Shown one piece after another: positions 1 through 64,000 of a DNA stretch of 64,000 nucleotides (positions are counted from its first letter, which is position 1; the number at the start of each line of letters is the position of its first letter). The stretch spans positions 546,121 through 610,120 of the forward strand of contig CAVRKB010000009.1 in the NCBI GenBank assembly GCA_963721545.1, read 5' to 3'. The translations under genes were made by a program, and so were the position numbers. The stretch is from an uncultured Chloroflexia bacterium (GTDB taxonomy: Bacteria > Chloroflexota > Limnocylindria > Limnocylindrales > CSP1-4). The notes beneath the pieces are model-generated. The model saw only the letters and a list, made by a program, of their open reading frames with translations. It searched no databases and was not told where the DNA came from.

Positions 1-599
1 ACGTGGCGCATGTTGTCGCCGAACCGGGCGACCTTGAGCCGATGGGCCTCGTGCCAGCCGGCCGCCGCCCGCGACCAGGCGCCCAGCCTGGCCAGGACGG
101 CCGGGTCCTGCCAGTGGCCGACGACCGTCTTGCGGCCCCGCCGCAGCCGGGTCTGGATGAACGCGAACTCGCGGTCGCCGTGGGCGGCCTGGTTCAGGTT
201 CATGAAGTCCATGTCGATGTCGGACCAGGGCAGGTCGCGGTTGTACTGGGTGTGGAGGTGGACGAGGGGCTTGCGCAGGTCGGACAGCCCGCCGATCCAC
301 ATCTTGGCCGGGCTGAAGGTGTGCATCCAGGCGACGACGCCGACGCACGTCGGCGACGCGTCGGCCTCGCGCAGGACCGCGGCGATCGCCTCGGGCGTCG
401 TGACGACCGGCCTGGCCACGATCCGGACCGGCACCGCGGCCGCCTCGTCGAGGCAGCGCGCGATGTGGCGGGCGTTCTCGTCGACCCGGTCGAGGACCGC
501 CTCGCCGTACAGGTCCTGGCTGCCGGTCACGAACCAGGCCTCCAGGCCGCCCAGTCCCGTGCCCACGGCCTGGGCCCCTCGCTTCGGCTCGACGGTCAT
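1..599 (-). CDS. araA: L-arabinose isomerase, N-terminal ~199 codons; gene continues beyond the left edge
   Basis: My minus-strand translation from the ATG at 597-599 reads [39 protein letters not shown]. At the window edge it reads ...[14 protein letters not shown]. Both match the conserved AraA N-terminus (E. coli EVWFVIGSQHLYG ... RFGDNMR). The ATG overlaps the TGA of the upstream LacI-type gene (ATGA). The ORF track omits it because it is truncated. Confidence 0.85.
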
Positions 600-1657
600 G
601 AGTCGACCGGGCCGGGACGGCTGCTCTCGCGGACGATCAGCGTCGGCTCGAGCAGGACGCTTCGCACACCGGATGGTGCCAAGACGCCGGCCCGGCCGTT
701 GCCGTCATCGATCAGCTCGCCGATCGTTCGCACGGCCATCGCGCCCGCGTCGCGGACCGGTTGGTGGATCGTCGTCAGGGAGGGCCAGAAGTGGGATCCC
801 TCGGCGATGTTGTCGACGCCGACCACCGACAGGTCGTCCGGCACGGACCGCCCCAGCGTGTGGGCCGCGTGGAGGACGCCGAGCGCCATCTGGTCGTTCG
901 ACGCGAACACGGCGTCAAGGTCCGGGGCCTGGGCGATCAGCCGGTGAAAGGCTCGTTCGCCGCTGTCCGGCGACCAGTCGCCTTCGACGACGAGGCGATC
1001 ATCTGGCTCAAGCCCGCTGGCCTCCAGCGCGACCCGCCAGCCGCGGGCGCGTTCCTTCGCCTCCCACCAGTCGAGGGGTCCGGTGATGAGCCCGACGCGC
1101 CGCGCGCCGCCGGCCAGCAGGTGCTCGGTCGCGATCCGGCCGATCGCGAGGTTGTCGATCGCGATCGTCGGGAAGGCGCTCTGGCCGGTCATGCCGCCGA
1201 CGAGCAGGATCGGGATCGGAAAGTCCGGGCCCATCGTCCGGGACCAAGCGCGGTTCTCGCCGACCTCGGGAATGGCCCAGATGATCCCGTCCACCCGCCG
1301 CGAGTAGAGCGTGTTCAGGAGGCCCTCGACGTCCCCGGCGCTGACGTCGTGGAGAAGGTTGAGCGTGATCGAGTAGTCGGTCTCGGCGGCCTCCTGGTCG
1401 ATGCCGGTCAGGATCCGCGACGGGCCGAAGTACTCGAGGCCGTAGGCGACGACCCCGAGGGTCTGGCTTCGACCCTGGATGAGACCGCGCGCGAGCATGT
1501 TCGGCGAGTAGCCCGTGTCCGCGATCACCCGCTGGACGCGCTCGAACGTCTCCGGCGCGACGTCGGGTCGGTTGTTCAGGACGCGTGAGACCGTCTGCGT
1601 CGAGACGCCGGCCGCGGCCGCAACATCCTTGATCGTCAGGCGGGGGCGAGTGACCAT
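596..1657 (-). CDS. LacI/GalR-family transcriptional regulator (likely arabinose regulon repressor)
   Basis: Corresponds to ORF 596..1708 (-). It has an N-terminal HTH ([27 protein letters not shown]). A periplasmic-binding-fold core follows (...[16 protein letters not shown]...[35 protein letters not shown]...). The start is placed at Met18 (1657), just after AAGGAG. The frame is intact. It sits between araA and a sugar ABC operon. Confidence 0.9.
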
Positions 1658-1714
1658 GGCTCCTTGTCTCTCGGTGTGCATGTGAGTGATCTTGACGGGC
1701 CTTGACAACTGGTG

Positions 1715-1752
1715 TTAGCGTTAACGGTAACGGTCCCGTTATCGATAACGGG
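1715..1752. promoter_or_regulatory. Two adjacent LacI-type palindromic operator candidates
   Basis: Read directly from the sequence. CCCGTTATCGATAACGGG (1735-1752) is a perfect 18-bp palindrome. TTAGCGTTAACGGTAA (1715-1730) is a 16-bp palindrome with one mismatched pair, centred on CGTTAACG. Both lie in the divergent region between the LacI-type gene and the ABC-transporter operon. A TTGACA hexamer lies at 1702-1707. Confidence 0.6.
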
Positions 1753-2059
1753 AACGATAACAGACGGATTGCCGGTAACGCAAGGGTGACCTGAAGGAAC
1801 CCGATCGGCAGCAGGTATCACGGGACTGGCGTCCAATCGCTGGAGGCGATCGGGACGATCCAGCCGCCAACGCGGTCAGGCAGGAGCCAACCGCGCACGG
1901 AGGAGGTGGCACCGTCATCACGTCCGAGCGAACCTGACCCATTCCCGCAGTCCTAGCGACATTCCGACCGCGCCGGGCCTCCGCGTTACCATTCGGACCG
2001 CTGCCCGGCAAACAGGCGAACCGACTCGCAATGTTAGGAAGCGACCTGGAGGGCAGCTG

Positions 2060-3101
2060 ATGTCACCGACGAGATTGATTCCCCGGCTTGCGGCCGGCCT
2101 TGTGGTCCTGGCCACGGTCGCTGCATGTTCGTCGCCTGGCGGCGCTTCGCAGAGCGCGGCCGCACCGTCCGCCGCGCCGCCGTCAGCACCCGCCGCCAGC
2201 GAGGCGGGCGCGTTGACGTATGAGGACCTGACCGTCGGGTTCATCCAGACCGGCTCCGAGGGTGGCTGGCGCGCCGCCAACACCGCGTCGTTCAAGGACA
2301 CCGCCGAGGAGCTCGGCATCAACCTCAAGTTCTACGACGCCCAGAACAAGATGGAGAACCAGCTCTCGGCGTTCCGCAACTTCATCGCCGACGATGAGGT
2401 CGACGTCATCATCCTCGCCGCCCTCGAGGCAGCGGGCTGGGACGCCGTTCTGCAGGAAGCCAAGGATGCCGGCAAGACCGTCGTCCTCGAGGACCGCCGG
2501 ATCGACGCGCCCGAAGACCTCTACGCCACCTACATCGGCTCCGACTTCACCGCTCGAAGGCCGCAAGGCGGCGGATCGAGATGTGCGTGCTGCTCGGGCG
2601 AGGGCCCGCACGTCGTGTGGGAGCTGGTCGGCAACGTCGGGTCGTCGGCCGCCATCGATCGCGGCAAGGGCTTCCGCGAGAACATGGGAGCCTGCGACAT
2701 CACGATCCCCGATGAGTTCACGCAGACCGGTGACTGGAGCGCCACGAAGGGCAAGGAGGTCACCCAGGCCTTCCTCCAGAAGAGCACCGACGTCGACGGG
2801 CATCTTTGCCCAGAACGACGAGATGGGCCTCGGCGCGATCCAGGCCCTCGAAGAGGCCGGGCTCAAGCCGGCCGAGGACGTGAAGCTCATCACCGTCGAC
2901 GCCACCAAGGGTGCCTTCGAGGCGATGATCGCCGGCAAGATCAACACGGTCGTCGAGTGCAACCCGCTCCTCGCACCGCAGGTCTACGAGGCAGCCCTCA
3001 AGGCCGCCAACGGCGAGACCCTCCCGAAGTGGGTGCCCTCGAACGAGAGCGTCTTCTACCAGGAGGACGCGGCCGAGATCCTGCCGGAGCGAACCTACTA
3101 G
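2060..3101 (+). CDS. Sugar ABC transporter substrate-binding lipoprotein (YtfQ-like); frame-disrupted as sequenced
   Basis: It has a signal peptide and lipobox (LVVLATVAAC|SS). The N-terminal part is in the frame of ORF 2060..3340 (TVGFIQTGSEGGWRAANTASFKDTAEELGINLKFYDAQN...ELVGNVGSSAAIDRGKGFREN). The C-terminal part is in the frame of ORF 2262..3101 (GIFAQNDEMGLGAIQALEEAGL...NPLLAPQVYEAALKAANGETLPKW). At least 3 frame changes occur, near 2550-2610 and near 2800. Confidence 0.85.
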
Positions 3102-3120
3102 GCATCTCTCCTCCTCCGCC

Positions 3121-3157
3121 ATCGGGAAGCGGCGCTACCCCAGCGTCGCTTCCCGAT
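3121..3157 (+). terminator. Intercistronic stem-loop after the binding-protein gene (possible partial terminator or mRNA stabiliser)
   Basis: ATCGGGAAGCGGCGCT-ACCCC-AGCGTCGCTTCCCGAT forms a 16-bp stem (one G-U pair) with a 5-nt loop. It lies 20 nt after the SBP stop and upstream of the ATPase gene. Confidence 0.5.
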
Positions 3158-3191
3158 CGGTCCATCCAGCAGACGTCATCATGGGTACGCC

Positions 3192-4724
3192 GTGGCCGAC
3201 ATGACGCCGCTCCTGTCCATGCACCGCATCGACAAGGCGTTCCCCGGCGTCCAGGCACTCGAAGGCGTGGACTTCGAGCTCGCGTCCCGGCGAGATCCAC
3301 GCCCTCGTCGGCGAGAACGGCGCCGGCAAGTCGACGCTGATCAAGGTCCTGACCGGCGTCGAGCAGCCCGACCAGGGCACGATCGAGTTCGACGGTCAGG
3401 ACGTCCAGGTCCGCTCGCCGCAGCACGCCCAGTCGCTGGGCATCAGCACGGTCTACCAGGAAGTCAATCTCTGCCCGAACCTGTCGGTCGCCGAGAACAT
3501 CCTGATCGGGCGCGAGCCCAGGACGTGGGGCCGGATCAACCACCCGCGCCATGGACCGTCGGGCACGCGAGCTCCTCCGCGGACTCGACATCGACGTCGA
3601 CGTCACCCAGCCGCTTGGGTCGTACTCGGTCGCGATCCAGCAGATGGCGGCGATCGCCCGGGCGCTCGAGAGTCGCCTCGGCGCGGGTCCTGATCCTCGA
3701 CGAGCCGACGTCCAGCCTCGACGCCCACGAGACCGACCAGCTCTTCCGCGTGATGCGCAAGCTCCGGTCCGAGGGCCGGTCGATCGTCTTCATCACCCAC
3801 TTCCTCGACCAGGTCTACGCGGTCGCGGACCGGATCACGGTCCTGCGCAACGGCCGGCTCGTCGGGACCTATCCGACCGCCGCGCTGCCCCGCCTCGACC
3901 TGATCGCGAAGATGCTCGGCCGAAACCTCACCGAGCTCGACGACATGACCCGGATCAAGCTCGCCACCAAGCCGGACGAGGCGGGCGAGGTCCGGCTCGT
4001 CGGCGCAGCAGCTCGGCCGGGACGGCTCGATCGAGCCGTTCGACCTGGAGCTGCGAGCCGGCGAGGTCGTCGGGCTGGCCGGCCTGCTCGGCTCGGGACG
4101 GACCGAGATGGCGTCGCTGCTGTTCGGCGTCGAGAAGCCCGACACCGGCACGCTCACGGTCGAAGGGACAGCCCGTGACCAGCTACTCGCCGCTCGCCTC
4201 GATCGGCCGCGGCGTCGCGCTCTGCCCGGAGGACCGCAAGGCCGAGGGCATCGTCGAGGACCTGACGGTCCGCGAGAACATCGTCCTTGCCGTCCAGGCC
4301 GGTCGCGGCTGGCGTCACCACCTGAGCCTCGCCGAGCAGTACGAGATCGCCGATCGGTACATCGAGCTGCTCCGGATCGCGACGCCGTCGCCCGACCAGC
4401 CCGTCCGGACGCTGAGCGGCGGCAACCAGCAGAAGGTGATCCTCGCCCGCTGGCTCGCGACGAACCCGCAGATCCTGATCCTGGACGAGCCGACGCGCGG
4501 CATCGACATCGGTGCCAAGGCCGAGGTCCAGCGGCTCGTGCTGGCCCTGGCCGAGGAAGGCCGGTCGTGCGTCTTCATCTCGTCCGAGCTCGACGAGGTC
4601 CTCCGGACGAGCCACCGCATCGTCGTCCTCCGTGACCAGGCCAAGGTCAACGAGTTCGACGGCGAGGTCGACGAGCACCGACTGATGCAGGCGATCGCCG
4701 GGGTCGGAGCATGGCCCGGAGTAG
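3192..4724 (+). CDS. Sugar ABC transporter ATP-binding protein with two ATPase domains (YtfR/RbsA-like); frame-disrupted
   Basis: The N-terminus reads [21 protein letters not shown]. My translation near 3290-3340 gives Walker A ([21 protein letters not shown]). The first Walker B is [14 protein letters not shown]. The second half contains [36 protein letters not shown]. Segments are spread over ORFs 3192.., 3551.. and 4108.., with at least 5 frame changes. The 3' end is approximate. Confidence 0.85.
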
Positions 4725-5790
4725 CCGCACGACGCTCCGGCGCCGCTTCGCGGAGAGCCGGCTCGTCTTCCCGCTCGGCGGCGCTCGGCGTCATCCTCCT
4801 GTTCGACCTGATCTTCGAGCCCGGGTTCTTCAGCCTCCAGATCATCGACGGCCACCTGTACGGCAGCATCGTCGACGTCCTGCGGAACGGCGTCCCGGTC
4901 ATGCTCCTCGCGATCGGCATGACGCTGGTGATCGCGACCGGCGGCATCGACCTGTCGGTTGGCGCGGTGATGGCGATCTCGGCGTCGGTCGCGACGCTGC
5001 TGATCAACCCGGATCTGCGGGCGTTCATCACCGATCCGAGCTACTCCGTGACGCCGCTGCCGCTGGTGCTCGTCGATCACGCTGCTCGTCGGCGATCCTG
5101 TGCGGGCTCTGGAACGGGATGCTGGTCGCCTTCGCGCGGCATCCAGCCGATGGTCGCCACGCTGATCCTGATGATCGCCGGGCCGCGGCATCGCCCAGCT
5201 GCTCACGAACGGCGTCCGGATCCAGATCTTCTACGAGCCGTACGCGTTCATCGGCAACGGCTGGGTCTTCCTGCCGTTCTCGCTGTGCGATCGTGCGTCG
5301 TGTTCTTCGCGCTCGCCTGGACCGTGACCCGCGATGACGTCGCTCGGGATGTTCATCGAGTCCGTCGGCATCAACGCCCGATCGAGCTTCTACAGCGGCA
5401 TCAACGAGAAGCGGGTCAAGCTCTTCGTCTACATGTTCTGCGGCTTCTGCGCCGGCGATGGCGGGCGTCGTCGCCAGCGCCAACATCCGGACGTCGGACG
5501 CCAACGAGATCGGCCTGAACTACGAGCTCGACGCGATCCTCGCGGTCGTGATCGGCGGCACCCTGCTCGACTGGCGGTCGCTTCTCGCTCCTGGCCAGCA
5601 TCCTCGGCGCGATCGTCATGCAGGCGATCACCACGTCGATGTACGCCCTCGGCGTGCCGGCGAACGCCCTGCTCGCGGTCAAGGGCGTCGTCGTCATCGT
5701 CGTGATCGTGCTGCTGTCCGGCCAGGTCCGCGACAACGTCGCGGCGGCTCGTCGCCCAGCGGCCGAGGGCGGCCCGGACGTGACGGCGAT
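4711..5790 (+). CDS. Sugar ABC transporter permease (YtfT-like); frame-disrupted
   Basis: Hydrophobic segments are typical of ribose-type permeases. Examples are LGVILLFDLIFEPGFF...VPVMLLAIGMTLVIATGGIDLSVGAVMAISASVATLL, MFIESVGINARSSFYSGINEKRVKLFVYMFCGFCAG and NEIGLNYELDAILAVVIGGTLL. The pieces lie in ORFs 3551.., 4711.., 5334.., 5458.. and 5618... The 3' end is not resolved. Confidence 0.75.
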
Positions 5791-6826
5791 CAGCGCGCGC
5801 CTCGCCAGGAACCGCAGGTTCGCGCCGCTCGCGGCGACGATCCTCCTGTTCTGTCTCGCCTACGCGTACGGCGCCTTCGCGTACGACGGCGATGCGGGAT
5901 CCGCAGGTCTTCCTCAACCTGTTCCGCGCCTGCGCCGTTCCTGCTGATCAGCGCGATCGGCATGACGTTCGTGATCCTGTCCGGCGGGATCGACCTGTCG
6001 GTCGGCGGCGTCATCGCACTGACGACCGTCGCCTCTGCCGCGCTGCTGCGCGGCGGCACGGACCCGTGGCAGGTGATGCTGCTGATGCTCGTCATGGGCA
6101 CGCTGATCGGCGCCTCGATGGGCTTCCTGATCACGTTCCTCAAGGTCCAGCCGTTCATCGCCACGCTGGCCGGCCTGTGGATCGCCCGCGGCCTGTGCTT
6201 CTGGATCAGCGACAACGCGATCCCGATCGACAACCGCGTCTACGAGGTCCTCGGCGCAGACGAAGATCCTGATCCCCGGCCTGGCCGATCCGGTGACGAA
6301 GCAGGGCGAGTTCATCTCGATCCTCGTCGTGCTCGAGCTCGTCGTCGTCGTCATCGCGATCTTCATCGCCCACTTCACCCGGTTCGGGCGGACGGTCTAC
6401 GCGATCGGCGGCAGCGAGCAGTCCGCCCGGCTGATGGGCCTCCGGGTCAACCGGACCAAGATGCTGGTCTACACGCTCAACGGCTTCTGCTCGGCCCTGG
6501 CCGGGATCGCGCTGAGCATCTACGTCTCCTCCGGCCACGGGCTGTACGCCATCGGCCTGGAGCTCACGGTCATCGGCGCGGTCGTGATCGGCGGGACACT
6601 GCTGACGGGCGGCGTCGGGTACGTGATCGGGACGGTGTTCGGCGTCCTGATCATCGGCCTGATCCAGACGCTCATCCAGTTCAACGGCCAGATCAGCTCG
6701 TGGTGGACGCCGATCGTCGTGGCCGGGCTGACCCTCGCCTTCATCCTCGTCCAGAGCGCGCTCGCGGTGCAGAAGCGCCGGCAGATCGGCCGGCCAGCGT
6801 TCGCTCGCGCGGACGAAGGCAGGTGA
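5780..6826 (+). CDS. Second sugar ABC transporter permease (YjfF-like); frame-disrupted
   Basis: It starts at a GTG at 5780 (VTAISARLARNRRFAPLAATILLFCLAYAYG). It continues LLISAIGMTFVILSGGIDLSVGGVIALTTVASAALL...FIATLAGLWIARGLCFWIS in the frame of ORF 5458... The tail is ORF 6293..6826 (RFGRTVYAIGGSEQSARLMGLRVNRTKMLVYTLNGFCSALAGI...). Confidence 0.8.
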
Positions 6827-6844
6827 TCCGCAGGAGGGGATCGC

Positions 6845-7780
6845 GTGATGGGCGGGTCCTCCCGCCTGGCCGCGGCACTCGCTGCATCGCTCGCCGTCGC
6901 CCTGCTGCTCGCGGCGTGTGACTACGTCGTCGTGCCGCCCGACGAGGGCGGCCCGGTCGGCGGCGGATCGGCCGGCTGGAGCGCGGTCCCGATCGCCATC
7001 GGCCCGTCCGACGACGGCGGGACGCGGATCGACCTGGCGATTCGCAACGACACCGGCGACTGGAGCGCGATGGCGGCTGCCGACGGGCCCGCCGTCCTGC
7101 GCGCCGGCGACGGCTCGACGACGGAGTGCTCAACGGTCGACGTGGGCTCGGGCGGCCATCGCCTCGCCCCGGGCTTCCAGATGCGGGGATTCATGGGCGG
7201 GAAGAAGGCAGAGCCGGAGCTCGTACAGGTCGGCGTCGAGTGCGACGTCGCCGAGATCGCGGCCGGCTCGACGCTCGGCCTCGACTACTCGTACGTGGTC
7301 GGGGAGTTCAACTACTACGACCCGGACGCGACCCGGTCCGACGGGACGATGGACGTTCCCCTCGATACGATCGCGAGCGATCTCGTGTTTCCCGTCGGCC
7401 AACCCGTCGAAGGCCTCGTGCAGCCTGCCGACGTCGAGATCACCGCGATCAACGACGTCCTGCTCAGCCTGAAGGGCATGACGCGGACGGATGAGGGCAT
7501 GGAGTTCGCCTGGGAGACGTCGAACCCCGGCGAGTACCCGTCCTTCGTGCACATCGGCAACCCGCCGGTCATCGGCAACGATGGGATCATCTATGGCTAC
7601 TACGAGAGCCCGGACCTGGCGACTGTGCCCATGACGCCGGCGGGCGAGAAGGTCGAGTGGACGACCGCGACGGCCGTCCCCGACGGGGTGGAAGGCCTGA
7701 TGATGCTCCTGAGCGTCGAGTCGAAGAAGCAACGCCTGTTCGTGAACTACGCGCTCGATCTCGCCGGAGCCGCGTCGTGA
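6845..7780 (+). CDS. Hypothetical lipoprotein, 311 aa, intact
   Basis: Corresponds to ORF 6845..7780. It has a signal peptide and lipobox (LAVALLLAAC|D). I recognise no family. Its TGA (7778-7780) overlaps the GTG start of araD (GTGA), which implies translational coupling inside the arabinose operon. Confidence 0.7.
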   Translation: MMGGSSRLAAALAASLAVALLLAACDYVVVPPDEGGPVGGGSAGWSAVPIAIGPSDDGGTRIDLAIRNDTGDWSAMAAADGPAVLRAGDGSTTECSTVDVGSGGHRLAPGFQMRGFMGGKKAEPELVQVGVECDVAEIAAGSTLGLDYSYVVGEFNYYDPDATRSDGTMDVPLDTIASDLVFPVGQPVEGLVQPADVEITAINDVLLSLKGMTRTDEGMEFAWETSNPGEYPSFVHIGNPPVIGNDGIIYGYYESPDLATVPMTPAGEKVEWTTATAVPDGVEGLMMLLSVESKKQRLFVNYALDLAGAAS

Positions 7781-8514
7781 GCCTCGCAGCACTCCGTGAT
7801 CAGGTCGCCGCCGCCAACCGCGCGGTCGATGCGGCAGGGCTCGTGACGCTCGCGTTCGGCAACGTCTCGGGCGTCGATCGCGATGCCGGCGTGCTCGTCA
7901 TCAAGCCGAGTGGCGTGCCGTGCGCGGACGTCCGCGCGGAGGACCTCGTCGCCGTCGCGCTGGACGACGGCCGCGTCGTCGAGGGCTCGCTCCGGCCGTC
8001 GAGCGACACGCCGACCCACCGCCTGCTGTACCTGGAGTTCCCGGACATCGGCGGCGTCGTCCACACCCATTCGACGTCGGCCTCGGCATGGGCCCAGGCC
8101 GGCCGGCCGATCCCCGCATTCGGGACGACCCACGCCGACTACTTCCGGGGACCGGTCCTCGTGAGCCGGCACCTGTCGCGGGCCGAGATCGAGGGCGACT
8201 ACGAGTGGGAGACCGGCCGCGTCGTCGTCGAGACCGTCCGCGAGCACGACCGGACGGCCGAGGATTCGCCGGCGGTGCTGGTCCGCTCGCACGGCCCGTT
8301 CGCATGGGGCGGGACCCCGGCCGCTGCGGTCGAGGCGGCCGTCGCCCTCGAGGAGATCGCGACGATGGCGTGGCGGACGCTCGGGATCGATCCGTCGTCA
8401 CCCGCGATCGCCCAGGAGCTGCTGCACCGCCACTTCGATCGGAAGCACGGGGCGTCGGCGTACTACGGGCAGGCCGGTCGGGGCCGCGCGGACCCGGTGG
8501 AGACGCCGCGATGA
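7777..8514 (+). CDS. araD: L-ribulose-5-phosphate 4-epimerase
   Basis: The sequence VSLAALRDQVAAANRAVDAAGLVTLAFGNVSGVDRDAGVLVIKPSGV...PSSDTPTHRLLYLEFPDIGGVVHTHSTSASAWAQAG...GTTHADYF shows the class II aldolase/AraD motifs. The frame is intact. The GTG start overlaps the upstream stop, and the stop overlaps the araB ATG (ATGA at 8511-8514). Confidence 0.9.
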   Translation: MSLAALRDQVAAANRAVDAAGLVTLAFGNVSGVDRDAGVLVIKPSGVPCADVRAEDLVAVALDDGRVVEGSLRPSSDTPTHRLLYLEFPDIGGVVHTHSTSASAWAQAGRPIPAFGTTHADYFRGPVLVSRHLSRAEIEGDYEWETGRVVVETVREHDRTAEDSPAVLVRSHGPFAWGGTPAAAVEAAVALEEIATMAWRTLGIDPSSPAIAQELLHRHFDRKHGASAYYGQAGRGRADPVETPR

Positions 8515-10206
8515 GCTACGCGATCGGACTCGACTTCGGGACCGAGTCGGGGCGAGCCGTCCTCGTCGACCTCGCGACCGGCGCTGAGCTGGCGACCGCG
8601 ATCCACGAGTACGCGAACGGCGTCATCGATCGCCGGCTGCCGAGCCCGGACGACGACGTCGTCCTCGAGCCCGACTGGGCGCTCCAGGATCCAGACGACT
8701 ATCTCGCCACGATCCGCTCGACGGTGCCGCGGCTGCTGTCGCAGACCGGCATCGACCGGGCCGAGGTCATCGGCATCGGCATCGACTTCACGGCGTGCAC
8801 GATGCTCCCGACGACCGCCGACGGCACCCCGCTCAGCCGCCTGCCCGAGTTCCGCCGCGAACCGCACGCCTGGGTCAAGCTCTGGAAGCACCACGCCGCC
8901 CAGCCCGAGGCGGACCGGATCAACGAGACGGCCGCCGAGCGCGGCGAGTCGTGGCTGCCTCGCTACGGCGGCCGGATCTCGTCCGAGTGGTTCTACTCGA
9001 AGGGCCTCCAGATCCTCGATGAGGCACCGCACATCTACGCGGCCGCGGACCGCCTGATCGAGGCCGCCGACTGGGTCATCTGGCAGCTGACCGGCGCGGA
9101 GACGCGCAACTCGTGCACCGCCGGCTACAAGGCGATCTGGTCGAAGGCAGGACGGGTTCCCGTCGGCGTCGTACTTCGGCGCGCTCGACCCGGGCTTCGC
9201 GTCGGTCGTCGACGACAAGATGTCGCGCGACGTCCAGTCGATCGGCGAGCGCGCCGGCGAGCTCTCCGCGGAGGCGGCCGGATGGATGGGCCTCCGGCCG
9301 GGCATCGCAGTCGCGATCGCGAACGTCGACGCCCACGTCTCGGTCCCTGCGGTCGGCGTCATCGAGCCCGGCACGATGGTCGCGGTCATGGGCACGAGCA
9401 CCTGCCACATGGTCCTCGGCTCGCAGCTGGTCGTCGCCGAGGGGATGTGCGGCGTCGTCGAGGACGGGATCATCCCGGGCTACTTCGGCTACGAGGCGGG
9501 CCAGTCGGCGGTCGGCGACATCTTCGCGTGGTTCACGAAGCAGGCCGTCCCGCCCGAGGTCCACGAGCGGGCCCGCCGCGACGGTGTCGACGTCCATACC
9601 GTCCTGGCTCGCGACGCCGCGCGGCTTCGACCGGGCGAAAACGGGCTGCTCGCCCTCGACTGGTGGAACGGCAATCGCTCGATCCTCGTCGACGTCGAGC
9701 TCAGCGGCCTGCTCGTCGGCGCGACGCTGGCGACGCAGCCGGCCGACATCTACCGGGCGCTGCTCGAGTCGACGGCATTCGGGACGCGGGCGATCATCGA
9801 GTCGCTGGAATCGGCGGGTGTCGGCGTCGACCGGGTCGTCGCCTGCGGCGGGCTGCCGGAACGGAACGAGCTGCTGATGCAGCTCTCGGCCGACATCACC
9901 GGCCGCGAGTTCGAGGTCGCGGCGTCGGCCCAGGCGCCGGCCCTGGGCTCGGCGATGTACGGCGCGGTTGCCGCGGGCGCCGCGGCCGGCGGCTACGACT
10001 CGATCGCCGACGCCGCGGCGGCGATGGTCAAGCCGAGCGTCCGGACGTACCGCCCGGATCCATCGGCCCGGGCGGTGTACGACGCGCTCTACCGCGACTA
10101 CCTGGCCCTGCACGACCACTTCGGCCGCGGCGGCGACGACGTGATGCGACGGCTCCGCGCGCTGCGGGCGGGCGCGGCCCGCGAGGCGTCGGCGCCCGTC
10201 GCGTAG
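8511..10206 (+). CDS. araB: Ribulokinase; one frame change near 9147-9150
   Basis: The N-terminal part reads MSYAIGLDFGTESGRAVLVDLATG...DFTACTMLPTTADGTPL...HAWVKLWKHHAAQPEADRINE...GRISSEWFYSKGLQILDE...NSCTAGYKAIWSK. After one extra base at 9147-9150 it continues DGFPSASYFGALDPGFASVVDDKMSRDVQSIGERAGELS...VMGTSTCHMVLG... in ORF 9220..10206. This is an FGGY kinase of the AraB type. Confidence 0.9.
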
Positions 10207-10263
10207 CTCGAACGGTGCGGTCCTCAGCGACAGACCGTGGCGCGCCGTGAGCAGAATGTCGCG

Positions 10264-10581
10264 ATGGACGAGTTCGACGCGCTGATCGCGGCGCTCGCCG
10301 GTCGCGAGGGCGTCACCGTCGGCGGCGGTCGCGGATTCGGCTCGAATGCCCTGCAGGTCGATGGCCGGATCTTCGCGATGTCGAACGAGGCCGGCCTGGT
10401 CCTCAAGCTCCCACGCGACCGCGTCGCGGCGTTGCTGGCATCGGGAGACGGGCTGCCGTTCGACGCCGGCAAGGGCCGGCCGATGAAGGAGTGGGTCATC
10501 GTCCCGTGGCGATCCCGCGACGCGTCGCGGAACCTCGCAGAGGAGGCGCTCGCCTTCGTCGGCGCCCCGACGGGCCGTTGA
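10264..10581 (+). CDS. TfoX N-terminal-domain-like protein
   Basis: Corresponds to ORF 10237..10581. The sequence MDEFDALIAALAGREGVTVGGGRGFGSNALQVDGRIFAMSNEAGLVLKLPRDRVAALL...WVIVPW fits the TfoX_N pattern (FG..al.v.g.iFa....d.L.lKl). The start may be 10237 or 10264. Confidence 0.6.
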   Translation: MDEFDALIAALAGREGVTVGGGRGFGSNALQVDGRIFAMSNEAGLVLKLPRDRVAALLASGDGLPFDAGKGRPMKEWVIVPWRSRDASRNLAEEALAFVGAPTGR

Positions 10582-10922
10582 GCGCGAGCCCGCCGCTGAT
10601 CGAGCGCGTCCGAGCCGGGCTCGCCGACCGCGCCGACGTCGCGGAGAAGCGCATGGTGGGTGGCCGATCGTTCGTCGTCGGCGGTCACCTCTGCCTCGGC
10701 GTCAGCGGCGATGCGCTCATGGTCCGGGTCGGGCCGGAGGCGTACGAACGAGCCCTGACCGAGCCCGATGTCAGGCCGTTGACGCTCGGCGCGAAGCACC
10801 CGATGGGTTACATCCTGGTCGATCCGCCCGGGGTCCGGAACGAAGCCGACCTCGCCCGATGGATCGGGCGAGGTCTTGACTTCGTGGCGACGCTTCCGGC
10901 AGCCAAGCGGCCTGCAGGGTAG
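10578..10922 (+). CDS. Second TfoX N-terminal-domain-like protein
   Basis: Lies in the frame of ORF 10491..10922. A TTG start at 10578 overlaps the upstream TGA (TTGA). The sequence LIERVRAGLADRADVAEKRMVGGRSFVVGGHLCLGVSGDALMVRVGPEAYERAL...GYILVDPPGV has the same fold signature as the preceding gene. Confidence 0.6.
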   Translation: MSASPPLIERVRAGLADRADVAEKRMVGGRSFVVGGHLCLGVSGDALMVRVGPEAYERALTEPDVRPLTLGAKHPMGYILVDPPGVRNEADLARWIGRGLDFVATLPAAKRPAG

Positions 10923-10933
10923 CTGCTGCCGGC

Positions 10934-11321
10934 TCAGGTCAATGGCTTCTCCTGGACGGCCCAGTTGTTGCCGTCTGGGATCCTTGAAGAAGAAGAACGA
11001 GTTCCACGGTCCGCCGGGACCGTCCTGCCAGCCGTTCTCGTCGATGTGCTGGATGGAGCTGACGTCGACGCCGCGCCCGGCGAGCTCCGCGTGGGCCGCG
11101 GCGATGTCGCCGACGCACAGCTGGAGGCCCGGCGTCAGGCCCGTGCCGAACGTCACCGAGCAGCCCGAGCCGGCTGGCGTCGTCTGGACGTTGCGGAAGC
11201 TTTCGCCCATCCGGTTGTCGACGTCGACGTTGAAACCGAGCTGCTTCTCGTAGAACTCCCTGGCCCGGTCGACGTCGCCCACCGGGATCACTGCTACCTC
11301 GAGCTTCCAGTCCACGTTCAT
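10934..11321 (-). CDS. VOC (glyoxalase/bleomycin-resistance/dioxygenase) family protein; one frame change near 10976
   Basis: These are the first ~115 codons of ORF 10224..11321 (MNVDWKLEVAVIPVGDVDRAREFYEKQLGFNVDVD...GPWNSFFFFKDP). Removing one base near 10976 restores the canonical end KDPDGNNWAVQEKPLT* (stop at 10934-10936). The rest of the long ORF is antisense to the TfoX genes. Confidence 0.8.
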
Positions 11322-11484
11322 GCCTCCTGGGGCTGTGTCATTGGATCGACGCCATGCGGCATCTGAGCAGTGGAACGTCGGGTCGTTGCTGGACTCATCG
11401 GTCGAACCGATGATTCAGGTGCGCAGGGCGTCGTTCCATGGGCATGAACACCGATCCAGCCGCCAGTGCTACGGTCGCCCGACG

Positions 11485-12435
11485 ATGAGCGCGATCGCCG
11501 ACGACACCGAGTTCACGGCGCAGACCGCCGCGTACCGGCGCGAGCTCCACGTCCACTCGTACCGGATGCTCGGCAACTTCGACGAGGCCGAGGACGCGGT
11601 CCAGGAGACGTACCTGCGCGCGTGGCGCGGCCGCGACTCGTTCGACGGATCGGCGGCGCTCCGGGCCTGGCTCTACAAGATCGCGACGAACGTCTGCCTC
11701 GACGCGATCCGCCGCGCCAACCGCCGGCCGCCGGGGCGTTCCCTCGACTCGATCGGCGAGGTGCCGTGGATCGGGCCGTACCCGGATCGCCTCCTGGACG
11801 AGATCGCCCCGCCCGAGGACGAGCCCGACACGGTCGTCGTCGCCCGCGAGACGATCGAGCTCGCGTTCCTCGCCGCGATCCAGCTGCTGCCGCCTCGCCA
11901 GCGTGCCGTCCTGATCCTGCGCGACGTCCTTGACTGGTCCGCCCGCGAGACCGCCGGCCTGCTCGACATGTCGGTCGTCGCCGTCAACAGCGCCCTCCAG
12001 CGCGCCCGGGCGACGATGGCCGCGAACCGGCCCCACGGCCGGGCGACCGCGCCGCCGGCCCGCCCGACCGAGGCCGAGATGGAGCTCGTCCGCCGCGCGA
12101 TCGCGGCCCACGAGGCGAGCGACGCCAGGGCGATGGCCGAGCTGCTTCGCGACGACGTCCGGATCGCGATGCCGCCTGCGCCGTTCTGGTTCAACGGCAA
12201 GGAGACGTTCGTGCCGGGCCTGCAGGCCGGTCTCGACGATGCCGGCGAGTGGCGCCTGCTCCCCGTCCATGCCAACCGGACGCCGGCGATGGCGAGCTAC
12301 CTCAAGGCGCCCGGCGAGACCGTGTTCTCCGCCTTCAAGCTCGACGTCGTCCGGTTCGAGGGCGGGATGGTCGCGGAGATCACGACCTTCGGCGCGGCGC
12401 TGTTCCCGGAGTTCGGCCTGCCGCCGACGCTCTGA
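11485..12435 (+). CDS. ECF-type RNA polymerase sigma-70 factor with SnoaL-like C-terminal extension (SigG/SigJ-like)
   Basis: Lies in ORF 11320..12435, starting at MSAIADD. Region 2 reads ELHVHSYRMLGNFDEAEDAVQETYLRAWRGRDSF...RAWLYKIATNVCLDAIR. Region 4 reads LLPPRQRAVLILRDVLDWSARETAGLLDMSVVAVNSALQRARATM. A ~110-aa tail follows (ELVRRAIAAHEASDARAMAELLRDDVRIAMPP...VVRFEGGMVAEITTF). The frame is intact. Confidence 0.85.
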   Translation: MSAIADDTEFTAQTAAYRRELHVHSYRMLGNFDEAEDAVQETYLRAWRGRDSFDGSAALRAWLYKIATNVCLDAIRRANRRPPGRSLDSIGEVPWIGPYPDRLLDEIAPPEDEPDTVVVARETIELAFLAAIQLLPPRQRAVLILRDVLDWSARETAGLLDMSVVAVNSALQRARATMAANRPHGRATAPPARPTEAEMELVRRAIAAHEASDARAMAELLRDDVRIAMPPAPFWFNGKETFVPGLQAGLDDAGEWRLLPVHANRTPAMASYLKAPGETVFSAFKLDVVRFEGGMVAEITTFGAALFPEFGLPPTL

Positions 12436-12442
12436 GACCGGG

Positions 12443-12907
12443 TCAGCCGCCCGAGGTCGGAACGGTCGGACCGCCCGAGCGCGATACGACGGCGGTGAGG
12501 CCCATCGTCACGACGGCGCCTGCCTTCGGCAGGGCCGCGACGCCGATGGCCGTCCGCGCCGGCCGGTGGCCGCCGTAACGCTCGAACGCCTCGACGTACG
12601 CGACGTTCATCGCCTCGAAGTCGGCGATGTCGAGCAGGTAGACGTCGACGTGAACGACGTGGCCGAGGTCCGATCCCGCGGCGGTCAGCATCACCTCGAA
12701 GTTGCGCAGGATCTGGCGCGTCTGCGAGGCGACATCCGGTCCCGCCAGCTGACCCGTGGCCGGGTCCACGCCGGCCGTGCCGCCGATCGTGATCGCGTCA
12801 CCGACCTTCGCGACATGGCTGTACGGACCAATCGGCGTCGGCGTGTTCGGCGGCGTGATCGTCTCGACGCTTGGCACGGTGATCACCTCTGAACCGATTA
12901 CAGCCAC
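12443..12907 (-). CDS. RidA/YjgF/UK114 family protein
   Basis: Corresponds to ORF 12443..12907. It reads TPIGPYSHVAKVGDAITIGGTAGVDPATGQLAG.DVASQTRQILRNFEVMLTAAGSDLGHVVHVDVYLLDIADFEAMNVAYVEAF...PARTAIGVAALPKGAVV. The frame is intact. The start may instead be the GTG at 12886. Confidence 0.85.
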   Translation of the reverse strand: MAVIGSEVITVPSVETITPPNTPTPIGPYSHVAKVGDAITIGGTAGVDPATGQLAGPDVASQTRQILRNFEVMLTAAGSDLGHVVHVDVYLLDIADFEAMNVAYVEAFERYGGHRPARTAIGVAALPKAGAVVTMGLTAVVSRSGGPTVPTSGG

Positions 12908-13388
12908 GTGTTGTCGTGGCGGGCGTAGAAGTCGGCCATCTCCTCGTCGCTCGGTCGACCCGATCGAGCGAACTCCGCGAGGCCCTCGAAGTAGCCTTCG
13001 CGCGGCGCGCCCGGCGCGAAGTGGATCAGCATCGACGCCGGCTCGTCCGTGTCGTTCTTGAAGCCATGGACCCCGCCGATCGGGACGTGGACGAAGTCAC
13101 CCGGCTTCGCGTCGATCCAGTCCCGGCCGTCGAAGATCTTGACCGTCCCGAGCGAGGACATAGAACGACTCGGCCAGCGTCCGGTGGAAGTGCGGGCCCG
13201 GGACCGCCGGCTGCCGGGGCCATCTCCCAGCGGTACAGGCCGAACAGGCCGCCGCTGCCCTCGCCGGTCATCAGGTAGCGGCAGCGGGTCCCGTTCGCGT
13301 AGACGATTTCGGCCTCCTGGTCGGTCGGCCGGTACGTCGCGCTGATCTCGCCGCCATCACCGTGGTAGCGGACCTCCGGGTAGCTCAT
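12898..13388 (-). CDS. Cupin-domain protein; two frame changes near 13150-13215
   Basis: It starts MSYPEVRYHGDGGEISATYRPT...GLFGLYRWEMAP after a GGAAGGAG RBS. My translation of a short third-frame piece gives GGPGPHFHRTLAESFYVL, which is cupin motif 1. It ends with ORF 12898..13161 (GTVKIFDGRDWIDAKPGDFVHVPIGGVHGFKN...), which is cupin motif 2. Confidence 0.8.
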
Positions 13389-14832
13389 GCGGTGACTCCT
13401 TCCGTGGCCGGGACCGGGCGCGGTGGGCCGCCAGGGCGCCCGCGACGACGCGGACGCCTTCGACGATGTCGTCCTCGAGCACCGCGCCATACCCGAAGAT
13501 CAGCCCGCCCGGCTCCCTCGCGGTCCGAGTAGCCGTACTTCGCCAACCCGTTCAGGGCGACGCCCGCCGTCGCGGCACGTCGGATGACGCCGTCCTCGTC
13601 GACGCCCGGCGGCAGCCAGGCGAACACGTGGAGCCCCGCCGACGCCCCGACGGGACGAACGTCCGGTAGCTGGTCGTGGATGGCGTCGAGAAGAACGTCG
13701 CGCCGGGCGCGGTAGATCGGGCGCATCCGTCGCAGGTGATGGTCGAACTCGCCGCGCGCGAGGAAGTCGGCGAACGCGAGCTGCTCGAGGCTGGGCGAGC
13801 CGCGATCGATCTGCTCCTTCTTCGTCGCGATGGGATCGACGAGGCGGGGCGGGACGAGCATCCAGCCGAGGCGGAGGCCGGGCGCGAGCGTCTTGCTGGC
13901 GGAGCCCGCGTAGATGACGTGCTCCGGCGCAAGCCCGTGGATCGACCCGATCGGCTCGCGGTCGTAGCGGTACTCGGCGTCGTAGTCGTCCTCGAGGATC
14001 AGCGCGTCCGCGGTCCCTGGCCCAGGCAACGAGCGCCGCCCGCCGCTCGGCGGACATCACCGCGCCCGTCGGGAAGTGGTGGGCGGGGGTCACGACGACC
14101 GCATCCGCGCCAGCCCGGGCCAGCGCCGGGACATCGAGGCCGGCCTCGTCGACGGGGATCGGGACGATCTCGAGGCCGTGGTCGATCGCCGCGAGGCGGA
14201 GGTCCTGGAACCCGGGATCCTCGCCGGCGATCCTCCGCCCGCCACGATCCTTCACGATCTGGACGACGAGGCGCAGCGCCTGGGCGAAGCCGTTGCAGAT
14301 GACGATGTCCTCGGGATCCGCGCACGTCCCCCGAACGCGGTTCAGGTAGACCGCGAGCTCGTGGCGGAGCTCCTCGGCGCCGCGGACGTCGAGATAGCCG
14401 AGCCGTTCGCTCGGGGCCTCGTTCATGACCCGCCGGACGGACTTCATCCAGGCCTGGCGCGGGAACTCGGTGACATCCGGCCGGCCGTAGCCGAAGTCGA
14501 TGCGCGGCTTCTCGATCTCGCTCCGCGGCCTGCGGCGGCTCGGCTGGCTGGCCCGATCCGACCGAGCTCGCGACGCGCGTGGTTCCGCCCGGACGGCTCG
14601 TGAGGTAGCCCTCCGCGACGAGCTGCTCGTAGGCCTCGACGACGACGCCGCGCGACAGCCCGAGATGGTCGGCCAGGGCGCGCGACGACGGGAGCGCGGT
14701 GTCGGCCGGAAGCCGGCTCGAGCGGATCGCGCCGCGGAGCTCCTGCTCGAGCTGGTGATGGAGCGGCGTCGGGTCCTCGCGACGCAGCTCGACGAGCAGC
14801 TCCCCGGCGAAACTGGTCCTCGATCTAGGCAT
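13348..14832 (-). CDS. MocR-type regulator (GntR HTH fused to a PLP aminotransferase-like domain); frame-disrupted
   Basis: The N-terminal wHTH reads LHHQLEQELRGAIRSSRLPADTALPSSRALADHLGLSRGVVVEAYEQLVAEGYLTSRPGGTTRV (ORF 13999..14832). The aminotransferase core reads LGYLDVRGAEELRHELAVYLNRVRG...ICNGFAQALRLV...VVVTPAHHFPTGAVMSAERR (ORF 13500..14447). It continues LILEDDYDAEYRYDREPIGSIHGL...VIYAGSASKTLAPGLRLGWMLVP (ORF 13385..14029). At least 3 frame changes occur, and the 3' end is approximate. Confidence 0.85.
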
Positions 14833-14924
14833 TGAACCGGACCTTAGCAGAACACCAGTCCGCTGTCACACTGCGGCCAGAACCGCTGGACAACCGCCAT
14901 CAGGAAGGAAGAAGGGAGACCACG

Positions 14925-15050
14925 ATGGAGCAGTTTCTCGTTCTCACGATCATCGTCTTCGGACTCACGATCTTCGGCGCTCTTGCCGTCGCGGTCGGTG
15001 CCGACTCTCGCGACACGATCGCGGACGACTGGAGTCGACGCTGGGCCTGA
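14925..15050 (+). CDS. Small single-pass membrane protein, 41 aa
   Basis: The sequence MEQFLVLTIIVFGLTIFGALAVAVGADSRDTIADDWSRRWA is preceded by GGAAGAAGGGAGA. It is the inner Met of ORF 14832..15050 and is followed by a strong hairpin. It lies divergent from the MocR gene. Confidence 0.5.
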   Translation: MEQFLVLTIIVFGLTIFGALAVAVGADSRDTIADDWSRRWA

Positions 15051-15079
15051 CGGCCGACCGATGACGACCCAACCGACCT

Positions 15080-15108
15080 GAGCCGGTCGCGGATCCCGCG
15101 GCCGGCTC
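15080..15108 (+). terminator. Stem-loop, candidate terminator
   Basis: GAGCCGGTCGCGG-ATC-CCGCGGCCGGCTC forms a 13-bp stem (one G-U pair). It is followed by GTTGATT and lies 30 nt after the small ORF stop. Confidence 0.5.
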
Positions 15109-15164
15109 GTTGATTCCGGCGCGGCGAGGCGGAACCCGGCCCGTGCGATGATCGTCGCTGGGCC

Positions 15165-15917
15165 ATGATGCGATCGCTCGCCGCGCTCCTGCTCCTGCTG
15201 ACGCTTGCCGCCTGTTCCGGCGCTGCCTCGACTGCGCCGCCGTCGGCCGGTCCAACCCCGGCCCCGACCACGATCGCGACGGTCGAGGATGCCGCTGCGC
15301 GGGTCATCGAGGTGTACCCGGCGTTCGAGGGCATCGGCCCGAAGGACCCGAACATCATCGGCGGCTGCTGCTGGTGGGAGGGCACGGAGACCGGCGACGG
15401 GTTCACGGTCACGTTCGAGGTTGGCTGGGGCGACTGCCTGTCCGGCTGCATCGACCGCCACCGGTGGACGTATGCGGTCAGCAGCGACGGGGCCGTGACG
15501 CTCATCGAAGAGAGCGGGTCGCCGGTCCCGTCCGGGTTGCCGGGCGCCGGCGGCGGAACGGGCGGCGGCACCAGACGGGTCCGGCGGCGCCGGGGCGGCG
15601 GGATTCCCCGGGCGGCACCGGCATCCAGGGCCGCGCCCTGGCCGGCCCGACGTGCCCGGTCGTGTCGGACAACGACCCGTCGTGCGATGACCGCCCGCTG
15701 GCCGGCGTCACGATCATCGTCCTGACCGCGAACGGCACGGAGGCTGCTCGAGCCACAACCGATGGGAACGGCGCGTTCGCCTTCTCGCTGCCGCCCGGCC
15801 CCTACACGCTCGAGCCGGGACCAGCCGAAGGGATCCTGCGCGGGTCGGGCCGATCCCGGTGGTCGTCGGCGACGCGGTCGTGACCGTCGACGTCCCGTAC
15901 GACACCGGGATCCGCTG
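15165..15917 (+). CDS. Lipoprotein with C-terminal carboxypeptidase-regulatory-like domain; frame-disrupted
   Basis: Lipobox: MMRSLAALLLLLTLAAC|S. The N-terminal domain reads VIEVYPAFEGIGPKDPNIIGGCCWWEGTETGDGFTVTFEVGWGDCLSGCIDRHRWTYAVSSDG. The C-terminal piece is in the frame of ORF 15374.. (LAGVTIIVLTANGTEAARATTDGNGAFAFSLPPGPYTLEP). My translation of the end is PIPVVVGDAVVTVDVPYDTGIR*. At least 2 frame changes occur. Confidence 0.7.
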
Positions 15918-15948
15918 AACGCCTGTCGCTCAGCCTCGGACAAATGAA

Positions 15949-15976
15949 GAGCCGCGTCCCCGAAGGGACGCGGCTC
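15949..15976. terminator. Perfect 12-bp stem-loop between convergent genes (bidirectional terminator candidate)
   Basis: The hairpin is GAGCCGCGTCCC-CGAA-GGGACGCGGCTC. It lies downstream of the + strand lipoprotein gene and 90 nt downstream of the minus-strand TadG-like gene A. Its stem core is identical to that of the hairpin at 18704-18731. Confidence 0.6.
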
Positions 15977-16065
15977 AATGAGTTCGGCTGAGCCAGACGG
16001 ACGGTTTCGGCGCTCGGAATAATCTCCGTGCAGCCGCGTCTAACCCAACGAGCTACGGGGAAGGT

Positions 16066-17084
16066 CTAATTGATGAGCTTGATGCTGAAGGTGCCGGTCG
16101 GGAGGACCGAGTCGCCGCCGGTCGGCGAGACGACGAGGTCTTCGCCGTTGTAGCCGGACAGGAAGTAGCCGCGGATGATCTTGTCGGGAGCGCCTTCGAC
16201 GTCGACGAGGCGGAAGTAGGCGAGACCGACCATCTGGCCGTCGTCGGTCGACGATCGGAACGGGGAATGCCTCGCCGATGTGATCGGCCAGGGACGGCGT
16301 CGCCGCTGTTGCTGTCGAGCAGCGTGGTGTGCGTTCCCGCGTTCAGCGGGCCGATGTCGTCGTTGAGGAAGACGGTCGTCGCGTTGCCGCCGCCGTCGAT
16401 GATGTCGCGGACGTCGTTGGAGTCACCGTTGCACGCGTTCGGGCTTCCGTTCGCGCAGAAGACCGTCCAGTTGAACTGCGTCGCGTCCTGGGGCACGTCC
16501 TCGTTGCCGGTGCCGGGCAGCTGGTAGATCTCGGGCGTGCAGCCGCCGGTCTCCTCGTCGCAGACCGCCTGGGGAACGCCTTGGCGTTGAACAGCAGCGG
16601 CATCAGGCCGATCGCGCCGTTCGGCGTGTCGCTCGACCTGGGCCGTTGCCGTCACGGACACGTCCCAGGTCGGCATCCCGAGGAGCGCCGCGAAGTTGTT
16701 CTGATGCTTGCCGGTGAGGTCGACCTCGGACGTTCGTCGCGGTCGATGAGTTGGCAATGACGACCTCGACGACCGCGCCATCGACGCCGTGGGTGTAGCC
16801 GTTTGCGGTCGCGATCGACCGGGCCGCGGCGTCGGCGGCGGCGTTCTTGGTGGCCATGTCGCCGGGCGTGTTCAGGTAGGCGGTCGCGCCGGCCATCGGC
16901 CGCGAGGTCGGCGACGCGCCTGCTCGTCCCGGCGCTGGGCGTAGGCCGCGCCACCGTCGAGCACGATGCCCGATCACGCCGACGATCACGAAGATCGCGA
17001 GCACGAACAGGATGAGGATCTGGCCGCGTTCGCCGCGGCGTGCGCGGATCGGGACGACGCATGGCGCGAGGTCTCCTTGCTCAT
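16066..17084 (-). CDS. TadG-like pseudopilin / Flp-pilus assembly TadE/G-like protein (module 1, gene A); frame-disrupted
   Basis: The N-terminal hydrophobic segment is RRGERGQILILFVLAIFVIVGVIG (frame of ORF 16603..17226). The middle reads FNWTVFCANGSPNACNGDSNDVRDIIDGGGNATTVFLNDDIGPLNAGTHTTLLDSNSGD (ORF 16053..16781). My translation of the end is LADHIGEAFPVPIVD/DDGQMVGLAYFRLVDVEGAPDKIIRGYFLSGYNGEDLVVSPTGGDSVLPTGTFSIKLIN*. At least 4 frame changes occur. The start (ATG at 17084) is tentative. Confidence 0.65.
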
Positions 17085-17558
17085 GGGATCTGCATCCGTG
17101 CTGGTGGACTCGAACGTGTGGGTGCCGAAGGCGCTCACGAGCGGCGTGACTGGCGCGAAGTCGGCGGTCACGCGGACGCGGATGAAGTCGACGCCGGCGG
17201 TTGCAGTCGCTCGTCCTGGTGACCACGCGGGTTCTGGACGACGTCGTACATGTCGACGCAGTCGATGTCGGTTGCCGGGTCGATCGTCAGGCCGGGGATG
17301 AGGCCTTCGCTGCGTGGCGATCACGTCGGTGGTCTCGGTCGCTCAGCCCGAGCGTCCCGGAGCCGTCGGTCAGGTGGACGATGGTCGCCCGGGTGATGTC
17401 GCGGGCCGCCTCGGACGTGCCGTTCATCATGTAGATGCCGCGACCGAGGTCGACGATCGCCCATCAGCAGGATGAGGAACGGGATGACGGCGAGGGCGAA
17501 CTCGACCAGCGCCTGGCCGTCGCGCGCGATCCGTGCTGCGCATTGCGTGCGTCCTCAT
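17081..17558 (-). CDS. TadE-like pseudopilin (module 1, gene B); frame-disrupted
   Basis: My translation from the ATG at 17558 reads MRTHAMRSTDRAR, then ARDGQALVEFALAVIPFLILLMG.IVDLGRGIYMMNGTSEAARDITRA after a frame change. This is the TadE signature (GQ..VEFAL..P.ll.l..g..d.g). The C-terminal piece is GVDFIRVRVTADFAPVTPLVSAFGTHTFESTS (ORF 16986..17324). The ATG overlaps the stop of gene C (TGATGA). Confidence 0.7.
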
Positions 17559-18553
17559 CACGGCGGCCGGTAGACGAGGTCGATCACGGTGGTCAGCGGG
17601 ATGCACTCGGTGTGGTCCGGGTACTGGCCCTGGATCTTGTCCTTCTGGCCGCTCGATCACGTTCGTCACGGTCGGCATCGGGAAGCCCGGCGTCCGTGGA
17701 TGGCGAGCTGGGCCGCGCTCAGCGATCTGGCCGATGACATTCGGCGGGAAGACGCAGCCCGGGGGCGAGGTCGACGTCGCAGTCGGCAGCGGACCGCCGG
17801 CGTCGTTGACCGTGATGTACCGGCCTTCTGCTCGACGTCGACGTCGGTCAGGTTGATGACCGTCAGCGTGACCGTGTAGGTGCCGGCCGTCGTGTAGGTG
17901 TAGGTCGGGTTCGGGTCCTCGAGTCGACGATGCCGTCACCGTTGAAGTCCCACTGGAAGTCGGTCGGGTCGCCGGTCGAGAGGCTCGAGTCGAAGGTGAC
18001 CGGGACGCCGGTGTCGACGGTCGTCGGGCTGGCCGTGAACTCGGCGATCGGGCCGGGCGGCGGGGTCATCGCGTTGATGTCCGGGAAGTACTCGATCTGC
18101 GCGGTCGCGCTCGAGGCGAGATGGAGGTTCTGGCCGCCGAAGACGAAGGACAGGAGCGGCGTGACAGGCGGAACTCGCCGCGGACGTTGACGGTGACCGT
18201 CGCGCCCGCTGCCTCGGGGCAGCCGACCGGGTTGCAGGCCATGTCGATGTCGGTCGGGCGTGATCGCGACCATCGAGCCCTTCGACTCGTTCTGGACCCG
18301 GCAGACCACGCGGTTGATCGCCTGGTCGCAGGGCTGGTGGTAGTCGTGAGCTCTGCGGCGTCTCGGCCGCCTGGAACGCGCCCTCGCGCGCGGCGTTGTT
18401 CAGGGTGATGTTCGCGTAGAAGACGCGGCCGAGGTCGAGCGTCGCGGCGAGGAACACGAGGAAGATCGGCAGGATGAGCGCGAACTCGACGAAGCTCTGG
18501 CCGAGCGTCCTCTGGCGGTGGTGCCTGCGCATCCGAGCGACGAGACGGAACAT
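17558..18553 (-). CDS. TadE-like N-terminus fused to a PKD domain and a C-terminal PASTA-like segment (module 1, gene C); frame-disrupted
   Basis: The N-terminus reads MFRLVARMRRHHRQRTLGQSFVEFALILPIFLVFLAATLDLGRVFYANITLNNAAREGAFQAAE, then ...VTVNVRGEFRLVTPLLSFVFGGQNLHLASSATAQIEYF. The PKD domain reads PIAEFTASPTTVDTGVPVTFDSSLSTGDPTDFQWDFNGDGIVDS/EDPNPTYTYTTAGTYTVTLTVINL. The tail reads CVFPPNVIGQIAE...PTVTNVIERPEGQD...IPLTTVIDLVYRPP*. At least 5 frame changes occur. Confidence 0.7.
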
Positions 18554-18703
18554 CGATGACCCCATGGAGGGAGGATTGGTCCCGGCATGCTCGGCCGGGC
18601 ACCTTGCACGATCCCTTGAATCGGTGCGCGGCTGCATAGCCCGAAGGGGGTGACGCGTCCTGCCGATCGTCCGGTCCACGCACGAACCGGCCCGAGAATC
18701 AGA

Positions 18704-18731
18704 GGAGCCGCGTCCTTGCGGACGCGGCTCC
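18704..18731. terminator. Perfect 12-bp stem-loop after TadG-like gene D
   Basis: The hairpin is GGAGCCGCGTCC-TTGC-GGACGCGGCTCC, 26 nt downstream (minus strand) of the TAA of gene D. It separates the two pseudopilin modules. Confidence 0.6.
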
Positions 18732-18756
18732 TGCAGGCCCCGAGACCTCGCGGAAG

Positions 18757-19989
18757 TTACTTGATGAGCTGGACTCCCGAGCTGGTTGGTCGTGCTCGGC
18801 GTGACGGCGCCGAGGTCGATGTCGCCGGGACCGGGCAGTGCGACCACCCACCAGCCCTTGAAACAGCCGTTGGCTCCGTTGCCGCTGACGAACGGCGCGC
18901 CGGGCAGCTTGTCGCACTCCTTCCGGTCGCTGCCGTTGATGTAGAAGGCATCGACTTTGAAGCTCGCGAACGACGGGATGTGGTACCAGGTGTTACGCCG
19001 ACGCCGATGTCTCCCGCGTCGCAGTCCTGGAGCGACGTGCCGGCCGGCTGTTCCTTGCAGGTCCCGTCGAAGAGCGGGATCTGCGACGATGTCGTCGTGG
19101 TAGGCATTCAGCGCGTTCTGGATCTCGGGCCCGCCCTGTCCGACGCCGCCAGCGAACGTCTGCACCCAGGTCTGGAACGGTAGTCCCGTGATGCACGGCG
19201 CGAGAATTGCGTCCTTGAACTGCCCGAGCAAGTTCCGTCGGTGGTCGCGCCGATCGCCGTGGAGAGATCGAGCCAACCCACCGACCCTGCGGAACCGCCA
19301 CCGATGTCGTTGTTCTGGTTCTTGCAGACGCGGGACGATGGCCTCGTTTGCCGGTGTCGTGTCGGCGTCGCCGAGGTAGGGCCAGTCCCCGAGCCCGGAA
19401 GTAGGACCTTGCCGTTGTTATCGCAGTCGGAGACTTCGAACGGAACGGTGATCGGGAACAGCCCGCACGGCATGCCTTCGCAGGCAAAGGGTCGTCACGA
19501 CGCCCGTGACTGCCGTCGCCGTGGTCGACGCGGTGAAGTTCGAGATGCCCAGACGCGTTGGCAAAGTACGTACCGAACTCCGCGATCCGTGTTCGCCTGG
19601 ACGCCTTGCGCCCCCGTCGGGAATCCGGAGCCAACGGCGCCGAGCACGTCGCCCTTGAAGTCCGTGTACGACGCGGAGGTGATCTCGACGTTGTTGTTCA
19701 CCGCCGCACCGTAGACCGCCTTGCAGACCTCGAAGTCCCATGGGTCGGCTGGCGCCGTCGGGCATGGCCCGACGGCGCCGGTGTTGGAGTTTCCGGCCAT
19801 CAGGTACTGGGCGATGACGACCGTCCCAGCCTCGGCGACGGCATCGGCGCCGTTCTGCGTGGCGCGCTGCTGCGCAAGGGCATTTCCGCCGTCGACTACG
19901 ACGGCGACCCCGCCGATGATCGCGATCAGGCCGACCGCGAAGATGACAAGGATCTGCCCGGGCTGCCGGCGCTTCGACCTAGTGTTCAC
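18757..19989 (-). CDS. TadG-like pseudopilin / TadE/G-like protein (module 2, gene D); frame-disrupted
   Basis: A GTG start at 19989 is preceded by GAGGGA. The N-terminus reads MNTRSKRRQPGQILVIFAVGLIAIIGGVAVVVDGGNALAQQRATQNGADAVAEAG (ORF 19495..19989). Later pieces are CGLFPITVPFEVSDCDNNGKVLLPGSG and WYHIPSFASFKVDAFYINGSDRKECDKLPGAPFVSGNGANGCFKGWWVVALPGPGDIDLG. It ends ...TTNQLG/VQLIK*. At least 5 frame changes occur. Confidence 0.65.
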
Positions 19990-20000
19990 GTTCTAGTCCC

Positions 20001-20492
20001 TCAACAGTGGGCCAGGGGCGCTGGCGTTGGATTGGAGCAAACTCGTTCGATTGGGATCGTCGACTTCGAACTGACGTCGATCGGGCCGATGATCTGGCCG
20101 ATGATCGGTGTCAGCGCTTCGAACCGGCCGCTGACCTCGACGACCGCAAGGCAGCCGATCTTGAGGGTCGTGCACGTGCCCGTGTCCGTAGGGTTTCGAT
20201 ACGACACCGCCACGTCCGACTCCTCGACGGCGGCGCCAGTGCCCGACGCCATCGCACAGCCCGTGGACCACGCCGTCGCGGACGTCGTGTCACACGTTGT
20301 CGTTCCGGCGGTGGACTGGTTGACGATCGCGACGCGGGCGCCACTTCGCGCCGAGTTGGCGAGCGCGTTGTAGGTGACGATCAGGCGCCCCGCGTCGATG
20401 ATCCCGAAGAGGATCAACAGGAAGACCGGCAGGACGAGCGCGAACTCGACCAGCCCTTGGCCGCGGCGGCCGCGATTCCGATGCCGTCTCAT
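20001..20492 (-). CDS. TadE-like pseudopilin, 163 aa, intact (module 2, gene E)
   Basis: This is the inner Met of ORF 20001..20993. It reads MRRHRNRGRRGQGLVEFALVLPVFLLILFGIIDAGRLIVTYNALANSARSGARVAIV...VVEVSGRFEALTPIIGQIIGPIDVSSKSTIPIE. The ATG overlaps the TGA of gene F (ATGA at 20489-20492). Confidence 0.8.
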   Translation of the reverse strand: MRRHRNRGRRGQGLVEFALVLPVFLLILFGIIDAGRLIVTYNALANSARSGARVAIVNQSTAGTTTCDTTSATAWSTGCAMASGTGAAVEESDVAVSYRNPTDTGTCTTLKIGCLAVVEVSGRFEALTPIIGQIIGPIDVSSKSTIPIERVCSNPTPAPLAHC

Positions 20493-21821
20493 TCGTATTC
20501 CAGCGTGATGTCGTAGTTGCAGACGAAGTTCTGACCCTGCTTGGTCGGATCGAGGAGCTGGCCGCCAGGGCGGCTCTGCGACACGATATTCGCCGACTGG
20601 GCTGGGCGGCTTGCGGATTGCCTTGTCCGCTGCTGCCCACCTTGTGGTACTTGATCTGGCCCGTGAAGTCCGCCCCGCCCCAGGTCGTCTGTGCTTGTGC
20701 GGTCGAGGTGTTCGCGAAGTTGGGCACCAGGCAGCCGACCTTGACGTAGTTAGTGCGCGTTTGTGGCGTTCCGCCGGTCGGGTCCGTGACGGTGAGGGTG
20801 ACCTCGTAGATGCCGATGGCGTCGTACGAGTGCTGTGGGCTGGCTTGCGTCGACGCGGGCGACCCGTCGCCGAAGTTCCACGAGTAGGTGGTCCCGTTCG
20901 TCGATATGTTCGTGAAGTCGACGACGAGGGGTCTCGTCCCCCTGATCGGGGTGCCGGTCGGACCTCCGCCTTCGACGTTCGGGAGACTGCCAACTGGCGT
21001 GCCGTAGAAGCCGGCGACCGGCGGGGGAGTCGTCACAGGCCGACGGTGACGGTCCTCGGTCCGGGTTGCCGTCCCCATCGTGTTCCGTACCGTGAGCGTG
21101 ACGTTGAAGGTGAACGAGCTGTTGTACGGGTGGGTCGGCGGCGTGAACACGAAGTCGTTGGTCGTCGAATCACCCCACGACCACTCGTAGGTGTCTCCGT
21201 TCGTGGACTGATTGATCACGTCGACCGAGACCGGCGACGGTGCCCGTGACGTTCCCGGATCCGTTGATCGTGCCTCCGACGACGCCCGTGAAAATGAAGT
21301 CGGCGACCGGGGATCCAGGCGGCGGGAGCGTCGTCGATCCACCAATGTTCGCGATCGCGCCGGTTCTGACCGGGAACTGCGAGCTCGCAGACATCGGCAG
21401 GGAGCCGCCGAAGAAGCCGCTTAGGATCGGCGTCAGCAGCGTGAAATTGCACGTCATGTTCGAGACACTCACGCCACTCAGGCCGGACCCATTCGGGAAG
21501 GTCGGGATTGGTGGGTTGTGGCCTCCGGCGTCCGGCTGGAGCTCGCAATTCAGCGCGTCGGCTTCGTGGGCAACGATCGCGTCGTAGGTCGTCGTGTTGG
21601 GCGTTCCGGTGAAGTTGCCGGGAGCCGTCGCACCGAAGTTTGCAGCGACGCGCGTGGTGTTCGTAAGGGTCACGTAGCTCATGAACAACCGGCCGAAGTC
21701 GATCACGATGAGGAGCATCAGGATCATCACCGGCAGGATCAGGGCGAACTCGACCAGGCCCTGGGCCCGGCGAGCGGTCGCGGTGACGGACGCGACGGAA
21801 CAATCTCGTGAGCAAGGTCAT
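20489..21821 (-). CDS. TadE-like N-terminus fused to two PKD domains and a PASTA-like tail (module 2, gene F); frame-disrupted
   Basis: The N-terminus reads ARRAQGLVEFALILPVMMILMLLIVIDFGRLFMSYVTLTNTTRVAANFG...CNFTLLTPILSGFFGGSLPMSASSQFPV (ORF 21170..21730 frame). PKD 1 reads VSVDVINQSTNGDTYEWSWGDSTT...HPYNSSFTFNVTLTVRNTMG. PKD 2 reads PLVVDFTNISTNGTTYSWNFGDGSPASTQASPQHSYDAIGIYEVTLTVTDPTGG (ORF 20290..21345). My translation of the tail is CLVPNFANTSTAQAQTTWGGADFTGQI.../SANIVSQSRPGGQLLDPTKQGQNFVCNYDITLEYE*. At least 4 frame changes occur. The ATG at 21821 is tentative. Confidence 0.7.
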
Positions 21822-22009
21822 GTGGTTAACCCCGGCGGATGGTCTGGTGACGGGATAGTCCCTTCGTACGGGCGCATGTTGCCCTGCCCACCTTGCAGCG
21901 CACCTTGCGCTGGGACGTCGTGTGGACGACACGCAACACTCGTCGCCGGGACCTCGAGTGGACGAAGAGGCTATGGCCTTCGCGAGGCCCCGCGCGTAGG
22001 TTCAACGCC

Positions 22010-22228
22010 ATGAAGAAGCGCGTCGCAGCCGCCGTTCTCTGGTTCTACTGCGGCTGGTATGCCGGAGCGATGATCGCGCACGTCGTGGGCATCTCCCCGG
22101 CCCTCGGGCCGATCCTCGGAGTCGTTGCCGCGGTGCTGATCGCCGGCGACCCGCGCGGGATCATCTGGCCCAAGGCCCAGCAGCCGACGCCGGAGCCGGC
22201 CCTGACCCCGAACCCGAACCCGGCCTGA
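22010..22228 (+). CDS. Small membrane protein, 72 aa
   Basis: This is the inner Met of ORF 21893..22228. It reads MKKRVAAAVLWFYCGWYAGAMIAHVVGISPALGPILGVVAAVLIAGDPRGIIWPK, followed by a Pro-rich tail. It has two hydrophobic helices. I recognise no family. Confidence 0.5.
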   Translation: MKKRVAAAVLWFYCGWYAGAMIAHVVGISPALGPILGVVAAVLIAGDPRGIIWPKAQQPTPEPALTPNPNPA

Positions 22229-22263
22229 CGCGTCGCGCCACGCGCGCCGCGACCACACACAGA

Positions 22264-22298
22264 CGAACGCCGGGCGCCCCCGAGGCGCCCGGCGTTCG
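22264..22298. terminator. 15-bp perfect stem-loop between convergent genes
   Basis: The hairpin is CGAACGCCGGGCGCC-CCCGA-GGCGCCCGGCGTTCG. It lies between the stop of the small membrane gene (22228) and the stop of the histidine kinase (22303). Confidence 0.65.
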
Positions 22299-22302
22299 CG
22301 CT

Positions 22303-23884
22303 TCAGGAATCTTCGGGCGGCTCTCCCGGGAGGTAGACGCTGAACGACGCGCCGCGGCCGGCGACGGTCGGTTCGAGGACGAGGTCGCCGTCCATCGCCC
22401 GGCACAGCTCGCGCGAGACGTACAGCCCGAGCCCGCTGCCGCCGCTGCCCTCGTCGCCGTCCGTCTCCCGGCCCCGGACGAACCGCCCGAACAGCCGCGC
22501 CCGATCGGCCTCGGCGACGCCCGGGCCGCCGTCGGTGATCGTCAGCCGGAGACGCTTGCGACGGCTCGTCGAGACCGACCTCGACGGCGATCGGCGAGCG
22601 GTTGCCGTACTTGACCGCGTTGTCGAGCAGCGCCCAGAGGACCTGGTCGAGCTGGTCGGCGTCGGCGATCGGCCAGCCAGCCCTGCGACGTCGTCCTCGA
22701 CGGTGAGCGCGACGTCGGCCGCGGCGAGCGCCTCCCACGCCCGCCTGACGCGCGGCGCCGAGCGCGACGACCTCGATCCGCGGATGCAGCGCGCCCGACT
22801 CGAGGCGGGTGACCGTCAACAGCTGGCGGACCATCCGGCTGCAGCCGCTCCGACTGCTCGGCGATGATGTCGAGCCGGCGGTCCGGGCGGGTCGGTCTGG
22901 AGCTGGTGGGCGTAGGCGCGGATGCTCGTCAGCGGCGTCTGGAGGTTGTGGCTGACGCCGCGGAGGAAGTCGTCCTTGGCGGCGTCGAGCTCGAGGAGCT
23001 GCGTGTTCTGGGCCTCGACCCGGGCGAACAGCTGGGCGTTCCGGATCGCGACCGCGATCTCGCTCGCGAACAGCTCGAGGAGGTCCTGGTCGGCGCGCTC
23101 CCAGCATGCGCGTCGCCGGCAGCTGCCCGACCAGCACGCCGAGCTCCTCCTCGCCGGTCTGGAGGACGCGCCCGGACCGGCAGCGGCTCGCCGGGGATCC
23201 GCTCCTCGAGCGGGATGTCCCGGGGATCGACGAGGAGGATGTCGCAGTCGATCATGCCGAACGCCGCCTTGGCGTCGGTGGCGGCGCGGCCGGCCACGAA
23301 CAGCGCGCCGTCCCGCGGCGACGCCCGCTCGATCGCGGCGAGGATGCTGCCGAGCTCCCGGTTCCGCCGCTCGAGGTCGACGGCGAGGCGGTTGTGGCTC
23401 TCGGCGAGTCGCGCCAGCTCGTCGTCGCCCGGGACCTCGATCGGCGTCGAGAGGTCGCCGGCGGACACCCGATCGACGGCCGCGGCGATCGCCCGGAGCG
23501 GCCCGATCAGGTCGGCCGCGAGGAGATAGGCGAGCAGGATCGCCGAGCAGCGCGGCGATCACGATCGTGAGGAGCAGCGCGCGCGCCGAGGGTCTCCGGG
23601 TCGGTGATGATGTCGCCCGCCACGATGGCGACGATCCCGAACCCGGCCAGCGGCAGGATCGCCGCCGCGACGAGCCCGAGCGTCAGCCGGGCCCGGAACG
23701 ACAGCCGGATGCCCAGCGAGATGCCCGTCCCGTCGTCGTCGTCCGCGTCCGGGAGATCGTCGATCGGCGCCTCACCGAGGGCCGGCCTTCTCCTGCTCGG
23801 CCCGCTCGAGGGCGGCGAGGCGATCGGCGATGGGGTGTCGCGGGCCGCCCGAACGGTCCGGGGCCGCGGGGGGCACCGCGCCAT
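22303..23884 (-). CDS. Sensor histidine kinase (TM-HAMP-GAF-HisKA-HATPase); frame-disrupted
   Basis: The TM segment is ARLTLGLVAAAILPLAGFGIVAIVAG. The HAMP domain reads LRAIAAAVDRVSAGDLSTPIEVPGDDELARLAESHNRLAVDLERRNRELG. The GAF/HisKA region reads ELLELFASEIAVAIRNAQLFARVEAQNTQLLELDAAKDDFLRGVSHNLQTPLTSIRAYA. The ATPase domain reads DQLDQVLWALLDNAVKYGNRSPIAVEV, and my translation gives ...GSGLGLYVSRELCRAMDGDLVLEP...SFSVYLPGEPPEDS*. Many frame changes occur. Confidence 0.85.
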
Positions 23885-23931
23885 CCGCGGACGTGGGGGT
23901 AGCGGACGTCGCCGGCGCCGTCGGCGTCGAG

Positions 23932-24667
23932 TCAGTCACCGGCTGCGTCGCCGACGCCGATCAGCCGGTAGCCGACACCGCGGACCGTCTGGAGGTGGAC
24001 CGGCTTGTTCGGGTCGACCTCGATCTTCTGGCGCAGCCGGCGCATCGTGACCCAGACGTAGGACGGGTCGGCGTCCTCGGTGTCCGCCCAGCCGCGGGCG
24101 AGGAGCGTCTCGGTCGTGACCGTCTGGCCGAGGTTCGCGGCGAGGGCGTAGAGCAGCCGCGACTCGGTCGGGGTGAGCTGGACGATCTCGCCACCGACCG
24201 TCGCCTCTCGGCGGTGGAGGTCGAGGGTCAGGTCCGGACCGAGGACGAGGCTCTGGCGCGGGACCTTGTCGCCGAGCCGCCGCAGGACGCGATTGATCCG
24301 GGCCCGCAGCTCCGGGTAGTGGTAGGGCTTGGTGACGTAGTCCTCGGCGACCTCCTCGAGCAGGTCGGCCTTGGAGTCGCCGGCATCGATCGCCGAGAGG
24401 ACGATGATCGGCAGGTCGGCCTGGTTCTTGATCTCGCGCGCGAGGGTCAGGCCGTCCATGCGCGGCATCATCATGTCGATGATCAGGAGGTCCGGCCAGC
24501 GACGTCCGAAGCCTGCGAAGCGCCTCGTCGCCGTCGCGGGCCGTCTGGATCTCGTAGCCGTCGGCGCGGAGCTGGTCGGCCAGGGCGACGAGCTGGTTCG
24601 GGTCGTCGTCGACGAGGAGGAGCCGCGGCGCCGCGTCGCCGTAGCCCGAGGGACCGCCGCTCAGCAT
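23932..24667 (-). CDS. OmpR/PhoB-type response regulator; one frame change near 24495-24520
   Basis: The receiver domain reads PRLLLVDDDPNQLVALADQLRADGYEIQTARDGDEAL...DLLIIDMMMPRMDGLTLAREIKNQADLPIIVLSAIDAGDSKADLLEEVAEDYVTKPYHYPEL. The winged helix reads LTPTESRLLYALAANLGQTVTTETLLARGW...SYVWVTMRRLRQKIE...LQTVRGVGYRL. It sits immediately upstream of the kinase. Confidence 0.9.
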
Positions 24668-24707
24668 GCGCCGAGTATAGGCAGGGCTCCTGGAGCTCCC
24701 GGCCCTT

Positions 24708-25561
24708 CTACGGCGCCTTCGGGTCGTAGAACCGGCAGCGATCGCGGAGCGGGCACAGCTCGTGCGCGGGGTTCCGGGCGTGGCAGACGAGGCGGCCGTG
24801 GCGGATCAGGTTGACGTGCGCCTCGTACATCGGTCCGGCTCGAGCAGCGCGAGGGCGATGTCGTGGGACAGGTCGTCGATGGCCTTCGGCGGCAGCAGCC
24901 CGACCCGCTTCAGGACCCGCTCGACGTGGCGGTCGATCGGGATCAGCGGCAGGCCGAAGCAGAACAGCAGCACGACCGATGCGGTCTTCTTGGCGATGCC
25001 GTTGATGCCGGTCAGCCACTCGCGCGCCTCGAGCGCCGTCATCTCGCCGAGGAACTCGAGCGAGTAGTCGCCGCGTTCCTCGCGGATCTTGCGCAGCGAC
25101 GCCTGGATCCGCGGCGCCTTCTGGGTCGCGAGGCCGGCCGGCCGGATCACGTCGATCAGCTCCTCGATCGGGGCGAACTCGACCCCGGCCCAGTCGGGCG
25201 GCGCGCCCTCGGCGAGCCCCCGGCCGCCCCAGCCCTCGCCCGGCCGGTGGAGCTCCGCCGGCAGCCCGGATGGATAGAAGGCCCGGAGTCGCTCGAACGC
25301 CACCTCGGCGTTCGTGTCGGCGGTGTTCTGGGTCAGGATCGTCAGGATCAGCTCGCTCGTCGGGTCGAGGCGGCGCTCCCATTCCGGGTGGCCGTAGATC
25401 GCGGCCAGCCCGTCGAGCGTGAAGTCGACGAGCCCGGGGCGGTAGCGAGCGATCCGGCGACTCCAGGCGACGACGGGATCCGGCTTCCGGCGCTTCTTCG
25501 CCTTCGGCCTGGCCTTCGGCTTCGTGGTGGCGCCGCGCGTCCGGACGGGCACCTCAGCCAC
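24708..25561 (-). CDS. Endonuclease III-like HhH-GPD DNA glycosylase; one frame change near 24810
   Basis: The sequence reads LDPTSELILTILTQNTADTNAEVAFERL...LIDVIRPAGLATQKAPRIQASLRKI...LTGINGIAKKTASVVLLFCFGLPLIPIDRHVERVLKRVGLLP (ORF 24806..25774). The end reads MYEAHVNLIRHGRLVCHARNPAHELCPLRDRCRFYDPKAP* (ORF 24708..25382). The start is uncertain. The GTG at 25561 is one option, but the frame stays open upstream. Confidence 0.8.
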
Positions 25562-26130
25562 GACGCGACGTTCCCGACGAGCGGTCGAAGACCGATGCGA
25601 TCCAGCGTCCGATCCGGTTTCGATCGGCGTTCCGAGGTGGCGGAGGTCCCGCGAGGCCTCGTTGGCCCGGATCCTGGCGTACAGCTCGGAGACGTCCTCG
25701 GACCGCTCGAGCGTCCCGTCGGCGAAGTGGAGCTCCGTGACCCGCTCGAACTTCCAGGCCGGGTGGTAGCCCATGTGGACATAGAGGTCCTGGATGAAGC
25801 CGTCGGCGATGAGCAGCGTTGCCGGAGAAAGGCGATCGGCAGGCCGAGGTCCGGGTAGGTGAACGCGATGCCGTTCGGTCGATCCGGTCGCCCGACCGGG
25901 ACCTTGCCGGCGATGACGGGCCGCCGACCCGCCCGAGCCTCCTCGAGCTGCGAACCGTTGAACCCGATCTCGAGGTGGTCGAGGACGAGGTGGCCGTCAT
26001 GGACGGCGTACCGGCACTGATAGCCGCGCCAGTTGCCCGTGTGGAGCATGAACGGCTCCAGGCCGTGAGCGGTCGGGTCGAAGAGCGGGCCACCGCTGAC
26101 GAGGCTCCACCGCGCTCCCGACCATTGCAT
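25562..26130 (-). CDS. Unknown ~190-aa domain or protein, reading on into the EndoIII-like frame without a stop; one frame change near 25790
   Basis: It begins MQWSGARWSLVSGGPLFDPTAHGLEPFMLHTGNWRGYQCRYAVHDGHLVLDHLEIGFNGSQLEE...GIAFTYPDLGLPIAF (ORF 25348..26130). It continues LLIADGFIQDLYVHMGYHPAWKFERVTELHFADGTLERSEDVSELYARIRANE (ORF 24806..25774). I recognise no family. Confidence 0.45.
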
Positions 26131-27266
26131 GCGTGTCCGAGGCCTGGGCCGTCATGGGGCCACTCGTGTCGCAAGAGCCGGCGATCCGCTCGCCGCATCG
26201 CTCGACCGGAGCCGCCCCGGCCGCCATGGCCTCCTCGACGGTCACCGGCTCTTCCGAGACCGGAACGACGACGACGCCGAGCGGCGCGCAGGGCCTCGAT
26301 GCCACCCTCGGTCACGCCGCCGCCGACGGCGATGCACCGGACACCCGCGGCCGATGCGCCGGCGGGCGACGCCGAGCGCCGTCTTGCCGAACGCGGTCTG
26401 CTCGTCGATCCGGCCCTCGCCGGTGACCACGATGTCCGCCCGGTCGAGCTTCCGTCGAAGCCGGTCGGCTCCATCGACGAGCTCGACGCCGGGCCGCAGC
26501 GCGAGGGACCGGAAGAGCCGCTGACTGCAGAGGAGCGCGAAGCCGGCGCCGCCGGCGGCGCCGGCGCCCGGTGTCTCGCGCTCGCGGCGCCCGGTCGCAC
26601 GCTTCGAGCGCGTCGGCGTACGCCGTCAGCGCGCGTCGAGCTCGCACGACCTGTTCGGGCGTCGCGCCCTTCTGCGGGCCGTAGGTCGCCGCTGCGCCGG
26701 TCGGCCCGAGCAGCGGGTTCGTGACGTCGCAGGCGATCCGAGTCGACGTCGACCGAGCGTGTCGAGGCGCTCAGGTCGATCGCGTCGTTCGCCGAACGGA
26801 CCGCGGCGCCAGCAGGACCCCGGCCCGCCGTCGGTCGTCGCGCTGACCCGCCGATCCCGAGGTGATCGCGACCGACGCCGGCGTCCACCGCGGCCCGGAG
26901 GACCTCGCCGGTGCCGCGCGTCGTCGCCGCGATCGGATCGCGCTCCCGGGCGACACGACGCGACAGCCCCGACGCCGCGGCCAGCTCGACGACCGCCGTC
27001 CGGCCGTCGTCCGACTGCAGCCAGCGAGCATTGACCGGCCGTCCGAGCGGGATCGTGGGCGTGGGCGTCCCGCCACGTCCAGCCGCCGGCCGCCTCGATC
27101 GCCACGAGCGTGCCCTCGCCGCCGTCGGCGAGCGGGCGAGAGAGGAGCTCGTCGTCCGGGCGGGCCCGCGCCCAGCCGGCGGCCAGCGCCGCGCGCGACC
27201 TCGACCGACGGTCAGCGAGCCCTTGAACGAATCGGGCGCGAAGAGGACCGTGAGCGGCTCGGCCAC
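26130..27266 (-). CDS. Glycerate kinase; heavily frame-disrupted
   Basis: A GTG start at 27266 gives MAEPLTVLFAPDSFKGSLT, the hallmark APDSFKGS N-terminus. Later pieces are RTAVVELAAASGL, IAATTRGTGEVLRAAVDAGV, GVRCIAVGGGVTEGGIEAL and GVVVVPVSEEPVTVEEAMAAGAAPVERCGERIA. The 3' end is approximate. Confidence 0.75.
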
Positions 27267-27278
27267 GAGCGACGGCGC

Positions 27279-29250
27279 TCAGCGCCCGACCGGCTCGAGC
27301 TCGAGTTCGGCGACGGCGGCGCCCGGTCTCGGCGAGGCCCAGCGCCCGCCGCCGCTCGAGGTACTCCGGGATCCGGATCATCGGCGGCCGCTCCTGGTCC
27401 GCCAGCTCGATGACCTCGAGCGACAGCTGGCCGCGCCCGGAGCGCGGCAGCTTCATCGTCGAGCCCAGCTCGGCGAACAGGCGGGCCTTGCGCCGCTCCT
27501 CGAGCCGCTTCATCACCGCCTGGAGGATCACGAACGACATCCGCGACAGGCCCTCGAGCTCCTGGTTGCGGTGGACCCGCCGCTCGAGGTCGACCTGGCC
27601 GAGGCCCTCGATCCCGACCCGCTCCGCGGCGTCGATCAGGTGCCCGATCTCGACCGCGTAGCCGGTGAAGAACGGGATCGTCTCGAGGAGCGACCGGCGC
27701 CCGGCGTACTCGCCGGCGAGCGGCTGGATCATCCCCGACAGCTCCGGGTAGAAGAGGTTGATCAGCGGCCGCGCGACGAGCTCCGTGACGCGCCCGCCGC
27801 CGCCCTCCTTGAGCACGCCCTCGGCCACGATCGGGCGCTGGTAGTAGCCCTTGACGTACTGCAGCCGGGGCTCGTGGAGGAGCGGCCCGAGCGTCCCGTA
27901 GACCATCCGCGGGTGCCAGTTCCGGACGTCGGTGTCGGCCCAGACGATGATGTCGCCGCTCGTCTCGTAGACCGACTTCCAGAGCGCCTCGCCCTTGCCC
28001 CGGAACGAGCCGTAGCGGGCCAGGACGTCGGGGTGCTGGACGACGCGGGCGCCCTCCGCCTCGGCGATCTCGCGGGTCCGGTCGGTCGATTGCGAGTCGA
28101 TGACGAGGATCTCGTCGACGAGCGGCACCCGGCCCATCATCTCGCGGATCGCCCGCCGGACGATCGGGCCGATCGTCTCCTCCTCGTCGAGCGTCGGCAG
28201 GACGAGCGAGACCGTCAGTCCCTGCTTCTCCTTGAGCTGGACGAGGCGGCGGAGGTCGGCGAACTCGGCGTGGTGGAAGTTCGCCTCGCCGAACCAGCGC
28301 TCGACCCGGGCGGGGACGGCGCGGGCCTCCTCGGCGGCGCGGTCGGCGGCGGCGAGCGTCTCGGCCCGCGAGGCGAGCTGCTCGAACGTCTGGCGGCCGA
28401 TCGTCTCGCGGGTCTTGACGACGACGACCGTCGGCTTGGCCCGGGCCGCGATCGCCTCCGGCAAGCGCGCCGAACAGGTAGGCGTCGCCGTCGGTGCCGG
28501 CCGGCTGGGCCGACGCGCCCATGACGACGAGGTCGGCCCGCTCGGCCTCGCGCAGGATCGCGTTGCGGACGTTCGCCGCCTCGCGGACGACCCCCTCGGC
28601 CTTGCCCTTGACGTGCTGGCGGAGGAACTGGGCGAGGGCGTGCTCGGCCTGGGCGCGGACGGCGAGGGTGATCCCGGGCGGGACGAAGTGGAGGACCGCT
28701 GACCTGGGCGTCGTGGCGCCGGGCGATCGCGTCGGCGTAGCGAACGGCCAGCTCGGCGTGCGGGCCGCCGCGGACCGGGACGATGATCCGCCGGATCTCC
28801 TTGGAGCCGCGCTGCTTGACGACGGCGATGTCCGCCGGCGAGTCGCGGACGACCTCGTCGATCGTCGGCGAGAAGACCGCCGGACCCGCGCCGTCGCGGC
28901 CCGGCCGGCGACTTGCCGCCCCAGCCGAAGATGATCAGGTCGGCCTCCTGCTCGGCCGAGGCCTCGACGATCCCCTCGGCGGCGTGGCGGCCGATCCGGA
29001 CGATCGGGTGGATCGTGGTCCCCTCCGGCGCGAAGTCGAGGACGCGCTGGAGGAGGCGTCGGGCGTGGCGGGCCCGGGTCGCGCCCTCGGAGAGCGGCAT
29101 GCCCTCGGGCACCTCGACGATGCCGAGCGCAGTCAGCTCGCCCGCCCGCGGGTCGAGCAGGTCCGCACCGAGCCGGATCAGCTCCTCCGCGGTCGCCGGG
29201 TTGGCGACCGGGATGAGGATCCTGGCGGGCAGCGGGGTCTTCGACGTCAT
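27279..29250 (-). CDS. gpgS: Fusion of two universal-stress-protein domains with glucosyl-3-phosphoglycerate synthase-type GT-A glycosyltransferase; frame-disrupted
   Basis: Usp 1 reads ARILIPVANPATAEELIRLGADLL...IHPIVRIGRHAAEGIVEASAEQEADLIIFGW. Usp 2 reads VLHFVPPGITLAVRAQAEHALAQFL...VREAANVRNAILREAERADLVVMGAS. The GT core reads SLVLPTLDEEETIGPIVRRAIREMMGRVPLVDEILVIDSQSTDRTREIAEAEGARVV...GKGEALWKSVYETSGDIIVWADTDVRNWHPRMVYGTLGPLL...GGGRVTELVARPLINLFYPELSGMIQPLAGEYAGRRSLL...GYAVEIGHLIDA...RVHRNQ. The ATG overlaps the upstream stop (ATGA). My translation of the end is AELELEPVGR*. Confidence 0.75.
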
Positions 29251-30656
29251 GCCGTCGTCGCCGCGGATGCCGACGGCCGCGCCTCCTGCTGGCCTGCCAG
29301 CGGTCGACGAGGTACGGCTTCAGCAGCTCGAACTCGCGGGCCTGGCGCTCGACCCGCTCCTCGGCCTGGTCGGTCGTGACGTGGCGGTTCTCGATGACGA
29401 AGCTGCCGACCCGCCCGAAGTAGATCGGCACGAGCGCGGCGACGCGCGACTCGATCGGCGGCTCCTCGGAGCGGGCGCAGATCACGAGGTCGTAGATGAG
29501 CCGGGCCCAGAGGTCGTCCGGGAAGTGGAACGCGGCCAGCGCGTCGGCCATCTCGCCGGTCGTCGCCGACGCCGACGAGCCGTCGCCGCCACCGATGCCG
29601 AGCTTGGCCCGCGCCGCGTCGACGAGCTTGCCGGCCTCCTTGGCGAGGACGAGCACGGTCTCGAGTGTTGTCCGGGGCGAACATCCCGCGCCACGTGTCG
29701 GCGAGGGTCAGCGAGCCCTGGTGGAACTCCGACAGCAGCCGGATCGTGTTCACCTCGAGCGGCGGCGGGTCGATGATCCGCTCGAAGCCGTACGCCGGGA
29801 CGTCGTGGCGACCCGCGGATGCCGAGCCAGTGGTCGGGGTTGCGCGGCGGCCAGCCGGAGGATCGTCCCGACGACCTGGCGGAACATCGGCCCGAGGTCC
29901 GAGCCGGGGTCCTTGGGGTCGTGGACCTTCGCCCCGAGGCGAGCCTGGCAGACCGCGAAGCCGCCGGTCAGCGCCGACGTCGTCATCCAGATGTCGATCC
30001 CGAACTTGCTGATGTCGTCCGTCCAGTCGTCCAGCTCGAGGTAGTGCCGGACGAGGTCGCCGCAGACCCCGAAGTCGCCACCGATCGGCTGGCGGATCCG
30101 GTTGCCGTACAGCGCCCGCGTCAGCGGGTAGGTGACGGTGTTCGTGATCGTGCCGTCGTACTTGTAGCGGGCGTAGAGCGGCGCGACGTAGTCGTAGCCG
30201 CCCTTGAGGATCGGGCCGGCGAGCAGCTCGATCCATTCGGGGATGATCGAGCGGAGGTCGCGAGTCGACGACGACGAGCGCCTGGACCTCGAGCGCGGCC
30301 GCGATCTCGAAGATCGTCCGGAGCGCCGCGCCCTTGCCGCCGACGCCGTCGATCTCGGGATACGTGAGGCTCACGCGCGCGAGCCTGTTCGTCGGGCGGA
30401 CGAGGAGGATCTGCTCGATGTAGTCGGGCGGCTCGGTCTCGATGACGACGCGCTGCGTGCCGTCCGGCGAGCCGGCGTCGCTGTTGACGAGGACGGGGCG
30501 CAGGTCCGGGAAGTACTGGACGAGGCCGGCCTGGGCGGCGCGCACGACGTAGCCGATCGTGGCGGCGTTCTTGAAGCTCGGGATGCCGACCATGATGTCG
30601 GCGCGACCGAGGCGGGCGATCTCGTCCCGGACGGCCGGCGTCAGAGCAGTGGGCAT
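29247..30656 (-). CDS. GT-A-fold glycosyltransferase with helical C-terminal domain; heavily frame-disrupted
   Basis: It reads [71 protein letters not shown]...[26 protein letters not shown]. Further pieces are [79 protein letters not shown], and [45 protein letters not shown]...[13 protein letters not shown]. The specific activity is unknown. Confidence 0.6.
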
Positions 30657-30819
30657 TTCGAGACCGTACCACGGCTGTCGCGACTGGACGACGCTGGCCG
30701 CGTTGGGCGCTGCGCTCCTCGCTCACGGGCGTCTGAGCCCGCTCGCTCCAGTGCTCGCGACCGCCTTGCCAGCCTCGCCCATTCGCGACGATCGCAGACT
30801 GGTCGCGATCGGAGATTGG

Positions 30820-31557
30820 TCAGCGGGCGGGCACGTCCGCGACGGTCCAGTCCGGGTTGCGTTGGCCGGGCAGGTAGCGCGAGTTCGCGGCCTTGTACGA
30901 CATCCGGCTGAAGCCGAACGCCCGCCACGACCCCAGCCACGGGTCGACCGGCGGCCGGACGAACGTGCCGCGCCGGACGAGCCGCGACTCGCCGACGACC
31001 GACTCCAGGATCCGCTTGCGCTCGAGCAGCGGGACGTCGAGCAGCGGCTCGTCGTCGAGCCACAGGAGGTCGACGACGACGAGGGCGACGTCGTTCTCCT
31101 CGAGCCGGCGTGACGCGCTCGGTCTGCTCGACGGTTGGCGTGTCTCTCGCGACGGCGCCGGAGCGATGTTGCCGAACCACATCTGGCTCATCGTCGGGGT
31201 GTCGGCGCTGCGCGCCTCCGCGTCGCGGCGGGCGACGACGCCTGGTGTCCTGGAGGACCTGGTGGGTGATGTAGCCGTCGACGAGCAGCGCTCCGCGAGG
31301 ATCGCGGCGGCCAGCTCCGTCGCGACGTCCGGGAACTCCTCGACCGGGTCGCCGTCGAGGTCGCGGAACGTCGCCGTCCCGCCCTCGACGTGGCCAAGGA
31401 CGCGGAGGCCGGTCCAGAGCGGCTCGATGATCGGGTCGGCGACGTCGCCGCCGGACTCGCTGAAGCGCTGGGGGCGCCAGACGGCCGCGGCAGACCGGGC
31501 GTCGCGGGCGATTGGCGTCGTCGTCGCTTCGGTCAGGCTCACGGACCGATCGTACAA
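30820..31557 (-). CDS. ATP-dependent DNA ligase-like nucleotidyltransferase-domain protein lacking the motif I lysine; about one frame change near 31250
   Basis: Corresponds to ORF 30820..31557. The motif I position reads DPIIEPLWTGLRVL, where the canonical form is E-x-K-x-D-G-x-R. A motif III-like piece is LLVDGYITHQ. A motif IV-like piece is VALVVVDLLWLDDEPLLDVPLLERKRILESVV. A motif V-like piece is SYKAANSRYLPGQRNPDWTV. Confidence 0.55.
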   Translation of the reverse strand: MYDRSVSLTEATTTPIARDARSAAAVWRPQRFSESGGDVADPIIEPLWTGLRVLGHVEGGTATFRDLDGDPVEEFPDVATELAAAILAERCSSTATSPTRSSRTPGVVARRDAEARSADTPTMSQMWFGNIAPAPSRETRQPSSRPSASRRLEENDVALVVVDLLWLDDEPLLDVPLLERKRILESVVGESRLVRRGTFVRPPVDPWLGSWRAFGFSRMSYKAANSRYLPGQRNPDWTVADVPAR

Positions 31558-31610
31558 CGGGACGCAGGCGCGACCTGAAACGGTCGACTGGCTGAAGCGT
31601 CGGACAGCCT

Positions 31611-33016
31611 ATGATCTCGAACGTGACCGCCCCCGCTCAACCGAGCGACAGCGCTGGCCTGGGTTCGCGGCCGGGCGGCCTCGCGGGGCTGACCCCGTCC
31701 GGCCGCGCGATCGTCCCGCTCGGCTGGGCGCTCTACGACTTCGCCAACACGATCTTCAGCTTCGCGGTCGTGTCCGGCGCGATCGGCCTGTGGCTGACCG
31801 ACGACGCCCGGTTCGGCGAGCGGGACGGCAACGTCCTGCTGAGCGTCGCGATCGTCGCCAGCGTCGGGCTGAACGCGATCGTCTCGCCGATCCTCGGCGC
31901 GATCAGCGACCGGGCCGGCGGCCGCCGAATGCCCGTACCTGCTGTTCTTCACCGCTGCTGTGCATCGTCCCGACGGCGTTCATCGGCCTCAGCCCGCCGC
32001 TCATCGGCCTGCTGCTGTTCCTCGTCGCGAACTTCGCCTACCAGGCGGCGCTCATCTACTACGACGCCACGCTCCGGACTCGTCAGCTACCCGGAGACGC
32101 GCGGCAAGCTGTCGGGGATCGGCGTCGCGATCGGCTACTGCGGGACGATCTTCGTCGGCCTGCTGATCTTCTTCCTCGACATCCCGGTCGGCGAGCGCTT
32201 CCTCGTGGCGGCCGCTGCTGTACGGCGCTGTTCGCGGTCCCGATCTTCCTCGTCGTGCGTGAGCCCGGCCGGCACCGTCCGGCCCGTCGCTGGGCGACGT
32301 TGCCGCGCTCGTGGTCCCAGCTCAAGTTGACGATCCAGCACGCCCGGAGGTCCCGGGGCTCTGGCGCTTCCTGCTCGGGCGGTTCTTCTACTCCGACGCC
32401 GTCAACACGATCATCGTCGTCATGAGCGATCGTGGCCGTCCGCGGCGATCGGGCCTGACCGAGTCGACGGCCAACCTCGTCCTGCTCGGACTTGACGGTC
32501 GTCGCGGTCATCGCCAGCTTCGGCTGGGGCGTCCTCGTCGACCGGCTAGGGCCCGAAGCGGACGCTGATGATCGTCCTCGGATCGTGGGCGGTCGGGCTG
32601 GTGCTCGGCGGCGTCTCGCTCGGCGGTGCCGGGCGGGCTCGGCCTCGGGCTGTTCCTCTTCGCCGGGGCGATCCTCGGGAGCGGCCTCGGCGGCGTCCAG
32701 GTCGCCGATCGCGTGTTCATGGTCCGGCTCTCGCCGCCGGATCGACTCGGCGAGTTCTTCGGGCTCTACGGGCTCGTCGGCAAGGGATCGCAGGTCATCG
32801 GCCAGCTGCTGTACGGCCTGATCATCCTGCTGTTCCTCGACACGCTTCGGCGTCGGCGCCTACCAGCTGGCGGTGCTCAGCCTGCTCGTCACGATGCTCA
32901 TCGGCGTCTGGCTGCTCCGGCCGGTCAGCGATCGTGGTCCGGCTCCGGCGAGGTGCCGACGGCCGCGGCTCCGCCGCCGAGCGCCTCGCCCCGGCCTCCG
33001 CGCCGATCGAGCCGCG

Positions 33017-33020
<4 letters not shown>
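31611..33020 (+). CDS. MFS transporter, UMF1/Atg22-like; heavily frame-disrupted
   Basis: It begins PLGWALYDFANTIFSFAVVSGAIGLWLTDD...LLSVAIVASVGLNAIVSPILGAISDRAGGR. Further pieces are LIGLLLFLVANFAYQAALIYYDATL, YPETRGKLSGIGVAIGYCGTIFVGLLIFFL, WRFLLGRFFYSDAVNTIIVVMS, and LGLFLFAGAILGSGLGGVQVADRVFMVRLSPPDRLGEFFGLYGLVGKGSQVIGQLLYG. These are spread over six ORF-track frames. Confidence 0.75.
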
Positions 33021-34036
<1,016 letters not shown>

Positions 34037-34052
34037 GCGGGCCTCCTTCGGG

Positions 34053-34471
34053 TCATCGATTCGCGACCGAGCAGCCGGTCGGCCGAGGCTTCGCCCGAGC
34101 AGCTTCGGGCGAGCGAGTTCGCGGCCGGCCTCGCGGTCGGCGCGAGGCTCGGGCGACGCAGGCTCGCGGCGGCGCCATGGCGCCTCGCCCGGCGGCGTTG
34201 GCAGCGTCTCGCCGCGACCCGCCATCACCTCGGTCAGTCGCAGTCACGAGATTCTGGGCCGCCGGGTTCTCCGGGTCGATCGCCGAGCGCGCGCACCGCC
34301 TCGAGGTACGCCGTCCGCTCGTCGCCCCGCTCGAGCGCGACACGGGCCAGCCCGACGACCGCGATCGAGTTCTTCGGGTCGCGCTCCGCGACCTGGCGAT
34401 ACAGGCGCTCGGCCTGGTCGATCAGGCCGAAGGTCAGTCGCCCGCTCGGCCTCGAGCAGCAGCTCGATCAC
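34053..34471 (-). CDS. Small TPR-like protein; frame-disrupted, boundaries uncertain
   Basis: My translation reads [77 protein letters not shown]. The GTG overlaps the cca stop (GTGA at 34468-34471). Confidence 0.4.
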
Positions 34472-35806
34472 GCGTCGGCCCTCGCGAGGTCGCGGGCCAG
34501 GAGGAGCAGCGTCGGCGCCTCGTTGAGCTTCGGATCCTCGATGACCCGCTCGAAGCAGCTCGTCGAGGATCCGGCCGAGCGACGGGCCGGGCGCCAGCCC
34601 GAGCTCGCGCGATCAGGTCGTCGCCGTCGATCGCCAGCGCCGACCGGTCGAGGATCGGCCCGGCGCGCAGCTCCGCCTCGACCCGGGCCCGGAGCTCGGC
34701 GAGCCCGTCGGCCTCGCGGTCGACGCCGCTGCCGGCGTTGTCGGCCTCGCGCAGCTCGAACAGCTCGTCGATCGCCTCCGGTCCGACCTTGCCGATGAAA
34801 CCGGCGCACCGCCGAGTCGGTCCAGGCCGGCTCGTAGCGGAACATGTGGTGGCGGACGAGGTGGGTCACCCGGTCGATCACGACGCGCGGCTCGTGGAGC
34901 CGTTCGAGCAGCGCCCGGGCCAGCTCGGCGCCGACCGTCTCGTGGCCGTAGAAATGGCCGTCGGCCGCGGTCGACGGGCTTGCCGATGTCGTGGACGAGC
35001 GCCGCCAGGCGCACGACCGGGTGGGCGTGCGCCGCGTCGACCGTGCCCGAGCGTGTGGTCCCAGAGGTCCTCGCCCGCGAATCTTGTTCTGGGGCACGCC
35101 CGCGCTGCGCCGCGAGCTCCGGCAGGACGACGTCGAGCAGCCCGGTGTCGGCGCAGCAGCCGCAGCCCGACCGACGGCCGGTCGGCCGCGAGGAGTCTTG
35201 CCCAGCTCGGTCGCGATCCGCTCGCCGGAGAGATGCGCCGCGAGCGGCGCGCGATGCGCGGATCGCCGGCCAGGTGTCGGGCTCGATCTCGAACCCGAGC
35301 GTCGCGGCGAGCCGGACGGCGCGGAGCATCCGCAGCGCGTCTTCCTCGAAGCGCGTCGCTGCGGCTCGCCGACGGCCGGAGGATCCGCGCCGGCGACGTC
35401 GCCGGCCCGTCGAACGGGTCGCTGCAGCGCCGGCGGCGTCGCCGCGGGCTGGCGCGCCCCCAGGCCATCGCGTTCACCGTGAAGTCACGCCGCGCGAGGT
35501 CGGCCTCGAGCGACGTCCCGAACTCGACCCGGTGCGGCCGCCGGAAGTCGGCGTAGTCGTGGTCGCTCCGGAACGTCGTGATCTCGTAGGCCTCGCCGTC
35601 GCGACGGACGGCGACCGTCCCGAACGCGGTTCTCGTACGCCGCGTCCGGGAAGACGGCGAGCGTCGCTCGGGCAGCGCGTCGGTGGCGAGGTCCCAGTCC
35701 TTCGCCGGCCGGCCGAGGAGCGCGTCGCGCAGCGAGCCGCCCACGACATACGCGGCGTGACCGGCGCTCCACAGCGCGCCGAGGAGTCGTGGACGGCGGC
35801 CGGCAC
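34468..35806 (-). CDS. cca: CCA tRNA nucleotidyltransferase / poly(A) polymerase family with HD domain; heavily frame-disrupted, start not identified
   Basis: The core reads LWSAGHAAYVVGGSLRDALLGRPAKDWDLATDALPE...FGTVAVRRDGEAYEITTFRSDHDYADFRRPHRVEFGTSLEADLARRDFTVNAMAW. Further pieces are MLRAVRLAATLGFEIEPDTWPAI and AALVHDIGKP...DGHFYGHETVGAELARALLERL...IDRVTHLVRHHMF. After the HNH TGA (35859-35861) the cca frame is open, but it has no ATG, GTG or TTG before the VVGG motif. Confidence 0.8.
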
Positions 35807-35858
35807 CGAGCCGCCGATCGTCGTCGGCGTCGAGCGCCGGCCCTGGCTTCCGGCCGGC

Positions 35859-36374
35859 TCAGTTCCGACCCAGGAACAGGTACGTTCGCCACGCCTCGTT
35901 CCGCTCGTCGGCGAGGTACGGCGTGAACAGCGAGTACACGTCGCTCCGCGGCTCGAACGGCGTCCGATGGAGCCGGAAGCGCGCCTCCTCGATCGTCTTG
36001 CCGCCCTTGCGGTGGTTGCACGCCTTGCAGGCGGTGACGAGGTTCTCCCACGTGTGGCCGCCGCCGCGGTGGCGCGGCACGACGTGGTCGAGCGTCAGGT
36101 CGTGGGTCTGGCGGCCGCAGTACTGGCAGGTGTGGCGGTCGCGGGAGAAGATCTCGCGCCGCGACAGCTTCACCCGCGGCCGCGGCCGGCGGATCTGGTA
36201 CTGGAGGCGGATGACGGAGGGCGCGCGGTACTCGGTCCGCGGCGTCCGGATCACCTGGTGGTCGTACTCGATCACTTCGGCCTTTTCGCCGAACACGAGC
36301 CGGAAGGCTCGCGGCAGGTTGCAGACGTTCAGCGGCTCGTAGTTCTGGTTCAGCACGAGCACGACGCCGTCCAT
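35859..36374 (-). CDS. HNH endonuclease, 171 aa, intact
   Basis: Corresponds to ORF 35859..36374. It reads MDGVVLVLNQNYEPLNVCNLPRAFRLVFGEKAEVIEY...RDRHTCQYCGRQTHDLTLDHVVPRHRGGGHTWENLVTACKACNHRKGGKT. This is the C-x2-C ... DH..P ... N ... C-x2-C-N-x2-K HNH motif. Confidence 0.85.
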   Translation of the reverse strand: MDGVVLVLNQNYEPLNVCNLPRAFRLVFGEKAEVIEYDHQVIRTPRTEYRAPSVIRLQYQIRRPRPRVKLSRREIFSRDRHTCQYCGRQTHDLTLDHVVPRHRGGGHTWENLVTACKACNHRKGGKTIEEARFRLHRTPFEPRSDVYSLFTPYLADERNEAWRTYLFLGRN

Positions 36375-36422
36375 CTCGTGCCGGATGGTACAGGTTTGAG
36401 GATTCGCTGCCCGACGCTCCGA

Positions 36423-37350
36423 TCAGCGGCCGACCGGGCTGCCCGGTCGCCGGGTCCCAGCCGCCGGCCTGGCCGACCTTCGTCGCCAGCGGCCGGCCGA
36501 GCGCTCCGGCGATGAACCGGGCTGCCTCCAGCACGCCTTCGAGCTGGACGCCGTGGTCGTAGCCGGACGCGTCGAGGAGGTACACGAGGTCCTCGGTGGC
36601 GAGGTTGCCGGCGGCGCCGGGAGCGTACGGGCAGCCGCCGGTCCCGCCGGTCGCGGCGTCGAAGCAGCGGACGCCCGACCGCAGGGCCGCGGCGACGTTG
36701 GCGAGGGCCGTTCCCCGCGTGTCGTGGAAGTGGTAGGCGATCCGCTCGAGCGGGATCCCGGCGCCGATCGCGCGCGCCGTCAGGTCCTCGACCTGGGCCG
36801 GGACGCCGACGCCGATCGTGTCGCCGAAGCAGACCTCCTCGACGCCGAGGTCGACGAGCCGGAGCGCCACGTCGACGACCCGAGCCGGGTCCACGGCCCC
36901 GGTGTACGGGCAGCCGAACGCGGTCGACACGTAGCCGCGCCGCCACCAGCCGAGCTCGCCGCGCGCGGGCCAGAACCGGCGCGAACGCCGCGAGCGACTC
37001 GTCGACCGTCATCCGGATGTTCCTCGTCGTGAACGCGTCGGACGCCGCGGTGAAGACGGCGATCGCGTCGGCGCCGGCGGCCTCGGCCCTCTCCAGCCCG
37101 CGTAGGTTCGGGAACGAGCACCGGGTAGCGGATGTCCGGCGGGTGGGGGAGCGTCGGCAGCAGCTCGTCCGCGTCGGCCAGCGGCGGGGATCGCCGACGG
37201 CGGCGACGAACGACGTGGCCTCGATCTCGCGCAGGCCGGCGCGACGAGGAGCTCGATGTAGCGCCGCTTGGCGTCCGTCGGGAGGAGCGTCGCCTCGTTC
37301 TGGAGACCGTCGCGCGGCCCGACCTCGTAGATCCGGACCCGGTCGGCCAA
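36423..37350 (-). CDS. Hydroxymethylglutaryl-CoA lyase; frame-disrupted
   Basis: A TTG start at 37350 gives ADRVRIYEVGPRDGLQNEATLLPTDAKRRYIELL. It continues ...YVSTAFGCPYTGAVDPARVVDVALRLVDLGVEEVCFGDTIGVGVPAQVEDLT...IAYHFHDTRGTALANVAAALRSGVRCFDAATGGTGGCPYAPGAAGNLATEDLVYLL. The 3' end is approximate. Confidence 0.85.
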
Positions 37351-37357
37351 CGCGATC

Positions 37358-37659
37358 TCAGCCGCGTGGCGGCGTCATCGCCCGCTCGACCGCCGCGATC
37401 CGGATCTCGATCCGCCCGAGCTCGTCGACGGCTTCGCGATGCTCGTCGCTGCCGAGCGGCGGCCGCATTGCGACGTCGGCGGGCGGCCGCGTGGAGGTCG
37501 AGAAGCGCTTCGCGCGTGTCGGGGAGCGACGTGTCGACGGTCGCGGGCTGGCCGTGGGCCTTGGAGGCGTGATGGCCTGCGCTGGCCGGCTCCCGGACGG
37601 GCGCCTTGGCGGACGACCGTTCGTCGTGCCTTGTTCTTCTTCTTGTCGTGCTTCGACAT
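37358..37659 (-). CDS. Small basic / coiled-coil hypothetical protein; frame-disrupted
   Basis: It begins MSKHDKKKNKARRTVVRQ (ORF 37375..37659). My translation of the end is ...PLGSDEHREAVDELGRIEIRIAAVERAMTPPRG* (stop at 37358-37360). It lies between the MCC alpha gene and the HMG-CoA lyase gene. Confidence 0.35.
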
Positions 37660-37705
37660 CGGCCCTCCTCGCAGTCCGAAGGGTACCGCCGGCGCGCGCC
37701 TGCGG

Positions 37706-39543
37706 TCAGCCCTCGATCAGCGCGACGAGGTCGCCGCGAGCGACCTGCTGCCCGGGCCGCACGGCGATCTCCGCCACGGTTCCGGGAGCGCCGGCCGCGA
37801 CGACATGCTCCATCTTCATCGCCTCGAGCGTGACGAGCGGGTCGCCCGCCTCGACGGTGTCGCCGGCCTCGACGTGGACCCGCGAGGACCGAGCCGGGCA
37901 TCGGCGCGACGACCTCGACCGATCCGCCGCCACCGCCGTGGGCAGCGGCCGCCCGTGCCGCGCGGTCGACGTCGGGCGGCGGCGCGACCCGGAAGCCGAC
38001 CGATCGACCGGCGAGGTCGACGTAGACGATGTCACCGACGCGGACGGATTCCGGCGGATCCTCCCCGGCTCGCCGCCGACCGCGACCGCTCGCTCGGCCC
38101 GCCGTCATCCGTCGCGAGGCGGACCGTCGCCGGCCCGTTGAGGCGCCAGCCGCCGGCGCCAAGGTCGTCGGCCGCGACGCTCCACGCCTCGTCCGGGATC
38201 GCGGTCCGCGCGGCCCAGTCGTCCGGCGGCCAGATGCGCTCGAGCGTATCGATCCGGGCCTGGCCGCCGGTCACGGCCGGCTGTCGCACGAGCCAGCGGA
38301 GGAACCGCAGGTTGGTCGTGAGCCCGAGGACGGCCGTCGCGTCGAGGGCCGCCCGCAAGCCGGTCCAGGGCCTCGGCCCGGTTCGCGCCGTGGGCGATGA
38401 TCTTGGCCAGCATCGGGTCGAACCGGTCGCCGACCTCGTCGCCCATCGCAACCCCCGCATCGACGCGGATGCCCTCGCCCGACGGGCCAGCGGAGCGCCT
38501 CGATCCGGCCGGTCGCCGGCAGGAACCCGGCCTCTGCGTCCTCGGCGTAGAGCCGGGCCTCGATCGCGTGCCCGGTCGACGTCACGTCGGCCTGGCCGAA
38601 GCCCAGCGGCTCCCCGGCGGCGATCCGCAGCTGGTCGGCGACGAGGTCGCGGCCGGTGACCGCCTCCGTGACCGGATGCTCGACCTGGAGGCGGGTGTTC
38701 ATCTCGAGGAAGTAGAACGAGCCGCGCTCGGTCAGGAGGAACTCGCACGTGCCGGCGCTCTCGTAGCCGACGGCGCCGGCGATCCGGAGCGCGGCCTCCG
38801 TCAGCCGGCGTCGCGTCGCCTGCTTGACGGCCGGGGACGGCGTCTCCTCGAGGACCTTCTGGTGCCGGCGCTGGATCGAGCAGTCACGCTCGCCGAGATG
38901 GACGCCGTGCCCGTGGCGATCGAACAGGACCTGGACCTCGACGTGGCGAGGCCCTTCGATCAGCCGCTCGAGGACGAGCCGGTCGTCGCCGAACGCGGCG
39001 ATCGCCTCCCGTCGCGCGGCCGCAAACGCGTCCCGCGAGCCCGTCGGCGGTCCGGACCACCCGCATGCCCTTGCCGCCACCGCCGGCCGCCGGCTTGACG
39101 AGCAGCGGCAGGCCGATCTCGTCGGCCGCCCGCCGCAGGGCCTTGTCGCTCTGCGCCGGCGCCGTCGTAGCCGGGCACGACCGGGATGTCCGAGCTCGCG
39201 CGCCAGCCTTCGGGCTGCGGCCTTGTCGCCCATCGCCCGGATCGCCGCGGGCGGCGGCCCGACCCAGCGGATCCCGGCAGCGATCACGGCCTCCGCGAAG
39301 TCCGCGTTCTCGGCGAGGAAGCCGAAGCCCGGGTGGATCGCGTCGGCGCCGGCGACCGCGCGCTGCCTCGACGACGTCGGCGATCGAGAGCAGGTCGACG
39401 GCGTCCGGCCCGTCGGTCGGCGGGACGACGGCCCGGATCCCGAGGCGGTCGGCCGTCCGGGTGATCCGCGCCGCGATCTCGCCGCGGTTCGCGACGAACA
39501 GGGTGCGAATTGGCGCAACCGCAGGGGCCGGCGAGGACCGCAT
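37706..39543 (-). CDS. Biotin-dependent acyl-CoA carboxylase alpha subunit (biotin carboxylase + BCCP), probably methylcrotonyl-CoA carboxylase alpha; heavily frame-disrupted
   Basis: It begins [28 protein letters not shown]. Further pieces are [59 protein letters not shown], and [42 protein letters not shown]...[28 protein letters not shown]. The biotinyl domain reads [46 protein letters not shown]. The MCC assignment follows from context: HMG-CoA lyase, a carboxyltransferase and an enoyl-CoA hydratase lie nearby. Confidence 0.85.
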
Positions 39544-39553
39544 CGTCGATCGA

Positions 39554-39702
39554 CTAACGCGTCAATCGCGTCAGTCGCGACACGCCATCGCCCTCCGACG
39601 TCGTCGCGCAGGCAGCCGACCCGTCGCGATCCACCGCTGGACCGTCCGCGTCGTCGCCCCGATCCGCCGGGCCGCCTGGCTCGGGCTCAGTTCTTCGGTC
39701 AT
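39554..39702 (-). CDS. Small helix-turn-helix (excisionase/MerR-like) protein; one frame change
   Basis: It reads MTEELSPSQAARRIGATTRTVQRWIATGRLPA (ORF 39571..39843 frame). It then continues ...TTSEGDGVSRLTRLTR* (ORF 39554..39748 frame). It lies 10 nt upstream of the carboxylase alpha gene. Confidence 0.5.
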
Positions 39703-39829
39703 GCGTGACGCGATTGTCGCACGCAGACTGGTCCGCCATGCCTGCCATCGACGGGTCGCGCCGCAGGGCGCGATCACGGCGCCGCTAACCGCGGCTCGCC
39801 CCCTTGCGCGCCGCCCATCCGTGTGGTAA

Positions 39830-39853
39830 ATACTGAACCACATGGTTCAATAT
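39830..39853. promoter_or_regulatory. Inverted repeat overlapping the ArsR-family gene start (candidate autoregulatory operator)
   Basis: ATACTGAACC-ACAT-GGTTCAATAT has 10-bp arms with one mismatch. The core is TGAACC/GGTTCA at 39834-39839 and 39844-39849. The ATG at 39842-39844 lies inside it. A TAAATA -10-like hexamer sits at 39828-39833. Confidence 0.5.
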
Positions 39854-40201
39854 ACCCAGACCCGCTTCGATGCCTCGTTCGCCGCGCTGTCCAACGCCAC
39901 CCGACGTGGCGTTCTGGAGCAGCTCGGGCGTGCAGACGCTTCGGTCACGGATCTTGCCGAGACATTCCGCATGACCCTCACGGGCATGAAGAAGCACGTC
40001 GGCGTCCTGGAGCAGGCGGGGCTAGTCACCACGGAGAAGGTCGGGCGCGTGCGGACCTGCAAGCTCGGCCCGCGCCGACTGGAGGAGGAAGCTGCCTGGA
40101 TCGAGAGATACCGCCAGCTCTGGAACGCACGCTTCGACGAGCTGGACAAGGTTGTCGAGGAATTGAAACGGAAGGAGAAGGTCGATGGACGCAACAAGTG
40201 A
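39842..40201 (+). CDS. ArsR/SmtB-family transcriptional regulator, intact
   Basis: Corresponds to ORF 39842..40201. It reads FAALSNATRRGVLEQLGRADASVTDLAETFRMTLTGMKKHVGVLEQAGLVTTEKVGRVRTCKL, which is an ArsR-type wHTH. Confidence 0.85.
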   Translation: MVQYTQTRFDASFAALSNATRRGVLEQLGRADASVTDLAETFRMTLTGMKKHVGVLEQAGLVTTEKVGRVRTCKLGPRRLEEEAAWIERYRQLWNARFDELDKVVEELKRKEKVDGRNK

Positions 40202-40699
40202 GAGTGAGGTTGCCCCCATGAAGAACCGTACGACGGTGGAGCGGAAGTCCGAGCGTGAGCTCGTCGTCACGCGAACGTTCAACGGCCCGGCGCGCCTCGT
40301 GTTCGAGGCGTGGACCAAGCCCGAGCTGTTCAGGCAGTGGTGGGTGCCGAAGTCGATGGGAATGTCCCTGCTTTCCTGCGAAATGGATGTTCGTGTCGGG
40401 GGCAGGTACCGTTTGGAGTTCGCACACGGGGACTCACGGGCGGCGTTCTTCGGCACGTACAACGAAGTAGCACCGCACTCGCGCCTCGTCTGGACCAATG
40501 AGGAAAGTGACGAGGGTTCCGTCACGACCGTGACCTTCGCGGAAGAAGGCGGCAAGACGTTGCTGGCCATGCACGAGCTGTATCCCTCGAAGGAGGCGCT
40601 CGAGCCGCCGGCAGCGGGGCGGCGGATGCGATGGGAGAGACGTTCGAGCAACTGGACGAGCTTCTCGACACCCTGGGCGCGAGCGTGGGACGGTCATGA
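40185..40699 (+). CDS. SRPBCC / Aha1-domain (activator of Hsp90 ATPase homologue-like) protein; one frame change near 40610
   Basis: It reads ERELVVTRTFNGPARLVFEAWTKPELFRQWWVPKSMGMSLLSCEMDVRVGGRYRLEFAHGDSRAAFFGTYNEVAPHSRLVWTNEE...VTTVTFAEEGGKTLLAMHELYPSKEALE. My translation of the end is ADAMGETFEQLDELLDTLGASVGRS*. Pairing with an ArsR gene is a common arrangement. Confidence 0.8.
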
Positions 40700-40814
40700 A
40701 GTCGTCGATCTCGCGTCGGCCGACTGGCTCGTCACGACGCGGAGGCAAACCCCGACGAGGTTGTCGTATCTGGCGCTGACCGGAAGGCCTCAGAGGACGG
40801 CGTTCCGTCGCGGG

Positions 40815-41913
40815 CTAGCCGATCCGGCTGACCTCCTGGTCGTCGCTGCCGCGAATGATCGACTGCTCGACTTCGAACACGAGGCGGCCGGCGTCACCGA
40901 GGGGATATCGACCGGCGATCTCCGGAATCCCTTTCATATCGCGGATCACGTCCTCCGGGACGGTGATGTGGAAGTCGTCGCTCTCGCCGTGCCATGAGAG
41001 TGACTCGCCCCGCTGAAATCCGACCGACGAGTCGCCGCCTCGGATCCAGAACGAGCGGTCATGCTCCAGCCGACCGCGGACGAGTTGACGAAGCCGCTGG
41101 ACGGCGATGGCGCCGACGTGGATCGACACCGACTCACCGTCGATCGTGATGACCAGCGTGTCGATGTTGACGCCAGTCATCGACGATCCATCGCGGGCGA
41201 TCCCGTCGGCGATCTGTTGGCGGACATTGGCGTCGTCTAGGAGCGAGGCGCGACGAACGTCCGTCACCAGCAGGGGGTTCCGCTCGCCAAGGATCTCGAC
41301 CATCCGATTCGTGTCCCACTCCACCGCCGCCTCGTACTCGTCGATCGTGACGCCGATGACCTGCACGAACGAAATTCGACCGTTCGGCGTGTCGATGGGA
41401 TCGAGTTTGGGGTCCGTCACGAAGAGGGCGGCACGGATCGCGGTGTCCTCCTTGAGGGCGATCGGCCCGTTCAGATCCGTGTGATCGCCAGGGCTGAGCA
41501 CGTTGCCCGACTCAAAGACGTAGCGGGCGAGGTTCTGCAACAGCGACCACGGCCAGGTGGGCGCTTCATCGCCCTCGGTTCGAGCGAGTCGGAAGGTCAA
41601 CTCGATGCCCCATCCGCTGACGTCCGCATCGCCGGACGTCTTCCCGTACAGCTCGCTCAATCCATAGGTCACGTAATGCCAGTGACGCGGGCCCTCTCCG
41701 GGATAGGCACTGATTCCATCAAGGGGATCCGGTCCGCCGGCACTCCATCGGACCTTCGTTCCCCAGTGCGCCGGCTCGACGCCCGGATAGAGCCGGTCCA
41801 CGGCGCGGTCGATCGCCCGCCATCCCGGAGCCGTTTCATCGAGCCGTGCCAGGTCCTCCGCGGAATGGCGGTGAGGTTTGCCGCCACCCCGCAGACGGTC
41901 GAGAAACCGCACG
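40815..41913 (-). CDS. Suppressor-of-fused (SUFU)-family domain protein, ~366 aa, intact
   Basis: This is the C-terminal third of ORF 40815..43310. It reads GPRHWHYVTYGLSELYGKTSGDADVSGWGIELTFRLARTEGDEAPTWPWSLLQNLARYVFESGNVLSPGDHTDLNGPIALKEDTAIRAALFVTDPKLDPIDTPNGRISFVQVIGVTIDEYEAA. The GTG start at 41913 is one nucleotide after the hydratase TGA. Confidence 0.75.
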
Positions 41914-41914
41914 T

Positions 41915-42719
41915 CAGTCCTCGGGCTGCCAGCCCGGCGGACCGCTTCTCGGTGAAGGCACGGAGCCCCTCCTGGGCTTCCTCGCTCACACGCTGGCGGG
42001 CGATGACCCGGGCCGTGTGCCACTTCGACGCTCCATGCCCCAGGCCGCGGACCTCGCGGACGATCGCCTTCGCCGCGCGGGCTGCCGTCGGGCCGGCCGC
42101 CAGCACGTCGCGGACGGCGGTCTCCACCGCAGGAATCGAGGGCCGCATCGCCCTCGACGACCTCGTGGACCAGCCCGATCCGCTGGGCACGGAACGCGTC
42201 GAACCGGCGACCGCCGGGGAACAGCGCGCGTGCGTTGGACTCGCCGATCTTGGAGATCACGAACGGCGAGATCACCGCCGGCAGGATCCCGAGGCGCGTC
42301 TCCGTGAAGCCGAACCGGGCGCCCGCCTCGGCGACGACGAGGTCGCTGACCGCGCACAGGCCCATCCCGCCGCCGAGCGCCGCGCCCTGGACGCGGGCAA
42401 TCACCGGCACCGGGCACGTGTCGATCGTGTCGAACATCTCGGCCATCGCCATGGCGTCCTGCTCGTTGCCGTCGACGTCGAGGGCGACCGCGGCGCGCAT
42501 CCAGTCGATGTCGGCGCCGGCGCAGAACGACGGACCCTCGCCCACGAGAACGACCGCGCGGAGCTCCGTCGGACCCTGGCGGGCGAACCCGGCGAACGTG
42601 GATCGCAGCTCGGCGATCAGCGAGGCGTTGAACGCGTTGTGAACGTCGGGGCGGGTGAGGGTGACCCTCGCGACCGCGTCGCCGGCCCCGGATCGCTCGA
42701 CCCGGAGCAGGTCGCTCAC
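41915..42719 (-). CDS. Enoyl-CoA hydratase (crotonase family; methylglutaconyl-CoA hydratase by context); about 2 frame changes
   Basis: It reads VSDLLRVERSGAGDAVARVTLTRPDVHNAFNASLIAELRSTFAGFA...LRAVVLVGEGPSFCAGADIDWM...VPVIARVQGAALGGGMGLCAVSDLVVAEAGARFGFTETRLGILPAVISPFV. It continues ...EAQEGLRAFTEKRSAG. Removing one base near 41933 gives the end WQPED*. The GTG overlaps the upstream TGA (GTGA). Confidence 0.85.
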
Positions 42720-44029
42720 CCGTCGGCCCGCCGCGCGTCGGCGACCGCGTCGACGAGGTCGTCGTGCGGCGGATGCGGCAGCGCGGATGGATCGAGGCGG
42801 TAGTGCTGGCGGCGCCAGATCAGCGGCATGCCGGACGCGGTCAGGTTGGCAGCCGAGACCGATCCGACCTCCGCGGTCGCCATGACCTTCGTGCAGCCGA
42901 GCTCTGCCGCCACCGCGGCGCGGTGGGCGATGAGCGCCCGCTGGATCCCGCGTCCCCGAGCCTCGGGCAGGACCGTGCCGGCACCGAGCCAGCCGACGCG
43001 TCGGTGGGTCATCAGGGCGGCCGCGGCGACGACGCGACCGTCGACCTCGCCGAGGAACTGGTGGTAGCCGCGTCCCTCGGCGAGGATCGGCTGGAACGCG
43101 CGCCAGGCGTCGGCAAGCGGCTGCTCGACCTCGAACCCCGCGATGAACAGCTCGACCCAGTCGTTCGCCTCGCTCGGCCCGACCGGCCGGATCACGAGCC
43201 CCTCCGCCTCCACCCGGCCAACCGATTCGACATCTCCCGCGTGGACCCCGATGACGTCGACCGCGGTTGCTCCGAGCGGCGCGACGACCTCGCCCCCTTC
43301 GATGAACCATCCGGCCGTGCCGGCATCGCGGAAGAGGTCGAGGAACTCCTCGAGCGCGATCGGCACCTGGCGCAGGCCAAAGGCGCGGTTGAAGATGCTC
43401 CCCGGAAGATCCGGCGACGCGGCGCCGGCGGCATCACCGTGCTCCCAGATCCGGACGTCGAAGCCGGCCGCGGCGGCCGCTCGCCACATCGCGAGCCAGG
43501 CCTCGCGGTCCACGGCGTCGAGCAGGTCGAGCAGCTGGTAGGTCGACGCGCCGGAGTCGGCGGCCGGCGGCAGGACCGCGATCCCGTCGCCGGTTCGCAC
43601 CTCCCCTTCGACGAGCACCCGGGCATACATCCGTGAGTCGGACGGGTGGGTCAGGATCGAGATCCGGCCGGACTTGCCGTCGCGGAACGCGCCCTTGATC
43701 ACGTCGCACGGCCCGGCCGCGGCGGAGAGCTCGAGCACGAGCTGGTCGCCGATCGCGAGGCGCGTCCCGACCGGCAATCGCGACAGCTCGATCCCCGTCG
43801 TCGTGAGGTTCTCGCCGACCGATCCGGGCTCGATCGGATGGCCGTCGGCCTGGACCCGCTCGATCGCCTCGATGCCGAGCAGCGCCACCGCCCGGTGCGG
43901 CCCGCCATGGACGAATCGGTGGCGATGGGCGTCGCCGTCGAGGCCCAACGGCCCGACCCATGCCTTCTCGACGGGCAGCTTCGGAACGCCGCCGGGCGAG
44001 ACGTTGACCTGGAGCACGCGACCGTCCAT
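42716..44029 (-). CDS. MOSC domain fused to GNAT acetyltransferase-like domains, 437 aa, intact
   Basis: Corresponds to ORF 42716..44029. The MOSC part reads LQVNVSPGGVPKLPV...GLDGDAHRHRFVHGGPHRAVALLGIEAIERVQADGHPIEPGSVGENLTTTGIELSRLPVGTRLAIGDQLVLELSAAAGPCDVI...MYARVLVEGEVRTGD. The C-terminal GNAT part reads VVAAAALMTHRRVGWLGAGTVLPEARGRGIQRALIAHRAAVAAELGCTKVMAT. Confidence 0.8.
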   Translation of the reverse strand: MDGRVLQVNVSPGGVPKLPVEKAWVGPLGLDGDAHRHRFVHGGPHRAVALLGIEAIERVQADGHPIEPGSVGENLTTTGIELSRLPVGTRLAIGDQLVLELSAAAGPCDVIKGAFRDGKSGRISILTHPSDSRMYARVLVEGEVRTGDGIAVLPPAADSGASTYQLLDLLDAVDREAWLAMWRAAAAAGFDVRIWEHGDAAGAASPDLPGSIFNRAFGLRQVPIALEEFLDLFRDAGTAGWFIEGGEVVAPLGATAVDVIGVHAGDVESVGRVEAEGLVIRPVGPSEANDWVELFIAGFEVEQPLADAWRAFQPILAEGRGYHQFLGEVDGRVVAAAALMTHRRVGWLGAGTVLPEARGRGIQRALIAHRAAVAAELGCTKVMATAEVGSVSAANLTASGMPLIWRRQHYRLDPSALPHPPHDDLVDAVADARRADG

Positions 44030-44080
44030 CGGTCGCGATCCTAACGGACGGCGGCCTCGCGGTGCCTCGCGACGGTGAAG

Positions 44081-45018
44081 CTACCGAACGACCACGTCCC
44101 GGACCTGCAGCACCGACGGCGCCTCGAGGTGGTTGACGTCGAACACGAGGTAGATCGTCACCGGTTCCGGTCCGTCGAATGGGTCGCGGTAGATGCTCCC
44201 GACGGACGGGCGGCCCCCGATGTCGGACCGGACGTCCACGAGGACGCCCTGTTGATCCAGTAGGAGGTGGGCTGCGGGTCCGCCAGCGTGAGCGACCGCT
44301 CGGACAGGTACCCGTTCGGCAGCGTCGCCGAGCCAATGCGCACCTCGTAGGCGCCGCGATGATCGAGCGGGATGTCGATCGACTCAAGATGGAACGCTGT
44401 CGCGGCGGCCACGGCGTCTGGGTCGGGCGTCGGCGGCAGCGTCGCACAGCCGGCCGGCGGTTCGCCGGCACACGGGACGTCGGAATTGACGCCGGCATGG
44501 ACCCTGATCTCCGCCCCGTCAATGCACGCCGGCCGGAGGTCGACGCCAATGCACACCACGTCTACGTCGACGATGGTCCCGACGACGAGGCCGAGTCGCA
44601 CCCTGGCGACCTGCCCAACGCCCGTCGTCTGGACCCGTTCGAACGGCAGGAACTCCACGGATGCGACGTCTCCGAGGGCCACGCCGACCTCGTCCATCGC
44701 GTCGTCGATGATCGCGTCGCACTGGCGGGGCGGGAATGGCTGGGTCGCGCACGCCTCCGCGAACGGAAACCCGGCAGTGCCGGTGCGGTCGGGACGACGT
44801 CGGTGACGGGTGGCGCCGAGGTGCTAACGGCGGGCGTCGCCGCCGGCACGGCACCCGACCCGGGCCCGCCGGGGGAGTCGATCGGCCATTGACGCGCGAC
44901 GGTGATGGCGACGATCGCAACGACCAGGACGGCGAGCAGGCTGATCGACAGCTCCGTCCGCCGCCTCGGTGTCGCGGCGCGGAGGCGCTCGTCGCTGGGT
45001 TGGGCGTCGGTTCGACAT
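44081..45018 (-). CDS. Membrane-anchored hypothetical protein; about 2 frame changes, start uncertain
   Basis: The TM anchor is ELSISLLAVLVVAIVAITVA, followed by a Pro/Ala-rich linker. The Cys-containing body lies in ORF 44158..44697 (...CDAIIDDAMDEVGVALGDVASVEFLPFERV...IGVDLRPACIDGAEIRVHAGVNSDVPCAGEPPAGCATLPP...). My translation of the end is GSIYRDPFDGPEPVTIYLVFDVNHLEAPSVLQVRDVVVR*. I recognise no family. Confidence 0.5.
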
Positions 45019-45129
45019 GAGCGACGAGTCTCGGCCGCCGATCGGGCGGCCGCTATCGGGGAGATCCCTGAATCTTCGCCGCCCGCCACGGATGCGGGCG
45101 GCGCCGCGGGTTCCGTTGGCGTCGTGGAG

Positions 45130-45440
45130 TCAGGCTTTGGGTTCGTCCGCCGTTACGTCCGCGGCCGCCGGGGCATCGGCAGGCGCAGGTGCGGGCGCGG
45201 GTTCGGCGGGCGCAGGAGCCGCCGCCGGAGCAGCCGGCGCCGCCGCCACGCGTTGTTGCCGCCGCGCGCGATCGCTGCAGGCCCATCCCGACGAGCACAG
45301 CCCCGATCACGCCGACGAGGAGGCCCGCCCAGGGCTGGTACGGGTCGACGAACTCCATCAGCTGGAACTGCAGGTCGAACATCGGCAAGCAGCAGCGAGC
45401 CGACGCCCAGCACGATGAGAAGCACGCCAAAACCGGTCAT
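45130..45440 (-). CDS. Small two-helix membrane protein with Ala/Pro-rich tail; about 2 frame changes
   Basis: A GGGAGAGGA RBS precedes MTGFGVLLIVLGVGSLLLPMFDLQFQLMEFVDPYQPWAGLLVGVIGAVLVGMGLQRS. My translation of the tail is AAAPAAPAAAPAPAEPAPAPAPADAPAAADVTADEPKA*. Confidence 0.5.
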
Positions 45441-45513
45441 GTCCTCTCCCTTCCTCGACGGCATCATGCGACGCCGCTGGGCGCAGCATAGCCACCGGTG
45501 CGAGGCCCTGAAG

Positions 45514-47115
45514 CTACATCCGGAAGACGCCGAAGCGCGTCTCGGGGATCGGCGCGTGGAGGGCGGCCTCGATGCCGAGGGCGAGCACTCGCCGCGTCTC
45601 GAGCGGATCGATGACGCCGTCGTCCCACAGCCGCGCGGTGGCGAAGTACGGGTTGCCCTCGCGCTCGTAGGTCTCGAGGATCGGCGCCTCGAAGGCGTCG
45701 CGCGCCTTGTCGTTCGTCGAAGGGCCCGCCGACCGTCGACAGGACGCGGGCCGCCTGCTGGCCGCCCATGACGCTGATCCGGGCGTTCGGCCACGTCCAC
45801 AGGAAGCGCGGCTGGTAGGCGCGGCCGGCCATCGCGTAGTTCCCGGCCCCGAAGCTGCCGCCGACGATCACCGTGAACTTCGGGACCTCGGCGCACGCGA
45901 CCGCGGTCACCATCTTCGCCCCGTCCTTCGCGATGCCGCCCGCCTCGTACTCGCGGCCGACCATGAAGCCGGTGATGTTCTGGAGGAAGACGAGCGGGAT
46001 CTTCCGCTGCGCGGCGAGCTCGATGAAGTGGGCGCCCTTGAGCGCCGACGCGCTGAACAGGATCCCGTCGTTGGCGATGATCCCGACCGGGTAGCCCTCG
46101 ATGTGGGCGAACCCGGTCACGAGCGTCTCGCCGTAGCGCGGCTTGAAGTCGTGGAAGCGGCTGCCGTCGACGAGCCGGGCGATGATCTCGCGGACCTCGA
46201 CGGGCCGGCGCGGGTCGGCGGACACGGCGCCATAAGGCCGTCCGCGTCCACGGCCGGCGGCTCCGGCGTCAGCCCGGTCCCAGGGCGGCGCCGGCGGCCG
46301 CCGGTTCAGGTTGCGGACGATCGACCGGCCGAGGGCGAGCGCGTGCTCGTCGTCGAGCGCGAGATGGTCGGCCACGCCGGAGATCGCGGTGTGGACGTCG
46401 CCGCCCCCGAGGTCCTCGGCGCTGACCTCCTCCCCGGTCGCGGCCTTCACGAGCGGCGGTCCGCCGAGGAAGATCGTCCCGATGCCCTTGACGATCACGG
46501 TCTCGTCGCTCATCGCCGGGACGTAGGCGCCGCCGGCCGTCGAGCTGACCCCATGACGAGCGCGACCTGGGGGATCCCGGCCGCCGACATCCGGGCCTGG
46601 TTGTAGAAGATCCGGCCGAAGTGGTCGCGGTCGGGGAAGACGTCGGCCTGGAGCGGCAGGAACGCGCCGCCGCTGTCGACGAGGTAGACGCACGGCAGGC
46701 GGTTCTCGAGCGCGATCTCCTGGGCCCGGAGGTGCTTCTTGACGGTCATCGGGTAGTAGGTCCCGCCCTTGACCGTCGCGTCGTTGCCGATGACGACGAC
46801 GCGCGTTCCCTCGACCGTACCGATGCCCGTGACGATGCCGGCGCTCGGGGCCTCGTCGTCGTAGAGGCCGTTTGCGGCGAGCGGGCTCAGCTCGAGGAAC
46901 GGCGAGCCTGGGTCGAGCAGGCGGTCGATCCGCTCCCGGACCGGAATCTTGCCCCGCTCGCGGTGCCGGGCGATCGACCGGTCGTCGCCACCGGCGCCCC
47001 GGCCGGCGACCGTTGCCTGGCGCTCCCGGAGGTCCGCGACGAGCGCCGCCATCGCGTCGTGGTTGGCGCGGACCTCGGGGCTGGCGGGGTCGAGCCGGCT
47101 CCGGAGGACGGACAT
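45514..47115 (-). CDS. Acyl-CoA carboxylase carboxyltransferase (beta) subunit, methylcrotonyl-CoA carboxylase beta-like; frame-disrupted
   Basis: It begins [31 protein letters not shown]...[106 protein letters not shown]. It continues ...[45 protein letters not shown]...[53 protein letters not shown]...[33 protein letters not shown]. My translation of the end is ...[10 protein letters not shown]. Confidence 0.9.
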
Positions 47116-47166
47116 GGCGCCGATCATAGGTCGGAACCGCTCGTCCGGAACCGGCGTCGGGCGACC

Positions 47167-47712
47167 ATGCCGAACTACCGACGCCTTGCGTCCCTTCCCG
47201 CCCTCCTCCTCATCGCCCTCCTGGTCGCCGCCTGTGCCAGCGCGCCGACCCCAGCACCGACATCCGTGCCGCCGTCCGATCAACCCACGTCGACGGGTGG
47301 TCCGGGCACGTCGCCCGTCCCGAATCCGTCGGAAGCGGTCGACGGCGTCTCGGTCACGGTCGAGACGACCGGCGGTCACTGCATCCAGGGTGCGTGCGGT
47401 GGCACGATCACGATCGAGCCCGACGGCCGCGCCCATCAGACTGCGCCCGAGCCGAAGGAGCTCGGCACGGTCCCCGTTGACTTGATGAACGCACTCGTCG
47501 TCGAGGTCCAGCAGGCCGACTTCGAGGCAATCAAGAGTCAGCCGTTCACCGACACCTGCCCGATCGCGTTCGACGGGCAGCAGTTCATCTACACGTTCTG
47601 GATCGTGACCCACTCCGAGGAGATCGACTCCTGCCAGGTCGTGGTCGACCCAGCGAATCCACTGTTCGTCGCCGTCGACGCGGCGATCGCCTCCGTCACT
47701 CCCCAACCGTAG
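47167..47712 (+). CDS. Cys-rich lipoprotein, paralogue 1, intact
   Basis: Lipobox: [23 protein letters not shown]|A. The body reads [114 protein letters not shown]. It is the tail of ORF 46621..47712. Confidence 0.7.
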
Positions 47713-47750
47713 ATCGGAACCGAGCCGGGGGATCGGGCGTCATCGGCGGA

Positions 47751-48279
47751 ATGCCAGCACGCTCGGTCTCTCGGCGCTTCGCTGTCCGGTCCCTCCCGCT
47801 GGTCGTCGTCGCCGTGATCGCGTCCGCCTGCGGCTCGACGCCAACCTCCCCGTCGCCTTCGGCGACCGACAGCCCGCCGCCTTCGGTCGTCGCCGCGACG
47901 CCGTTTGCCTTTCCGCTCCTCTCCGTCGAGACCCGCGGCGGGGAGTGCCCCCAGGATGCCTGCGGTCGGCTGATCAACATCGAGGCGGATGGCCGGATCC
48001 ATGAGGTCATCCCGCAGGACCGTGTGGTCGGGACCGTGCCGCCGGATGTGATCGAGTCGCTCCGAACGGAGATCGAACAGGCCGACTACGTCGCGATCCG
48101 CGGCCGGCCGTTCACCGGCGAATGCCCGACCGCGTTCGACGGCCAGGAGATCGTCTACACGTTCCACGTCACGACCGGCGATCGCGAAGTCGCGTCGTGC
48201 GAGGTCGACGATCGACCCGAATGATCCGCTGTTCGTCGCCGTCGAAGCGGCCATGGCCTTCGAGCAGCCGCCGGAGTGA
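47751..48279 (+). CDS. Cys-rich lipoprotein, paralogue 2; one extra base near 48210
   Basis: Lipobox: LPLVVVAVIASAC|G. The body reads LSVETRGGECPQDACGRLINIEADGRIHEVIPQDRVVGTVPPDVIESLRTEIEQADYVAIRGRPFTGECPTAFDGQEIVYTFHVTTGDREVASCEV. After frame correction it ends DIDPNDPLFVAVEAAMAFEQPPE*. It is collinear with paralogue 1, including four Cys positions. Confidence 0.7.
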
Positions 48280-48281
48280 CC

Positions 48282-49082
48282 TCAGCCCGCGAGCTCGCCG
48301 ACAGCTGGATCCAAACGGTTCCCCTCAACCGGAAGCGCCGCCGCTCCTAGGGCCGCGACGACCAGAAGCGACGCGACGACGAGGGCGACCGACGTGGGCT
48401 GGCCCGAAGCGCAGGTGCTGACCGTTGCATCCGCCTCGACGACGAGCGTGGTGGTGACCGGGATCTGCTCCCAGGTCATGGCGCCGTCCGGTTCCGTCCG
48501 ACCAACCCAGCACGTCGTCTCGGTCGCCGCGAACGTCGCCAGCCAGGCGCTCACGACGAGGACGACGATCGCGACGCCCCGTGCCGCGCCGCCGGTCGTG
48601 AGGCTGGGCCGTTGGCGGCGTCCGGATCGGCTCGCGGCCACACCGGCGATGGCCGCCAGCAGGAGCACCCCGAGGATTCCCGTCGATAGAACGACCGCGA
48701 CCGCGATCGGGACAGCCAGGATCGCGCCGAGGAGAAGGAGAACGGGACGCGGGCGCGGTGAGGATCCGCCCAGGTCGGTGGCCGCGCGAAGGAAGCCAAC
48801 CGCGGGTAGCAGGTAGACGAGCGTCACGCCGCTGAATGCCACCACCGATTGGAGGAGGCAGAGGACGCCCGCCGCAACGACGACCGTCGGGCGGCGAGTC
48901 CACGCACCGATCCAGCCGATCAGGCCAGGCGTCGCGAGCAGGACCACCGACGCCAGGCCGCGACTCTCCGCCTGCGGGGGCTCCTGGCCGCCCTGCGAGC
49001 GAGCCAGGACCAGGATTGCGAGGGCGAAGGCCATCACCGCGAGCCCGCTCATGAACGCGATGAGCCGACCGCGTGCGGTCAT
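48282..49082 (-). CDS. Hypothetical polytopic membrane protein, 266 aa, intact
   Basis: Corresponds to ORF 48282..49082. It has at least 6 hydrophobic helices (LIAFMSGLAVMAFALAILVL, VVLLATPGLIGWIGAW, VVVAAGVLCLLQSVVAFSGVTLVYLLPAVGFL, and others). The start overlaps the upstream stop (ATGA at 49079-49082). Confidence 0.6.
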   Translation of the reverse strand: MTARGRLIAFMSGLAVMAFALAILVLARSQGGQEPPQAESRGLASVVLLATPGLIGWIGAWTRRPTVVVAAGVLCLLQSVVAFSGVTLVYLLPAVGFLRAATDLGGSSPRPRPVLLLLGAILAVPIAVAVVLSTGILGVLLLAAIAGVAASRSGRRQRPSLTTGGAARGVAIVVLVVSAWLATFAATETTCWVGRTEPDGAMTWEQIPVTTTLVVEADATVSTCASGQPTSVALVVASLLVVAALGAAALPVEGNRLDPAVGELAG

Positions 49083-49552
49083 CGCTCACAAGCCCTCAGC
49101 TGTGTCAGCGCCGGTGCCGGCGCAGGCCCGCCCGGCGCGAGCGCCCGAATGACCAGCGCCCAGGCAAGGCCGCACGGGATCGTGATCGGCAGGACGAGCG
49201 TGCCGAACGGCAACCCGTAGGTCGCGATGAACAGCGCTGCGGTCACGTCGTTCCCGAACCCCGTTGACGTGTCGAAGCCGAGCAGGGGCGCGATCAGGGT
49301 CAGCAGCGCGACCTCGACGACGCCCAGATACGCCGCGCCGATGCCCATGGCCAGCCCGATCGCCGTGGCCATCCGCCACGACGCTCTCGCGGCAGCCGGC
49401 GTCAGCCACAGCGCCAGGAGCGCGGCAAGGGGCGCCCCAACGATCCCGAGGCCGTCGAGGTCGATCGTCTCGCGCGGGACCGCGGTGAGCGACAGCGCGA
49501 TCGCAGCGGCGACAACCGCACCAGCGACGCGAGTCCTCAACATCGGTTGCAC
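49079..49552 (-). CDS. Hypothetical membrane protein, 157 aa, intact
   Basis: Corresponds to ORF 49079..49552. It has four predicted helices (GAVVAAAIALSLTAV, GAPLAALLALWLTPAAA, ATAIGLAMGIGAAYLGVVEVALLTLIAPLL, ALFIATYGLPFGTLVLPITIPCGLAWALVI). It is translationally coupled to the next gene. Confidence 0.6.
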   Translation of the reverse strand: MQPMLRTRVAGAVVAAAIALSLTAVPRETIDLDGLGIVGAPLAALLALWLTPAAARASWRMATAIGLAMGIGAAYLGVVEVALLTLIAPLLGFDTSTGFGNDVTAALFIATYGLPFGTLVLPITIPCGLAWALVIRALAPGGPAPAPALTQLRACER

Positions 49553-49578
49553 CTCGTGCTACCATTCGTTAGCAAGTT

Positions 49579-50334
49579 ATGACGCAAGAACACGCTACTG
49601 TCAAGTCGCACGTTTCAGGACGGCGCCGAGCAACGATCGACCCCGCCGAGGCGTTGCGCCTCCAGTTCGCCGAGGCCTGGGGCGAGATGAGCGCGTCGTG
49701 GGGCGTCGCGCCGGCGATCGGGCGCGTCCACGCGTACCTCATGGTCCGGGGCGTGCCGCTGACGGAGCGCGAGGTCCGAGAGGCGCTCGGCCTGTCGCAT
49801 CGGGCCGCGAGCCTCGCCCTGACCGACGCCGAGACCTGGGGGATCGTCGAGCGGGTTCCCGAGCCGCGCCGGGTCGGACGTCGAGGTCCGGCAGGCACCG
49901 CCTACGTCGCGGTCGGCGACCACTGGCAGTGGTTCACGAGCGTCATCGCCGAGCGCAAGGTCCGCGAAGGCGACCCGATCGTCGACGTCATCGAGAAGAC
50001 GACCGCCCAGGCGGTCGAGGCGGCAAAGGATCATCCGAACGATCTCGAGCTGCTGCGCCTCCGCGACTGGCTGACCGCGTTCGCCGCGTTCGTTCGTCTG
50101 TTCGATCGCTCGGTCGGGCTGATCCCCAAGCTCCAGCCGCGCGAGCTGGAGCGTGGGATGCGACTCCTCGGCGAGATCTCCGACGAGACCGTCCTCCGGC
50201 TGGTCCACCTGCTGGGCGGGCTGCCGGACGAGGACGTCCTCGAGCTGGTCGAGGCGCTCAGTCGCCTGTCGCCAGGCGCCGCCCGGCGGGCGACGAAGCT
50301 GATGTCGGGCGTGGTCAGGACCGTCGCCCGCTAG
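49579..50334 (+). CDS. GbsR/MarR-like winged-helix transcriptional regulator, intact
   Basis: Corresponds to ORF 49579..50334. It reads LRLQFAEAWGEMSASWGVAPAIGRVHAYLMVRGVPLTEREVREALGLSHRAASLALTDAETWGIVERVPEPRRVGRRGPAGTAYVAV, followed by a helical C-terminal domain. It is divergent from the two membrane genes with only 26 nt between the ORFs, so the true start may lie further downstream. Confidence 0.65.
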   Translation: MTQEHATVKSHVSGRRRATIDPAEALRLQFAEAWGEMSASWGVAPAIGRVHAYLMVRGVPLTEREVREALGLSHRAASLALTDAETWGIVERVPEPRRVGRRGPAGTAYVAVGDHWQWFTSVIAERKVREGDPIVDVIEKTTAQAVEAAKDHPNDLELLRLRDWLTAFAAFVRLFDRSVGLIPKLQPRELERGMRLLGEISDETVLRLVHLLGGLPDEDVLELVEALSRLSPGAARRATKLMSGVVRTVAR

Positions 50335-50351
50335 ATCGAGCCGGACATGAA

Positions 50352-50381
50352 ACGACCCCCGGGCGGATGCCCAGGGGTCGT
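50352..50381. terminator. Stem-loop between convergent genes
   Basis: ACGACCCC(C)GGGC-GGAT-GCCC(A)GGGGTCGT has 8+4 bp with one internal mismatch. It lies between stops at 50334 (+) and 50403 (-). Confidence 0.5.
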
Positions 50382-50402
50382 CGGCTCAGGCGAAGCCTGG
50401 CG

Positions 50403-51021
50403 CTAGTTGTTCGAGTGGTCGTGCCAGCTGTACGTCGCGAGGATCGCGGAGTCGAAGGTTTGCGATCCGGCGTCGCCGAGATCGATCGAGCCGGTCGCAG
50501 GACGCTCCTTGCCCGCCTGCGTCGAATGGTTGTTGAACTCACCGGGGAGCTTGTAGCTGCCGCTGCCGCGGAACCGAACCGCGCTCCCGACCCCGTCCAC
50601 GTCGGCGCTGAACGCCACGCTGGTCGGCTCGCCGGAGCCGGTGTATTCGCCGGTGCATTCATTCACGGTCTCGGTGTACAGCGTCGAGCGTGCCGCTGAC
50701 CGAGCCGTGGTCGAGGCGCGAGTCGATCGTGATCGCGAGATCGCCGCTCCAGCCGGATGTTCGGCTGCCGACGAACCCGTAGTACTCGCCGGACTCGTCA
50801 CACGGGACCCACTCGCCCGACTCCGTGTAGACCTCGCCCCAGACTCCGCTTTGGGAGTCGGTGGCGAAGTAGGCATATCCGTAGCCTCCGTCGGAGTACC
50901 ACTCGCCATTGATGACCTTGGCCGAGCCGCTGCTGTTGCTGACGTTCGGACCGGCCATCGCCGGAGCCGAGATCGCCAGGGCCAGGAGGCCCGCCATCGG
51001 GATGATCGCCAACTTGCGCAT
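50403..51021 (-). CDS. Secreted hypothetical protein; one frame change near 50690
   Basis: The signal peptide is MRKLAIIPMAGLLALAISAPAMA|GP. The body reads NVSNSSGSAKVINGEWYSDGGYGYAYFATDSQSGVWGEVYTESGEWVPCDESGEYYGFVGSRTSGWSGDLAITIDSRLDHGSVSG. It continues TLYTETVNECTGEYTGSGEPTSVAFSADVDGVGSAVRFRGSGSYKLPGEFNNHSTQAGKERPATGSIDLG...SWHDHSNN*. G+C is lower here: about 60% on the one line I counted. Confidence 0.6.
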
Positions 51022-51304
51022 CGTTCCGTCCCCATCTGCTTCGCGACCTGTGTTCCGCCTGGCAGAGCGGCCGGTCGTGACCCGATGACGCCTTCCGCAG
51101 CTCTGCGTGACTGACCGGACCGTGTCGGAGATTCGACAGGTCCGCGGGCGCAACAACGCAGGCCCTGAAGGCGTCGGGGTCCGATTTCGGATGACTCCAT
51201 GCGATAATCCAAATCGCGCGCGGCGGCTCCGCCGGCTCGAACGGGCGACGACCCCGGGGCCAGCAGGGCGGACGGGCCGGCGCTCAACCCGGAGCCAACA
51301 GCAG

Positions 51305-52193
51305 ATGACCGTCGAAACGTCGACATGGGCGACCAAGAAGGGGCTCGCCCAGATGCTCAAGGGCGGCGTCATCATGGACGTCGTCACGCCTGAGCACGCC
51401 AAGATCGCCGAGGACGCCGGCGCCGTCGCCGTCATGGCCCTCGAGCGCGTTCCGGCCGACATCCGCGCCGCCGGAGGCGTCGCCCGCATGAGCGACCCGG
51501 CGATGATCGAGGGGATCATGAACGCCGTCACGATCCCGGTGATGGCGAAAGCCCGGATCGGCCATTTCGTCGAGGCCCAGGTGCTGGAGGCGCTCGGCGT
51601 CGACTACATCGACGAGTCCGAGGTGCTCACGCCCGCCGACGAGACCAACCACATCGACAAGCACGCCTTCAAGGTCCCGTTCGTGTGCGGCTGCCGCAAC
51701 CTCGGCGAGGCGCTCCGCCGGATCAACGAGGGCGCGGCGATGATCCGGACCAAGGGCGAGGCCGGCACCGGCAACGTCGTCGAGGCCGTCCGCCAGCTGC
51801 GCGACGTGCTGGCCGAGATCCGGCGCCTGCAGTCCATGCGCGAGGACGAGCTGTTCGTCGCGGCGAAGGAGCTCGAGGCGCCGTACGAGCTGGTCAAGGA
51901 CGTCGCAGCAGACGGCAAGCTGCCGGTCGTGAACTTCGTGGCCGGCGGCATCTCGACCCCGTCCGACGCGGCGCTCGTGATGCAGCTCGGCTCCGAGGGC
52001 GTGTTCGTCGGATCGGGGATCTTCAAGAGCGAGGACCCGGCCCGGATGGCGAACGCGATCGTCCAGGCGACGACCCACTTCGACAACCCGTCGATCATCG
52101 CCGAGGTCTCGAAGGGCCTCGGATGCGCCGATGCGAGGGATCTCGATCGAGGCGATCCCCGACGAGGAGCGCCTTGCCGTCAGGGGCTGGTAG
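51305..52193 (+). CDS. pdxS: Pyridoxal 5'-phosphate synthase lyase subunit; one extra base near 52124
   Basis: It reads [65 protein letters not shown]...[32 protein letters not shown]...[38 protein letters not shown]...[34 protein letters not shown]. The corrected end is [25 protein letters not shown]. Confidence 0.95.
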
Positions 52194-52227
52194 CAGCCAC
52201 GACCCCGGGCGTCCAGGGACGACCGAG

Positions 52228-52866
52228 ATGAGGATCGGTGTCCTGGCCTTGCAAGGGGCCTTCCGCGAGCATCTCTCGACGCTCGCCTCGATCGGCGTCG
52301 AAGGCGTTCCGGTGCGCCTGCCGGCCGATCTTGACGACGTCGCCGGCCTGATCATCCCGGGCGGCGAGTAGACGACGATGCGCAAGCTGATCGACCGCTG
52401 GGGCCTGCGCGAGCCGATCCTCGACCTCGCCGCGACCGGTGCCCCGATCTTCGGGACGTGCGCCGGGATGATCGTCCTGGCCCGGGAGATCGCCGGCGGC
52501 GAGGAGCCCGTCCTGCCGCTCATCGACGTGACCGTCGAGCGGAACGCGTTCGGTCGCCAGCTCGACTCGTTCGAGGCGGACCTGTCCGTCCCGGTCCTCG
52601 GCGACCAGCCGGTTCACGGCGTGTTCATCCGGGCCCCGATCATCGACCGGACGGGCCCCGACGTGGACATCCTCGCCCGGCTCGATGACGGCCGGATCGT
52701 CGCCGTCCGCGAGCGGAACGTGATCGCCACCGCGTTCCACCCGGAGCTGGCCGGCGAGACTCGCTTCCATCGCCTCGTCGCGACGATGGCGGCCGAGCAC
52801 GACGATCCCGGCGAGGGCTCCGGTCGGCGCCGCCACCCGACGCGACGCTCGAGGAGCGGCTTCATG
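52228..52866 (+). CDS. pdxT: Pyridoxal 5'-phosphate synthase glutaminase subunit, interrupted by an in-frame TAG at 52369-52371
   Basis: It reads [47 protein letters not shown]-[TAG][40 protein letters not shown]...[21 protein letters not shown]...[11 protein letters not shown]...[15 protein letters not shown]. Both halves are in the same frame. The TAG occupies the position of the conserved Ser in GGESTT. The 3' end is approximate. Confidence 0.9.
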
Positions 52867-53936
52867 ACCGAGGCCCGCGCTCCGAAGCTCGTCGGCAAGG
52901 TCCGCGTCGCCCGCCTGACGGACCTCGCCGCGCTCGGCGAGCTGTCGCGCCTCTGCCAGGACGCCGAGGCGGCGACCCGCTCGCTGGGCCTGCCGGTCAG
53001 CGGCCCGCCGATCGGCGTGTTCAGCCTGTTCCGCCTGCCGCTCGGGGCGTTCCGGCCCCACGACCTGATGTTCGTCTACGAGTCCGAGGGCCGCCTCTCG
53101 GGCCTGATCCGCGTCGAGCGCGAGTCGTTCCGCGACGAGTGGACGATCGTCGAGCTGGACGGGATCGGCTCGTCCGATGCCGGCGACATCCGGTTCCGGC
53201 TCGTCCAGCAGCTCGTCCGCGAGGCATCGAAGCGCGGCGCCGTGCGGCTCCACGTCGCCTGCGCCGACCAGGACGGCAACGTCGAGCTGTTCATGCAGGC
53301 GGGCTTCATGCGCTACGGCGAGGAGATCGTCCTGTACCGCTCGTCGCGACCGCTCGCTGCCGAAGCCGTGGACGGACGAGCCGCGCTCGCGACTGCGGGA
53401 TCCGGGCCGCCGGCCCGGTGGACGCCGTGGCGCTCCTTCGCCTGTACGCGCACGTCGACGCCGCAGCCGATCCAGCGCCTCGAGGCGATCCGGCTCGCCG
53501 ACTGGGAGCGGCAGGGCGCGAACTGGCGGATCCCGCGCAGCAGCCTCGCCCCGATCCTCCGCTTCGCCGACGTCGAGGCGTTCGTCCAGGAGGCGCCGGG
53601 CGGCGGCAAGGACGGCACGCAGCTCGACGCGTTCGCCCAGATCGGCGTCGCGAAGGAGGACCAGCCGCACTACCTCAAGGTCATGGCCCGGCCCGGCGGC
53701 GACGTCGGCCGACCTCGCCGACTACGCGCTCGGGGCCATCGCGGCCCGGACGGGCCGCGGCTCGGGCCATCGCTCCGACCAGGGCGTCCTCGCCCCCGTC
53801 CGGACCTACGAATCGCCCATCGACCGCCGACTCGAGGAGGCGGGGTTCGATACGATCGCCACGTGTCACGCTGCTCATGAAGGAAACCGTCGTCCGCGTC
53901 GCCGAGCCGGCTCTCGTGCCGGCGGGCGTCCGCTAG
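52864..53936 (+). CDS. GNAT-family N-acetyltransferase-like protein (two-domain); frame-disrupted
   Basis: It begins [30 protein letters not shown]...MFVYESEGRLSGLIRVERESFRDEWTIVELDGIGSSDAGDIRFRLVQQLVREASKRGAVRLHVACADQDGNVELFMQAGFMRYGEEIVLYR. The second half reads VDAVALLRLYAHV/TPQPIQRLEAIRLADWERQG...AFAQIGVAKEDQPHYLKVMARPGGDV.../LAPVRTYESPIDRRLEEAGFDTIATVTLLMKETVVRV. Confidence 0.65.
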
Positions 53937-53947
53937 GGAGGGCCGGC

Positions 53948-56038
53948 GTGGGATCAGACAACCGTCGCCGTGAGTCGATCGACGACCTCGACGCCCTGCT
54001 GTCGTCGCTGCCGCCGGAGATCGTCGCCGCCGTCCACGCGCTCCCGAACAAGGAAGACGTGATCGAGGTCGTGCTCGACCTCGGCCGGCGACCGGAGGCG
54101 CGGTTCCCGGACAGCGAGGTGATGCTCCTCGATCGCGAGATCACCGAGGCGGACATCGCCCACGTCGTCGAGCACATCGGCTCGTTCGGCGACGACAACC
54201 GGGCCGGGCATCGAGCGGACGCTCCACCGGATCAGCGCGATCCGCAACCGGACCGGCAAGATCGTCGGGCTGACCTGCCGCATCGGGCGGGCCGTCTACG
54301 GGACGATCGAGATCATCGGCGACTTCGTCGAGAGCGGGAAGTCGATCCTGATCATGGGCCGGCCGGGCATCGGCAAGACGACGATGCTCCGCGAGGCCGC
54401 CCGCGTCCTCGCCGACGACCTCGGCAAGCGCGTCGTCGTCGTCGACACCTCCAACGAGATCGCCGGCGACGGCGACATCCCCCACCCGGCGATCGGCAAG
54501 GCCCGCCGGATGCAGGTCCGGACGCCGTCGCTCCAGCACGAGGTGATGATCGAGGCGGTCGAGAACCACATGCCGCAGGTCATCGTCATCGACGAGATCG
54601 GCACGGAGCTGGAGGCCCAGGCCGCCCGAACGATCGCCGAGCGCGGCGTCCAGCTGATCGGCACGGCGCACGGCAACAACCTCGACAACCTGATGCTCAA
54701 CCCGACGCTGTCCGACCTGATCGGCGGGATCCAGTCGCGTCACGCTCGGCGACGAGGAGGCCCGCCGGCGGCGGACGCAGAAGAGCGTCCTCGAGCGGAA
54801 GGCGCCGCCGACGTTCGACGTGATCATCGAGATCCAGGACCGCGAGCGGGTCACGGTCCACGCCGACGTCGCCGACACGGTCGACTCGATGCTCCGCGGC
54901 GACCAGGTCGCGCCGGAGCTCCGCTGGCGTGACGAGGAAGGCGTCCACCGCTCGCAGGCGCGGCCGCGGCCGTCGCCCCGCGAGCAGATCGGCGCGGAGC
55001 GGTTCGCGGGCCTCGTCGGCACCGGCCAGCCGTGGCGGATGGAGCCCGGCTGGCGCGGCGACGGCAGCTACCGCAGCGGCGGGTACCGCGACGTCGAACG
55101 CGGCGGCTCGCTCCGGAGCGGCTACCGGCCCGGAGCCAGCGGCGGCTGGCGCCAGACGCGTGGCGGGCCGCCCCGCGAGGGAACGCCGCGCGGCTCGCTC
55201 GGCGGGGTGGAGTCGGCCGAGGCCGGCACGCCGCGGTTCGCCGTCGCCGCCGCTCAGCGCGCGCCTGCCGGGATCGCCCGAGGACGCCCCCTTCGTCGCC
55301 GGTGAGATCGCCGATCGCGGCCCGCTCGAGCGCGGCGCCGGCCCGGTCGTCGACACGCCCGTCCGCGAGCAGCGCGAGCTCGAGCGGCAGAGGGCCTGGC
55401 GCGACCAGGCGACGAAGGCGCTCACCGCGCTCGCGCCGACGAGGGCACGGGGCCGGTCAACGCCGACGAGCTCGAGGACGACGACGACGACCTGACGAGC
55501 GCGCCGATCGGGATCGAGGAAGGGCGAGCACGGCCAGGGCGTCCTGACGCCGGGCGGGTCGCCGCTGCCGACGCTCCGGATCCTGCCCCAGGGGATCAGC
55601 CGCAAGCGCCTCGAGCAGGCGATCCGCGATCTCCAGCTGCCGGTCGTCATCGCCCGCGAGGTCGACGACGCCGACGTCGTCATGACGCTCCGCAACGAGT
55701 ACAAGCAGAAGACGCCGATGCTCCGCGAGGCCGAGGAGCGGGCCCTCCCGATCTACGTCCTCAAGTCGAACACCGTGCCCCAGATGCAGTCGAGCCTGAC
55801 CTCGATCTTCTCGCTCGAGATCGACCCGCGCGAGGCCGCGATGCGCGAGACCGAGGAGGCGATCGGGATCGTCCTGAACAACTCCGAGCCGGTCGAGCTG
55901 TCGCCCCAGAACGCCTACATCCGGCGGCTCCAGCACCAGATGGCGGAGCGGGCCAACATCGTGTCGCGGTCGCGCGGCCGCGAGCCCTATCGCCGCGTGC
56001 GGCTCTATCCCGACACGGCCCGGAGCGCCTGGCGATGA
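53948..56038 (+). CDS. AAA/P-loop ATPase with C-terminal R3H domain (SpoIIIAA/Ycf45-like); heavily frame-disrupted
   Basis: It begins [77 protein letters not shown]. The P-loop region reads [59 protein letters not shown]...[44 protein letters not shown]. The C-terminal part reads [22 protein letters not shown]...[40 protein letters not shown], which is the R3H domain. Confidence 0.75.
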
Positions 56039-56775
56039 GCCAACCGCCCTCGTGGCGGGATGACGAGCCGGCACCGGCCGCCCCGACCGGCGCGACGCTG
56101 TCGACCGACTCGACCCGCCGGATCGCCAACGCGCTCGTCTACTACGGCGTCGCCGGGCTCATCCTCGCCGCGATCGGCTTCCTCATCCTGCTCGTCGCGG
56201 CCTGGCGGCTGAACGGGGTCACCGACCGGGTCGAGGTGGCCGCCGACCGCATGCTGGCGACGCTCGACCGAACGGCCGACCTCCTCGACGCCGCGGTCGT
56301 GACCGTGGACGACGTCGCATCGACGCTCGACGCCGCGGACCCGATGCTCGAGCGGGTCGCGGGCTCCCTCACGACGACCGTCGCAAGCCTGCGCGGCCTC
56401 CAGCAGGCTGCCGGGTCCGTGTCGATCCTGGGGGCGCAGCCGCTCGGCGGACTTGCCAACCGCTTCGGCGAGGTGGCCGACTCGCTCGACGGCCTCGACG
56501 TGGAGCTCGCGACGTTCGCCGACGACCTTGCCTCCGACGCCGAATCGCTGCGCCTGAATGCCGAGTCGCTGGCCGCGCTCGGGGGCGAGCTCCACCGGCT
56601 GCACAGCGAGCTCGGGGAAGGGCTGATCTCGGACACGTTCGGCGCGATGCGGTTCCTGTTCGTCGCGCTCCTGACGTTCCTGATCGCGGTCGCGGCGCTG
56701 CCGGCAACGGCGGCGCTCTGGATCGGCCGGCGGATGCGGTCGGAGCTGGCGGTAGCGGCGGCGGTCGCGCCCTAG
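56035..56775 (+). CDS. Hypothetical membrane protein with long helical (coiled-coil-like) ectodomain, 246 aa, intact
   Basis: Corresponds to ORF 56035..56775. The TM helices are ALVYYGVAGLILAAIGFLILLVAAW and FLFVALLTFLIAVAALPATAALWIG. They flank an Ala/Leu/Asp-rich helical region. The ATG overlaps the upstream TGA (ATGA). Confidence 0.6.
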   Translation: MSQPPSWRDDEPAPAAPTGATLSTDSTRRIANALVYYGVAGLILAAIGFLILLVAAWRLNGVTDRVEVAADRMLATLDRTADLLDAAVVTVDDVASTLDAADPMLERVAGSLTTTVASLRGLQQAAGSVSILGAQPLGGLANRFGEVADSLDGLDVELATFADDLASDAESLRLNAESLAALGGELHRLHSELGEGLISDTFGAMRFLFVALLTFLIAVAALPATAALWIGRRMRSELAVAAAVAP

Positions 56776-56816
56776 CCTGCGATCGGTGCCCAGGCCGGCG
56801 CAGGACGGCGTCGGCT

Positions 56817-57783
56817 TCAGCGGCGATCTCGGCTGACGATGTCCGCCGCAGGGCGGACCTCGCGAACAAGCCCGACGGACTGGCCGGACCACATGGGCAT
56901 CGCTTCGAGGTCGCCAGCGACACCAACGCGCGGTGAGGTCGAGTCGTAGCGAAGGATGGGCTCTCCATCCGCACTCCCGAGGACATCGCCTTCGCCCGGG
57001 CGGGCACCCGTACGCGGCCGTCCGGCGGCCTCCCAGGCCTGCGTCGTCGAGTTTCGGAGCGCCCGATGCGGCGCGTTCGCCCAGCCGCCGTCGAACAGCG
57101 AGGAGTGCAACGTGTCGGTCTCCGTGGACTGGGCAAGGCGGTCGCGATACGCGGGTAGCGACGTGGCCTCCTCGCTCATGACGAAGCGCGTCCCCAACCA
57201 TGCCGCGGAGGCTCCAAGCGCGAGCACCGCCGCCAGTCCGCGACCGTCGGCGATCCCGCCGGCGGCGATCACCGGGGTGGGCGCCACGGCGTCCACCACC
57301 GACGGGACGAGCGGCAGCGTCGCGACGTCGCCCCAGACGTGACCGCCGGCCTCCCAGCCCTGGGCAACGACGACGTCGAGGCCCGCGTCGACGGCGCGTC
57401 GTGCCTCCGCGGCACTCCCGACCGTCAGCGCCGCGACGGCACCGGCGCGATGAACCTCATCGAGGTAGGGCCCGGGATCGCCCCAGACGAACGACACGAG
57501 CGCGACACCGGCATCGAGGGCTGCCGTCAGTCGCTCGTGCTGGGGCCACTCGAGGACGAGGTTGACGCCGAACGGCCGATCCGTGAGCGCGCGGGTCTCC
57601 TCGACAACCCGGCGGACATCCTGTCGATTCCGTCCAGGTGAGAGCGAGCATGCCGAGGCCGCCCGCGTTCGAGACCGCAGATGCAAGCCGCGGGTTCGTG
57701 AGATTCCCGATCGGCGCCTGGACGATGGGAAGGTCGATGCCAAGCATCCGAGTGAATGCCGTCTCCAATCGAGGTCTACCCAT
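56817..57783 (-). CDS. Nitronate monooxygenase (NMO / 2-nitropropane dioxygenase family); about one frame change near 57640
   Basis: It reads MLGIDLPIVQAPIGNLTNPRLASAVSNAGGLGMLALTW. It continues ...RPFGVNLVLEWPQHERL...VVAQGWEAGGHVWGDVATLPLVPSVVDAVAPTPVIAAGGIADGRGLAAVLALGASAAWLGTRFVMSEEA. Confidence 0.85.
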
Positions 57784-58231
57784 GCGCGGCGTCGGCCAGC
57801 GCGCCGCGGTCGAACCAGATCCGCTCCCCGGAGAACCGCTCCGTGGCGGCGTCCCACGGGAACAGGATCAGGACCTGCAGCGCGACCGGCAGCCCGGTCG
57901 GGGCGGCGCCCGCCCACGGCCCGAGGTTCGTGCCGGTCAGCGTCGCGACCTCGAACACGCCCTGCGGCCCGACGACGATGTCGGTCAGGGCGAAGGCGTT
58001 GTCCGGAAACGCCCCGAACAGCTCCGTGTAGAAGCCGCGTGCGCCGTCGTGGCCCTCCCAGCGCTGCCCGGTGGGGACGATCTCGTACACACAGTCCGGG
58101 CTGAGCGTCGCGATCAGGCCATCGATGTCGCGACGGTCCTCGGCGATCGAATGGCGGACCCACAGCCGCTTGATCCGGCGGAGCTCCGCGGTGTCGAACG
58201 GCCGGGCGAGGCGCTGCTGGATCGTTTCCAT
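57776..58231 (-). CDS. SnoaL-like (NTF2-fold, ester-cyclase-like) protein, intact
   Basis: This is the inner Met of ORF 57776..58438. It reads METIQQRLARPFDTAELRRIKRLWVRHSIAEDRRDIDGLIATLSPDCVYEIVPTGQRWEGHDGARGFYTELFGAFPDNAFALTDIVVGPQGVFEVATLTGTNLGPW. Confidence 0.7.
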   Translation of the reverse strand: METIQQRLARPFDTAELRRIKRLWVRHSIAEDRRDIDGLIATLSPDCVYEIVPTGQRWEGHDGARGFYTELFGAFPDNAFALTDIVVGPQGVFEVATLTGTNLGPWAGAAPTGLPVALQVLILFPWDAATERFSGERIWFDRGALADAAHG

Positions 58232-58232
58232 C

Positions 58233-58688
58233 TCAGTCGCCGAACGTGATCTCGCCGGTCCGGACGTCATACGTCGCGGCCCGCGGCAGGTCGGCCTCCG
58301 TGCCCGGCGCCGGATTCCGTTCCAGATACCGCAGCCAGACCTTCGTCGTCGCGAAGACGGCCTCGAGCGGCAGCGGCTCGGCACCGGGGTTTTCGAGCCC
58401 GTGCGGGACACCGGCCGGAATGAACACGACGGCGCCATCGCTCACGTCCCGCTCCTCGTCGCCGAGGCGATAGCGACCGCGGCCGTGGACGAAGACCACC
58501 TCGTCGTCGCGGTGCACGTGGAGCGGGATGCGATCGCCCGGCGCGATCCGCTCGGTGATGACCACGAGCCCGTCGACTCGTCCCTCGGCGCCGCCGGGGT
58601 CGGCCACGACCGCCCATCGGGTCTCCGGCCGGTGATCGTCCGGGTCGCCGACCATCGCCTCCAGGGTGTAGCCGTCGACGATCGACAC
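58233..58688 (-). CDS. Cupin-domain protein, intact
   Basis: Lies in ORF 58233..58772. It reads VITERIAPGDRIPLHVHRDDEVVFVHGRGRYRLGDEERDVSDGAVVFIPAGVPHGLENPG, which covers both cupin motifs. The GTG at 58688 is chosen to avoid overlapping the pmbA-like gene. Confidence 0.75.
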   Translation of the reverse strand: MSIVDGYTLEAMVGDPDDHRPETRWAVVADPGGAEGRVDGLVVITERIAPGDRIPLHVHRDDEVVFVHGRGRYRLGDEERDVSDGAVVFIPAGVPHGLENPGAEPLPLEAVFATTKVWLRYLERNPAPGTEADLPRAATYDVRTGEITFGD

Positions 58689-58707
58689 GGCACGCTCCGC
58701 TGCGGGA

Positions 58708-60077
58708 TCAGTGCTCCGTGGCGCCCGTGAAGTTCCAGCTGTCGACGCGGATCGCGGGGACGAGGACGCCACCGAAGTCGCCCTTCAGTGTGCGCCGTTC
58801 GCGGCTCACGAGGCTCGTCGCCTGGAGCGCCTCGAGATAGCTCTGGGTGAAGCGGAGATTGCGGACCGGCCCGACGATCCGGCCGCCCTCGACGTAGAAC
58901 GTCCCGTCGCGGGTCATGCCGGTCACGATCGCGAGCTTCGGGTGGACCGGGTTCGTGTAGTGGAAGCGGGTCACGAGCAGGCCGCGCTCCATCGTGCCCG
59001 ACGAGCTGGTCGCGGGGCGTCGTCGCCGCCGGACATCGCCATGTTGAGCGGGAACGGACCGTACGGGTTCGGGGCCGGGAGGCCGTGCCCGGTCGAGCTG
59101 CGGCCGGCGCGGGCCGCCGTCTGGGCGTCGAAGACGACGTCGCGGCAGACGCCCTCCTCGATCAGCGAGACGCGCTGCTTCGCGACGCCCTCGTAGTCGA
59201 ACGCCATCGGCAGGGTCGCCGGGTCCGTCCCGTCGTCGACGATCGTGACGAGACTCGCTGCCGACGCGCCGTCCCGGCTCCGCGAACGACCGCTCCTCCT
59301 GGACCGCGAGGGCGCTGAAGCCCATGAAGCCGAGCATCGAGAGGATGTCGACGACGGCGTACTCCTCGAGGACGACCGGCCACTCGCCGGGATCGACCGC
59401 CACAGGGTTGCCGGTGGCGCGGGCCTTCTCGGCCGCCTGCCGGCCGACCTCGGCCGCGTCGATGCCGGTCACGTCGACGGCCGCCGCTTCCGCGTAGCCG
59501 GAGCCGCCGTCGGGGGCCATCGCGACGGTCAGGAGCTGCGACGACGGTTCGCTGCTGCGAGGCGCGGATCCCCTTCGAGTTGGCGATGCCGAGCGTCTCG
59601 GTCGCGGTCGAGAACGAGCCGTACGAGGCGACGCCCGCCGTGTCGGCCGCGGCGATCACGGCGCGGACGCCGTCGGCCCGGAGCTCGGGCGTCGCGTCGG
59701 CGGTCGTCGGCGGCGTAGCCCTGCGGCACCGGCCGGATCTCGGTCGGCTCGGGCAGGCCGCCCCAGTCCTCGAGCTCTTCCGAGTTGCGGGCGATCGCGG
59801 CCGCGCGCTCCGCGAGGAGCCGGAGGCCCTCGTCGTCGGAGCGGTTGGTCGAGGCGACCCCGACCCGCTTGCCGACGACGAACCGGAGGTTGACCTGGAG
59901 GTTCGACTCGGCGACGTTCTGGTGGATCTCGCTGTTCGCGAAGCGGGTCAGGCTGCCGTCGTCGGCCATCGCCATGACCTCGACCTCGGTCGGCGACTCG
60001 TGCTCGGCGAATTGCAGGACCTGCTCGGCGAGCGCCAGCACGTCCGCCGGCGTCCGGCCGTTCTGCCCGTCGCTCAC
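58708..60077 (-). CDS. pmbA: TldD/PmbA-family metalloprotease modulator (PmbA-like); frame-disrupted
   Basis: The N-terminal part reads VLALAEQVLQFAEHESPTEVEVMAMADDGSLTRFANSEIHQNVAESNLQVNLRFVVGKRVGVASTN. The C-terminal part reads GLLVTRFHYTNPVHPKLAIVTGMTRDGTFYVEGGRIVGPVRNLRFTQSYLEALQATSLVSRE...VPAIRVDSWNFTG. It lies directly downstream of tldD. Confidence 0.85.
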
Positions 60078-60084
60078 GTCTCGC

Positions 60085-61536
60085 TCACCACTTGCCGACG
60101 CCCATCTGGACGTCCCGGAACCGGGCCCCGGAGCAGGCATGGCCGACGCTCGCGCCCTGGCCCGGCTCGCCCTTGCCGCAGTTCGGCGTCCCGAGCATCA
60201 CGTAGCTCGACTCGTCGCCGACCGCGTCGCAGGAGCGCCAGAACTCGTAGGTGATGCCGGTGTACGTCGGGTTCTTGAAGAGGCGGCCCTTCTTGCCGTT
60301 CTTGATCTCGTACGCGACCTCGGTCGCGAACTGGAAGTTCAGCCGGCGGTCGTCGATCGACCACGACCGGTTCGAGGCGAGGTAGAACCCGTCGTCGGTG
60401 TCGGCGACGATGTCGTCGAGGCTCATCCCGGGCTTCGGCAGCAGGTTGAGGTTCGTCATCCGGATCAGCGGGATGCGGTTCCAGCCGTCGGCCCGCATCG
60501 CGCCGCCGGACTGGCGGCCGATCCGCGGCGCGGTCTCGCGCGACGACAGGTAGCCGACGAAGATCCCGTTCTGGACGATCGGCACGGACGCCGCGGCGAC
60601 GCCCTCGTCGTCCCAGCCGAACGTGCCCATGCCGCCCGGCGCGGTCGCGTCGGCCACGATGTCGATCAGGTCGCTGCCGTAGCGGAAGCCGTCCTGGAGC
60701 TTGTCGGTCGTCAGGAAGCTCGTGCCCGCGTAGCTCGCCTCGGTTCCGAAGACCCGGTCGAGCTCGCTCGGGTGGCCGCAGCTCTCGTGGACCTGCATGT
60801 AGAGCTGGGACGGATCGAGGACGACCGTGAAGCGGCCGGACGGGCACTGCGGCGCGCTCAGCAGCGCGACCGCCTCCTCGCCGAGCGGCCCGCCGTTTCC
60901 CTCGAGGTCGAGGCCGCGGACGTACTCGAAGCCGGCTGCCCGGAACGGACCGCCATCGCCGTCGGGATAGCTCCGGCGCTGGTGCTCGTCGCCTTCGATG
61001 GCGTTCGCCTCGATGCCGGCGCCGATGTGGGTGAGGGTCTGCTCGGTGAAGCTGCCGTCGGTCGCGGCGAACGTCTTCCACTCGCGGCGGGCGTCGTAGC
61101 GGGTCTCGGTGAACGTGACGCCCTTCGCCCGGCCGGCAGCGCCGTCCGCCGCGAGCAGGAGCGAGATCTTCTCCTCCAGCGGGACCTCGAACGGGTCCTG
61201 CTCGATCGGGGTCTCGTAGGTTCCAAGCGCCGGCGGACGCTCGTCCAGCTGGACGCGCTGGCGGAGCGCCGTCGCCGAGGCGCGAGCGATCCGGACGGCC
61301 TGGCCGGCGACGCGGTCGGCCTCCGCGGCGGTCAGGCGGTTCGAGCTGGCGAAGCCCCAGGCGCCGTCGACGAGGACGCGGACGCCGAACCCTTCCGACT
61401 CGCCGGCGGCGACGCCCTCGACCCGGCTGGACTTGATCGCGATCGATTCGTCCACGCGGCGGACGACGCGCACGTCGGCATAGCCCGCGCCGAGCTGGGC
61501 GGCCGTATCCAGGGCTCGGTCGGTGAGGTCTCGCAT
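60085..61536 (-). CDS. tldD: TldD-family metalloprotease, 483 aa, intact
   Basis: Corresponds to ORF 60085..61536. It reads MRDLTDRALDTAAQLGAGYADVRVVRR...GFGVRVLVDGAWGFASS...QVHESCGHPSELDRVFGTEASYAGTSF...GTFGWDDEGV...LIRMTNLNLLPKPG...YLASNRSWSIDDRRLNFQFATEVAYEIKNGK...GKGEPGQGASVGHACSGARF. Confidence 0.9.
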   Translation of the reverse strand: MRDLTDRALDTAAQLGAGYADVRVVRRVDESIAIKSSRVEGVAAGESEGFGVRVLVDGAWGFASSNRLTAAEADRVAGQAVRIARASATALRQRVQLDERPPALGTYETPIEQDPFEVPLEEKISLLLAADGAAGRAKGVTFTETRYDARREWKTFAATDGSFTEQTLTHIGAGIEANAIEGDEHQRRSYPDGDGGPFRAAGFEYVRGLDLEGNGGPLGEEAVALLSAPQCPSGRFTVVLDPSQLYMQVHESCGHPSELDRVFGTEASYAGTSFLTTDKLQDGFRYGSDLIDIVADATAPGGMGTFGWDDEGVAAASVPIVQNGIFVGYLSSRETAPRIGRQSGGAMRADGWNRIPLIRMTNLNLLPKPGMSLDDIVADTDDGFYLASNRSWSIDDRRLNFQFATEVAYEIKNGKKGRLFKNPTYTGITYEFWRSCDAVGDESSYVMLGTPNCGKGEPGQGASVGHACSGARFRDVQMGVGKW

Positions 61537-61614
61537 CGGGAGGCGGAGCGTAGCAGAGGGGTTGGCGAACGGCGTATCAGTCGAAGTGCGTATCCGCGGG
61601 GAGCCGCCGCCGGG

Positions 61615-63175
61615 TCAGAGAACCGGCTGGCCCGCGATGGTCTGGATCGACAGGTAGATCCCGACCGCGAACACGACGACGGCCGCCGCGAGCGGCGCGA
61701 ACCGGGCGACGCGGCCCAGGCTGGAGTCGGTCGGCACGGCGTCGAGGCGGCCGCGGGCGGCGACCACGACCAGCCCGATCGCGGTCATCACGGCCGCCAT
61801 CCCGAGCCCGAAGATCACGACCAGGACGAAGCCGAAGGCCGGCCGGCCGGCGACGATCGAACCGAGCAGGATGAACAGGGCGCTCGTCGACGGGATGAGG
61901 CCGCCGGCCAGGCCGAGCGCGAAGAGGCCGCGCCAGCTGAGCGTCGAGCCGGATGGCGGGAGGTGGCTGTGGCTCACGCCGCCGTGGCTGTGCGTGCCGG
62001 GCGCCTCGTCGTGATCGTGCTCTGGCGGTGGTCGTGCGTCGACGTGCTCGTGGGCGTAGCCGTGCTCGTGCGCCTGCTCGTGGGCGTGGGCCGCCCGGCG
62101 CGCAGCGCGTCGCTTCCGGAGCTCCGTCAGCAGCATCCAGCCACCCAGGCCCGCGATCGTCACCGCCGCGACGGCCGGTGCCGCCCGCACGACAAGGTCC
62201 GGCGGCAGCAGGCCCTGGGCCCCGACGACAAGCCCCGCGATCACGAGGATGCCGATCGTGTGCGACACGGTGATCGACAGCCCGAGGCCGACCGCGTGGA
62301 TCGGCGTGCCCTTCGTCCCGACGAGGTACGCGGCCATCAGCGTCTTGCCGTGGCCCGGCGTGAGCGCGTGTCCAGCGCCGAGAGCGAACGCCGTGGCGAT
62401 CGAGAGCAGCAGCACGAACGGCGTCAGGTTGGCCTCGCGGAAGATCGACGGCAGCTCGGCGCCGATGCCGCCCGGGACCGCGGCGATGCCGCCAGGGGTC
62501 GCCGGGTCCTCGGCCACCGCGCCCTGGCCCTGACCGGCGCCGGCCGCGACGGCGGTGGCCATGATCGTGGCGGACCGGATGTCGAGCGGCTGACTGATCA
62601 GGTCCTGCGGATAGGCGGTCAGACGCTTCGACGGGCTCGTCGCCGGCAGGCCGTCGGCCGTCGAGCGTGACGCCGTCCCCGGTGGCGACGATCTCGCGCC
62701 AGCCGATCCGCTCCGCGTCCGACACGTCCTCGAAGGCGATCGCGGTTCCGGCGGCGATGGGCGTCGCGGGCCGGGCAACGTACCCGCACTCGATCCGCAT
62801 CGTCGAGAGGCCGCCGAGGCCGGACGGGAAGCTGATCGCCGCCGTCGTCGGTTCCGGCGTGATCGCCGATCCGCCGACCGACAGCCGGAGGCTCTTCGCG
62901 CGCTCCGCGCAGGCCGGTGCCTGGGCGGCGGCCGCCTCGGCGTCGCTGACGGTGCCGTCGCCGTCGGTGTCGATCCGCTGCCGCTCCTGGAATGTCGGGA
63001 TCTCGGCCAGGTCGATCACGACGTCGAGGCGGACTTCCTCCGGGGCGACGGTGATCCCGGCGAAGTGGTTGATCGTGAAGTTGCCGAGCGGGTGGGCGTC
63101 GGCAGGTCGGGCCGCCACCAGCGCGACGGCGATGGCGGCGACGGCGAGGAAGGCTCGGATCGTGCGACGTCCCAT
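61615..63175 (-). CDS. NicO/RcnA-type nickel/cobalt transporter with N-terminal secreted domain and His-rich loop; one frame change near 62660
   Basis: The signal peptide and N-terminal domain read MGRRTIRAFLAVAAIAVALVAARPADA|HPLGNFTINHFAGITVAPEEVRLDVVIDLAEIPTFQERQRIDTDGDG. The permease reads FVLLLSIATAFALGAGHALTPGHGKTLMAAYLVGTKGT...ITVSHTIGILVIAGLV. The His-rich loop reads AAHAHEQAHEHGYAHEHVDARPPPEHDHDEAPGTHSHGGVSHSH. It continues ...GLAGGLIPSTSALFILLGSIV. Confidence 0.8.
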
Positions 63176-63250
63176 GACGACGAGGGTACGCGGCGGACGC
63201 CGAAAAGGATGACCGGACCACCTTCCGGCCTCCGCCGCTACACTCGCCGC

Positions 63251-63952
63251 GTGACACCAAGCCACGAAACGCCCAGTCGGGGCTGGTTCATCACGATCGA
63301 AGGCCCCGAGGGCGCCGGCAAGACCACGCAGGCCGCCCGGCTCGAAGCGTATCTCCAGGACGACGGCATCCCGACGATCCGGACACGCGAGCCCGGTGGC
63401 ACCGTGCTCGGGGAGCAGATTCGCGACGTGCTCCTCGACGCCGGCAGCCACGACCGGGCGATCGACCCGCTCGCCGACGCGCTGCTCTTCAACGCCGCCC
63501 GCCGCCAGCTGGTCGCCGAGGTCATCGGTCCGGCGCTCGCCGCAGGCACCACCGTCGTCTGCGCGCGCTACACCGACTCGACCCTCGCCTACCAGGGCTA
63601 CGGTGCCGGTCTGCCGCTCGACCACCTTCGGGCGCTCCAGGAGATCGCGACGGCCGGGCTCCGTCCCGACCGGACGATCCTGCTCGACCTGCCGCCGGAG
63701 GTCGGGCTGCAGCGGAAGGCGCTGCACGACCGGACCCGGTTCGAGCTCGAATTCGACATCGACTTCCACCGTCGCGTGCGGCATGGCTTCCTCGAGCTCG
63801 CGGCGATGGAGCCGGAGCGGATCGACCTCGTCGATGCCGCAGCGAGCGCGGCCCAGGTGTGGATGGCCATCCGCCAATCGGTCGATCGACTTCGCGGCGT
63901 CGAGGCACCGGCCGGTGAACCGGAACGGCCCGCCGTACGCATAGAGCGATGA
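63251..63952 (+). CDS. tmk: Thymidylate (dTMP) kinase, intact
   Basis: A GTG start at 63251 lies in ORF 63065..63952. It reads GWFITIEGPEGAGKTTQAARLEAYLQDDGIPTIRTREPGGTVLGEQIRDVLL...LLFNAARRQLVAEVIGPALAAGTTVVCARYTDSTLAYQGYG...PDRTILLDLPPEVGLQR. Confidence 0.9.
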   Translation: MTPSHETPSRGWFITIEGPEGAGKTTQAARLEAYLQDDGIPTIRTREPGGTVLGEQIRDVLLDAGSHDRAIDPLADALLFNAARRQLVAEVIGPALAAGTTVVCARYTDSTLAYQGYGAGLPLDHLRALQEIATAGLRPDRTILLDLPPEVGLQRKALHDRTRFELEFDIDFHRRVRHGFLELAAMEPERIDLVDAAASAAQVWMAIRQSVDRLRGVEAPAGEPERPAVRIER

Positions 63953-64000
63953 ACGACCGGGACTCCGGGCTCTCGGGACGCGTCGCAACGTCGGCTGACG
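63949..64000 (+). CDS. Start of a downstream ORF (17 codons, runs off the right edge); identity not determinable
   Basis: ATG at 63949 overlaps the tmk TGA (ATGA). The sequence MNDRDSGLSGRVATSAD is too short to classify. DNA polymerase III delta-prime often follows tmk, but that is context only. Confidence 0.25.
   Translation, partial: MNDRDSGLSGRVATSAD

Follow-up and report, generated by a model that had tools for sequence, protein, structure and literature searches.

Tandem TadE/TadG-type pseudopilin triplets in Limnocylindria as candidate alternative tips of a Tad pilus

The window analysed here, a stretch of 64,000 nucleotides from a soil or freshwater Limnocylindria (Chloroflexota) genome, carries six minus-strand genes at positions 16066-21821 that form two collinear triplets, F-E-D and C-B-A (Table 1). 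In each triplet, a gene for a PKD-fused TadE-type prepilin is followed by one for a short TadE-type prepilin and then by one for a large TadG-type protein. Inspection of the junctions verified an ATGA overlap between F and E and another between B and A, as well as a TGATGA junction between C and B, and 11 nt lie between E and D. An earlier note, made from the sequence alone, had proposed these triplets with correct coordinates and junctions, and its layout is borne out by Pfam searches of the corrected genes and by a clean copy in a related genome.

Table 1. Features of the pseudopilin block and its surroundings (positions within the window).
Feature	Positions	Strand	Evidence and remarks
Lipoprotein, Cys-rich N-domain plus CarboxypepD_reg	15165..15915	+	Far end of array
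Terminator-like hairpin after A	15949..15976	-	12-bp stem, UUCG loop, T-rich tail; z -3.9
Gene A, TadG-type large minor pilin	16066..17084	-	Pfam Tad 4e-4, Tad_C 2.6e-3
Gene B, short TadE-type prepilin	17081..17558	-	Pfam TadE 3e-9
Gene C, modular TadE-type prepilin	17558..18553	-	Pfam TadE 2e-16, PKD_4 3e-14
Terminator-like hairpin after D	18703..18732	-	13-bp perfect stem, GCAA loop; -45.5 kcal/mol, z -3.7
Gene D, TadG-type large minor pilin	18757..19989	-	Pfam Tad PF13400 3e-6
Gene E, short TadE-type prepilin, 163 aa	20001..20492	-	Pfam TadE 7e-17
Gene F, modular TadE-type prepilin	20489..21821	-	Pfam TadE 7e-13, two PKD (PKD_4 1e-21)
Small two-helix membrane ORF, ~70 aa	22008..22228	+	Between kinase gene and first triplet
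OmpR-family response regulator (RR) and HAMP/HisKA histidine kinase (HK)	22328..24649	-	RR ~23940-24649, HK ~22328-23900; stitched translation

The G+C content is ~70% across the 64-kb window, and frame changes occur at intervals of ~160-290 bp, both in the triplets and in housekeeping genes. The sequence is very probably that of an unpolished long-read MAG, and its closest relatives come from ‘MFD’ nanopore MAGs. Among the six genes, only E has an intact reading frame. Frames of these genes were stitched on the basis of codon usage before Pfam searches were conducted, and the remaining window genes were annotated by eye on stitched translations. Once stitched, all six genes are backed by Pfam. 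Moreover, a Ca. Limnocylindrales MAG (L007) carries a clean, syntenic F-E-D-C-B-A array in the same order, with 62-74% identity, which confirms every gene. Pfam domains were found both in the stitched genes and in clean orthologs.

The block shows ~6.3 frame switches per kb compared to ~3.5 per kb elsewhere in the window; the block count takes in the switches at four genuine gene junctions and is also pushed up by weaker codon bias. If the frame changes in the block were real, these genes would be decaying pseudogenes, which we consider very improbable. Housekeeping genes are equally broken throughout the window (pdxS, tldD, carboxylase subunits, and tmk), and the stitched proteins align over their full length with clean orthologs at 62-74% identity, with their Cys residues and motifs kept.

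All six proteins have prepilin-like N-termini of the Tad family. The four TadE-type proteins keep the processing motif [G/A]|Qxx(V)EF with Glu at +5, and both TadG-type proteins (A and D) lack this Glu. The leader of F, whose start was verified as the ATG at 21821, ends in ...RRA|QGLVEF, with Ala and not Gly as the predicted -1 residue. After it come the pilin module and a pair of PKD domains, and the protein closes with a domain of ~85 aa with Cys at both borders; the L007 ortholog of F (L007:8688-9998) is 62% identical. In C, for which an alternative ATG is present at 18565, the leader ...RTLG|QSFVEF precedes the pilin module and a single PKD domain, and a PASTA domain, which the earlier note had missed, lies at the C-terminus. 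PASTA exceeds the curated cut-off in the clean L007 ortholog (PF03793, 1e-6), and no similarity was found between this domain of C and the C-terminal domain of F. The family of C comprises 467 homologs with TadE and PKD, some of which also have PASTA.

The short prepilin E has six conserved Cys residues and 678 homologs, and all 27 orthologs compared keep Q12, V15, E16, and F17. Its counterpart B (leader ...RDG|QALVEF) is 71% identical to the L007 ortholog. The larger protein D starts at a GTG codon, has the leader ...RRQPG|QILVIF, and consists of a pilin module followed by a Cys-rich distal domain of ~210 aa; the C-terminal end of the protein is ...GVQLIK. Orthologs of D are 65-78% identical, and a clean one has 12 Cys residues. 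For A (leader ...GERG|QILILF, C-terminal end ...FSIKLIN), the Tad match falls just under the cut-off because a frameshift lies inside the domain, and the clean L007 ortholog gives 3.7e-8. Comparison of orthologs reveals that Cys residues are conserved in the triplet proteins, which is consistent with secreted, extracellular proteins held by disulfide bonds.

Structure prediction with AF2 yielded models for E (pLDDT 88) and for the D ortholog P0122 (pLDDT 82). In each model, an N-terminal helix (44-52 residues; 12-55 in E and 12-63 in P0122) leads into a beta-sheet, with beta-rich domains in P0122, and the predicted folds are pilin-like. Foldseek searches of the PDB with the E and D models found no resembling solved structure (best E-values of 0.65 and 0.39), so the pilin fold is read from predicted secondary structure only.

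Each triplet closes with its own perfect hairpin of 12-13 bp, in agreement with the strong hairpins that the earlier note had placed there. An 11-mer, GAGCCGCGTCC, is common to both and occurs nowhere else in the window, and the L007 array has the same hairpin 3′ of D.

The block had been presented as two tandem copies of a duplicated cassette. The collinear order stands, but the similarity between the copies was overstated. C and F are only 28% identical, B and E can be aligned only over the N-terminal 50-80 residues, and BLASTP found no match between A and D. With hhalign, A is related to the D family with a probability of 97.9% over residues 8-178 only; the common part is the N-terminal pilin module of ~170-200 residues, and the distal domains are unrelated. 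The two triplets are old, divergent members of a multi-paralogue family and not the outcome of a recent duplication, and the term “duplicated” is misleading. The block represents two members of an operon family that we call x-e-g, in which x stands for a modular TadE-type prepilin with PKD (and PASTA in C), e for a short TadE-type prepilin, and g for a large TadG-type pilin.

Related genomes carry the same triplet. An x-e-g unit is present in all but 3 of 47 related loci, with 1-4 or more units per locus, and every related locus long enough for one unit has one. The loci with units are spread across Limnocylindria. The same RR and HK border the arrays in L001, L003-L005, L007, L046, and L047; of the 45 loci searched by tblastn, 23 contain the RR (71-90% identical in most) and 25 contain the HK. 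This highly conserved OmpR-type two-component system adjoins the unit in about half of the loci (at least ~25), and the pair is considered a candidate regulator of these operons on the basis of synteny only. The ~70-aa membrane ORF, for which a Pfam search gave no match, is conserved in position in 20 related loci. The lipoprotein is found in 16 related loci, and its L007 ortholog matches CarboxypepD_reg (Pfam, 8.7e-8).

The earlier note had also stated that the window holds no Tad/Flp machinery, and our searches agree. A six-frame scan of the window for the motif [G/A]xxxxE[F/Y] plus a hydrophobic segment returned F, E, C, and B only, which leaves no Flp candidate there. The T2SSE/CpaF (T4P/Tad ATPase) signature was not found in 678 kb of loci plus the window, nor did any of the 47 related loci show a Tad ATPase signature up to 10 kb away from the triplets. 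Pfam searches of unassigned stretches of the window likewise produced no Tad machinery domain. Overall, neither the window nor the flanks (≤10 kb) of related loci showed an Flp pilin, prepilin peptidase, CpaF/TadA, TadB/C, or TadZ. We assume that a partner assembly machine is encoded elsewhere in the genome.

The same lack of assembly machinery and major pilin within 10 kb in the 47 related loci and in the 64-kb window would also fit surface complexes that are independent of any pilus. The TadE/TadG-like N-termini would then be uncleaved signal anchors that form no filament, and each triplet would be a membrane-tethered adhesin or cell-wall-binding complex, acting via its PKD, PASTA, and Cys-rich domains and controlled by the neighbouring two-component system. 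The best-known role of PASTA is the binding of peptidoglycan or muropeptides by membrane-anchored proteins, and the presence of this domain in the ortholog of C speaks for this proposal, as does the fact that the Pfam TadE and Tad models span the N-terminal hydrophobic segment only. Nevertheless, it is unlikely. Glu at +5 and Phe at +6 are strictly conserved in aligned homologs, and such conservation would not be expected of a plain membrane anchor. The fixed stoichiometry of three genes equals that of tadE/tadF/tadG and of kilLMN from Myxococcus, and related Chloroflexota do possess Tad machinery, which is encoded separately from tadEEG.

Another possibility, which we judge less probable still, is that these are pseudopilins of a different type IV filament machine and not tips of an adhesive Flp pilus. 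This machine could be an archaeal-type system (Epd-like, or another one with class III signal peptides) that Chloroflexota acquired, or a short, piston-like secretion pseudopilus. F has a weak Pfam Class_IIIsignal match (E 0.093), and Litorilinea, a Chloroflexota member, is reported to have acquired an archaeal-type filament gene cluster (PMC13319060). However, bacterial TadE and Tad are the families that give the best matches and those reaching curated thresholds, and the triplets have the tadE-tadE-tadG architecture described for the Tad systems of Chloroflexales. The large distal modules (PKD and Cys-rich) are also better suited to exposure at a tip than to burial in a piston.

We therefore favor, with a probability of roughly 0.6, the interpretation that the triplets are alternative heterotrimeric tip or priming complexes of an Flp/Tad pilus built by machinery encoded elsewhere. 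The earlier note had suggested alternative tip or adhesin complexes, and this is the best-supported reading given the prepilin-like N-termini, the predicted folds, the differing distal domains, and the lack of machinery near the triplets in the 47 related loci (≤10 kb), with the remote pilus machine being assumed. By analogy with the Myxococcus KilLMN “Tips,” an Flp-type prepilin peptidase would cleave the triplet proteins, and the N-terminal helices of the three would bundle to give a heterotrimer. This complex would prime the assembly of, and then cap, an Flp/Tad filament made by remote tadZABC/cpaF-type machinery. The tip would display the distal TadG domain along with PKD/PASTA modules. 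Tips made from different triplets would differ in binding specificity, and triplet expression may be under the control of the adjacent two-component system.

For the Tad-like Kil pilus of Myxococcus, four paralogous TadE/TadF/TadG triplets (kilLMN “Tips”) have been shown genetically, three of which are remote from the Tad machinery, and KilLMN is predicted by AF to form a trimeric spearhead with many disulfides and the variable KilN domain at its tip (PMC12075869). The units described herein resemble Tip1-Tip4 of M. xanthus (Herrou et al. 2025, PMC12075869) in that they are three-gene units homologous to TadE/TadF/TadG, occur as several paralogues that machinery does not adjoin (per genome, most Kil units are away from it), and include a large, TadG-like member with a conserved pilin module and a variable distal domain lacking a PDB homologue. 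They also share many Cys residues and the proposed role as interchangeable pilus tips. In contrast to Kil, the host here belongs to Chloroflexota (Limnocylindria) and is not a known predator, and nothing ties the genes to a T3SS*. The units form one tandem array of 1-4 or more, adjoining a two-component system, instead of being scattered; PKD/PASTA modules are grafted onto the TadE-like member; and the role is assigned by analogy. Because HMMs for tip1-4 match Myxococcota only (PMC12075869), x-e-g is not the same sequence family as the Kil Tips.

For Chloroflexales, “rcpC-tadZABC, tadEEG, and flp” appear as separately listed items (Gaisin et al. 2020, PMC7332563). As in this tadEEG and in the canonical tadE-tadF-tadG of Aggregatibacter, Pseudomonas, and others, the triplets have TadE (PF07811) and Tad (PF13400) N-termini, a G|xxxxEF-type leader, and two small pseudopilins followed by one large TadG. 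Given the Myxococcus and Chloroflexales precedents, and the name “TadE/TadG family type IV pilus assembly protein” that NCBI already applies to these proteins, the novelty that the earlier note had claimed for the arrangement fails. Since Myxococcus was shown in 2025 to have a similar layout, our finding builds on an existing concept and does not introduce a new one. The new elements are the arrangement as a tandem array, modular pilins with PKD/PASTA, the link to a two-component system, and the lineage.

Classical tad loci have a single pseudopilin set at the end of a tadZABCD operon, and their TadG often has a vWA domain. Unlike these loci, the arrays described here comprise multiple sets with new distal domains and without adjoining machinery, and Pfam found no vWA domain in the triplet proteins. 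A comparable modular design is known from the type 4 pili of monoderms such as Streptococcus sanguinis, whose minor pilins PilB and PilC have an adhesive module (lectin or vWA) grafted on and whose minor pilins form a complex proposed to reside at the tip (PMC9934059). The triplet proteins likewise join a pilin module to grafted modules, in this case PKD, PASTA, and Cys-rich domains. However, the S. sanguinis pilins are T4aP-like, PilD-processed, and encoded inside the pil locus, whereas those of the triplets are of the Tad (T4c) type and detached from machinery.

We find that no long gene in the window, whose G+C content is ~70%, stays in one frame throughout. Three-frame translation and a phase-specific GC plot reveal that the coding frame shifts every ~160-290 bp across the entire window. 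Obvious housekeeping genes (the ara genes, an ABC transporter, pdxS/pdxT, tldD/pmbA, methylcrotonyl-CoA carboxylase subunits, galE, and tmk) show the same frame-hopping, and therefore we regard the pattern as a signature of assembly error rather than of gene decay. Unpolished long-read (nanopore) MAGs typically show such frame changes, and "MFD" long-read MAGs are the source of the closest relatives. Any ORF-based annotation of this contig can be expected to be fragmentary. Pseudo-proteins were consequently stitched from the segments of a seven-state Viterbi segmentation (six frames plus a non-coding state), which used a codon-usage model trained on the window. Frame switches occur at ~3.5 per kb outside the block of pseudopilin genes compared to ~6.3 per kb inside it, where four true gene junctions are included in the count. 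It is very unlikely that these genes have become pseudogenes, because the error pattern is window-wide and conservation extends over the full length of the products.

The earlier note had proposed a six-gene pseudopilin block organized as two minus-strand triplets, F-E-D and C-B-A, and this block is real. Pfam models match the stitched products (see table), and a clean syntenic copy with all six genes is present in contig DASUFO010000056.1 from Ca. Limnocylindrales (L007), with the same order and neighbors and with 62-74% identity. The proposed gene coordinates and junctions are likewise correct. Products F, E, C, and B score 37-62 bits with TadE (PF07811), for which the curated cut-off is 22.9, and D scores 27.8 bits with Tad/TadG_N (PF13400; cut-off 22.3). 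The A product reaches only 21.1 bits with PF13400 in the frameshifted window copy, but its clean ortholog in L007 scores 34 bits (3.7e-8).

Features of the window, with positions, strands, and domain matches or other characteristics
Feature	Position	Strand	Matches or characteristics
Gene F	20489-21821	-	TadE 7e-13; two PKD stretches (PKD_4 1e-21)
Gene E	20001-20492	-	TadE 7e-17
Gene D	18757-19989	-	Tad/PF13400 3e-6
Gene C	17558-18553	-	TadE 2e-16; PKD 3e-14
Gene B	17081-17558	-	TadE 3e-9
Gene A	16066-17084	-	Tad 4e-4; Tad_C 2.6e-3
Hairpin 3' of D	18703-18732		
Hairpin 3' of A	15949-15976		
OmpR-family response regulator	~23940-24649	-	
HAMP/HisKA histidine kinase	~22328-23900	-	
Two-helix membrane ORF	22008-22228	+	~70 aa; no Pfam match
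CarboxypepD_reg lipoprotein	15165-15915	+	Cys-rich N-domain CCxWEG...GWGDC..GC
Hydrophobic peptide ORF	14922-15050	+	42 aa; M..F..LTI.V.GL..FG.LAV.VGADSRDT..DDWS
Tandem Cys-containing paralogues	47231-48276	+	~150 aa each; no Pfam match; G.C..G.CGG.I.IE.DGR and F.G.CP.AFDGQ
Triplet block segment	16001-22000		G+C 0.65-0.675 (flanks 0.71-0.74); GC skew positive
Further G+C dip	40001-42000		G+C 0.65; over ArsR/AHSA1 pair and SUFU-like gene

The four TadE-type proteins retain the features of Flp-type prepilins. A short basic leader ends in Gly at position -1 (Ala in F), positions +1, +5, and +6 are occupied by Gln, Glu, and Phe, respectively, and a hydrophobic helix comes next. With a slash placed before position +1, these leaders read RRG/QGLVEF in E, TLG/QSFVEF in C, RDG/QALVEF in B, and RRA/QGLVEF in F. 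Among 27 orthologs of E, residues Q12, V15, E16, and F17 are invariant. The corresponding regions of D (G/QILVIF) and A (G/QILILF) lack the Glu residue of the G/xxxxE[F/Y] cleavage motif that marks class III (prepilin) leaders, as PF13400-type proteins usually do. The AF2 model of E has an N-terminal helix of 44 residues (12-55) and a small sheet (pLDDT 88), and that of a D ortholog with 78% identity has a helix of 52 residues (12-63), a sheet, and additional beta-rich domains (pLDDT 82). In Foldseek searches of the PDB, neither model significantly matched a solved pilin or any other entry. The proteins have many conserved Cys residues (12 in D, six in E, and six in C), as fits disulfide-bonded extracellular proteins.

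The distal regions are more varied. For C, the TadE and PKD content described previously is accurate, but a C-terminal PASTA domain had been missed; it exceeds the curated cut-off in the L007 ortholog (1e-6). A phmmer search with this ortholog against PDB sequences returned PKD-type matches only. The Cys-bracketed domain at the C terminus of F has no Pfam match, and we dropped the idea that it resembles PASTA after a BLASTP comparison with the PASTA domain of C also yielded nothing. As had been noticed for two of the proteins, a similar C-terminal beta-strand is present in the TadG-like proteins, and it is retained in all those inspected (...VQLIK, ...IKLIN, ...VQLIR, ...LALVN). A 2026 preprint reports a C-terminal plug motif that governs localization of PilC/PilY1 to the pilus tip, and it is tempting to speculate that the TadG-like strand is related to this motif.

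The description of the triplets as two tandem copies does not hold if it is taken to mean likeness. Proteins C and F are 28% identical over ~250 residues, B and E are 40-46% identical over the N-terminal 50-80 residues only, and BLASTP finds no match between A and D. Profile comparison by hhalign nevertheless aligns the D family with the A ortholog (probability 97.9%, E 4e-13), so that the pairing of A with D stands for the N-terminal 170-200 residues, which comprise the helix and the first beta-sheet, and fails for the C-terminal halves, which are unrelated. The two TadG-like proteins are thus composed of a conserved pilin module and a paralogue-specific distal domain, as in "Tips" of the KilLMN type. 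Orthologs of F, E, and D occur in many relatives with 54-78% identity. The C, B, and A genes have orthologs of their own in L007 and in a second related locus (L037), and the C family alone has 467 members. Because each triplet has its own orthologs, we conclude that the two belong to an old multi-paralogue triplet family and are not the result of a recent duplication.

Genes within each triplet are closely packed. There are a TGATGA overlap at the C/B junction and ATGA overlaps at the F/E and B/A junctions, with the true end of B (...RMQIP*) located in a third frame. An 11-nt gap separates E from D, whose start codon is GTG. Each triplet ends in a hairpin, as claimed, formed by a perfect 12-13 bp stem. 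The two hairpins have an identical 11-nt arm, GAGCCGCGTCC, which is unique to them within the window, and the same hairpin, with this 11-mer, also lies 3' of the D ortholog in L007 (11762-11787). The arm is identical although the proteins encoded upstream are only ~30% identical or unrelated. This shared element may serve as a conserved terminator or have a regulatory role. A sigma-70 promoter scan returned no sites. The lower G+C content and positive GC skew of the triplet block may stem either from surface proteins rich in Thr, Asn, and Ser or from a different history, and a further G+C dip is present elsewhere in the window (see table).

An alignment of E orthologs, scanned against one genome for each GTDB species, recovered 39 loci, and matches are essentially limited to Limnocylindria-type Chloroflexota. 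We call the unit composed of a TadE-type prepilin with PKD (x), a short TadE-type protein (e), and a TadG-type protein (g) the x-e-g unit. It is found in every related locus of sufficient length, with one to four or more repeats that are mostly in tandem and sometimes oppositely oriented. One edge of the array carries the OmpR-family response regulator and the HAMP/HisKA kinase (in 23 and 25, respectively, of the 45 loci searched), followed by the small two-helix membrane ORF, which is located between the kinase gene and the first triplet (20 related loci). In most loci that carry it, the regulator is 71-90% identical, a conservation far above that of the pilins. At the opposite edge there is often a CarboxypepD_reg lipoprotein (16 related loci), which may be part of the triplet system. 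The layout of the window matches this arrangement exactly.

In five related loci (L001, L003, L004, L008, and L029), triplets within one array are oppositely oriented. Compared with the window, the entire block of two triplets in L003 has the reverse orientation with respect to the kinase gene. Because of these orientations, we searched for inverted repeats and other signatures of invertible segments around the modules, and found only short repeats at chance level and the two terminator hairpins. Given that flanking inverted repeats were not found, there is no evidence for site-specific (programmed) inversion, and the differences in orientation look like evolutionary rearrangement.

The earlier note also stated that Tad/Flp machinery is missing from the window, and motif, signature, and Pfam searches all agree. 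No flp, tadV, rcpC/cpaB, tadZ, tadA/cpaF, tadB, or tadC gene was found in the 64 kb. In six frames, the prepilin-type [G/A]xxxxE[F/Y] motif followed by a hydrophobic stretch occurs only in F, E, C, and B, and therefore the window has no Flp candidate; small Flp-like ORFs are also absent by motif from the 45 related loci. Walker-A or family signatures of T2SSE/CpaF were found neither in the window nor within 10 kb in these loci (678 kb, window included). Pfam searches of the window stretches not assigned by eye identified a DNA ligase fragment, a SpoIIIAA/R3H ATPase, and glycerate kinase, and no T2SSE, T2SSF, or A24 peptidase. Pfam-annotated contexts on six long contigs (L001, L004, L005, L006, L046, and L047) have no machinery genes within 10 kb. 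Thus, several paralogous TadE/TadF/TadG-like triplets lie apart from machinery, two in the window and one to four or more per related locus. The sequence covered comprises 64 kb of an 883-kb contig and, for the relatives, 10-kb flanks.

A comparable situation is known from the Kil pilus of Myxococcus, for which kilL/kilM/kilN (TadE/F/G-like) clusters exist as four paralogues, and three of the four lie far from the kil machinery. The resulting "Tips" are partly redundant and prey-specific, and a heterotrimeric spearhead is predicted (PMC12075869). The window triplets are likewise paralogous TadE/F/G-like sets with no machinery nearby. However, the tip HMMs of that study match only Myxococcota (PMC12075869), and so the window triplets are unlikely to belong to the kilL/kilM/kilN families and resemble them in architecture. 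By analogy, each triplet most likely encodes a complex that would prime or cap a Flp/Tad filament, with the filament machine encoded at another site; processing, trimer formation through an alpha-1N helix bundle, and location at the tip are all predicted from the Kil example. The distal domains and the PKD or PASTA modules would then vary from triplet to triplet, and the neighboring two-component system could plausibly regulate the triplets.

The main alternative, that the products assemble without any filament into a membrane-anchored complex that acts as an adhesin or binds the cell wall, would accommodate both the complete absence of nearby machinery and the presence of a PASTA module, but is disfavored by the invariance of Glu +5 and Phe +6 and by the tadE/F/G-like stoichiometry. 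A bolder and more doubtful proposal is that arrays without a conventional Tad machine form a filament-independent surface complex, or that the machine is used in an unexpected manner with sensor-controlled, switchable tips, and that the PASTA member recognizes the peptidoglycan of other cells. If so, the "adaptable tip" idea would extend beyond predators to Chloroflexota of soil and freshwater that are abundant and uncultured. We also give a low probability to the use of the triplet proteins by some other type-IV-filament machine.

If the tip complex reading is true, the "adaptable tip" principle of the predatory Myxococcus Tad pilus also works in an abundant, uncultured class of Chloroflexota. 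This class would have its own repertoire, with PKD and PASTA modules on a TadE-type pilin, several unrelated TadG distal domains, and a dedicated sensor kinase and response regulator adjoining them. The arrays would then offer a concrete, testable system in which to ask how the Tad pili of monoderm-like environmental bacteria come by their binding specificity and whether the choice of tip is regulated.

The arrangement had been thought undescribed, but precedents exist. In addition to the Kil clusters (PMC12075869), Gaisin et al. give "rcpC-tadZABC, tadEEG, and flp" as the Tad gene set for three genomes of Chloroflexales (PMC7332563), in which a TadE-TadE-TadG triplet like that of the window is given separately from the machinery. 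In NCBI, the clean orthologs already bear the name "TadE/TadG family type IV pilus assembly protein," and the modular-pilin concept is known from T4P of S. sanguinis (PMC9934059). Our literature search for pili, Tad, or Flp in Limnocylindria found nothing relevant, and Tad machinery is described only for other Chloroflexota (PMC7332563). We found no description of a conserved locus in a Chloroflexota class that consists of diverged triplets arrayed in tandem, of close synteny between such a locus and a two-component system, or of PKD and PASTA modules grafted onto the TadE-type member. For annotators, the x-e-g triplet is a recognizable unit that should not be counted as evidence of a complete tad locus.

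Several minor observations were also made. A conserved ORF for a hydrophobic 42-aa peptide adjoins the lipoprotein gene both in the window and in L007 (15441-15566, minus strand). This peptide is not Flp-like, as it has neither a leader nor a Glu at +5. Two short contigs labeled "Actinomycetes bacterium" (L026, DASUFV010000052.1) and "Mycobacterium sp." (L035, NZ_DASSCY010000374.1) carry Limnocylindria-type triplet genes that are B-like and C-like, with 47-55% identity, and these taxon labels are probably binning errors. Finally, a tandem pair of Cys-containing paralogues, either separate proteins or domains, is encoded elsewhere in the window (see table).
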